A DNA stretch of 64,000 bases from assembly GCF_009914755.1 (NCBI RefSeq), contig NC_060926.1; one strand, given 5' to 3'. Under the pieces are notes generated by a model. That model was given only the letters and a program-made list of their open reading frames with translations, made no database searches and had not been told where the DNA came from. A program made the position numbers and the translations under genes. Source of the stretch: the human T2T-CHM13v2.0 reference genome, Homo sapiens. Position 1 is the first letter of the stretch; each line of letters opens with the position of its first letter. Below are positions 1 through 64,000 of this stretch, in pieces.

Positions 1-223
1 ATTGTAAACACACAGGTATCAAGGGAGGAAGGTGTGTTCAGAGACCCAGTGTTTCTCCTAGTCATTAATTAACCTCAAATGCAGGCTAAGAACTGAATAT
101 GCTTCTGTATTAGACTAAATGAAGTATTTTAAATTTATATCTGGAGGATTTGCTTTTAGTAAATATGATTTTTTTTCAAAATAGTATTTTCAAGTATATT
201 CTCTACACCTTGATAGTCTATAT

Positions 224-437
224 CAAGAGTTAGCAGACTGCATTTCATAGGCCAAATCTGGCTTGCCATTTGCTTTTATAAATAAGTTTTATTGGAATGG
301 AATTACTTTAATTTGTTTACATAATATATGTGACTTCTTTCACACTTCAAGAGCAGAGTTGAGAAGTTGTGATAGAAGCCATACATCCCACAAAGCCTAA
401 AAAATGTATATTTACTAAATATTTGTGTCTGCCTCTG
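224..437 (+). mobile_element. MER58A-like hAT-Charlie MITE, degenerate
   Basis: Matches recalled MER58A motifs (ggccaaatctggc...aataagttttattggaa...gcagagttgagaagttgtgatag...caaagcctaaaa). Confidence 0.7.
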
Positions 438-961
438 CAAATACTCTAAGCTTTTTAGCAGAAGATATTCTAACATGATACCATGTGTTAAAAACCATAT
501 AATCTGAAAATCAAATGAGGTCTGTAGTCTAGTTAACAGTGTACCACTCTCAATTTCCTGGTTTTCGATATTGTGCTATATAGCTACATAACATGTCACC
601 ATTAGAGGAAGGTGAGTAAAAAGTATACAAGAGTCTATATTTTTGCACCTTCCTGAATCTGTAATTATTTTTAAAACCATAATATAAATTTTATATGGAG
701 GTAAAATTATGTGAATATTACGAACTACCGCATACACATCTATGAGAGTCCATATCAGAATTCTAATATCTTTAGATCACCCTAAATGTACTGATAGTAT
801 TATTTACTTTTTTTTCACTTAGGATGTTGCATATTCTCTAAGTTTGAGATATAATATAGTAGTTTGATTTTTTTGATGATTAAAACGAGTAATCTATTTT
901 TATGTTGCAATTTATATGGTGAAGTTTTGATTTTATAATTTTTATATACTTTTAAAATTAG

Positions 962-1012
962 GTATTTATGATGATGATCCTGAAATCATAACATTGGAAA
1001 GAAGAGAATTTG
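962..1012 (+). CDS. DNAJC10: DNAJC10/ERdj5 coding exon 5 (51 nt): (G)IYDDDPEIITLERREF(D)
   Basis: attag|GTATTT acceptor, TTTG|gtaagt donor, phase 1-1; peptide matches ERdj5. Confidence 0.96.
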
Positions 1013-1074
1013 GTAAGTTTGTGGGCTTAAGGTTTTATAAAACTAATACAAGTTCGATCTCATCTAAAACTCTA

Positions 1075-1345
1075 GGGGATATATATGTTTGAAATTTAGA
1101 AATCTTTTGGAGTTTCGAACAGTAATAATGTAATATACTGTATCTTAAATATTTCTAGCAGAATGTGGGGAAGTGTACCATAATAAAAACATTAATATTT
1201 ATGTAGCAAAATGTGTAAGTATATATACTAAATAAAAGAAATTTAAAAATCAGTTCAGATCAGGTTTGGATGCCAAGTGAGCTTGCTGCAAACTTACAGC
1301 AAAACTTCTCAGAGCTTTTTGATTTTAGAGTTTTGGATAAAGGTA
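1075..1345. mobile_element. MER46C/Tigger-derived remnant
   Basis: cagttcagatcaggtttg...ttttggataaagg resembles MER46C; boundaries approximate. Confidence 0.45.
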
Positions 1346-1599
1346 TAGTTATTTTGGAAGTAGATTTAATTTGATTGGCAACTTTGTGTGAAAATGGCCA
1401 TAAAAATACAGTTCTGCATTTTCCATTGCATTTTAGAAAATTGTATACCAGAATAGATTCTTATACTTTCATCCTTTGTACAGTAATAATATAATAGGTT
1501 TATTTTTTCTATTTCAGAGCAATAAATTAAACTTCAAATCAAATTTCAATTTTATATTGCTCTATCACAATTGTATTTAATTTAGAAAACTAAAATACA

Positions 1600-2301
<702 letters not shown>

Positions 2302-2985
2302 TAATCTTATTTTCTACATCATGCTGGTGAGCTTCACATACAAAATAGCTGTTCAATGTGTTACTTTGTTAAAAGCCTTCTAGGTGAACACTTGAACATG
2401 TTCTAAGTGAATAGAAAATACATCTTTCCTGTGTTCTGCAAATAAGACAATTTGATTCATTTGGATTGTTAATAGAATTAATGCTCATGTCACAAGCTGG
2501 TAGAATCATAACTCTCGTGTGAGTTATATAAACCTATAGCTGTTCCTGTGTGGTTTTTATTGTCTCTCATCTCCTAATATATCAGTAAGTGTTTTGTGTA
2601 CCAATGGTTCAGAAAACATCGGAATTACAGATAGAGGAACTGAACAAAACTTGCAAGCTTACTAATCCATGAGTCTACCTAGAATGAGACTTCACTGATA
2701 GTTATATTGTATATGGGTTCACACTTTTTCAGATGTGTCACTATGCAGAAAAGCTTAAGAACTGTTAATAGTTCATATAGAACCCCAAATGGTAGTTCAA
2801 GATAAATTGCAGCCACAAAACTTCAGAGATAATTCATAAATAATTAACCTTGCTTGATGAGAGGAATGAGCAGGAGCATTGTTGTGATAGAGAAGGACCC
2901 TCTAGTGAAGCTTTCCCAGGCATTTTTCTGCTAAGCAGATGTTATCATTTCTGGCTCTCTAGAAAGTCAACAAGCAAATGCCTTC

Positions 2986-3589
2986 TAAGCTCTTCTATTA
3001 TATGCAGCATAGGTTAAGTAGGTTTAATCAATTCTGACAGCTACTGTAAACTCTGAAAGAATAAAATAAGAGACCTACATAATACAGTAAGGATTGCGGG
3101 GATTAAATTTAATATAAGCCCTAAATAAGACATTACCTTGGAAAATCACTTTATTTGAAAAGATTGACTTTTTTTTAACAATTCAAAACATTAATACATA
3201 CTTGCTAAAATTATAGATTTGAACATGTGATATCTAGCCAATAGTGCAGTTTATATTTTATCTGTAAAATGACCTGATGCAAATTACAAATTTTACTCAC
3301 TTAAAAAATTTAACATTGTAAAAATGTGCTTTCACATTCAAGATAAAAAGGCGAGGGTAATCTGCTTTTGGTTAAAGGATTTCCATATGATTCCATGTTA
3401 AAATTAGTTAATATTTTAAAATAAAAATTTCAGAAATTACAGTAAGACATTAAAACATGCATGGTATTCTAAATACGTGCAACTAATTCAGGCTAATTAG
3501 AAACAGGTACAGGACTCAGTGTTCACCTACATTTCAAGTATAAGATAGACCTGTGGGGAAAAAGTTAATCTGTACATTACAGGCAAAGT
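2986..3589 (+). repeat. Left arm of ~600-bp inverted repeat
   Basis: Reverse complement of 6510-7111; about 32 differences by manual alignment. Confidence 0.96.
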
Positions 3590-5205
3590 AATTACATTTT
3601 ACTTTGCTAATAGAAGCTGTTAACTGGAGTTGTATGTATATTAACAGACAGTAGCTGTAGTTGTATAGTTTAGAAGTGGAAAGTTGCATTTTGAAATGTA
3701 ATAATTCTATTCTGGGTCACTGTTAGGCACAACATCCCATTGAGCTGTGATGATACAGTATTTAAAATATTTTAACTTTATTCTTATTACTCAGCAATCA
3801 GTGGGAACTTGGCAAATATGAGAAGTGCTCTATGAAGACAAAGTACAGGTGTACCTCATTTTATTACACTTTGATTTATTGCACTTCATAGATAATGCAC
3901 TTTTTTTTCCTTAACAAATTGAAGGTTTTTAGCAACCCTACATCAAGCGAGTCTATCAGCTGAACGTGTTTCCAATAGCATGTGCTCATTTCATGTCTCT
4001 TTCTCACATTTTGGTATCCAAACTTTTTCATTATTATTCTGTCTGTTACAGTGATCTACAGTCAGTGATCTTTGATGTTACTATTGTAATCATTTTGGAG
4101 TGTGCCCATAGGATGGCATACTTAATTTTTGTGTCTATTCTGACTGCTCCCTCTTCCTTCTCCCTTTTCTCTCCCACTTCTTGGGCCTCCCTACTCCCTG
4201 AGATACAACATTACTGAAATTAAGCCAATTAATAACTACAGTGACCTCTTAAGTGTTGAAGTGGAAGAGATGCACATCTCTCATTTTAAATCAGAAGCTA
4301 GAAATGATTAAGCTTAGTGAGGGAGGCATATCAAAACCCAAGACAGGCTAAAAGGTAGACCTCTTTTGCTAGTTAAATTATAAATGCAAAGGAAAAGTTC
4401 TTCATGGAAAGTAAACGTGCTACTCCAGTGAACACACTAATGATAACACAAAACAGCCATACTGCTAACATAGAGAATGTCTTAGTGGTCTGGGTAGATC
4501 AAATTATCTACAACATCCCCTTAGCGAAAGCCTAACCAGAGAAAGACCCTAATTCTTTTCAATTTTATGGAGGCTTAGAGAGATGAAGAAGCTGCAGAAA
4601 AAAGTTTGAAGCTAGAAAAGGTTGGTTCATGAGGTTTAAAGAAAACAGCCATCTCCATAACATCAAAATACAAGATGAAGCAGCAAGTCCCGACATAGAA
4701 GCTGCAGCAAGTTTTCCAGAAGATCTAGCTAAGATCATTGATGAAGGTGGCTATACTAAACAACAAATTCTCAATGTTAATGAGACAGCCTTCCATTGGA
4801 AGAAGATGCTATCTGGGACTTTTTTTTCATGCCTGCTAACACCATATCCATTCTGCAGCCCGTAAATCAAGGAGTAATTTCAACTTCAAGTCATATTATC
4901 TAAGAAATACATTTCATAAGGCTCTACCTGCCATAGGTAGTGATTCCTCTGATGGATCCAGGCAAAGTAAATTGGAAACCTTCTGGAAAGGAGTCACCAT
5001 TCTAGTGTCATTAAGAACATCTGTGATTCATGGAAGGAGGTCAAAATATCAGTGTTACAGGAGTTGGGAAGAAGTTCATTCCACCCTTCATGGATGACTT
5101 TGAGGTGTTCAAGGCTTCAATGGAGGATGTAACTGTAGATGTGATAGAAATAGCAAGAGAACTGGAATTAGAAGTGGAGCCTGATTATGTGACTGAATTG
5201 CTGCA

Positions 5206-5257
5206 ATCTCATTATAATGATCTCATTATAATATAATTATCTCATTATAATAATCTC
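5206..5257. repeat. Short tandem amplification of ATCTCATTATAAT inside Tigger1
   Basis: Three imperfectly spaced copies plus a partial fourth. Confidence 0.75.
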
Positions 5258-5689
5258 ACCATGGGGCGGTGAGGAGTTGTTCCTTATGGATGAGCAGAGA
5301 AAGTGATTTCCTGAGATGGAACCTACTCCTGGTGAAGATCCTGTAAACAATGTTGATATGACAACAAAGGATTTAGAATATTACATAAACTTGGTTGATA
5401 AAACAGCAGCAGGGTTTGAGGCCAGTTTTGACTCCAATTTTGAAAGAAGTTCTACTGTGGGTCAGATGCCATCAAACAGCATTTCACGCTTCAGAGAAAA
5501 TCTTTCAGGAAAGGAGACATCAATCAGTGTGGCAAACTTCATTGTCATCTCATTTTAAGAAATTGCCACAGCCACCCCAACCTTACACAACCACCACCCT
5601 GATCAGTCAGCACCCATCAACATCACGACATGCATGACTTGCTGAAAGGCTGAAATGACTGTTAGCATTTTTTACCAATAAAGTTATTT

Positions 5690-5963
5690 TTTGTTCCTTG
5701 GTTGGTTTGTCACCCCACCTGGAGAGTGCAGCAGCAGGATCATAGCTCATCACAGCCTTGAACTCCTGGGCTCAAGCAATCCTGCTACCTCAGTCTCCCG
5801 ACTAGCTGAGACTGCGGGCATGTGCCACCATGTCCAGCTATTTTTATAGAGACAGGGTCTTGCTGTGTTTCCCAGGCTGGTCTCAAACTCCTGGGCTCAA
5901 GTGATCCTCCTGTCTCAGCCTCCCAAAAGGCTAGATGACAAGCATGAGCCACTGCGCCCAGCC
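5690..5963 (-). mobile_element. AluJ nested in Tigger1
   Basis: Divergent reverse Alu with ctcctgggctcaag in both arms (J-type). Confidence 0.85.
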
Positions 5964-6509
5964 TATTTTCTAATTAAGGTATGTACATTGTTTTGTTTGT
6001 TTTTTTTTTTTTAGACATAATGCTATTACATAATACACTGTATATAGTGTAAATATAACTTTTATATGCACTGGAAAACCAGAAAATTTGTGTGACTCCT
6101 TTATAGTGATACTTGCTATGTTGTGATTTGGAAACAAACCCACAATATCTGAGGTATGCCTGTTACCAGGGTAGGAGACATTTTTACTACAAGAAAGGTT
6201 TTGTGTCAAATACCATTCAAATTTGTTTTACAGCATATTTTTATTTAAGACTTATGAACAGTAATACCTTGTGTAATTATTGCTTTCTATTTTTATATAA
6301 AAATAACTACCTCATTACTTGTTTATAGCTGATAAGATAATCCCTTCTTTCATTAAAGTTTGCATTAATTCTGTTAATATTTTTACCTAAATTTGTACTG
6401 GTTTGTGGTCTAAACCAATATGGCAATTTTTTCGACCACCTCTATAGAATGGTCATTTGCCAGACTTTGAAAACATTGCCAAAGAACAGCCCATAGTCCT
6501 GAATTACAC

Positions 6510-7111
6510 ACTTTGCCTGTAATGTGTAGATTAACTGTTTTCCCACAGGTCTGTCTTATACTTGAAATGTAGGTGAACACTGAGTCCTGCACCTGTTTCT
6601 AATTAGCCTGAATTAGTTGCACGTATTTAGAATACCATGTGTGATTTAATGTCTTACTGTAATTTCTGAAATTTTTATTTTAAAATAATAAATTTTAACA
6701 TGGAATTATATGGAAATCCTTTAACCAAAAGCAGATTAACCTCGCCTTTTTATCTTGAATGTGAAAGCACATTTTTACAATGTTAAATTTTTTAAGTGAG
6801 TAAAATTTGTAATTTGCATCAGGTCATTTTACAGATAAAATATAAAATGTACTATTGGCTAGATATTATATGTTGTTCAAATCTGTAATTTTAGCAAATA
6901 TGTATTAATGTTTTGAATTGTTAAAAACCTCAACCTTTTCAAACAAAATGATTTTCCAAGGTAATGTCTTGTTTAGGGCTTAGATTAAATTTAATCCCCG
7001 CAATCCTTACTGTATTATGTAGGTCTCTTATTTTATTCTTTCAGAGTTTACAGTAGCTGTCAGAATTGACTAAACCTACTTAACCTGTGCTGCATGTAAT
7101 AGAAGAGCTTA
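6510..7111 (-). repeat. Right arm of ~600-bp inverted repeat
   Basis: Reverse complement of 2986-3589; 6740-6846 pairs perfectly with 3250-3356. Confidence 0.96.
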
Positions 7112-7519
7112 AATCTCAGTCACTCTTACTATTTGTCTTCTTTATTTCTCTCATGCACACAAACTCTTACGTGAGGTTTGGCTGCTATTTCTTGTGCCGT
7201 CACTTTTTACAACTTTATGGCCATATTTATCTTGCAGTTTGAGGCTGCTTCTTTTTCAAGTATGGGCGTAGGAGAGTTTTTTTAAAAAGCTATTGTTGGT
7301 TTGACATTTGAAATGTTTCTTGTGGAAAAAAAATTTTTAATTTTTTAAAAATGTCATTTATGTAGAAGATATAGAAAAACATCACACAGAAAATGAGAAA
7401 GACAATATGAAAATTGCATGACTTTTTAAAATTCTGATCTCCACAAAAAGTTTTTAACTAAAATATGCATGAACCTTTAATAAATAATTCTAAGTTGTTT
7501 GCATTTTATGTATTTTTAG

Positions 7520-7602
7520 ATGCTGCTGTTAATTCTGGAGAACTGTGGTTTGTAAATTTTTACTCCCCAGGCTGTTCACACTGCCATGATTTAGCTCCCA
7601 CA
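7520..7602 (+). CDS. DNAJC10: DNAJC10 exon 6 (83 nt), Trx1 active site CSHC
   Basis: ttttag|ATGCTG ... CCCACA|gtatgt; AAVNSGELWFVNFYSPGCSHCHDLAPT. Confidence 0.97.
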
Positions 7603-7805
7603 GTATGTATTTTTCACATCCTCATTACTAGTTTTATTTCTAATTGATCTGCAATTTATATGTTAGAATTTTTTTTCTATGAATAGTAATCAAAAATAAT
7701 TATCAAATACTTTAAATGTCTGGTTTAAAAATATATAGCTTGGAGTGTGTTCAAGGGAAGAAAAGTGGTCTTATCAGAGAAATATGTTTTCTTTTTCTGT
7801 CATAG

Positions 7806-7937
7806 TGGAGAGACTTTGCTAAAGAAGTGGATGGGTTACTTCGAATTGGAGCTGTTAACTGTGGTGATGATAGAATGCTTTGCCGAATGAAAGGAGTCAA
7901 CAGCTATCCCAGTCTCTTCATTTTTCGGTCTGGAATG
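7806..7937 (+). CDS. DNAJC10: DNAJC10 exon 7 (132 nt)
   Basis: catag|TGGAGA ... GGAATG|gtaagg; WRDFAKEVDGLLRIGAVNC...FRSGM. Confidence 0.97.
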
Positions 7938-8065
7938 GTAAGGGATAAAGTTAGCATTTTTTAAATTTGTGAAACATTATGACAAGTTAAATAGTAGAGA
8001 AAATAACAGTATGTAGAATTTGCAGAACATTTTAAGTCTTGTTTTACAAGGTGCCATCTCACTAG

Positions 8066-8404
<339 letters not shown>

Positions 8405-8791
8405 TGACTTTGCTATATTTTAAAATTAAATGTTTGCCAATTTCAGTTTCTGTCTTAAGGAACATAATTTATACAATATGTATATTGTATTTGGTAGTTT
8501 ACAAAGTATTTTACAAGTGTTGTCTCATTGAATGTAAAGCTCTGATATCTTTTTTCTTAGTTTCCAGTGAGGAACCTGAAACGATTATAAATGGTATTAT
8601 TAAAATGTGTTCCATAGAATCTGTACTGTCAAGATTATCAGGATATCATTTGGAAATACATTCTGCTATTGAGAAATAGAGCTTTGCTGCATTATTCAAG
8701 ATAATGTAAAAATCAAACTCTTTGGTATTATTTTTATTGAGTTTTAAAAAGAAAAAGTAAAAGATGTTTCTCTTCTTACAAAAACCAATAG

Positions 8792-8885
8792 GCCCCAGTG
8801 AAATATCATGGAGACAGATCAAAGGAGAGTTTAGTGAGTTTTGCAATGCAGCATGTTAGAAGTACAGTGACAGAACTTTGGACAG
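8792..8885 (+). CDS. DNAJC10: DNAJC10 exon 8 (94 nt)
   Basis: aatag|GCCCCA ... ACAG|gtaatt; APVKYHGDRSKESLVSFAMQHVRSTVTELWT. Confidence 0.96.
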
Positions 8886-9973
8886 GTAATTTTATTTTCT
8901 TAATTTGCTTGATTTTCAGGGTATTTTGAAATCAGTATTTTGTTTTTAATGGCAATATTAACATTTTGGTCATGGTATTGAAATTTTAAAGTGTCTTTTC
9001 CATGTTTCTTAGAAGGGAATTGTGTCATTTACTCTGAACTCTGCTGAATTTAACAAACTAGTTAAATTTTTACAGAAACTTGAACTATCGAGATATGGGA
9101 AATGGATATGAGATAGGGCTACGGTAAAAAAGGCATCTCTCAAAGTGCAAAAAATGTTTTGTAATACAAGTGTTTTATTGCTTTTTTAAATATGCTTATC
9201 AATCAGTAAATTCAAACCTATTCTGTTTAATTTTAAAGTTTAAAAATGCTTCTAATCTTAGGCTTTTAACTCATTAACTGCCTTTAGGCAGATTAAGCTA
9301 ATAATAGTATTTGTGGCTCAAGATGTTCATTTTATTCATTGAGTAAAGTTACGTGTCAGAAACTATTAAATAGTGGGGCTGCAGTAATAAAATATATAGT
9401 CCCTGCCATCAGTGACTTCATTAGTGAGGAAAACATTAGTAAACAATTAAAATGCAATATAGGTACTATTATTATAGAGCTTAAGGGAGCATAAGATGTG
9501 TAAAACAACCCAGTTGGGGAAAAGAGAAAGAGTTAGAAAATACTTCTTGAAAGAAGTCATATCCAATCTGTCATGAAAATGAATAGGAAGCCTTAGGAGA
9601 TCACTGTGTATTTGGGGAACTGGCAATACTTCATGAATCTGACAAAAAGATCAATAATTGGGTCAAGTGGTGTGGGGAAATATAATATAGCTGGCTAAAT
9701 AGGTAGGCAAAGCTCAAGTCACAGGGGCCTAACTTGCCAATTTGAGTTTTTTTCTTAATGAAATAATGAATTTAGGTTTTATATGATGAAAAAATTGGAG
9801 AGCCATTGAAGGAATTTGTCATACTCAAGAGTATCTTTGGAAAGATAACTGGTAAAACTCAGAGTGGATTAGAAGAGGGTGAGATTAGAAAGGAAAAATT
9901 ACTTAGAAGACTGTTTCCATTAGTAAAGGAGTAATAGGTGATCAGAATTTGCTTTTTTTCTTTTATTTTTAAG

Positions 9974-10051
9974 GAAATTTTGTCAACTCCATACAAACTG
10001 CTTTTGCTGCTGGTATTGGCTGGCTGATCACTTTTTGTTCAAAAGGAGGAG
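9974..10051 (+). CDS. DNAJC10: DNAJC10 exon 9 (78 nt)
   Basis: tttaag|GAAATT ... GGAG|gtaata; NFVNSIQTAFAAGIGWLITFCSKGG. Confidence 0.96.
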
Positions 10052-11253
10052 GTAATACTATTTTTTAATTTTGTTGGAATGAGAACATGACATTTAAATT
10101 TTTGGTGACAGTTTTAAGTATGCTACTGTAATTGATTATTAAGTACTAGAAACTACAATTTATGCCCAGGATTACAATTTTTTTACTTAATGAATATTCG
10201 CCTTTTTCATTATTTTACACATGAGGTTATTATTCATTTTTTAATGTATCCTCTATGTTTTTATGTTCAGTGGACCAGTTTTTCAGCTTAGACTCATGAT
10301 AAATTGTACCTTCAGATAGCCACAGATGTTATTTGACAATTTGCAAAAATAACTAGTTGTTTACAGCTCTAACCCCTCCCAAAATAATAATTTTTTGGAA
10401 ATATGGACTTTGCTTCATGCTTATATATATCTCTCAAACATACATAGATTTGCCTCATACAATTATATACTTGAAGATGACAGCTTCTTCTAGGAACCTT
10501 TCCTTGAATAAATTAAGTTGAAAATTCAGTACTCTGCATAGCAAGCCGTAAACTGTAAACTGTGTTCAAGCAATGTGGTTGGTTAAAAATTGTTCTAAGA
10601 CAACAAAATATTATAACTCAATGTATTTGCATGTATTTAATCCCAACATGAGTCTTCTCCCCACATTTCATCTCTCAGCCTTCATGCTGCTATATTGAAA
10701 AGGTACTGCCTTGTAACTAAAATCAACCCATTACCCCATCCTGTAAGGCCTATGCTAGAAAGACACTGCCTTGCAGCAAAACGTCAGCCTTAAACTTAAC
10801 TAATCACCAAGGGATTTTGTCTCATTTTGGCCTATTGCCCAAATTTCTGTTCATCCACACATGAACAAAAGTTCTTACATTCTCTGAGATTCTTTTACTT
10901 CTCACCTCAAGTAAATTGCTTCTCCCTGTCTTTGTAGGCTCTGTGATGCTATAGCTCTCTTTCTTCTAAATCTTCTCTCATTGTATTCTAGTGTTCATAT
11001 TTGCAGAACTTTCATAAAAATAGTGAAGGCACTATTTAAAGATTTTATTGTATTTTGAGGATCCTTTATATACTTCTATCAAATATCTATTACATTTTAT
11101 TTCCCCCCAATTTTGAGATCTCTTGGATAAAATGGATTGTTGATAGGAGGAGAGATTGAGAGTATTAACCTAAAGAGAGAAAATTACTTTTTCTCTGTAG
11201 CTAGACATCCTAGAAATTAAAGGGAGAGAATGAAAGAAAGAGGGAGCGAGGGA

Positions 11254-11297
11254 GTGTGTGTGTGTTTTTGTGTGTGTGTGTGTATGTGTGTGTGTGT
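11254..11297. repeat. (TG)n microsatellite, interrupted
   Basis: Direct reading. Confidence 0.9.
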
Positions 11298-11442
11298 AGA
11301 AGGATTTCCATATCTATCAATAGAGTCCAGCTCAATTAATTGCCTTCGAATGAACATGGTAATTTGGGGGAAAGGCAAATGCAAGTATTTTCATCAGGCT
11401 TAATAAAGGTAAAACTGCCTCATAAGGTTTTTTTGTCCCCAG

Positions 11443-11486
11443 ATTGTTTGACTTCACAGACACGACTCAGGCTTAGTGGCATGTTG
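11443..11486 (+). CDS. DNAJC10: DNAJC10 exon 10 (44 nt)
   Basis: cccag|ATTGTT ... ATGTTG|gtaagc; CLTSQTRLRLSGML. Confidence 0.96.
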
Positions 11487-11989
11487 GTAAGCATCAATCA
11501 TTTTGTAAAACTATATCACCATGTAAAGAAACACGTTTAGAAATTGATTTGAAACATTTTCTTCCCTTATTTCTTGAACATTTAACTCACCTATTTGTAA
11601 TCTTATTTTCTGATGACTGTATTCATAGCTATGTGTTTTTTCCTGAATAATTAGTTACGTTCAATAAATTTTAACGTGATATCAATTCTAAGTGTCATTT
11701 ACTTTGTAAGTATTCTGTAATTTATAAGTTCCTCTTCAACTGAAGTTACATGTTAGTGTTTTTGTCATTTCCCAACTTTATCTTTTGTTGTTTTCTTTTT
11801 TAGTCATTTTTAAATGTATATAGCTCTCATGTTATGGCTGGGAAGTAGCCTGAGTGATGTTGATTTTTTAACACCATTGAAATACCCTTTGTGGCTTTGT
11901 GGCTTGACAAAGCCACACAAATTGTCAGTTTTGAAAATTTTGGAAATTCTTTGTGAGCTTGAATATAATAATGTTATGTTAGGTGTAAT

Positions 11990-12729
11990 ATATGTTAGGT
12001 GTAGTATTACATTTATTAGATCAGATTTATTAATCATGTTATTTGTTTTTGGACTACATGATCTATAATTTCTAAGAGGGATGTATTAAAATCTCTACCA
12101 TCCATCATTGATTTATCTATTTCTTATATTTCTGTCAGTTCTTCCTTTACATATTTTGACATTATATTGTTGGCAGCAGTATGATCATTATATCCTTTGG
12201 CGGCTATTTATTTCTCTTTGTGCATTATGGATTTGTTTACACAAATTCTGTTTTATTTGATATTAAAATCACTAACTTAGTATGCTTTTGTTTCATTCCC
12301 TTTCTTATTTCACCCTATGCCTAGGCCTTTAGTTTTTCAGCACTACACATTAAAATCACCTGAGGAGCTTTTAAAAATAATAAAAAAACAAAACCATGTC
12401 CCCCAGACCAATTAAATCAAAATATTCGAGGGTGAGGACTGAGCATTAGTATCTTTATTTTTTTTTTAATATTTGGTGATCAGAGTGATTGGCCTATATT
12501 TTTCCTTTCCAGTAAAGTCTGTGCACTTTTAGCATCAAAGTTAGGCTGGCCTTTAAATGTGTTGGAAAGTATTATCTCTTTTTCTCTTCTTTGGAAACAG
12601 TTTCTGTACAACTGTTGTTATTTCTTTCTCAATTTTTTTTTTTTTTTTTTGGTAGAATTTATCAGAAAACCATCTGGGCCTGAAGTTGTCTTTGAATCCA
12701 TATTTATAGACTTTTCTCCAATCTCTCTC

Positions 12730-12785
<56 letters not shown>

Positions 12786-14620
12786 TTTCTACTTCCTCTA
12801 TTTGGTAAATTCTGTTTTTCTAAGACTTCGTTCTTTGAAGCAAATGTGTAAATGTATTGCTATAAAATTGTACATAATATCCTATTTTTTTATATCTGTA
12901 GTATCTATAGTGATGTTCTTTCTTACTTTCTGATCATATTTTGTGTGTGTGTCTCATGTCTGTTTTTATTCTTATTCTGTCCAAGGAGAGGTTTCTTAAC
13001 CTTTATAAGTCTTTTCAAAGTCTCAAGTTTCAGCTTTATTGATTTTTTTTTTTTTTACTGCCAGTTTCTTGATTTCATTGACTTAAGCACTATATTTCCT
13101 TCCCTCTACTTTTTTATGATTTAATTTGCTGTTCTTGAATGATTAGTTCATTGATCTTAGGCTTTCCTTTCTAATATATGAATTTAGATTATAAATTAGT
13201 GACTACAGCTTTAGATACATCTTCTATTTTGATATATATATATAGTATTTTGATTATCAGTTTAAAATATTTTTTAATCTTGATTTTTATTTCTCTTTGA
13301 ATCACAGATTCTATATTTTTTGTTCCTAATCATAAAGGGTATTTTTAAAAGTAATTTTGTTATTTTTGGCTAGCTTGATTCTACTGTGGATAATGAACAT
13401 GGAATCAGTTTTTTTAAGTTGTTAAGCCTTGTTTCATGGCCCAACATATGGTAAATTTTTATAAATGTTTCATATGCATTTGAAAATGAATCCTGTAATT
13501 CACAGGTACACATTTCTATAAAATCAGTTGGGTCCAATTTGTTAGCTATGTTAATCAGATCCTCTAGATCTTAATAATTTTATTGTCTGCCTATTCTATC
13601 AATAACTGAGAGAGTGTCTTAATATCCTCCACTACTTTGTGGATATTTCTATTTCCTTTGTTTCTGTCAATTTTTATTATCTATTTTGATGCTTTGTTAT
13701 TAGATGGATATTAATTTAGAATTGTATGTTTTCTTGGTGATTTGAATCTCTAACCTGATGAAATAACCCTCTTTATCTCCTTTCGTGCCTTTTGCCTCCA
13801 AGTCTACCTTGACTGATAACTAATATAGCTACACCAGCTTTCTTTTGTTTAATGTTGGCATTTTTCCATTTTTTACTGTCACCCTTACTGTATCCTTATA
13901 TTTATTGCCTGCAATCAGCATGTAATTAGGTTTTGTATTTATCTAGTTGCTATTTTTTATCTTAGTCCATTTACATTTAATGTTATTCTTGATATATTTG
14001 GCCCTATGCTTACCATCTTGTTAGTTTTATATTTGTCCTACCTGTTTTATAGTCCTTTTTTCTTTCCTTTTTGCTTCTTTTGGATTAAGCAAGTGATTTT
14101 TAAAATTTCATTTCCCATCTCTACTAGCTCTTTGGTTACCTGTCCTTTTATTGTTCATTTAATGGGTACCCTAGAAATTTTGTACATGTATCCTGACTTA
14201 CTCATTTGCTACCTAACGCAAGAGTACTAAACAGAAATTATTTTACTACCTCTGAAACTTTGCTGTTATGTATTCTAATCAAATATGTTTTTTTCTAAGT
14301 TCTGTCTTAAATGCAGTAAAGTGAATACATCTTAAATGTACAACTTAATTTTTACATATATATGCTCCCATGTAACACCACCTAGATCAAGATCTATTCT
14401 TTCTTAGCTTTTAATTGTTTGTGATTTTCTGAAGTTTCATTATGATATACATAGGTCTTGAGTTTCTTATTTATTCTGATTGAGATTAACTGGACTTCTT
14501 GATCACTGTAGGTTAATATCTTTCATCAGTTGTGGAAACCTGTCAGCTGGTATTTCACTTTTTGTTTCTATCTCATTCTCCCTTATCTTTCCGAGATCCC
14601 AGTTGAATGTATGTTAGAAC
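11990..14620 (-). mobile_element. Ancient L1M fragments, heavily degraded
   Basis: T-rich tract with reverse L1 ORF2-like motifs (ccatctgggcctgaagtt; atggcccaacatatgg; atatagctacaccagctttctttt); boundaries approximate. Confidence 0.6.
12730..12785. repeat. (GATA)n tetranucleotide STR, ~13-14 perfect units
   Basis: Direct reading. Confidence 0.95.
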
Positions 14621-15207
14621 TCTATTTGTTTACTAACTTGCCCAGTGCAGAAATTTTTTTCAGTAACTTAAGGTTATGAGAAATGTACTTTTCGTACAGG
14701 ATTTTTGGAGCTCACTAAAGGATTAGCTTAGCCACTGTAGATGAAAACTGGGAAGATACTAATTTAAATGCACATTGTAGACACATACAGAGAATGTCTC
14801 ATAAACTGTATAATTACTAAAAGGATAGCCACAATGAAAAATCTTAAACAGTAGTTTGGTTTATTTTCTTTAACCTGAAAGACTATTGGACAGCTCACTT
14901 TCTATAAAAATTGTAAATGTCGTTTTTTGTGGATTCGTAGAAAGAATTATAAAAAGTAGATTTCTACTATTAGGGAAAAACCATTTCTCAAGTTACTAAG
15001 TACAATTTTTTGCACTTAATATTTCTAAATTTATTAAGAAGTAATTTATAATATTAGAAATCTACTTTTTAACTTTGCTGTAGAACTAAGGCATGAAGTT
15101 TTAATTTTTTGGTAGAAAAATTGTGTTTTTAGCTAAGTAAAGCTCTAAATCCCTTTAACTTTTTGCCTCCCATTTACAACATGGTTTGTTGTTTCTTTCC
15201 ATTTTAG

Positions 15208-15345
15208 GATGGTCTTGTTAATGTAGGATGGATGGACTGTGCCACCCAGGATAACCTTTGTAAAAGCTTAGATATTACAACAAGTACTACTGCTTATTTT
15301 CCTCCTGGAGCCACTTTAAATAACAAAGAGAAAAACAGTATTTTG
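15208..15345 (+). CDS. DNAJC10: DNAJC10 exon 11 (138 nt, phase 0-0)
   Basis: ttttag|GATGGT ... ATTTTG|gtatga; DGLVNVGWMDCATQDNLC...KNSIL. Confidence 0.96.
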
Positions 15346-15711
15346 GTATGAATCACTTTAAACTAATTTATTTACATATAATGTGCAAACACCCTCAAAA
15401 ATAATACATTATTTTTGTAAGCAGTGAGCAAAGAAATGAACAATTTATATTGTCTGATTGTGGAACCCTTATTTAGAACACATACTTAATTTCTGAGATT
15501 CTTTTTAATACATGCTTCAAATTATAAAATTTAAGGATTATTTTTAAACTGACGATTACATTTCATTTAAAGTCATTACATCTTTACATTTAAAATTACC
15601 TTACATTTAAAACCATTATATTTTTAAACCCCAAAAGTATGGAGTACATTCCTGGGTTATACGAAAGAGCATTTATAGCATGAGTTTTCATTGTTTTCTA
15701 TTTAATTGTTT

Positions 15712-16008
15712 ATTTTGTTTTTTTTGAGATGGAATCTCACTCTTGTCGCCCAGGCTGTAGTGCAGTGGCGTGATCTCGGCTCGGTGCAACCTCTGCCTCC
15801 TGGGTTCAAGTGATTCTTCTGCCTCAGCCTCCTGAGTACCTGGGATTACAGGCGCCTGCCATCATGCCTGGCTAATTTTTGTACTTTTAGTAGAGACGGG
15901 GTTTCGCCATGTTGGCCAGGCTGGTCTTGAACTCCTGACCTCAGATGATCCGCCCATCTCGGCCTCCCAGAGAGCTGGGATTACAGGCGTGAGTCACCGC
16001 ACCTAACC
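15712..16008 (-). mobile_element. AluS
   Basis: Reverse Alu; TSD TAATTGTTTATTT. Confidence 0.94.
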
Positions 16009-17361
16009 TAATTGTTTATTTTCTAATGTTAAAAATATAGATCAGTGGTAGTTTTGGCTGGGGCCTAAGTATTTTTCTAAAGCACCCCGTGGGATTCTGG
16101 TGTAAACTCAGTTTTGACATCTTGTAATGTGGTATACCTCCTTAAGTTTGAGTGAGGAAACTGAAGCTCAATCTAGTTGTCAAGGAGCTAAGATAAATAG
16201 TGGGATATTGGATGGGTCACTACGGAATCCCAAAAGAAAGTAAGGACTGTGATAAGACAAATCTCCCTTAGTTTTCCCTCTGTACTTTAATTCTGCTTTT
16301 TTAGATGTTGATAAAGATAACATATACTCATTTCAGAAATTCATATATGGCACAGAGCTGTAAAAGAAGATGCAAAATTCCCTAAAACCAAATCACTAAT
16401 AGACAGCCACCATCAAATCTTGGTAAATACCCATCCAGATCTCTACTGAAATATATATGCAATTACGACTTTGTGCCAGCAATTCTCTAGTTTATACCTG
16501 TGACTCAAACCTCTGTTCTCCACTCCAGATGTATTATACACATGCACCTATACGTATATGTGTGGATGTGTGTGTGTGCTTGTGTATGTATATGTGTGTG
16601 TGTACATACTTACATATCACTGCTCATTCAATATCTTCCTTAGGATATTAGTCAGTGTCTCAAATTTAAATGCCTATAACCATATTCCCAATATCCCTCC
16701 ATAAATCTGCTTCATCCAGTTTTTTCCCATATTATTTGATGAAAACTCTGTCCTTTATTATTCAAGCCAAATGCCCTGGAGTTATTCTTGATTTCTCTTT
16801 TTCTCATACCTTATAACCAATTCATCAAGAAAATCTATGGCTTTATCTTTAAAATGTGTTTATACACATCAAATGGATGGATGGATACAGATACGTAATT
16901 TTTCATAAATGGGATTGCATAGTAGATTCTATTTTGTAATCTAGTTTTTTCACTCAGTGTATCAGGAAGATGCTTTCTTATTTAAAAAATGTACATTTTA
17001 TATGCATACTTTATCATTTTATAAATGAATATGTATACATTATCCTTGAAGTGATTAATGATCCCTGGATGGTAAGTCACTGACTAGATGTGACATACTT
17101 AGTTTAATCAGTTCTTTCTTGGTGTGTGTTTCTACTTTCTCAAGATGATAAGCAGTGTTGTAATGAGCAATCTTGTATCTTTATCCTTGTGCACTTTTTC
17201 AGTTATCTGTTTAGAATGGGAGCATTGTGGCCATTTTAAACTCAATTGGTATTGCCAGATTGCCCTCCGGAAAAGTTGTACTAGTTTATTCTGTGCCATC
17301 CGTCAACAAGGATTGCCTACACCCTGTCCAACAATAGAGCCTCTTGCCTTGAGTATTATAA

Positions 17362-17798
<437 letters not shown>

Positions 17799-18121
17799 GC
17801 ATTCAGGTTTTAAAAAATATAAAACAGTATGCCAGCTAAATATATCTGGTAGGTGGAATTCAGAGGCTAGATAAGACAGCAGTCCTTTATAGGTGTAACT
17901 AACAAATTCTCCTCTAACAGAAACAGGTTTATAATGAGATTCTAGTAGATTAAGCACTGCAAGTTTATATAGGCTGTGTAATAGGCATTTTAGTAAAAGT
18001 CTTCATAGTGAATAGGACTAAAGTGAATAAGATGTAGAACTGAGGCGTGAAAGATTTGTTATGGCATTTTAAGCTCTTTGATAGCAGGAACTATTTCATA
18101 TAGACCTCTAAGAATGTTTAT

Positions 18122-18220
18122 GATATATATATATATAGTATATATCATATATATTTATATATATTTATATATATAATATCTCATATATATTTATATATAT
18201 ATATATCTCATATATATATA
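18122..18220. repeat. Interrupted (TA)n tract
   Basis: Direct reading. Confidence 0.9.
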
Positions 18221-19255
18221 TTCAGTTTTAAGAAAAGAATCTTAGGGAAAAAACCTGAATTTTTATTCTTATGTTGTACCTATTATTTTTAGCCATATGT
18301 TTGTTCTCATGTCTAGCATGATTAAACTGTGGATTCCATGATTGTTCGTACAAGTTTTTAGTGAATTTTAGATCTTTCAAGTAATACTTAAACTGTTAAA
18401 CATAGATGGTTCATAATTAAAGACATATATTAAACTCTGTTTTGTCAACTTTCATATACATTTTCTTGATGTAACCATTGCTGCATTCTTTATAATAACA
18501 GCTGCTTCATTGAGAGAATCAGACCAGCAGAGAGAGAGAGTTATATGACAAAATATGCTGAGGATAAAATATTGACAAATAAAGAAGATTTGTTAGAAGG
18601 GCCTTTTATACTCGTTTGTGTTTTAAATAAGAGACTCGGGCCGAAAACAAGTTTAAGATAAGATCTGTATCATTGTATTTTACTCTAAAAACTCCTAAGT
18701 GGTTTGGTTTTTAGATGAAAACCTCTATAATGAGCAAAAGTCCATTCCAATTTTCCACTTCTAAGTTCCTCTTAATTAATCTTAATTATTGGTTGGGGAA
18801 TGAAGTGTCTTTGATAGTCTATTATTCTTCCTTCTAGTGTTATAAAAATTCTTAAGTGAATGTGTAAAACATTGGCATTCTGTAAAACATGATTAGCATT
18901 AAAATTAAGCTAAAGATAATGTGGTTTTTCTTGATGATTGGGAGGTCACTCAGGATTTTTCTGAGCATTTTTATAGAATACACATCATAGTTAATTAAAA
19001 ATTCCAGTTAATGCAACATCTTATAATGGGATTTATTGTATATCACTATTTAAGAAACAGCTTAGTTATATAATATTTTTGATAATTGCCAAAATACACT
19101 TTTTTTGAAAAAAGACATTTGGAATTGTTTGAAAAACTATTTACCTTCTATAATCATTTTCCTAAAAATACTACATTGGAAATTGAAAAAACAAAAGATA
19201 TCAAATATAATGAATATTTATTCAAAAAGATTACAATGTGATTTTCTTTTTCTAG

Positions 19256-19345
19256 TTTCTCAACTCATTGGATGCTAAAGAAATATATTTGGAAGTAATA
19301 CATAATCTTCCAGATTTTGAACTACTTTCGGCAAACACACTAGAG
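19256..19345 (+). CDS. DNAJC10: DNAJC10 exon 12 (90 nt)
   Basis: tctag|TTTCTC ... CTAGAG|gtaatg; FLNSLDAKEIYLEVIHNLPDFELLSANTLE. Confidence 0.96.
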
Positions 19346-19749
19346 GTAATGTTTTTATTAATAATGATAAGTAGCAATGAATGTTCGTAACATTTCAGGT
19401 CTTAACATTTTAAAATTAGCATTTGTTTTATTCATCTCTAGAGAGAATTGAAAGTAGCAGTTTCAAAGGATTATATATTAGTCAATTGTAGGTTAAATTC
19501 TAATTGGATATCTGGTGTTGCTAATTCAGGATGGATCTGTAGTTCTGGAAAACCTACTCAGTCCTGAAGGTGGGCTTCAAAAGGAACATCAGAAAAGGCA
19601 GAATTTTAATCAGAGCAACTTTGGGTCTGATTCATAACTTTTTGTTCTTGCTTACAGAACGGATTATATTGATTACTAAGAAGAAGTATTCAGTTTATGG
19701 ATAGAATGCTGAGAAATATTGCTTGTGGTAGAATCAGTTTTTTTTCCTA

Positions 19750-19831
19750 TTAGGTTGGTGCAAAAGTAATTGCAGTTTTTGCCATTTGAAAGTAGTGGCA
19801 AAAACCACAGTTACTTTTGCACAAAACCAAA
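19750..19831. mobile_element. MADE1 (Hsmar1-derived palindromic MITE)
   Basis: TA|TTAGGTTGGTGCAAAAGTAATTGC...TTACTTTTGCAC..|TA, ~80-bp palindrome. Confidence 0.93.
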
Positions 19832-20199
19832 TACTTCCTAACCACAGATCTTTTGAAGTCTGTATCACTACGAGATCTTATGTGCTAAGCCTGAAAAAGC
19901 TGACAACTTTGCCACCCAACTTTTTAGCTATATGCTGTTAAAATCATGTATTTGTTTTTGGCAGTCATCTACTTTAAGATTTTATAATTTAGTGACTAAC
20001 CCTCCTGTAATATTTGTTGATTTTACATAGCATTATTCTAAGTAAACTACAAAATAAGAGAATGAGTGGGTCCGAATTTTAGACAGTATTTTGAAATAAT
20101 GGGTAGGGGAGCTAAAACTAACTTCAAGTCATAGAAATGAAGATTAGAACCCTTAGAATTTCCCATCTCTGACATTTTGTTTTCTTTATCACTTTTAAG

Positions 20200-20313
20200 G
20201 ATCGTTTGGCTCATCATCGGTGGCTGTTATTTTTTCATTTTGGAAAAAATGAAAATTCAAATGATCCTGAGCTGAAAAAACTAAAAACTCTACTTAAAAA
20301 TGATCATATTCAA
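20200..20313 (+). CDS. DNAJC10: DNAJC10 exon 13 (114 nt)
   Basis: ttaag|GATCGT ... ATTCAA|gtaaga; DRLAHHRWLLFF...NDHIQ. Confidence 0.96.
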
Positions 20314-21144
20314 GTAAGAAAAATGTATTCTGCCTAGCCTTCTGCTGGTGTACTTTGTTGTTAATTTAATGCATATAATTAAATTTTAAATAACATAAAA
20401 ACTCTTATTTGAAATTATAAGAAGCCTATAAGTGCTTTTAGTCTTGGTTTGTGCTTGCTTTTCCTCTTTTTTATTAAAAGTTTATATGTAATCTGAAAGT
20501 GGTTAATTTTCACTTATTTTGGCATTTGATAAACCTGTATCATACAATTTTTCTGGAATGCATACTGTAGGAGGTTATCTTTCCATTTTTTAAATTCTTA
20601 TTTCTTTATATAAGTAATTCTTGGTCGTTGTTTAAAAATCAGGACAATAAATAAGTACAAAAATAAAGCAATTATCTAAAAAAATCACCCATACTCTTAA
20701 CATTGTTCATAACCCTGCTATGTATTTACTCTATATAACCATTTAAACATTTTGTGAGTGCCCATATGCATATGTAGGCATATGTATATGTGTGCACATG
20801 CATACATATTGTAATGGCCATTGTAATAGACATACACGTGTAAATTTATATGTCTGTGTTTTAATCAAAATGGATTCACTGTATGCTTTTTTTTTTAACT
20901 TCTGTCATACAACAATATCATAAACTTTTTCACAGACCTGTAAAAATGCATATATATTTATATGGATATAAAATCTCTATATCCATGTACACATGTATAT
21001 CCTCCTTATTCCCTAAAGGCTACATAGTGGCTTACTATATGGTTATGCCATAATTGTTTAGGAAATCCTCTCTTACTGATTTTATGTTGTTTCCTTTATT
21101 TTTTATATCAAACGATGCAGAACTTGTCTTTAATATGGGAAATT

Positions 21145-21446
21145 TTCTTCTCTTTTCTTTTGAGACAGAGTCATTCTGTCACCCAGGCTGGAGTTCAGTG
21201 GCGTGCTCTTGACTCACTGCAACCTCAGCCTCATGGGTTCAAGTGATTCTGGGTTCCAGTGATTCCCTCCAGAGTAGCTGGGACTACAGGCGCATGCCAC
21301 CAAGTCCGGCTAATTTTTGTACTTTTAACAGAGACTGGATTTCTCCATATTGGCCAAGCTGGCCTCGAACTCCTGACCTCAGGTGATCCACCCACCTCAG
21401 CCTCCCAAAGTGCTGGGATTACAGGCGTGAGCCACCACACCTGGCC
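21145..21446 (-). mobile_element. AluS
   Basis: Reverse Alu; TSD ATGGGAAATTTT. Confidence 0.92.
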
Positions 21447-21729
21447 ACATGGGAAATTTTCAACTCAAGGTTATGTTTTCTTAAATGGTTTTTATTCTCA
21501 TTACTAGAGTCCTCCAGAAAGTTTTATCAGTTTATAATCTCACTGACAGCACGTGAGTGGCCATTTCTCCACGCTGTGCCCACCATGGTACTATCGTTCT
21601 TTATAATCTTCACAATTCCGATAGGCCACAAGTGATATGTTAACAATATTCACTTTCATTTAATTGCTTTCAACTGGTCGGGGAAAAATACTTTTTCATG
21701 ATTATTAACAAATCATAATTGTTCTCTAG

Positions 21730-22296
<567 letters not shown>

Positions 22297-22554
22297 TAGG
22301 TTTCTGGAATAACTTCATATTTTCTTGGGAATTCCTCAGGTTTTTTTTAACTCTCTAGGAAGCATTTTTTTAACTAAATTGAGTCTTAATATTAAATGTA
22401 AATGAATTATTTCTGTCTCTTATTTTCGTAGCCTATTAGCTTCTGTTTAAAAACTGTGTCATTAGGGCAGTGCCATTTTTGGATTATCATGAATATTTAC
22501 AAATCAAATGGGTAAGACAGTGTTTTTATCAAATTTGACCTTTTTCTCCTTTAG

Positions 22555-22669
22555 GTTGGCAGGTTTGACTGTTCCTCTGCACCAGACATCTGTAGTAATC
22601 TGTATGTTTTTCAGCCGTCTCTAGCAGTATTTAAAGGACAAGGAACCAAAGAATATGAAATTCATCATG
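22555..22669 (+). CDS. DNAJC10: DNAJC10 exon 14 (115 nt)
   Basis: tttag|GTTGGC ... CATG|gtaaga; VGRFDCSSAPDIC...EYEIHH. Confidence 0.96.
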
Positions 22670-23569
22670 GTAAGAATGGAAAAAAATGATAAAAAAAAAC
22701 TTAGCTTCATTTTCAAATAGAAGTTTTCTAATTGTGCTTTTTAAACTTATTTTTTACGGACATGCTTATTGTAAATAACTTTTCTCAGTAAATATGAGGA
22801 CAGATATTTTGAATTATATGTAGTCACTTTATTCTCTTTACCCTTCTTTTTAACATAAATGCCTTTTCTCTATTCAGTATTTTGATCAGGATTTCTGGTG
22901 ATAAGTCAAGCTAGTGAGAAATTTAAGTCCTGCTTGTTTGCAAAAGTAAGCAACACCTGCAGTTTATATTCCAGCTTGCCATGTGTATCATCTCAGCCAT
23001 TATAGGCAATTTCCAAACATTCTTTTGGATGTTTCTCCCACTAGACTTCCAGACTTCTTCATTAACTGCCTTGTTATCTTTCTTGCATTTATAATTTTAT
23101 TTCAGCTTATTTGGGACTTTAGCTCTGCATTCATGTGAGTGCAGTCTCAATTCCAAGAGTTTGGACTACAGCAGAGTCCTTGTCCTGAAAGAGGTCAAAT
23201 ATAGCAAAAGAAACACACAGACTACCAACTACCATGCAGTTAAGTGAACAACAGATACCGATGAAATGCCCATTAGCACCTAGCACTGCTTTCAATGTTG
23301 AGGATATAAATTTGTAAGACATGAACTCCTTCAAGAAGTTTAAAATAGTGTAGCGGGGAACAGAGGAGGGAGATCCATAAGAAAACAAAAAATACTTTAA
23401 TGGTCATTGTATATTAATGACAACAAGATCAAATAGATTTCTGCATAGTAGAGGTCAAGAAGTGGTATTTGAATTGAGCATAAAGTGCTCAATTTCCCCA
23501 AGCAACTATAGGGGAAAAGAAGTGAGACCTCTAGGCTGGAGGAACTTTGGGGTAAGATAACCCTCACAG

Positions 23570-23800
23570 TAACTACTGTTTATTCACTGCTGTCTCCAAG
23601 TCTGACATTCTGCCAGAAGCCTTGCATACGTGATTCATTTTTATCTTTACAACAGCCCAGTGAAGGAGAAAATGGAGACTCAGAAAGGTTAAGTAACTTG
23701 CCCTATGACAGACATACTAGAAACTAGCCATGGTAGATTTTGAATCCAAATTTGTCTGACTCCAAAACCTAGGCTAATAGCCGTTAAACTATACCATGCA
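23570..23800 (-). mobile_element. MIR
   Basis: gagactcagaaaggttaagtaacttgccc core motif. Confidence 0.65.
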
Positions 23801-24676
23801 CTAAAAGTGCTAGAAATGACTAAGTTTTAATAATGGAATAATACTCTTTTTTATCTCTGAAATAGTTCTCAGACCCCCCCTCTTCTCTTCTCTGTGCTTA
23901 CTGCTTTGTTTCAGGCCCATCATCGCCTTCATCTATGATAGTATTATCCTCTGGGAGGATTGCTTATCTCCTAGCCTTTCTTCCTTAAAATCAATTCCTT
24001 GTTGTGTTTGCAGTTATTACCCATTCTTGTGTCACTTTTCTGCCTTGACTTACCTTATTTCTTATAGCATAAGCGTCAGATTCCTTAGCATAGAAGCAAT
24101 AATCTCATCTGTTTTGCTCACTGCTCTATCTCCAGCACCTAGAATGGTGTCTGGCACATAGTAAGAACTCAGGAAATGTTTGTTAAGTGGATAGGGTATG
24201 TTCACAGTCTGGCTCTGCCAGTTTTTCCAGTCTTAATTCCCACTGCTGCCCCTCCAGATAGTCTTAGCTCCAGCTACCTTTGGATGTTTGTGAATGCCAT
24301 GTTCTTTCACTCCTCTGTGCCTTCACACGATTTTTCCTCCTGCATTATAATCACTCCTTCCTGTTCCACAGAATATTTAGCAAACTCCAAATTGCCTTTC
24401 AAAACTTAAAGCAGCTTCTTCCCTGGAAAATATATTATGAATCTCCAAGCACTTCCTTTTATGTGCTCTTACTAACTTTGTAATAGAACTTACATTGTTT
24501 CTTTGGATTAAAATAGTTATTGAGCATCTGCATGTACCAGGTACAGTACTGAGGAATAGGAAAAAATGTGAACTATACTTAGTAATCTCTAATACAAAGA
24601 ACATTGTGGACTATTAGGGAAAACAGACAAGTAAATTAACAAATTTTTATTTTTTTTTTTTTATGGACAAGTTTTT

Positions 24677-28645
<3,969 letters not shown>

Positions 28646-28679
28646 TTTATGGACAAGTTTTTAAAAGTGTTTGCAGTGG

Positions 28680-29010
28680 AGAGTATTTATTGTCTATTGC
28701 TTAGTAGTAAATTACCCCAAAACTCAGTGGTTTAAAACAAACATGTATTAATTCACAGTTTTTCGTGGTCAGGAATCTGAGAAAAATTTAGCTGGGTAGT
28801 TCCAGACACGGATTTTCTCATGAGGTTGCATTCAAAATATGCAAGGGCTGTGGTCATCTGAAGTCTAGACTGGCTACAGGGTCTGGTTCCAAGCTTACGT
28901 TTGTGATTGTCAGGAGGCCTAAGTTCCTCACTGGCTGTTGGCAGAGGCCTCAGTTCCTCATCATGTGGGCCTTTGTAGGGCTGCTCTCAATATGGTAGCT
29001 AGCTTCTGTG
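28680..29010. mobile_element. MLT1-type MaLR LTR fragment
   Basis: aaattaccccaaaactcagtggtttaaaacaa...ggtcaggaatctg motif. Confidence 0.6.
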
Positions 29011-29479
29011 ATAGTAACAGAGATGAAGAGAAGTAGATTTGTAAAAGACCAAGAATGCAAAGTCAGTATTACTTGGTGACTGATGAGATGTGTGGGAGGT
29101 CAAGAGAGAGAGAGAGAGTCAAGAATAATACCTATGTTTCTGACTTGACGAAATTGCAGTTGAGTGATTGTACCGTTCAATGTAAGTGGACTGTGGTAGC
29201 AATGTAGAAAATGGATTAGTTAAGGAAGACTGGGTGAAGAAACACTAGCTAGGTTATTGCAGAAGGCCAGACTGAGTTCAGGCAGTAGCAATGGGTTGGA
29301 AATGGTAAGAGATGGAATGGATAGAATTATTATGATACAGGGCAGAGAAAGAAGTCAAGGCTCACTTTGGGGAATTATATTTAGGCACCTAGTGGATAAT
29401 TATGTTATTGCCAAGATAAGGATGGTGAGAAAAGGAGCAGGTTTGGAGGAAAATAACACAGCCTCAATTTGAATATATT

Positions 29480-29868
29480 GCCATGTGTCAACGACAGAGA
29501 CATCTTCTGAGAAATGTGTCATTAGGAGATTTCATCCTTGTACAAACATCAGAGAGTGTACTTAAAAAAAACTAGATGGTATAGTCCACTACACATCTAG
29601 GCTATACAGTATAGCCTATTGCTCTTAGGCTACATCTGTACAATGTGTTACAATGTACTGAATACCATAAGCAACTGTAACACAGCGGTAAGAGTTTGTG
29701 TATCTAAATGTATCTAAACATAGAAAAGGGGTAATGTGTTGCACTACAGAGTTACAACAGCCACACCATCACTGAGCCATAGGAATTTTTCAGCTCCATT
29801 ATAATCTTATGGGACCCCATCATATATGTGGTCCACCATTGCCTGAAATGTCATTATGCAGGACTGTA
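29480..29868 (+). mobile_element. Tigger3a/MER7A-like MITE
   Basis: ttctgagaaatgtgtcattagg...aggaatttttcagctccattataatcttatgggacc. Confidence 0.8.
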
Positions 29869-30015
29869 TTGTGTTTGACGTGTTTACGTGATATCCAAGT
29901 ACAGTTTTTCACTGGGCAGTTGGTAATATGGGTTTTGAATTCATAAGAGAAGTCTAGGTTGTAGAAAATGATTTAGGAGTTAGGCCATAGTAATCACTGA
30001 AGTAAGCATAATTAA

Positions 30016-30391
<376 letters not shown>

Positions 30392-30615
30392 AATTTTGAC
30401 ATTTTTAACTAGTCCAGGAAACAGAAGAGTGTGCAAGAAAAGGGTGCTCCTATCAGAGCTAAGCCCTGTATAGTATACAGCACACTAAAACCTCACCAAA
30501 ATCAATTTGTTCATAATTTATCTTCTTTAGTATTCTGAGTATTAAAACTTTGAAATGTCTCTGTGCATACAAAAAGCAGAATTTGGATTTGAATTTCTCT
30601 CATTCACTTTGAAAG

Positions 30616-30743
30616 GAAAGAAGATTCTATATGATATACTTGCCTTTGCCAAAGAAAGTGTGAATTCTCATGTTACCACGCTTGGACCTCAAAATTTTCC
30701 TGCCAATGACAAAGAACCATGGCTTGTTGATTTCTTTGCCCCC
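30616..30743 (+). CDS. DNAJC10: DNAJC10 exon 15 (128 nt)
   Basis: gaaag|GAAAGA ... GCCCCC|gtaagt; KKILYDILAFAKES...WLVDFFAP. Confidence 0.96.
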
Positions 30744-31029
30744 GTAAGTTATTTTTATCTGTCAGATTCTAACATTGTCAGATCTTCTCCTGTTATGGCA
30801 AAAAGACATTTTCTAGATAACTTTGAATCATTAGTACAAAAACTGTGTCATTCCATTATGGCCACTAATGCATATTGCTTTTAAATGAGTGCTAATGTAA
30901 TTACTCCTCCAGGGAAGGTTTGCCGCTAAGTACAGTTTGTCTTACTTAGCATATTACTTGTTGCAGAAATGATGGGGGCGTTTTTTGTGTCATTTGGCTC
31001 GGTGCTTATGAATATTTTTTCTTTCCTAG

Positions 31030-31146
31030 TGGTGTCCACCATGTCGAGCTTTACTACCAGAGTTACGAAGAGCATCAAATCTTCTTTATGGTCAGCTTAA
31101 GTTTGGTACACTAGATTGTACAGTTCATGAGGGACTCTGTAACCTG
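31030..31146 (+). CDS. DNAJC10: DNAJC10 exon 16 (117 nt), Trx2 active site CPPC
   Basis: cctag|TGGTGT ... AACCTG|gtaagg; WCPPCRALLPELRR...HEGLCNL. Confidence 0.96.
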
Positions 31147-31619
31147 GTAAGGCAAAGTATCAAAAATTATTCTAATTAATTTTATAAAATGAAGACCTTT
31201 TGGCTGTTTATTATTAAAACATTAAAATAACTTAGAAATAATACATCTTCTATTTAGAGTAGTAACAAATTATTTAAACAAAATAATATTTTTAGAAAGT
31301 GGTATCAAATATGATTGGATTAAACCATGCATAGCTAATCAATGCATTGAATGTAAATAAGGTCTTATTTATCAAACTCAGGCAACTATTTTCATTAACT
31401 TCATAAAATGCTTATATGATTTTCCAATTATTGAAGATTGTTATATTTCTTTAATATTTTTGACATTTTATAATTTTTTTCCTTTGGCTTTCTTCATACT
31501 TCTAAGTATATTTGCTGGAAAGAAGTTAAAACAATGAACAAGCCTTTTGAAATCTTTGTTTAAATGAAATTATTTTCTCAGGTAAATATTCACTCCTCAG
31601 TTGCAGGAAGAACTAAAAA

Positions 31620-32260
31620 TTATATACCGTAGAATGAAAGTACGTAATATCACGTATAAAATACTTTGGGCAAAAAAAAAAAAAAATCAATCCTATAGTA
31701 GATCTATCTCCAGATCTATTAGTCTTTAGGAAATTGAATGACAGGGGAGCATGTTAAGTGACACCATGGATATGAAATCTGCACTTCCCAGTATGGGAGA
31801 ACTTTACAGGACAAATACCCAGTATATACATTGTATATAGTGGAGGAGAGATTAAAAAGACTTAAAAGACTATCAGTCAAATACAACATTTAGACTTTGT
31901 TTGGATGCAGTTTAAACAAACCAAGTGCAAAGAAAGAGATAATTGGGGAAATGTGAACACTGACAAGATATCTGATGATTTCAGGTAATTATTGTTAGTT
32001 TTTGACAACAAAAATGATACTTTGGTTATATGGAGGGGAGTCCTTATATTTTAAATATACTGAAATATTTGTGGATGAAATTATAGATCATCTGAAATTT
32101 GCTTTAAAATGATCTTGGGAGTAGACTAGAAAGGGAGTATAAGTGAAGTAAAAGTAGCCATGAGTCAGTGATTATTGTAGCTATATGAATACGCGAGAGT
32201 TTGTTGCTCTCTACTTTTGTGAATGTTCTAAATAACTCATAAAAAATAAAATGTTTTTAA
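31620..32260 (+). mobile_element. L1MC-like 3' fragment
   Basis: Recalled L1MC 3' UTR motifs (atatactgaaatatttgtggatgaaat; ctctacttttgtgaatgtt); approximate. Confidence 0.5.
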
Positions 32261-32531
32261 AGAACATAGATGGAGAAAAGATAAAGGGAAAAAAGAAATG
32301 GGAAGAGGAAGGAAAACAAAAGAAAGCCATACATTTTTAGAACATCACAGAAGTTTAAGCCAGCAGCAATGGCACATGCCTGTAGAAATTTCATTAAAAT
32401 ACATTTTTATAAAAGGAAATAAACAAGGCCTTTGGTTTTGAATGTTTTCTCTGTAACTTTGAAAGAAATGCCAACCAAAGATACAAAATTGATGTGATAA
32501 ACAATAATTATCTTAATTTTAATTTCTTTAG

Positions 32532-32841
<310 letters not shown>

Positions 32842-33962
32842 AATTTCTTTAGTTTTTCTACTTTTCATCTTAGCTCATTAAACATATGTGAGTTCAGTGT
32901 AAGGATTTAAAACTATGATATCGATTTACCTGGAATAGAGGCCAAGATTCACTACTCACCAATTAGTTGCCACTCACCAATTGGTTGACTTTGACCAAGT
33001 TACTTAGCCTCTCAGTAACTTAGTTTCCTAATTTATACAGTGGGTTTTATCATTTTAGCAACTAAGTATAATTGTTGTGAAGAATAAATGAGAAACTACA
33101 TGTTAAATGCTAAAATAATGCTCAACACATAGTTAAATTTTAGCTATAATTGCTTTGTTAATCAGTGAATTATTTGAATTTGCACACATTTTTCAAGACT
33201 AATATAAATGTTTCCATTGTTTTTTCAAAAATTATTTTTGAATCCTGGTCAAAGATTCCAGTTTGCTAATGAGTACTTAAAACTTTAAGAGTGCAAAGTT
33301 CAGCTACAGCAAATCCACAGACAAGGATCTCTTTATAACTTTTTGAAAAATAAAAATAAAAGCTTTAGAGAGATGCTTCCTGGGCTGGTGCCCATTTTAA
33401 TTCTGAGAAGGAAATTAAGCATTTCCTACTATAAAGGCTATCTTGAAGAAGAATAAAAAGGGATTACATTCATAGGGCATGATTCATAATTCTTTAACCT
33501 AAAATATAATCATGTACCCCCTAATTATTTGTGTCTTTATTCTTGCTGTTTTATTTCCTGATCATCATCTATTTCTAGAAAAAGTATTTATTATGGTTTA
33601 AAAAAAAGACTCAAGCTAGAGATATAGCCTGTTGTTTATAGCCTCTTCTTACCTTGGTTCAGGAGAGTAAAAAGGGACCATTCGTATAATTACCCATGCC
33701 GATTTCTCAATGTTTCAATGCCTATGGTTCTCATGGCGAATGGAGCAGCTATAAATAAGGATCAGGTATTCATCAGTATTTAGCAGTATTCATCACCATA
33801 AGTCCTTTGCTAAATTTGGTGAGACTAAAATTTTTGTCACCAGAAATTTAGAAATGGGTTTTTAAAATCTTGTTCTTGTTACTTAAAGGCAAACTTGTTA
33901 TAAATTTGTAACAAATAGGTGAAATCTATAAAATCTTTAATTCATATTCTCCTTCCTATCAG

Positions 33963-34064
33963 TATAACATTCAGGCTTATCCAACAACAGTGGTATTCAA
34001 CCAGTCCAACATTCATGAGTATGAAGGACATCACTCTGCTGAACAAATCTTGGAGTTCATAGAG
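33963..34064 (+). CDS. DNAJC10: DNAJC10 exon 17 (102 nt)
   Basis: atcag|TATAAC ... ATAGAG|gtattt; YNIQAYPTTVVFNQS...LEFIE. Confidence 0.96.
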
Positions 34065-35037
34065 GTATTTCAGATTATAGACTATGTGACTAGAAATTTG
34101 TCTGTTTCTATGTAAACCCTGTATGAATGTTTCATATTGTTTAATAGGATTTACTCTTTTCATGCCCAAACTATTTTCTTACAAAATGATTTTTAAAGAA
34201 TTTTTCTAATGTTTTACTCTTCTTATATACTTGTCTGTAAACTCAAAGTAAATCTGTGTTTTATTTGTTACCTGGTATGTACAGTGCCTTATAAACAATG
34301 GACACAATTATTTATTGAACATATGCAATGTATTTTCACCTTGTCACCCCTTTGCACTGTTTTCTCTGAAAACAAGTGTCTGGCATCTACAGCATCTTTT
34401 TTTTTTTTTTTCTCAGTAACACTCTTGATAGAAATACTTACAGGGGCCTCCTAGAAAAAAAAAAAGAAAATTTCTAGTTTATTATTATCCATTTGATGAC
34501 CCTCCAACCCTGTCCTACTCACCTGTTCCTCCTCCTCTGACGTAATGTTTTGTCTTGTTTTCCCAGTGAAGCTAGCCTCTTCATCAGTATTACCTGACTG
34601 TTGTAGGCTGAAGCTTTGTTAAAATATCATTTGGAACAAAGAATCTGTAGAAAGGTGTAGTATCTCCAGTCAGAATGTCAGAAAAATGAGATAGTAGGCT
34701 TTCCACTAGTAATTAAAGAATCATTTCCAAACCAGTCATTCTTGGTTCTAGAACAGAACTTTATGGCCTCTGTAGACATCCAGGCAGCCCTTGAAACTCT
34801 TTTATTATCCATGCAGAAACTTAAAGTTGCCTCTTTGCCTGTTATGATTTTAGTGATACATAGAGATAAAGGATAAATAGACCTTGATTTTTTACAAAAC
34901 TAATGAGCAAAATCCAAACTTAAAAATCTAAGTTAGGTTTATTTTCATATTTTAAGATAATTCACATTGGATTTCTTTTAGCTATCCTTAAGCATCTTTT
35001 GGTTTCTCAAAAATGGGAACTTTCTAAAGGACATACA

Positions 35038-35197
35038 CAGATTGAGCACCCCTAATCCAAAAATCTTAAATCTGAAATGCTCCAAAGTCTGAATTTCATG
35101 TTTAGACTTGGGTTTCATTCCCAAGATATATGCAAATATTCCAAAATTCAAAATTCTCAATACTTCCAAGTATTTTGGATAAGAGATACTCAACCTG
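35038..35197 (+). mobile_element. Tigger4/MER46-like MITE
   Basis: TIRs cagattgagcacccctaatcc ... gagatactcaacctg|ta. Confidence 0.75.
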
Positions 35198-35273
35198 TAC
35201 CAACAATTTGCCAGGAATATATGAACAGCTATGCTTTATATATATGTTATAATGGAAGCTATATTCTCTTCAG

Positions 35274-35429
35274 GATCTTATGAATCCTTCAGTGGTCTCC
35301 CTTACACCCACCACCTTCAACGAACTAGTTACACAAAGAAAACACAACGAAGTCTGGATGGTTGATTTCTATTCTCCGTGGTGTCATCCTTGCCAAGTCT
35401 TAATGCCAGAATGGAAAAGAATGGCCCGG
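35274..35429 (+). CDS. DNAJC10: DNAJC10 exon 18 (156 nt), Trx3 active site CHPC
   Basis: ttcag|GATCTT ... GCCCGG|gtatag; DLMNPSVVSL...WCHPCQVLMPEWKRMAR. Confidence 0.96.
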
Positions 35430-35636
35430 GTATAGTAAAAATAGTTTATTTTAAATCTTAACATTTACTAAGAATGTTTATTTAACAGAATTATTTTGAA
35501 ACGGATGTGAATGAACCCACAACTAAATTATTACTTAATAACAGTACTGATCATACCACTTTGATTCCAGCTCTGTTTCTGTCTGGTGTGTGAATGGTAT
35601 AGCCTACCATTTTTGTGTGTATAGCATCTGGTACAC

Positions 35637-35896
35637 TTTTTTTTTTTGGTCGGGTAGCAGGGGGCAGAGTCTCGCTCTGGAGTGCAGTGGCGCAATCTCG
35701 GCTCACCGCAACCTCAACCACCCTAGTAGCTGGGATTACAGGCATGTGCCACCACGCCTAGCTAATTTTTGTATTTTTAGTAGAAACAGGGTTTTGCCAT
35801 GTTGGCCAGGCTGGTCTTGAACCCCTGGCCTCAAGTAATCTGCCCACTTCTGCCTTTCAAAGTGCTGGGATTACAAACATGAGCCTCCGTGCCCAG
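35637..35896 (-). mobile_element. Alu with internal deletions
   Basis: Reverse Alu, right arm shortened. Confidence 0.88.
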
Positions 35897-36646
35897 TATA
35901 TCCAGTACTTTTGACTAAACTGTTGCCAACAACAACCCAAAAATTTACCTCATATTTGTTTCAATTTTTTCTAATTTTTTTCCTGCTTTATTTTTAGAGT
36001 TTAAAAATATCATTTCCTGACATACTGTAGGACTTAAAAGTAAGAAAAAAAAGCTTTCAGCATGTGTATTTAGAAAATTTCCTGAAAATAGGCACTATGT
36101 TTTAAGTTGTAGAAGATTGGAAACAAATCACTTAAATACCAGAATGGAAAATGCAATTACTACTTCACATTTGTTTACAAGATAAAACACTAAATCTGAG
36201 TTAAAGTGATTTCTAGTATCTTAACATTTAGGATTACATATTTTTGTGCTCTTTTCAATAAAATTTTTAAGTTCAGGTGTGAGTCAGTATAACACATTAG
36301 ACACCTACAAAGCTTGTTTTCATTGGAAAGAATACTTTGAAATATTGCAAAGACTTTCATTAGTTTCTAGCACTTTGAATTTTAGAAGTATATAGTTTTT
36401 TCTCATGTAACAGTTAAATGAAATAAATTGTTTAATCTGCAATAATTTTAGTAAGTACTTAATTACAAAATTAGATTACAAATTCATTAGTATAAATGGT
36501 CTATTATATGTTAAACCCTTATCCATTTTTATTGGGTAAAAGTCACTGATAAATAATAACTGTTTCACCATAATAATACAATGCTTATTTCTTTATTGCA
36601 AACATATGTAAAAAGTTATGGAGGTAATCTGTTTTTTCTTTTACAG

Positions 36647-36780
36647 ACATTAACTGGACTGATCAACGTGGGCAGTATAGATTGCCAACAGTATCATTCT
36701 TTTTGTGCCCAGGAAAACGTTCAAAGATACCCTGAGATAAGATTTTTTCCCCCAAAATCAAATAAAGCTTATCAGTATCA
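36647..36780 (+). CDS. DNAJC10: DNAJC10 exon 19 (134 nt)
   Basis: tacag|ACATTA ... TATCA|gtaagt; TLTGLINVGSIDC...NKAYQY(H). Confidence 0.96.
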
Positions 36781-37791
36781 GTAAGTATTCTCTCATATTT
36801 GAAGACATTTATTATAATTATTTAATTATACACTTAACAGTTAAGTTACCTGAACAAAATAAAAGTTAACCCAACAAATATTTATTGGGAGCCCACTACG
36901 TAAAGATAGTTTGTTAATGAACATTTCAGAAGATGAAAAGGGAGTATTGAACAGTCTCACTGTGCATAAAGCTTATAGTCTAGACAAAAAGATAAGGAAA
37001 GGAAGAGCTAACATTTATTAAGTCCTTAAACACCTTATTTGGTTTCAGGTACTATATTAGATACTTTACTCACCTTATTTCCAATAATCCTCACATATGC
37101 TCTGTGAACTAGGAATTACTACCCTTCCTACTATTACAGAGAAGTAAACTGTGATTCTCAGACCTTAGAATCCAAGGTCTAGGAGTTATCTAAGGCTTAG
37201 ATAACTTCCCCAAGTCACACAGCTGCTAAGTTGAAGTTGAGGTTTGAACCCAAGTCTGTCTCAGCACCCATGCTGTTTCCACAACACCACGTGGTATTTC
37301 AGGTAGAAAACTCAAATGTAAGGTACATATGATGAATGTTATTAAACAAGTAAAAATGAACCATGGATTTCAAGAGAGGAAAGGGTCACAACTATGAGGA
37401 AATTATGAAAGGCTGCATTTTGTAGGTAGTTTTTGACATGTGTCTTTAAAAATGGGTAGGAATTTGACAGACAGTAATAACTTGAATAAAGATTCAGAAA
37501 CTAAAACCCTTGGACATTCTGAGTTTCGCAATTCCCATAGGTCTACAGGAGATGTCCAGTAGACAGCTAGACATTCTGGGCTGTCTGGGGCACAAAGATA
37601 CCAAGACTAGAGAAAAATACATTTGTGAGGCCTTATAACCAGAATTTGTAGCTAGGTATATTTGAGAAGAGAGATACCAGATGAAATCAATCAATATAAC
37701 TTATTTTTTAAATTGCTACAATAAGATTGTTTTCTGAATACATCCAATAATAGAGAATCCTATTTACAACTAACATTTTTTCTTCTCTCAG

Positions 37792-37845
37792 CAGTTACAA
37801 TGGTTGGAATAGGGATGCTTATTCCCTGAGAATCTGGGGTCTAGG
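37792..37845 (+). CDS. DNAJC10: DNAJC10 exon 20 (54 nt)
   Basis: ctcag|CAGTTA ... CTAGG|gtgagt; SYNGWNRDAYSLRIWGL. Confidence 0.95.
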
Positions 37846-38114
37846 GTGAGTAATTAAAATATATATCATTGTATAAAATAGATTCAAAGCCATTTACCCC
37901 CCTTTTATATCAATAGTTAAATTTACTGTGGGTTAAGGTTCTAGCATTTTAAATTACTTAGTAAAGTATTATATTAACCAAGATAGTACTGTACTTTATT
38001 ACATTGCCCTTCCTTGACATCATTTTTAACTTAGAAAGTATTACAATATTATTGCATTTCATATGTTTGCTTTGGTTTTATATAATGAAAAATGATTTTG
38101 ATCATTTGCCACAG

Positions 38115-38262
38115 ATTTTTACCTCAAGTATCCACAGATCTAACACCTCAGACTTTCAGTGAAAAAGTTCTACAAGGGAAAAATCATTGGGTGATTGATT
38201 TCTATGCTCCTTGGTGTGGACCTTGCCAGAATTTTGCTCCAGAATTTGAGCTCTTGGCTAGG
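38115..38262 (+). CDS. DNAJC10: DNAJC10 exon 21 (148 nt), Trx4 active site CGPC
   Basis: cacag|ATTTTT ... GCTAGG|gtaagt; FLPQVSTDL...WCGPCQNFAPEFELLAR. Confidence 0.97.
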
Positions 38263-38705
38263 GTAAGTCATACCTGTCTTAAATAAGTTGTAGCCACATT
38301 CATGTTTTAGTAATTAGATAAAACATTGTAAGTATGTAATTTTTAGGTTTTTTTCTTAAATGTTTCCTCTGAATTTAAAAATAGCTATTATATTTCTATG
38401 ACTGTAATGGTTGTAGTAGATTTCCTCTTTCTTTGTTAAAGCTTTTAGCTAACATCTTCTCTATCTTGGTAGACATCATCATCTACTAGCCATAAAAGCC
38501 AGAAACGTCTCTTTCTTCTCCCTCTTGTCTACTTTCTCCTCCCCACCCCAGTACTCTGTTGCCCTCCAGGCAGTTACTAGATTGTGTCAGTTTTATCCCC
38601 TAAATGTCTTTCAAATGTCATTTCTTATTCATCTCTACTGCTAACCTGTTTCTTCAACCCTTTATCATCTCTTGTCTAGACTTAACCATATTTGCCTTTT
38701 AAGTG

Positions 38706-38918
38706 CAGTCTTCCCTTGATATACTCAGGGGATTGGTTCCAGGAACCCCCATTCCATACCAAAATCTGTGCAGCTCAGGCCTCACAGTGGGCCCTCTGTA
38801 TGCAGGGTTTCACATCCTATGACTGTTCTGTTTTCCATCTGCAATTGCTTAAAAAAAAAAATTCCCAGTTCAAGCAGTTCAACACAGTTCAAGCCTTTGT
38901 TGTTCAAGAGTCATCTAT
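38706..38918 (+). mobile_element. MER2/MER2B-like MITE
   Basis: ggggattggttccaggaaccccc...ataccaaaatctgtg...ttgttcaagagtca. Confidence 0.7.
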
Positions 38919-41639
38919 GGTATTATACTGTCTACCTTTGTCAGTGCTGCCCTGGTGATCTTCTAAAATATTTCCCTCTCTGACTTACTAAGTTTCTTAA
39001 TATGCATACATTGACTTCAGGTGTCTGATATGAGCTCTATCTCTATTGTCCACCTCACACCTTAGATTCCAGTGTAACAGAGTACTCCAGGTTCTCTGAA
39101 CATGTGTCCTTATTTACATGCCGCTCCCTCTCTCTAAAATGCTCTGTCCTTACCTTGGTCATCTGTATTTTTTCTCCTCTTACTGCAAAACTCAGCTCCG
39201 ATGGCACTGCTCTATTCTCTGCCCTTCTCAGTTAATCAGTGTCACCTGGATATGTTATCAAGTGTACTGATACAGTGCATATTAATTCTTTATTTATTAT
39301 TACTTGAAAGATATTTAATTTGACCAGAAATAAAAGGAGCTGGATACCAATGGAAATAATTAGTTGTAGCAATTTTGGGTTTTGTTCGGTTGGTTGGTTT
39401 TATTTTTCGGTATAGCATTGTCCATCTTCCTTTGTAAATGGCTGTCTCTTCCTGAGGGCAAAGTCCATGTTTTATTTATTTTTATATCCTCAGGGCCTAA
39501 CTCAGTAAATGCTTATATAAAATTAAACTGAATACATACCCTCAATGCAGTCTGAGCTTTTGGTGTTTCTTTCTGTCATAACAGTCTTATTAGTGACCTA
39601 ATCCAGATTGATAGCTTTCTTGCCTCCATAACTCGAGGAACTCTTGCCACTAATGTTGGTATAAAACACTCAACTGGAATGAGAAAGTCAGCTCCAGTTC
39701 CACCAGTTCACACTAAAGCTTAGCATCCCAGGCCATGGGAATTTTTTAGCAGAGGGATTTTAAAGGTCTTACTAGCTATAAAAGATTATTTTTGTTATTA
39801 GCTGGTGCATCAGATAAGAGGTTTATTCTTTCCATTCTAATCTTCTTATGCTTCCTTCTGTAATAATTCTGCTTTACTCCATTTCTCATGTACTAAAAAC
39901 TTTAGTTATAAACTTTGTAATGCAACTCTATATTGTATCTAGTAGAAAATTATTAAACATGAAAAAGACCATTTATTCAACAAATTTTAAGTACCAAATG
40001 AAAAGCCATTATGCTAAGTAGTAGGGCCACGTAACTCCACATGAAAGAAAAGGAAGATGAAAAGAAAGAAATTCCATGTCTTTAAGGAGATTTTAATCTA
40101 GTGGAAAGAGAAAATGGAAATAAATATAAGTAATACAAGATAATTGCTACAGTAAAATTAGAATGAAGCTGGAACAGGGGTAGAAGGGTGTCAGTGATGC
40201 CAGAGAAGGATGTTTAGAGCACCAGAAACAGTATGGTGCCATCTCATAAGTAATTGGAAATACAAGTAAGCAAATATACAAACATTTTGTAAATGACATA
40301 GACACTTACGAAATTAACATTTCTACATTTTTCTTACTTTCGGTATGCAAGTGTGTGTGTCTGCCTACATGCTTGTGCCCTAACACAAGTTAGTCTGCAT
40401 TTTAGTAAACCCCTGCCTTGGGGACGAAACTAGAGGCAGCAAAGATATTTTAAGTGTCCTGAAGTGAGAGGTGATAACTTTAATCAGGATTAGGGCATTG
40501 GTGATAGAAAGAAGGGGACAAATACAAAAGACAGATAAGAATAAATAGGATTGAATGTGATAGATGAAGGATAGAGAGGAGTCTGGATGAGCCTAATTTC
40601 TGGCTTGAACTGAATGAATAGAACGAGGAAAAGTGGGTTCAGGGGACATGCTGTGTTTGGGTGCTTATGCGGCATTCACCCAAAGCAGGCCAATGCGTGG
40701 TTAGATATGAAATCGAAGAGAATGATTGGGGTACATCAGCATATAGATATGTAAAACCACCTTGGGCACCTGTTCACAGTGAAAAGATTGTTGATCAAAG
40801 ATGGAACTCTGATTGGATATTATAACTTGAGGGGCAGGTAAAGGAGATCCTCATGCTGGAAAAAGGAAGAACAGTCAGAGGGGTAAGAAAGCCAAGAGAG
40901 AGTAGTGATAAATGCTAAAAAAGAAAGAAAGGAGTGGTCAGCAGTAAACATCAGTTGCGCAATAAGAAGACCAAAAAGTGCCCAGTTTGGTCAAGCGGTC
41001 ACTGGTGAACTTACAGCAGTTTCAGCAGAGGGAGCAGTAAGCACAGAAGACGACTAAAATGTTGCCAAATAAGCAGACAATGGGAAGCAGTGAAACAGTA
41101 GACTGCTGCTCAGGAAAAAAAAAAAAAGAGAGAGAGAGCGTGAGAAGCACTATGACAGAGGAACCATAATCCAGGAAGGAATCCTTTCATGATTATATAC
41201 ATCTTCACTGGAGAATATGTGTTCTGACAGGGAGGGACTGGAGAATACAGGTGGAGTAAGTCAGCCTTCACGAGACAAAGAGTGCCCAAAGAGTCCTACC
41301 ACAGCACACCCCCAGTGAAAGGAGAAAAAGATAGAAACAGAAACATGTTTATGGTATGATGTGCCAGTAGTGGGTGGCAGGAAGAAGTTGAGACATTGCA
41401 GGATAAAGCTGCTTAGTTTTCTTGATGAGGCAAAGGAGGGTTTATTTGCTGTTGGAGAGGTGGTGCTAGGTGAATAGGGGCTTAAAGGGATAATGTGGAA
41501 ATAATCTTGTTTGAGTAGGAAGAATTAAAGTTTTTTAAATAAATTCTTAGATTCAAAATGTTTTATATCCTATTGCTTTGTTGTTGCCAAAATAGTTTAT
41601 GCCAAACAGAAAATGGCAAACTGTATTTTTCTTTTTCAG

Positions 41640-41759
41640 ATGATTAAAGGAAAAGTGAAAGCTGGAAAAGTAGACTGTCAGGCTTATGCTCAGACATGCC
41701 AGAAAGCTGGGATCAGGGCCTATCCAACTGTTAAGTTTTATTTCTACGAAAGAGCAAAG
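41640..41759 (+). CDS. DNAJC10: DNAJC10 exon 22 (120 nt)
   Basis: ttcag|ATGATT ... GCAAAG|gtatgt; MIKGKVKAGKVDC...YERAK. Confidence 0.97.
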
Positions 41760-42310
41760 GTATGTCCAGACTTTCCTCTGTTCCTTCCCTTAGTAGGCCA
41801 AGCTCAAAAGATGTGTTTCAGTCTGAGTAATGTTTTTTTTCTGTTTTCTGATCCTTGTCATTTTTTTATATTATTACATATTACTGATACAAGTTTTTAA
41901 AATTTACATGTATACCAAGCGATCTTAAAAGGTTTTTTGTCTTGTGGTTGATACAGACTCAATTGCCTTAACATTTTTATACTAATGAATAGGAAAACTA
42001 CTAGAAAGAGACAAAAAAAGTATTATTCGTGATAATCTTTGAGTGCTGGAATTCAAGGTAATTTTCTACTTTTCTGTGAAAGGTTATGGTGACTGTTGAG
42101 GTCACTAAGAATACTCTATAATACACACTGCTGCTTGGAATAATATTTCCTTAGTATATTTCTATTCAGTATACTTTTTACTGAATAAGTTTCAAAGTAA
42201 TGAGCTTCCTTTGTGGGGAGGAAAGAACAATGATAAAGTATTTGCCATGTACTCATGTTTTCTGGTAAAACATTAAAAATAGATAATTTCAAATATTTTT
42301 ATACTTTTTG

Positions 42311-42706
42311 TCCAGAGCTTATAGCTTGCAGTGAATGCCAAGAATGAGTTCTCAGACAATTCCAGCTGAACGGGGGCAAGATAGCTCTTCTAAGAGAGTC
42401 CACCCCAGCATTCATCCGCACAGTATTTATTGAAAGGGCTTGTTAAACCACAAACATCCACTAGATGGCTTGAGGTCCAGTCGTGAGACACCTGTGGCCT
42501 TGTAAAAGCACTCAAACTGCATTCTCAGGAGGCTGTTTTTAGCGTTCCTTATCACACCACACACTCCACTCCTGTCCTGTTTTCGGGATCAAGGAATTTC
42601 ATTCTCATGCACAAATAACATACACACAGTGTCTCAGTATTTTTCCATGCCCCGACCTCAAATGCCACGTACATAAGGTTGAATATATTGCCATGCTCCC
42701 CCGATG
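42311..42706 (-). repeat. 3' LTR of provirus
   Basis: Direct repeat of 46557-46972; preceded on the minus strand by PPT AAAGAAGAGGGAGA (42707-42720); AATAAA on the minus strand. Confidence 0.9.
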
Positions 42707-44616
42707 TCTCCCTCTTCTTTAATTCTTAGCACATGCTGGTCATCCAATGCAAGGTAAACTTCTATTGTTCTTCCTTGGTCATAGATACGTTGGGTGGCAG
42801 CACAGAGCCGTCTGCAAATGCCTAGCAAACAGATAAAAAAAAGAATAAGTACAACGGCCATCACCTAAATGCATATGTTTAACCCAGACAACCAAGTGTT
42901 GGGGTTTAACCAATGAAAACTTTCTTGTAATTGCTGAAGGGTACTTGTTTGTAGTTGCTGTGACTATTCTTCAAGTTGTTCAATTTACACTCAAGAGTGG
43001 AAATTTGAGAAGACAAATAGTCGTGATAAGCCCCTTGCAGATGTGCTTTCACTTTCTCCCAAGCATATTGGGAGCTATTATATGGCAGAGGTGTGACACA
43101 GAATTATATTGCCAATCACAATGTAAATTTTGACGGGTAATGAATGCCTGCTGCTGATCCCCTAGCCATTCAAAAGTGGCTTCAAGGGTCTCTAGGTGAG
43201 ACAAAATAGTTTTATCAATATTTACCTATTCCTGAAATTCATGGGTTACATTATATACCATGTGGCTTATCACTGAGGCTGTGTGAATAGATTCTGTCAG
43301 AGAAGCAGTTGCAGTAGCGGCAGTTGCTAATATAATAATAGCTGAGAGTAAAAAGGCAACTGAAGTGGCCAGAAATCTTATTTTTCAAGTATGAGACAAT
43401 GCTTTTCTAAATAGGTGCAGGGTGGAATCCTCTTCCTAGCTCCAAGTTAAATTTACAGGCAGCCACCATTCTGCATGCCATTTTAAGATCATGACACAGG
43501 TTATATTTAATTATGTAACGTTTTGATGAGAGAAGCATGTAGCATACCAACTACTGGAAGAGACTTTAATACTATAAAAGGATTGATTCTGCTCTATGTT
43601 AGGAACACCTTGCCGAAACAAAAGTATATAAGGGTGCATAGTACAAATCAAGACTATGTCGGTAACATTATTATGCAGAGAGAGGGTATAGTTGCCACCG
43701 CTAGTAATATACTCACCATGGGAAAGAACCCATTCAAAAAAAGGAAGTCCTAATCTCCAAATCTGGGTATGAGCATGGCTTAAAGCTTGTTTCCCTTTTA
43801 CTTGTAATATTGGTCCTAAAAGCCCATACTCTGACCAGATGATAGAACTATTGGAGGGACTCCTAAATCCAATAGTCTGATCTGCAGACATAAGATTACC
43901 ATGGGGACCCTAATCAAGTAAGGTGTCATTATCAAACAGAGGCTCTTGATGCAGCGCAGGCTGTTTGCATGGCGACCACTGGATGGCCTCACACTTATAT
44001 CGCCAGTCCGTACTCAGACAGCATATAGGAAGATCAGGCACTTGTGTAGCTTCATTAGAGACCTCAGTAAGATTAGTGCTAACAGCAGACATAAAGGTCA
44101 AGTTTGCAAACTTAGTATCCCTTTGGGGCTGGTAATAAAGATACTCCTGAAGAATGAGAGTAACACACTTATCATGTGCTATTATGGGGAAAAAAAGGGG
44201 GATTACTAGACAATAAAATCAAGTAGTAATTAAGTTTAATCCATCCCAAATTTTCAGTTAAGGGGTAAGACAGGGGCATCTATCAACCTCCTGTCCCAAA
44301 AGTATCATTGGATGACAAAGGCAGGTCAGCATCCCACCATGTAATAACATTAAAAACGGGGATTTAAAACATGACTCCAATAAACATGTTCTTGAGCTGA
44401 TCCCACTTGGCAAAGGACAAGAATTGCCAGCCACCCCAACATCCATGTTTGTCTTACTTTCTCAGAAGTTTCCCCAGTTACCACCACATACTTAAGAAAC
44501 CGATTCCATGCGGTTGCGAGGGCTTCCACAGCTGCAAGCCAAATAGATGCCTGTTGATCCAATTTCTTTAGCTGTCCCCAGGTAGTGTTAGGTGCCTTCC
44601 AAGTCATCACCTTCAT
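42707..44616 (-). pseudogene. Disrupted env
   Basis: TWGQLKKLDQQA signal region, YWSHVLNP, WLPVNL, FLATSVAFLLSAIIILATAATA, hydrophobic anchor; several stops and frameshifts. Confidence 0.8.
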
Positions 44617-44857
44617 TGTTGTGGTCGATTCTCTAACAACAGGTCCTGTTCTCGAAAAGAGAGCCCCATATTCCCCGTTTTTTGTTTAAGATATATATTA
44701 AGAGTTTGATAAGCTTGTTTAACAATGGCTTGACTAGTTGAGGTATAAGGAATACTAGTTTTGTGTTGTATGTGCTAAAGTTGCAATGCATATGCAAATC
44801 GAGCACTAAGCTAGCAAGGTCTGTTATCAGGTTTTATAGTTTGTGGAAGGTTTAAAG

Positions 44858-45476
44858 TTATAATGGATTCAAATAAATGACCAATTGCATCTTTAGTTTT
44901 TTTTCTGGTCTGGGGGTAGCATGTATTAGGCCTGTGTAAGTGTACACGGTAACGTGGAGAAATTTAAAACGTTTAAAGGGTGGATACTGAGTAACATCAG
45001 TTTGCCAAATAGCATTAGGCACCAGACCTTGTAGGTTGGCACCAAGCCTTAAGGAAAAAGGGGAAAGAGAATGCTGTTGGCAATCAGGACAAGTTTTAAT
45101 AATCATGCGAGCTTGAGCAAGTGTCAAATGAAACTGTTGTTTAAGAATCCAGGCGTTCTGATGAAAAAAATCATGATCAGCTGGACTCGCAAAAAAGCAG
45201 GAGAATCTGCAGACCACATCTATGGTCATACTAGAGCATCACCTTGAGCATTCTTTTCTGATAAGGGACCAGGTAGCTTAGAATGAGAGCGAATATGTAT
45301 GATGTAAAGAGGGTGATGATGGGACCGAGGAGCTCTTGTGCTGGAAGAAACAAAGCTAGTAGGGGTTCATTAGTAATGCCCTTCACATGTGCAAGATTTA
45401 AATGAGTAATACTATACACCATGTAAGCAGAATCACTAACTATATTTATGTCTTGGTGAGGAAAAGTTGGTTGCAT
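44858..45476 (-). pseudogene. pol remnant (RNase H C-terminal part + integrase N-terminal part)
   Basis: INIVSDSAY; HDFFHQN...CPDCQ; IWQTDVT. Confidence 0.85.
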
Positions 45477-45779
45477 GCTGCCTTCTAGGTTTTATCTCAG
45501 ATAGCTCTGGCTTTCTTGCTACCCACAGAGGCCTGGGGCAGGAGAGTTGCTAAGATGCAACTAACTTTTCCTTATACTCCAGGGAAGCAGAAAAAAGACA
45601 CGGCCAGAAAGGCTGATGCTGGAAATAGGAAATGAGAACTTGCATATTAGGAAGACTGTCATAATCAGCCACTTTCCTTCCCTCCTGTAGGCACCCCTCC
45701 AGCAGGGAAGTTTGTTGAGGAGACGCAGCCACCTAATCATACAAATGTTCACTGACCGGGGGTATAATCTAAGAACTGT

Positions 45780-46413
45780 CACTTGGGCGGCCTCTAATCT
45801 ACTTAAGGGGGATGGGAGGTGCTGTTGGCTGAACGGGGCCAACAGATGCAGGTCCCTTTAAGGTTGGAGGAAAGAAAGGCAATGGCTTTTCTGTAGGGGG
45901 AGGAAAAGGCTCCAGTCTGTCCTTATCCTCACTAGAAAAAATATACTCCTTATGCCCTACAGAAGGGAATCAAGTAGAGAGAGGAGCACCCCCGTGCTGT
46001 TCTGGTTCCTGTTTTTCCTCACTAGAAAAAATCTCTTCCTTATTCCCCATAGAAGGGAATGAAGCCTAGAGTGGAATCTCTCCCTTTAAATCTTCCAAAT
46101 TCCTTTCAGGTGGAGATAATGGGCGATCTGGTGGGTAAAGAGGATACCACGCAGAGCGTACCGGTGCCCAGGTGGCCAAAATAGTAGCGTTAATAAAATG
46201 ACCTTGCTCATTTCCTCTTTTCAGGCAGTGACCTACCTGCTTCCATAACCCTAAATCTAAGGTTCCGTGATCAGGAAACCAAGGGCATTTCTGCCAAATT
46301 AAAAGCATAAGCTTGTGTAGAGCTCCAGGATCTACAGTGCACTGGATAGCCTTAAGTAGCTGTTGCACTGTTTTAAAAAATACTTTCTGTTCTTTGGTCA
46401 TTTCCTGACCCAT
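45780..46413 (-). pseudogene. gag remnant (matrix + proline-rich region with PTAP late domain)
   Basis: MGQEMTKEQ...CPWFPDHGTLDL; CCAACAGCACCT (PTAP) at 45817-45828 on the minus strand. Confidence 0.82.
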
Positions 46414-46536
46414 GATAACCCAACCCCTGGTATTTTATGCATGGGTCCCATCCTCCTGATGGGAGTCAGGACTGTCCCTTACTGGGATTCCTCGAAAATT
46501 GATGAGCTCTCCTCCTTCACACATAACTTCAAGGTG

Positions 46537-46554
46537 ATCACGTCGAGGGCACCA
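46537..46554 (-). other. Primer binding site TGGTGCCCTCGACGTGAT
   Basis: Starts TGG two nt after the LTR terminal CA; tRNA identity ambiguous (Lys1,2-like or Met-like). Confidence 0.7.
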
Positions 46555-46556
46555 CT

Positions 46557-46972
46557 TGCAGAGCTTATAGCTTGCAGTGAATGCCAAGAATGAGTTCTCA
46601 GACAATTACAGCTGAGCAGGGCCGGTGAGGGGGTGGGGGGCAGCTCTTCTAAGAGAGTCCACCCCAGCATCATCCGTCCACCAAGTATTTATTGAAAGAG
46701 CTTGTTAAACCACAGATATCCACTAGATGGCTTTTTTGAGGTCTGGTCATGAGACACCTGTGGCCTTGTAAAAATGCTCAAACTGCGTTTCAGGAGGCTG
46801 TTTTCAGCATTCCTTATCATACTACACACTACACTCCGTATCCTGTTTTTAGGGTCAAGGAGTTACATTCTCATGCACAAATAACATACACACAGTGCCT
46901 CGGTATTTTTCCATGCCCCAACCTCAAATGCCATGTACATACGTATGAATATGTTGCCGTGTGCCCCCCACA
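46557..46972 (-). repeat. 5' LTR of provirus
   Basis: TGTGGGG...TGCA termini; adjacent PBS. Confidence 0.9.
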
Positions 46973-47780
46973 TTTTGAAGGAGAATTAGGTTAAGATCTG
47001 ATGTTATTTATTGGTGGTTACATTTTGTGATGAATAGGGCTAAATTAAGAAATTGGATGATGAATTTCAGAAATCTAGAATTGCCACACATCTAGATTTT
47101 TCAGTGAAGGTTTTTGATTTGTCAAGAATCTGTCTTAAGAACAATCTAGAGCAAGCAGAACTTGATGGAGGTGAGAGGCAGCTTATATCAGAGCCTGAGT
47201 CTTCATTTCTTTGAATCAACAGCTCTATTTCTCAGTTTTCAGAATAGCTGAGAGATGGGTGACATAAATAGGGATCTTCTTCAGATAATATCAGAGAAGT
47301 ATCAATTTAATGAGCAGTTACAAGAGTTAACCATACCATAGACAGAGCTGTTTGAAAAGATGTTGCCATGTGTCCAGAGGAGTCCAGGGGACAAAGTTAG
47401 GAACCAAACATCCCTGTCCAAATTGAAAGACAAGGGTAGCATTCAGCCATTGAGGCCAGACAGGAAGGCCAAAGCAGAATAATGGTTGGAGTAAGGAGAA
47501 ACACAAACCAGGTGGGCAGTTACACACAAAACAAAATTCTAGCACATAGTTGGGGATTAGAGTTCACACCAAGATTAAGACAACAGGTGGCCCCAGATCC
47601 AAATAAGCAGGTCAGGATATGCTGACCTGTTCCTTCCCCTGCTTTTCAGCCACCTTCCTGCTGTGCGCAGATGAAAACTAGGAGATACATGTTGCTTTCC
47701 ATTACTGTTGTTGGTCATGGTTGGGCAGTGCTAATGATTGTATTAGAGTGGAATGAGTTCGGTCCTCTGGGAACATCTTT

Positions 47781-53960
<6,180 letters not shown>

Positions 53961-54272
53961 AAACTTTATCCAGGAACATCTGTTCTTGCACAGTTGCGAT
54001 GTTTTGAGGCTTTTGGAGTCAGTGATGCTTTTTTTTTTTTTTTTTTAACAATTGTTTCATGTTTCCGTGACACTATTATTAGTATTTATTTTAGGTACAT
54101 TATGGGTTAACTGCTTTTGCAGCATTATTTCCTTGAAGAGAATAAATTTGAATTTCAAACACTTCAAGTTTTGGAACAAAAGAACTTGAAAGCATATTTA
54201 ATCAAGTTTCTTAGGTGGAAATGTTATGTTTTTATTAAATACTTAAAAGATAACAAGTGTTTTTAATTTTAG

Positions 54273-54377
54273 AGAAATTTTCAAGAAGAGCAGATAAATA
54301 CCAGAGATGCAAAAGCAATCGCTGCCTTAATAAGTGAAAAATTGGAAACTCTCCGAAATCAAGGCAAGAGGAATAAG
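54273..54377 (+). CDS. DNAJC10: DNAJC10 exon 23 (105 nt)
   Basis: tttag|AGAAAT ... AATAAG|gtatgg; RNFQEEQINTRDAK...QGKRNK. Confidence 0.96.
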
Positions 54378-54609
54378 GTATGGACTAAGCCTAGAGTTGA
54401 CTTTGGCAAAAGTTGGCAAAAGTTAGCAAAATCTATTTTTCCTATACATTACATGCATCCAGAGACAACAAAATGAGGCATCAAAAAATAGTAAGATAGC
54501 TGAAAATTCTACTTTGGGAAATAGGACAATCAAAATGTAGCCTAGACACTGAAATGCTTTTAAAAATTTGGACAAGTAAAACCACTTAACAAAAAATAGT
54601 GACTGTGGT

Positions 54610-55100
54610 CCATGCAAAAACATGTATACAAATATTTATAGCTGTATCATTCATAATAGCAAAAAAAAGAAATGTCTGTCAACTGACAGATAAATGAAAT
54701 GTGGTGTATCCATTGAATAGAATATTTTCAGCCATAAAAGGAATGAAGTACTGACCTATGCTACAACATGTTTGAACTCTGGAAAATGTTTAGTGAATGA
54801 AGCCAGTCACAAAGGCCAAATATTATATAATACTATTGATGTTAAATATCTAGAATAATCCATAGGGACAGAACGTAGGTTAATGGTTGCCTGGGGCCGA
54901 AGTGGAGTGGGATAGAAAAGAGCAAAAATGGGGTAACTGCTAATGGGTAGTAAGGAGTTTATTTTGGGAATATGGAAAAATGTTTTAAAATTAGATTGTA
55001 ATGACAGTTGGACAACTCTGAATATACCAAAAACCACTAAACTCCTTTAAATGTGGGAATTTTATGGTATGTGAAATATATCTCAACAAAGCCATTAAAA
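54610..55100 (+). mobile_element. L1MB-like 3' end
   Basis: gccataaaaggaatgaagtactga...aagccagtcacaaagg motifs; flanking direct repeat AAAAAATAGTGACTGTGG. Confidence 0.8.
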
Positions 55101-56077
55101 AAAAAATAGTGACTGTGGCCATAAATTATTTAAATTTTGTTCAAATGTAAATAAAGCATTGAATTGTTAGGAATAAATATACTGGAGCCTCATAACACGT
55201 TTTGAATAGCAAATTTTCTTTTGTTCTTGGTGTAATCAGAATGTATTGAAACCCATATTTGTGTTGGCCCCTCTTTGAATCTTTAATCTGTCAAGAAGCA
55301 GCACAACCTTTTTCCTGTTACTCTTCAGAAGGCAGTTCAGTTTTACCTTTTTCAAATCGGTGTTACTGTAGATCATACTTAAAAACAGAACAAAGAGTCT
55401 ATGAATGTTGTAGTGCTTTTAAAATGGAATTTAATACAATCACATGAGGTATCTCGGATTCTTTCCCTATGAGGCGAAAGGAGGACAAAATAGCTCAGCC
55501 TCTGGAAAGGGCTAGAGAAGACTGGCTTTATAGCACCATATTAGACAATAGGTTCTACTGTAATCCAGTTCAAACTGCAGACCCCAATAGACAAAGCCTT
55601 ACAACCTACCTCAAGAATATTTTTTACGAATCTGAAAGGTAGGAAAGAGTTATGAGTCTGTATTTTCTTGGTTCCACTGAACAAACATGTTTTTCTAGTG
55701 TTTCGCTATATTAGTTTTCTCAAGATATTTTATTTTGAAAGGTGTAACTTTTATCTCATTAAATATTTGAAATTTAAAAATTGTCATAATCTAAAATATC
55801 ATACCTGAAATTAAGTTAAAGAGAATACCCAATATGCTTGAAATTATGTAAACCTATATAGTTAGTAATATCTGCTGTGAGCAGGTAAGAACTAGGATAT
55901 TCTTTTCTTTTTTATTGTTATATTTTGGCAAAGTATATTTCATGTCATGATCCATTAAATAAGAATATTGAGTATTTCTGAAAAAGTAAAATGTTGGTTT
56001 GTGGTATTTCACCTTATTTTTAACATTACCAACTCATACTTTCTCCTTTCTCTATCGCCTTTACATTATTATTATAG

Positions 56078-56089
56078 GATGAACTTTGA
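56078..56089 (+). CDS. DNAJC10: DNAJC10 last exon, coding part: DEL-stop (completes KDEL)
   Basis: tatag|GATGAACTTTGA TAA. Confidence 0.96.
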   Translation, partial: DEL

Positions 56090-56245
56090 TAATGTTGAAG
56101 ATGAAGAAAAAGTTTAAAAGAAATTCTGACAGATGACATCAGAAGACACCTATTTAGAATGTTACATTTATGATGGGAATGAATGAACATTATCTTAGAC
56201 TTGCAGTTGTACTGCCAGAATTATCTACAGCACTGGTGTAAAAGA

Positions 56246-56464
56246 AGGGTCTGCAAACTTTTTCTGTAAAGGGCCGGTTTATAAATATTTTAGACTTTGC
56301 AGGCTATAATATATGGTTCACACATGAGAACAAGAATAGAGTCATCATGTATTCTTTGTTATTTGCTTTTAACAACCTTTAAAAAATATTAAAACGATTC
56401 TTAGCTCAGAGCCATACAAAAGTAGGCTGGATTCAGTCCATGGACCATAGATTGCTGTCCCCCT
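56246..56464 (-). mobile_element. MER58-family MITE inside the 3' UTR
   Basis: ggtctgcaaactttttctgtaaagggcc TIR; attcttagctcagagccatacaaaa motif. Confidence 0.72.
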
Positions 56465-57442
56465 CGACGGACTTATAATGTTTCAGGTGGCTGGCTTGAA
56501 CATGAGTCTGCTGTGCTATCTACATAAATGTCTAAGTTGTATAAAGTCCACTTTCCCTTCACGTTTTTTGGCTGACCTGAAAAGAGGTAACTTAGTTTTT
56601 GGTCACTTGTTCTCCTAAAAATGCTATCCCTAACCATATATTTATATTTCGTTTTAAAAACACCCATGATGTGGCACAGTAAACAAACCCTGTTATGCTG
56701 TATTATTATGAGGAGATTCTTCATTGTTTTCTTTCCTTCTCAAAGGTTGAAAAAATGCTTTTAATTTTTCACAGCCGAGAAACAGTGCAGCAGTATATGT
56801 GCACACAGTAAGTACACAAATTTGAGCAACAGTAAGTGCACAAATTCTGTAGTTTGCTGTATCATCCAGGAAAACCTGAGGGAAAAAAATTATAGCAATT
56901 AACTGGGCATTGTAGAGTATCCTAAATATGTTATCAAGTATTTAGAGTTCTATATTTTAAAGATATATGTGTTCATGTATTTTCTGAAATTGCTTTCATA
57001 GAAATTTTCCCACTGATAGTTGATTTTTGAGGCATCTAATATTTACATATTTGCCTTCTGAACTTTGTTTTGACCTGTATCCTTTATTTACATTGGGTTT
57101 TTCTTTCATAGTTTTGGTTTTTCACTCCTGTCCAGTCTATTTATTATTCAAATAGGAAAAATTACTTTACAGGTTGTTTTACTGTAGCTTATAATGATAC
57201 TGTAGTTATTCCAGTTACTAGTTTACTGTCAGAGGGCTGCCTTTTTCAGATAAATATTGACATAATAACTGAAGTTATTTTTATAAGAAAATCAAGTATA
57301 TAAATCTAGGAAAGGGATCTTCTAGTTTCTGTGTTGTTTAGACTCAAAGAATCACAAATTTGTCAGTAACATGTAGTTGTTTAGTTATAATTCAGAGTGT
57401 ACAGAATGGTAAAAATTCCAATCAGTCAAAAGAGGTCAATGA

Positions 57443-57448
57443 ATTAAA
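57443..57448 (+). terminator. Candidate poly(A) signal ATTAAA
   Basis: CA ~18 nt downstream, then U/GU-rich tttattgtgttttg. Confidence 0.55.
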
Positions 57449-58412
57449 AGGCTTGCAACTTTTTCAAAAACCTGTTAGAATATGCTTTATTGTGTTTTGA
57501 GGAGTTTTCCTTTTTTTCTTTTCAATATCACTTTATCCTCCAGTATTTCCTCATAAGGGTTATTATAGCCATAATTAATGTTAAAATAGACTTTGTTCTT
57601 CATATTCTCCCATCTTTTTCGCTACTATATACTCTGTCTGGATTCTGCTGTATGCCTGTTGGCATATATGGAACAGTCACCACTTGTCACACTTAACACC
57701 AGCTTTTTGAATTATGATCAGTAATGGCAAGAGCCTTTCATTCTCGAATGTTTAAAGCCTAGGAGTTCTACAAAATTGGCTTCTTTCTACAAGAATCCCA
57801 AAATGGAATGCCTAAAGAAGTCTTACTTGGGTAAATACTTACTAAAATATACTGGTTATGTGCATATCACCACACTGGACACTGAGGAGTGTTCAAAAGG
57901 AATCTAAGACATGGTCCCCATCTTCCAACTGTCTGTAATTCACTGTTTTGTCATTGAGCTCATAAGGTACTTACATTACTACCTATAAATGTTTCCTGTA
58001 CTTGTTAGTTGTTGAGAAACATTTTAGGCAGTAAATAAAATAGTAAATATTATGTGTCCTATAATTTGACCTAAGCTGTGTGCCTTTGGAATCAGCTCTA
58101 AGCCAGGGCCCCCCGGGAGTCATGTTAAGTAACACGTATCATAAAGTGACATACATCAAGGTTATCTTATATAGTCATAACAGTATTATTGGGTCTTTCA
58201 AAAACAGCTGGCAGATTGAGCTTTTAATGGCTATATTGATACAGTAGATAGAGCACCTCTAAGGAGTACCAGGTATAATGTGCCATTTCTCTCAGCAACA
58301 CCATTTTTGTGTGCAGCTGACCCTCTAACATGGTATCAATTCTAGCTGACCAAAGCACATTCTATCAGGCAGCCAGGCTTGGAAATTAGGTCCATTTAAA
58401 GTATGTGGCTTA

Positions 58413-58540
58413 CAGCCAGGTATGGTGGTGTGCGCCTATTGTCCCATCTACTTGAGAGGCTGAGGCAGGAGGGATTGCTTGGGCTCAGGATTTTGAATCC
58501 AGCCTGGGCAACATAGCAAGACCCCATCTCTAATAAATAA
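58413..58540 (+). mobile_element. FLAM/Alu monomer
   Basis: Single monomer ending accccatctc + (TAAA)n tail. Confidence 0.8.
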
Positions 58541-59117
58541 ATTATGTTTTGGGCATTAATGATGTTTGTCTATTCTGATTTCTCAAATTTTATTTAGGTC
58601 TTTCATAGCTTTTTTATTTAAAGGTATATGATTAAGATAAAGGAAAAGTAAAATGAAATGTTTATGTAATTTTATATTCTCAAAATTTTCTTTAAATTTG
58701 CTCTGTTTTCTGACAGTGCTCAAAGTGGGAATTTTTTTAGAAGTACGGTTATCAAAAAAACACATTTCCTATGGGACACACATTTCAAAGATGTTTAGTA
58801 CGATAAAATTTTTAGTAAAAGGGTAGCACTTTTAAGTCATTTGAATAGAATATTTGTGTAATATTTAGTCTAGTGTTAGTCCTTAAATCTGCCAACAAAA
58901 CCAGATAGATGTCTTAAAGTAGGCACATTTATTCCATTGTGACTGTTAAGAAATAATAAAAGATTAAATTAACAAAATGCATTTTAAATTTTTATGATAC
59001 CTATAGAAAATTGATAATGAAGATGAAAAGTAAATAACCTTTCTGATAATATTCTACTTTACACATATACTGAAAACTTACTTACATATACCCAAATTCT
59101 TCTAGTGAAGAAGTTTG

Positions 59118-59532
59118 TAATATGGTTTGAGTATTTGTCCCCTCCAAATCTCATGTTGAAATATGATCCCCAGTGTTGGATATGGGGCCTGGTGGGAGGT
59201 GTTTGGGTGATGGGGGCTGATCCCTCATAAATGGCTTTGTGCCTTCCCCAGTGGTAATGAGTTCCTGCTGTGTTTATTCCTGCAAGAGCTGGTTGTTAAA
59301 AGGAACTTGGCACCACCACCTCCACTCTTTCTCGCTCCTTCTCTGTGTGACATGCCTTCTCCCCCCGTGCCTTCTGCCATGAGTAAAAGCTCCCTGAGAC
59401 CTCACCAGAAGCTGAGCAGATGCTGGTGCCATGTTTTTACAGCCTGCAGAACTGCAAGTCAAATAAACGTTTTCTTTATAAGGTAACCAGTCCCAGGTAT
59501 TCCTTCATTGCAATGCAAAACAGACTAATACA
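59118..59532 (+). mobile_element. MSTB-like MaLR solo LTR
   Basis: atatggtttg...caaatctcatgttgaa...cagactaataca; AATAAA at 59462; GTTTG/GTTTC flanks. Confidence 0.85.
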
Positions 59533-59922
59533 GTTTCTTTTCAGTAAGAATTACAAAATTTAGGCCAATGACCAAGCTGAGTATAAATTACTAATCATAC
59601 ACAAAAATGTGTTTCACTGGCTTGAGTCATTTTTCTGTTTAACACTGAATTTACACTTAGATTCTTGTACTGTCACTGAGTCCCCTTGTAAACAGCTAGG
59701 TATATTTTGTGAATGGAAACTAGCCAAAAATACAGCCAAAGTCTCAACGCCAAACTGGTCTACATCAGTATGGACTCCAGAAATGCATCTTTCAACCACT
59801 TGATTGCATTAAGTAGTCATTTGAGTGCATCACCTAGTGGCCTTTGGTCCTGAAAGTTAGCAATCATCCCCAAAAAGGTCTGTGTTAATAACTGATAGAC
59901 AATCTTCATTAAGCAACTGCTG

Positions 59923-62126
59923 TTTTTTTTTTTAATACTTCAAGTTCTGCAATACATGTGCAGAACATGCAGGTTTGTTACATAGGTATACATGTGCCAT
60001 GGTGGTTTGCTGCACCCATCAACCTGTCATCTACATTAGGTATTTCTTCTAATGTTGTCCTTCCCCTTGCCCCCTACCCCGCCGACAGGCCCCATTGTTG
60101 ATGTTCCCCTCCCTGTGTCCATATGTTCTCATTGTTCAACTCCCACTTACGAGTGACAACATGTGGTGTTTGGTTTTCTGTTCCTGTTAGTTTGCTGAGA
60201 ATAATGGTTTCCGGCTTCATCCCTGTCCCTGCAAAGGACATGAACGCATCCTTTTTTATGGCTGCATAGTATTCCATGGTGTGTTTGTGCCCGTTTCTTT
60301 ATCCAGTCTAACATTGATGGGCATTTTGGTTGGTTCCAAGTGTTTCCTATTGTGAATAGTGCTCCAATAAACATACGTGTGCATGTGTCTTTATAGTAAA
60401 ATTATTTATAATCCTTTAGGTATATACCCAGTAACGGGATTGCTGGGTCAAATGGTATTTCTATTTCTAGATCCTTGAGGAATCGCCACACTGTCTTCCA
60501 CAATGGTTGAACAAATTTACACTCCCACTAACAGTGTAAAAGCATTCCTATTTCTCCACATCCTCTCCAGCATCTGTTGTTTCCTCACTTTTTAATGATC
60601 GCCATTCTAACTGATGTGACATGGTATCTCATTGTGTTTTTGATTTGCATTTCTCTAATGACCACTGATGATGAGCTTTTTTTCATATCTTTGTTGGCCA
60701 CCTAAATGTCTTCTTTTGAGAAGTGTCTGTTCATATCCTTTGCCCACTTTTAATGGGATTTTTTTCTTGTAAATTTAAGTTCCTTGTAGATTCTGGATAT
60801 TAGCCCTTTGTCAGATGGATAGATTGCAAAAAGTTTCTCCCATTCTGTAGGTTGCCTGTTCACTCTGATCATAGTTTCTTTTGCCATGCAGAAGCTCTTT
60901 AATTAGATCCCATTTATCTGTTTTGGCTTTTATTGCCATTGCTTTTGGTGTTCTAGTCATGAAGTCTTTGCCCATGCCTATGTCCTGAATGGTGTTGCCT
61001 AGGTTTTCTTCTAGGTTTTTTATGGTTTCAGACCTTACATTTAAGTCTTTAATCTATCAACTTAATTTTTATATAAGGTGTAAGGAAGGGGTCCCAGTTT
61101 CAGTTTTCTACATGTGGCTAGCCTGTTTTCCCAACATCATTTATTAAATAGGGAATCCTTTCCCCATTGCTTGTTTTTGTCAGGTTTGTCAAAGATCAGA
61201 TGGTTGTAGAAGTGTGGCGTTATTTCTGAGGGCTGTGTTCTGTTCCATTGGTCTATAGCTCTGTTTTGGTACCAGTACCATGCTGTTTTGGTTACTGAGC
61301 CTTGTAGTATAGTTCGTTCTTTTTGCTTAGGATTGCCTTGGCTATATGGGCTCTTTTTTTTTTGGTTCCATATGAAATTTAAAGTAGTTTTTTCCAATTC
61401 TGTGAAGAAAGTCAATGGTAGCTTGATGGGAATAGCATTGAATCTATAAATTACTTTGGGCAGTATGACTATTTCACAATATTAATTCTTCCTATCCATG
61501 AGCATGGAATGCTTTTTCCATTTGTTTCTGTCCTCTCTCATTTCCTTGAGCAGTGGTTTGTAGTTCTTGAAGAGGTCCTTCACGTCCCTTGTAAGTTGTA
61601 TTCCTAGGTATTTAATTCTCTTTGTAGCAATTGTGAATGGGAGTTCACTCACGATTTGGCTCTCTGTTTGTCAATTATTGGTGTATAGGAATGCTTGTGA
61701 TTTTTGCACATTAATTTTGTATCCTGAGACTTTGCTGAAGTTGCTTATCAGCTTAAGGAGTTTTTGGGCTGAGATGATGGGGTTTTCTAAATATACAATT
61801 ATGTCATCTGCAAACAGAGATAATTTGACTTCCTCTCTTCCTGTTTGAATACGCTTTCTTTCTCTTGCCTGATTGTCCTGGCCAGAACTTCCAGTACATA
61901 GGAGTGGTGAGAGAGGGCATCCTTGTCTTGTGCCGGTTTTCAAAGGGAATGCTTGCAGCTTTTGCCCATTCAGTATGATATTGGCTGTGGTTTTGTCATA
62001 AATAGCTCTTATTATTTTGAGATATGTTCCATCATATCTAGTTTTTTGAGTGTTTTTAGCATGAAAGGGTGTTAATTTTATCGAAGGCCTTTTCTGCATC
62101 TATTGAGATAATCATGTTTTTGTCAT
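59923..62126 (-). mobile_element. 5'-truncated L1PA (PA7-like)
   Basis: ORF2 RT and C-terminal fragments, 3' UTR, poly(T); TSD AACTGCT(G/A)TTT. Confidence 0.93.
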
Positions 62127-62996
62127 AACTGCTATTTCAAATGTTTGGAGGAAGTAAAATGTCTTTAAAAGAATAAGTGTTGATTTTTGGAAAATATGAA
62201 ATTGGAAACTTAGAAAACTTGAATTCTAAGTGGCTATTTATATTACCAAGCGGTAAAACATTAGCTAACTAAAACATGGTTCTGAAGCCAGTTAACTAGC
62301 AAAAAGTCCCACCTATGCATTGAAATATCTTTCTCAAGTCATTAGATAAAGTATATGGCGTTAAGGCAAAAAATACATATACACACACAAAAAAAATATT
62401 TCAGCAGCCACTGCCAACTGAAAGTAATAAAATGAAACAATTTGTTGGCTTTAATGTATTTAGGAAAAATCATTTATTTACAAAACATCTTCCCTTTCTT
62501 ATCATGAAAATTATGAAGATGAGGTAAAGTCTGTTCCATTTTTCCTCTATTTTTGAGAAATCTTAGATTTATCTTTACCAGTCTGTAACCCAGCTTTCTT
62601 GTTTTATATTTTAAATATACTTTCTATTTTGTGACAGGAGTGAAAAAATGTTTAATGATTTTAAACATGTTTATATATATTTTTCAGACTTGGAACAGCA
62701 GTATCTCATGTTTTACTATAAAAACTTGGGTATATTACTTGAAGATCAACTATATTGTTATTTTTAGTATGTTAGCAATTCATCTGTCAATAATCACCAA
62801 AGAACTCAAGAATGAATAACATGATCTATCAAAAGGCCTATAATCTCAATCTTCATGTTAAGACTTTGGAAAGTTAATTTGTATTAATTAACTAATATAA
62901 ATTAATCCTATCAAGTTAATTTGTAATAAATTCAAGATGCAAAAAGAAAACCTATTTCACTACCGAAATTAAATAAACTTTAAAATTCATTTTGTT

Positions 62997-63299
62997 GGCT
63001 GGGTGCAGTAGCTCACGCCCATAATCCCAGCACTTTGGGAGGCCAAGTGGAAGGATCACTTAAGGCCAGGAGTTCAAGACCAGCCTAGCCAACATAGTGA
63101 AACCCCATCTCTACTAAAAATACAAAAACTAGCTGGGCATGGAGGTGTGTGCCTGTAATCATCTACCCTGGAGGCTGAGACAGGAGAATTGCATGAACCC
63201 GGAGGCAAAGGTTGCAGTGAGCAGAGATCACACCACTGCCCTCCAGCCTGGGTGACGGAGTAAGACCCTGTCTAAAAAAAAACAAAACAACAAAAAAAA
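62997..63299 (+). mobile_element. Alu (S/J)
   Basis: Forward Alu with A-rich tail; TSD AAA(T/A)TCATTTTGTT. Confidence 0.93.
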
Positions 63300-64000
63300 T
63301 CATTTTGTTGGTATTTTATATAAACTTAAGAAACCTCCCCACACAAACACACACAGCCATATTGTCATCTCTGAAGATAGCAGCCACATGTGTCTTATTC
63401 CCTGCAGTGTTGGCAGAACCTAGCACATTGTTGACCCGTAGAAGCACAGTGTGTATTTCAATTGACAAACAGCCAGAAGTATTATACTGCTGACTGTGTT
63501 TAAAACTAATTTGCCAGAGTTCTACTGTGATAAGAATTTCTGACTAGAAATTATAAATTCATTGTTTTATGCCTTAAAAATTATAAATAATGATAAGTTT
63601 AATTTGCAGCCCTTATAGCTTAGAGGCATTGTAGTTGATATTATAGTAACCTTTTTAGATGTTAGTAACTTTTATTGTAAAATTTAAGGTAGCTCTACCT
63701 GCTAAAGTAGCACCTATTCTTTTGAAAGGAACTTTCTCAAAGGATTTTTAGGGCTTCATAATTTCTTGTTGCTCTGTGTAAATCCCTCTGATAGGCTTCC
63801 CTGAAGGATTTTAAGCAGAAATAACATCAGGTACCAGTAGATGGCAGTGAAAAATAAGCAGACACATTTTTCTGATAAAATGCCATTTCTACCTCAGTAC
63901 TTGATAAGAATCACACAGTCTAGTTGGCCTTTGTGTTTTCACTAAAAATATCCTGAATTATCAGTCAGTTATGTTTGACTATGAGAAATTGCAGAAAAGT

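What the first reader, a model, noticed from the sequence alone, without database searches (positions are those of the whole stretch)
2986..7111. ~600-bp inverted repeat of non-TE sequence in DNAJC10 intron 5: predicted giant pre-mRNA hairpin
Seen: 2986-3589 is the reverse complement of 6510-7111, with about 32 differences by hand (~94-95% identity) and sharp outer boundaries. I recognise neither arm as Alu, L1 or MER. Established: duplexes this long are substrates for ADAR hyper-editing, Dicer and PKR/MDA5-type sensors. Inference: transcription would give a ~600-bp stem, longer and better paired than typical inverted Alu pairs, closing ~410 nt upstream of the exon encoding the Trx1 CSHC site. 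It could affect splicing, yield endo-siRNAs or serve as a locus-specific dsRNA. I know of no description of it, but cannot search.
Basis: partly seen in the sequence, partly recalled or inferred. Interest (0 to 1): 0.8.

Follow-up and report, generated by a model that had tools for sequence, protein, structure and literature searches.

The report
Inverted duplication inside a DNAJC10 intron
About 600 bases of unique sequence were copied backwards within one intron of the human DNAJC10 gene tens of millions of years ago, so the unspliced RNA can fold into a very long hairpin, but nothing here shows it does more than the many similar intronic hairpins already catalogued.

Summary
Window 2986-3589 is the reverse complement of 6510-7111: 28 mismatches and 8 gap columns in 607 columns, 95.3% identity, with sharp ends. 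The arms are not a repeat family. The whole T2T genome holds only these two places, even at E<=10. A same-sized control from the loop found 3984 candidates at 70-76% identity. The loop holds much older material: a decayed pogo/Tigger-type transposon carrying an Alu. The left arm abuts a truncated mariner fragment. That, and the left arm's reversed T/A skew, suggest the left arm is the copy. Arm divergence is K2P 0.0485 +/- 0.009, a primate-age event. Predicted RNA: 585 bp, -911 kcal/mol, kept in the fold of a 4326-nt stretch. Best reading: a one-off local inverted duplication, probably neutral, whose intronic hairpin is probably a nuclear ADAR substrate. The kind is known: Barak et al. 2020 list 197 human intragenic inverted duplicates over 300 bp and over 96% identity. 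Editing, siRNA, splicing or sensor roles were not testable here.

The parts
2986..3589 (.). Left arm of the inverted repeat (604 nt, 28.8% G+C). Probably the derived, inverted copy.
   Evidence: It abuts a truncated mariner at 2984/2985. Its T/A skew is -0.093, opposite to the gene body.
6510..7111 (.). Right arm of the inverted repeat (602 nt, 29.4% G+C). Probably the ancestral copy, in its original orientation.
   Evidence: Its T/A skew is +0.106, like the gene body (+0.095) and the unique flanks. Both of its flanks are single-copy.
3590..3846 (.). Left spacer of the loop, single-copy sequence.
   Evidence: One search gave no genome matches in this part of the query. One search found no homology to the right spacer.
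3847..6163 (+). Decayed pogo/Tigger-type DNA transposon filling most of the loop (the name Tigger1 is recalled). It has an internal deletion of about 365 bp near 4822/4847 relative to copy L011.
   Evidence: 3984 candidates, and the 39 scored copies other than the query itself are 70-76% identical; collinear with copies L011-L013; those copies encode CENP-B_N, HTH_Tnp_Tc5 and DDE_1. The window's own ORF remnants gave no credible Pfam match.
5690..5975 (-). Alu inserted into the Tigger-type element. The ends are approximate and read by eye.
   Evidence: Rfam Metazoa_SRP match at 5847-5962 on the minus strand, E 7.7e-12. The hub's mask lists 5813-6031. Tigger homology is interrupted between 5625 and 5964.
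6164..6509 (.). Right spacer of the loop, single-copy sequence.
   Evidence: the 1356-nt query 6164-7519 found only itself and the left arm.
2751..2984 (-). Internal fragment of a mariner-type transposon, cut off exactly where the left arm starts.
   Evidence: 671 candidates, 82-91% identity, with matches ending at query position 679-685, which is window 2978-2984; other copies run on for about 470 bp past that point, and the rest is nowhere in the 64-kb window. Pfam Transposase_1 on copies L008, L006 and L010 (E 5.4e-15, 1.9e-12, 0.0011). L010 scores below Pfam's curated cut-off (19.2 vs 24 bits).
3583..3607 (.). Small 9-bp inverted repeat with a 7-nt loop, straddling the inner end of the left arm (3583-3591 pairs with 3599-3607). 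Possible junction scar; its significance is uncertain.
   Evidence: Read directly from the sequence. No statistical test was made.
962..1012 (+). DNAJC10 exon 5. Its 5' splice site lies 1973 nt upstream of the left arm.
   Evidence: Hub gene table; geometry.
7520..7602 (+). DNAJC10 exon 6, which encodes the CSHC motif. It lies 408 nt downstream of the right arm.

Best explanation
This is a single, local inverted duplication of about 600 bp of unique intronic sequence. It arose in a primate ancestor long after the Tigger-type element, the Alu and the mariner were already in place. The most likely course: the segment now at 6510-7111 was copied in reverse complement and joined to a break inside the mariner at 2984/2985, replacing whatever lay between that point and 3590. 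That fits a replication or repair template switch, in the four-point notation 1=2985, 2=7111, 3=6510, 4=3590. An inversion with one staggered break would give the same picture. The duplication itself is shown. Which arm is the copy, and the mechanism, are inferred. In the pre-mRNA the two arms should pair once the right arm is transcribed. This would loop out 4126 of the 6507 intron nucleotides as a stem of about 585 bp. Such a stem is expected to be bound and promiscuously edited by nuclear ADARs, then removed with the intron. I judge it selectively neutral or nearly so, with at most a small effect on DNAJC10 expression. The folding is computed. The editing and the neutrality are inferred.
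For: There are two copies only in the 3.1-Gb assembly, even at E<=10. The same search finds 70-76% identical copies of the neighbouring Tigger piece. So the arms are a local duplicate, not two insertions of a repeat. Arm divergence is K2P 0.0485 +/- 0.0093. The loop's transposon is 24-30% diverged from its relatives and the mariner 9-18%. So the duplication is the youngest event at the locus. The mariner is truncated at the arm's edge. Other copies continue for about 470 bp, and the missing part is absent from the whole window. That marks 2984/2985 as a rearrangement junction. T/A skew on the sense strand is +0.106 in the right arm, +0.02 to +0.12 in five unique flank or spacer segments, and +0.095 over the gene body. 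It is -0.093 in the left arm. There is no homology beyond the arms. There is no target-site duplication at the outer ends (by eye). Folding gives 585 inter-arm pairs, -911 kcal/mol against -227 to -236 for three shuffled controls, and helices up to 107 bp. All 585 pairs are kept in the 4326-nt fold. 409 adenosines are paired, 358 of them without a 5' G. Rfam finds no known RNA in the arms. For the general behaviour of such structures: PMC7006430 reports that an intronic inverted duplicate in KLHDC1 is heavily edited, about 14 inosines per transcript (passages). PMC5453318 describes replacement of the 1->4 fragment by the reverse complement of 2->3 (passages).
Against: No outgroup genome was available, so neither the polarity nor the age was tested directly. 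The skew argument is weak: 16% of 339 unmasked gene-body windows, and 11% of all 530, are as A-rich as the left arm. The mariner fragment is also truncated at its other end (about 2751), so truncated edges are not rare here. Neither junction shows convincing microhomology: there is one orphan C at 2985, and only AATT after a 4-nt gap at the inner edge (by eye). That fits end-joining as well as a template switch. The longest identical run (107 bp) is borderline long (p = 0.065). Gene conversion may therefore have made the arms look younger than they are. 14 of 20 transitions keep a G-U pair in the sense RNA. This could hint at selection for pairing, but it is not significant (p = 0.115), and known transcription-linked mutation asymmetry would also produce it. 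Neutrality is an inference from absence of evidence. No expression, editing or conservation data were seen.
Confidence: 0.7

Rival explanations
1. The hairpin is a functional RNA element of DNAJC10. It might shorten the effective intron and aid or tune exon 5-6 splicing. It might be a source of endo-siRNAs. Or it might be a locus-specific dsRNA that engages ADAR1, PKR or MDA5, for example when the intron is retained.
For: The duplex is exceptional in size and pairing: 585 bp with helices up to 107 bp. It closes 408 nt from the 3' splice site and brings the two splice sites from 6507 nt to about 2381 nt apart. 14 of 20 transitions preserve G-U pairing in the sense strand. DNAJC10 is named among the host genes of universally expressed retroelements in PMC12495673 (passage), so the pre-mRNA should be common.
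Against: There are no data on editing, small RNAs or splicing. The G-U bias is not significant (p = 0.115). The arms have drifted to 95% with 3 indels, as neutral sequence would. Both arms sit in one intron, so the duplex is normally nuclear and transient. Human somatic Dicer handles long dsRNA poorly (recalled). No paper links DNAJC10 to an inverted repeat (0 papers). None of the 12 of 14 listed papers with DNAJC10 and dsRNA looks relevant by title or abstract, and the one passage read (PMC12495673) is not about this. The one DNAJC10 A-to-G site found in print lies elsewhere in the gene by my rough estimate.
Confidence: 0.08
2. The duplication is much older than its 5% divergence suggests. 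The arms are kept alike by recurrent gene conversion or by inversion of the 2.9-kb spacer through recombination between them. The spacer may still be polymorphic in orientation in people.
For: Inverted repeats of this size with a spacer of a few kb are the classic substrate for recombination-mediated inversion (established knowledge). The 107-bp identical run is borderline unusual (p = 0.065).
Against: Differences are otherwise spread along the whole arm. The longest identical tract, 107 bp, is shorter than the tracts usually thought needed for efficient ectopic recombination in humans (recalled). No paper with DNAJC10 and inversion is relevant: 11 listed, none on this locus by title or abstract.
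Confidence: 0.12
3. The arms are the terminal inverted repeats of a long-TIR or foldback transposon, or two insertions of one repeat family.
For: Sharp ends. The outermost bases read TA...TA around AGCTCTTC/GAAGAGCT.
Against: There is no other copy in the genome, even at E<=10, although the search recovers 70% identical old transposons. There is no target-site duplication. The interior is older host-resident repeats. 95% arm identity is far higher than for any DNA transposon of the age found in primates (recalled).
Confidence: 0.02
4. The repeat is an assembly artefact of T2T-CHM13.
For: None found.
Against: The arms differ at 28 bases and 3 indels spread over 600 bp. A mis-join or duplicated read would not produce that. 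The surrounding sequence is ordinary single-copy intron.
Confidence: 0.01

Closest known systems
Intragenic inverted duplicated sequences (IDS) catalogued by Barak et al. 2020 (PMC7006430), e.g. the edited intronic structure in KLHDC1
   Same: Two reverse-complementary stretches within one pre-mRNA, several hundred bp long, a few kb apart, intronic, and predicted to form long dsRNA. Table S8 rows that I saw have arms of 313-1101 bp and spacers of about 0.6-5 kb.
   Different: That list takes only pairs over 96% identical, 197 in human. This pair is 95.3% and is not in the table. There is no row near the locus (the coordinate prefixes were recalled). The paper, as far as I read it, does not separate repeat-derived from unique-sequence pairs. 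This pair is unique sequence.
Inverted Alu pairs (IRAlus), the main human ADAR substrates
   Same: Intramolecular duplex formed by inverted copies in one transcript, mostly intronic. They are edited promiscuously and can affect splicing or back-splicing (established knowledge).
   Different: This pair is about twice as long and much better paired than the Alu pairs in the same region, which are 76-84% over 85-133 nt. It is not a mobile element, and it has exactly one possible partner.
Template-switch mutations, four-point model (Loytynoja and Goldman 2017, PMC5453318) and FoSTeS/MMBIR events
   Same: A fragment is replaced by the reverse complement of a nearby fragment, creating an inverted repeat flanked by dissimilar sequence (passages).
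   Different: The paper's model deals with short-range events that explain clusters within tens of bp, and it explicitly leaves long-range switches aside. Here 600 bp were copied from 3.5 kb away, and the junctions show no clear microhomology.
Hairpin RNA (hpRNA) endo-siRNA loci of Drosophila and mouse oocytes
   Same: A long inverted repeat transcribed as one RNA that folds into a long hairpin (recalled).
   Different: Those are defined by abundant Dicer products and, in flies, by target genes. No small-RNA evidence exists here, and the hairpin is inside an intron of a housekeeping gene.
Inversions flanked by inverted duplications (staggered-break model) and inversions mediated by inverted repeats
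   Same: The arm - spacer - inverted arm architecture with a spacer of a few kb (recalled).
   Different: Whether the 2.9-kb spacer was ever inverted, or is polymorphic, could not be tested.

Membership tests
Interspersed repeat (transposable element) copies | Multiple dispersed copies in the genome | tested here: not met
   Each arm finds only itself and its partner in 3.1 Gb, at E<=0.001 and at E<=10. The control piece of the loop's transposon gave 3984 candidates, and the mariner flank 671. Families below about 70% identity could be missed.
Long-TIR / foldback DNA transposon | Target-site duplication flanking the terminal inverted repeats, and an interior belonging to the element | tested here: not met
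   There is no direct repeat at 2985/7112. The interior is an older Tigger-type element with an Alu, plus unique spacers.
Intragenic inverted duplicated sequence forming putative long dsRNA (Barak et al. 2020) | Plus/minus self-match within one pre-mRNA, length over 40 and identity over 70% | tested here: met
   604/602 nt at 95.3%, both arms in intron 5. The definition is from the paper's methods passage.
Intragenic inverted duplicated sequence, 'long and tight' subset (Barak et al. 2020, Table S8) | Length over 300 bp and identity over 96% | tested here: not met
   The length is met, but identity is 95.3% ungapped and 94.1% with gaps. The locus is not in Table S8.
Template-switch (four-point) mutation | The derived allele equals the ancestral allele with the 1->4 fragment replaced by the reverse complement of 2->3 | not testable with these tools
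   This needs the ancestral allele from an outgroup genome. Only indirect support exists: the truncated mariner at point 1 and the skew.
ADAR hyper-edited region | Clusters of A-to-G mismatches in RNA reads over both arms | not testable with these tools
   No RNA data were available. Only the substrate property was shown: 585 bp with 409 paired adenosines.
hpRNA / endo-siRNA locus | Dicer-sized small RNAs mapping to both arms | not testable with these tools
   No small-RNA data were available. Rfam finds no miRNA or other family in the arms.

The most novel reading that the evidence does not exclude
This may be one of the longest well-paired duplexes made of unique sequence inside a broadly expressed human gene, and it may have a use. 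It could be a constitutive nuclear ADAR sink that becomes a potent MDA5 or PKR ligand whenever intron 5 of DNAJC10 (ERdj5, an ER-stress gene) is retained. That would link splicing or ER stress to innate dsRNA sensing. Alternatively, it could be a structural aid that sets the splicing rate of the exon encoding the first thioredoxin active site.
Probability: 0.06. Interest if true: 0.6.

Novelty: new member of a known kind. Interest (0 to 1): 0.3.

Why it matters
If it is only what it appears to be, it is a clean, datable example of a kilobase-range inverted duplication in a human intron. Its junctions are intact, including one inside a recognisable transposon. That makes it useful for studying how such events arise and how fast long intronic duplexes decay. 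It has exactly one partner and is not a repeat, so reads map uniquely. That makes it a convenient single-locus probe for nuclear ADAR activity, for dsRNA-mapping methods, and for asking whether retained introns deliver immunogenic dsRNA to the cytoplasm. It does not open a new kind of biology.

Tried and rejected
Pfam on the window's own transposon remnants gave nothing: 6 stop-to-stop pieces at E<=0.01, and 6 pieces at E<=10 with only chance-level hits. The families were therefore named from better-preserved genomic copies. One Pfam call failed because a reference contained stop codons. I dropped those three references and later used an open 34-aa piece.

Microhomology at the junctions, looked for by eye, was unconvincing. 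The mariner's expected continuation shares only AGC, out of register, with the arm's start. The inner junction shares AATT after a 4-nt gap.

Extension of the repeat beyond the arms found nothing.

Selection for RNA pairing was tested through G-U-compatible transitions: 14 vs 6, p = 0.115.

Gene conversion was tested through the longest identical run: p = 0.065, borderline.

Rfam at E<=1 over 2300-7700 gave 5 matches, all inside the Tigger/Alu part and none in the arms.

Literature searches:
- DNAJC10 with 'inverted repeat': 0 papers.
- DNAJC10 with 'A-to-I': 3 papers. I read one passage, an A-G site at another position in the gene.
- DNAJC10 with 'dsRNA': 14 papers, 12 listed, none relevant by title or abstract. 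One passage was read.
- DNAJC10 with 'inversion': 11 papers, none relevant by title or abstract.

No primate or other mammalian genome was available, so presence or absence in other species could not be tried.
Full report
THE OBSERVATION

The repeat finder reports four collinear inverted blocks that together cover 2986-3589 and 6510-7111, each 95-96% complementary. [quoted passage not shown] It shows 28 mismatches (20 transitions, 8 transversions) and 8 gap columns in three small indels. Identity is 95.3% over ungapped columns. A search of the whole assembly scores the pair at E = 1.7e-267.

The ends are sharp. Sensitive blastn of the outer flanks against each other, and of the inner spacers against each other, gives only short AT-rich matches at E >= 0.09. 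The arms are AT-rich (28.8% and 29.4% G+C) with 3 CpGs each. The right arm ends 408 nt before the exon at 7520-7602.

NOT A REPEAT FAMILY

The window's own genome (T2T-CHM13, 3.1 Gb) could be searched.
- The left arm finds two places, itself and the right arm.
- The right arm, with the threshold relaxed to E<=10, again finds only two, and the first look had only 2 candidates.
- As a control, a 604-nt piece of the loop (3847-4450) gave 3984 candidates. Of these, 40 were scored: the query's own place at 100%, and 39 other copies at 70-76% identity.

So the search does see old, diverged transposons. Families below roughly 70% identity could still be missed. That would not change the conclusion, because two stretches 95% alike and 2.9 kb apart, with no third copy, are a local duplicate.

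WHAT SURROUNDS THE ARMS

The loop (3590-6509) consists of four parts:
- a unique 257-nt spacer;
- a decayed DNA transposon at 3847-6163;
- an Alu inside that transposon, at about 5690-5975 (Rfam SRP-like match at 5847-5962);
- a unique 346-nt spacer.

The transposon is collinear with other genomic copies. Those copies encode CENP-B_N, HTH_Tnp_Tc5 and DDE_1 domains, so it is of the pogo/Tigger type. I recognise it as Tigger1 from its termini, which is recall. The window's own ORF remnants are too decayed to match Pfam.

To the left, 2751-2984 is an internal fragment of a mariner-type element. It gave 671 candidates at 82-91% identity. Other copies carry Pfam Transposase_1. The genome matches stop at window 2978-2984, and the left arm starts at 2986. 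Eight other copies continue for about 470 bp beyond that point. The missing part is nowhere in the 64-kb window. The right flank, 7112-7519, is single-copy.

ORDER AND AGE OF EVENTS

The arms differ by K2P 0.0485 +/- 0.0093. The Tigger-type copy differs by 24-30% from its relatives, and the mariner fragment by 9-18%. The duplication is therefore the youngest event, and it happened around repeats that were already there.

Converting 4.9% into time depends on an assumed rate: about 11, 20, 24 or 49 million years for 2.2, 1.2, 1.0 or 0.5 x 10^-9 per site per year. Against primate divergences that I recall, roughly 3% for human-orangutan and 6% for human-macaque, this points to an early ape or catarrhine ancestor. 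Gene conversion could make the arms look younger. The longest identical run, 107 bp, is borderline long (p = 0.065).

WHICH ARM IS THE COPY

Two indirect clues agree.
- The left arm's outer edge coincides with a break in a pre-existing element, the truncated mariner. The right arm sits in seamless single-copy sequence.
- On the sense strand the gene body has more T than A (skew +0.095). So do five unique segments around the repeat (+0.02 to +0.12) and the right arm (+0.106). The left arm has the opposite skew (-0.093). That is what a recently inverted copy would show.

The second clue is weak. Of 604-nt gene-body windows, 16% of 339 unmasked and 11% of all 530 are as A-rich as the left arm. 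The mariner fragment is also truncated at its far end. I put the polarity 'left arm is the copy' at about 75-80%.

MECHANISM OF ORIGIN (INFERRED)

[quoted passage not shown] Under that description the event would be 1 = 2985, 2 = 7111, 3 = 6510, 4 = 3590. The rest of the mariner would have been lost with the 1->4 fragment.

That paper treats short-range events and leaves long-range ones aside. This case would be a kilobase-range relative of the FoSTeS/MMBIR type. The junctions show no convincing microhomology (by eye), so end-joining of a copied fragment is as good a fit. An inversion with one staggered break would give the same arm - spacer - inverted-arm picture. It predicts that the spacer was flipped at the same time. 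A 9-bp mini-hairpin straddles the left arm's inner edge (3583-3591 with 3599-3607). It may be a junction scar; I did not test its significance.

WHAT THE RNA WOULD DO

Co-folding the two arms gives 585 inter-arm pairs and no intra-arm pairs. The energy is -911 kcal/mol, against -227 to -236 for three shuffled controls. There are 16 helices, the longest of 107, 86, 53 and 52 bp, and 15 G-U pairs. In the minimum-free-energy fold of 2886-7211 (4326 nt, -1701 kcal/mol), all 585 pairs are kept, from 2986:7111 to 3589:6510.

The stem would loop out 4126 of the 6507 intron nucleotides. That leaves 1973 nt before it and 408 nt after it. It contains 409 paired adenosines, 358 of them without a 5' G.

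From established knowledge of ADAR enzymes, such a duplex should be edited promiscuously in the nucleus. PMC7006430 shows this for a comparable intronic pair in KLHDC1 (passages). Because both arms are in one intron, the duplex encloses no exon. It should not drive back-splicing, and it normally leaves the cell's RNA pool with the intron. Exposure to cytoplasmic MDA5 or PKR would need intron retention. Efficient dicing of long dsRNA is not expected in human somatic cells (recalled). None of this could be checked, because no RNA data are on hand.

IS THERE A SIGN OF FUNCTION?

I found none.
- Rfam finds nothing in the arms. Its five matches at E<=1 all lie in the Tigger/Alu part.
- 14 of 20 transitions keep a G-U pair in the sense RNA. 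This is not significant (p = 0.115), and the known excess of A-to-G changes on the coding strand would also produce it (recalled).
- The arms have accumulated substitutions and three indels along their whole length, as neutral sequence would.

COMPARISON WITH WHAT IS KNOWN

Intragenic inverted duplicates that can form long dsRNA have been catalogued across 49 species. For human, 197 pairs longer than 300 bp and over 96% identical lie within RefSeq transcripts. Only 20 of them are expressed above FPKM 0.01 in the pooled tissues studied, and 7 of those are appreciably edited (PMC7006430, passages). The rows of its Table S8 that I saw have arms of 313-1101 bp and spacers of about 0.6-5 kb, the same architecture as here.

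The DNAJC10 pair falls just below that identity cut-off and is not in the table. The gene name is absent from the three supplementary files. That says little, because the table gives coordinates only. No row starts with the coordinate prefixes I expect for the locus in hg19 or hg38 (those prefixes rest on recalled gene positions).

I found no paper that describes this repeat:
- DNAJC10 with 'inverted repeat': 0 papers.
- With 'A-to-I': 3 papers. One reports an A-G site at chr2:182762777, which by my rough recalled offset lies tens of kb downstream of the arms.
- With 'dsRNA': 14 papers, 12 listed, none relevant by title or abstract, with one passage read.
- With 'inversion': 11 papers, none relevant by title or abstract.

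These searches cover open-access full text only. Supplementary tables of editing-site catalogues were not searched.

VERDICT

The structure is a genuine local inverted duplication of primate age, with an informative junction inside a mariner. It is a new instance of a known and already catalogued kind. The functional ideas are untested, and on present evidence unlikely to go beyond ordinary nuclear editing of an intronic duplex.

Noticed in passing
window 4464-4544 (-) and 5285-5347 (+): Sub-threshold Rfam matches to the mir-1261 family (31.6 bits, gathering score 91) and the mir-1255 family (25.9 bits, gathering score 63), both inside the Tigger-type element. They are most likely look-alikes that come from the transposon itself, not miRNA genes.
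   Followed up: no
window 1626-1843, 2039-2263 and 8150-8366: Three Alu-like stretches form inverted pairs at 76-84% complementarity. Two lie in intron 5, upstream of the left arm. One lies in the intron after the exon at 7806-7937. The 1626-1843 / 8150-8366 pair therefore brackets exons 6 and 7 and could favour back-splicing. The big hairpin lies between them.
   Followed up: no
window about 4822-4847: The Tigger-type copy lacks about 365 bp that other copies have. Window 4822 aligns to L011 position 1095, and window 4847 to L011 position 1460. The gap falls in the DDE_1 region of those copies.
   Followed up: partly
window 3583-3607: A 9-bp perfect mini inverted repeat with a 7-nt loop sits exactly across the inner end of the left arm. 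It may be a scar of the rearrangement.
   Followed up: partly
Table S8 of PMC7006430 (not the window): Many of the listed human inverted duplicates share one architecture: arms of roughly 300-1100 bp, spacers of roughly 0.6-5 kb, and over 99% identity. This suggests a recurrent way of making such structures. Their repeat content was not examined.
   Followed up: no
DNAJC10, hg38 chr2:182762777 (outside the finding): A preprint table lists an A-to-G RNA variant in DNAJC10 that is enriched in Alzheimer's disease samples (PMC12918791). By a rough recalled offset it lies tens of kb downstream of the arms. It was not mapped to the window.
   Followed up: no
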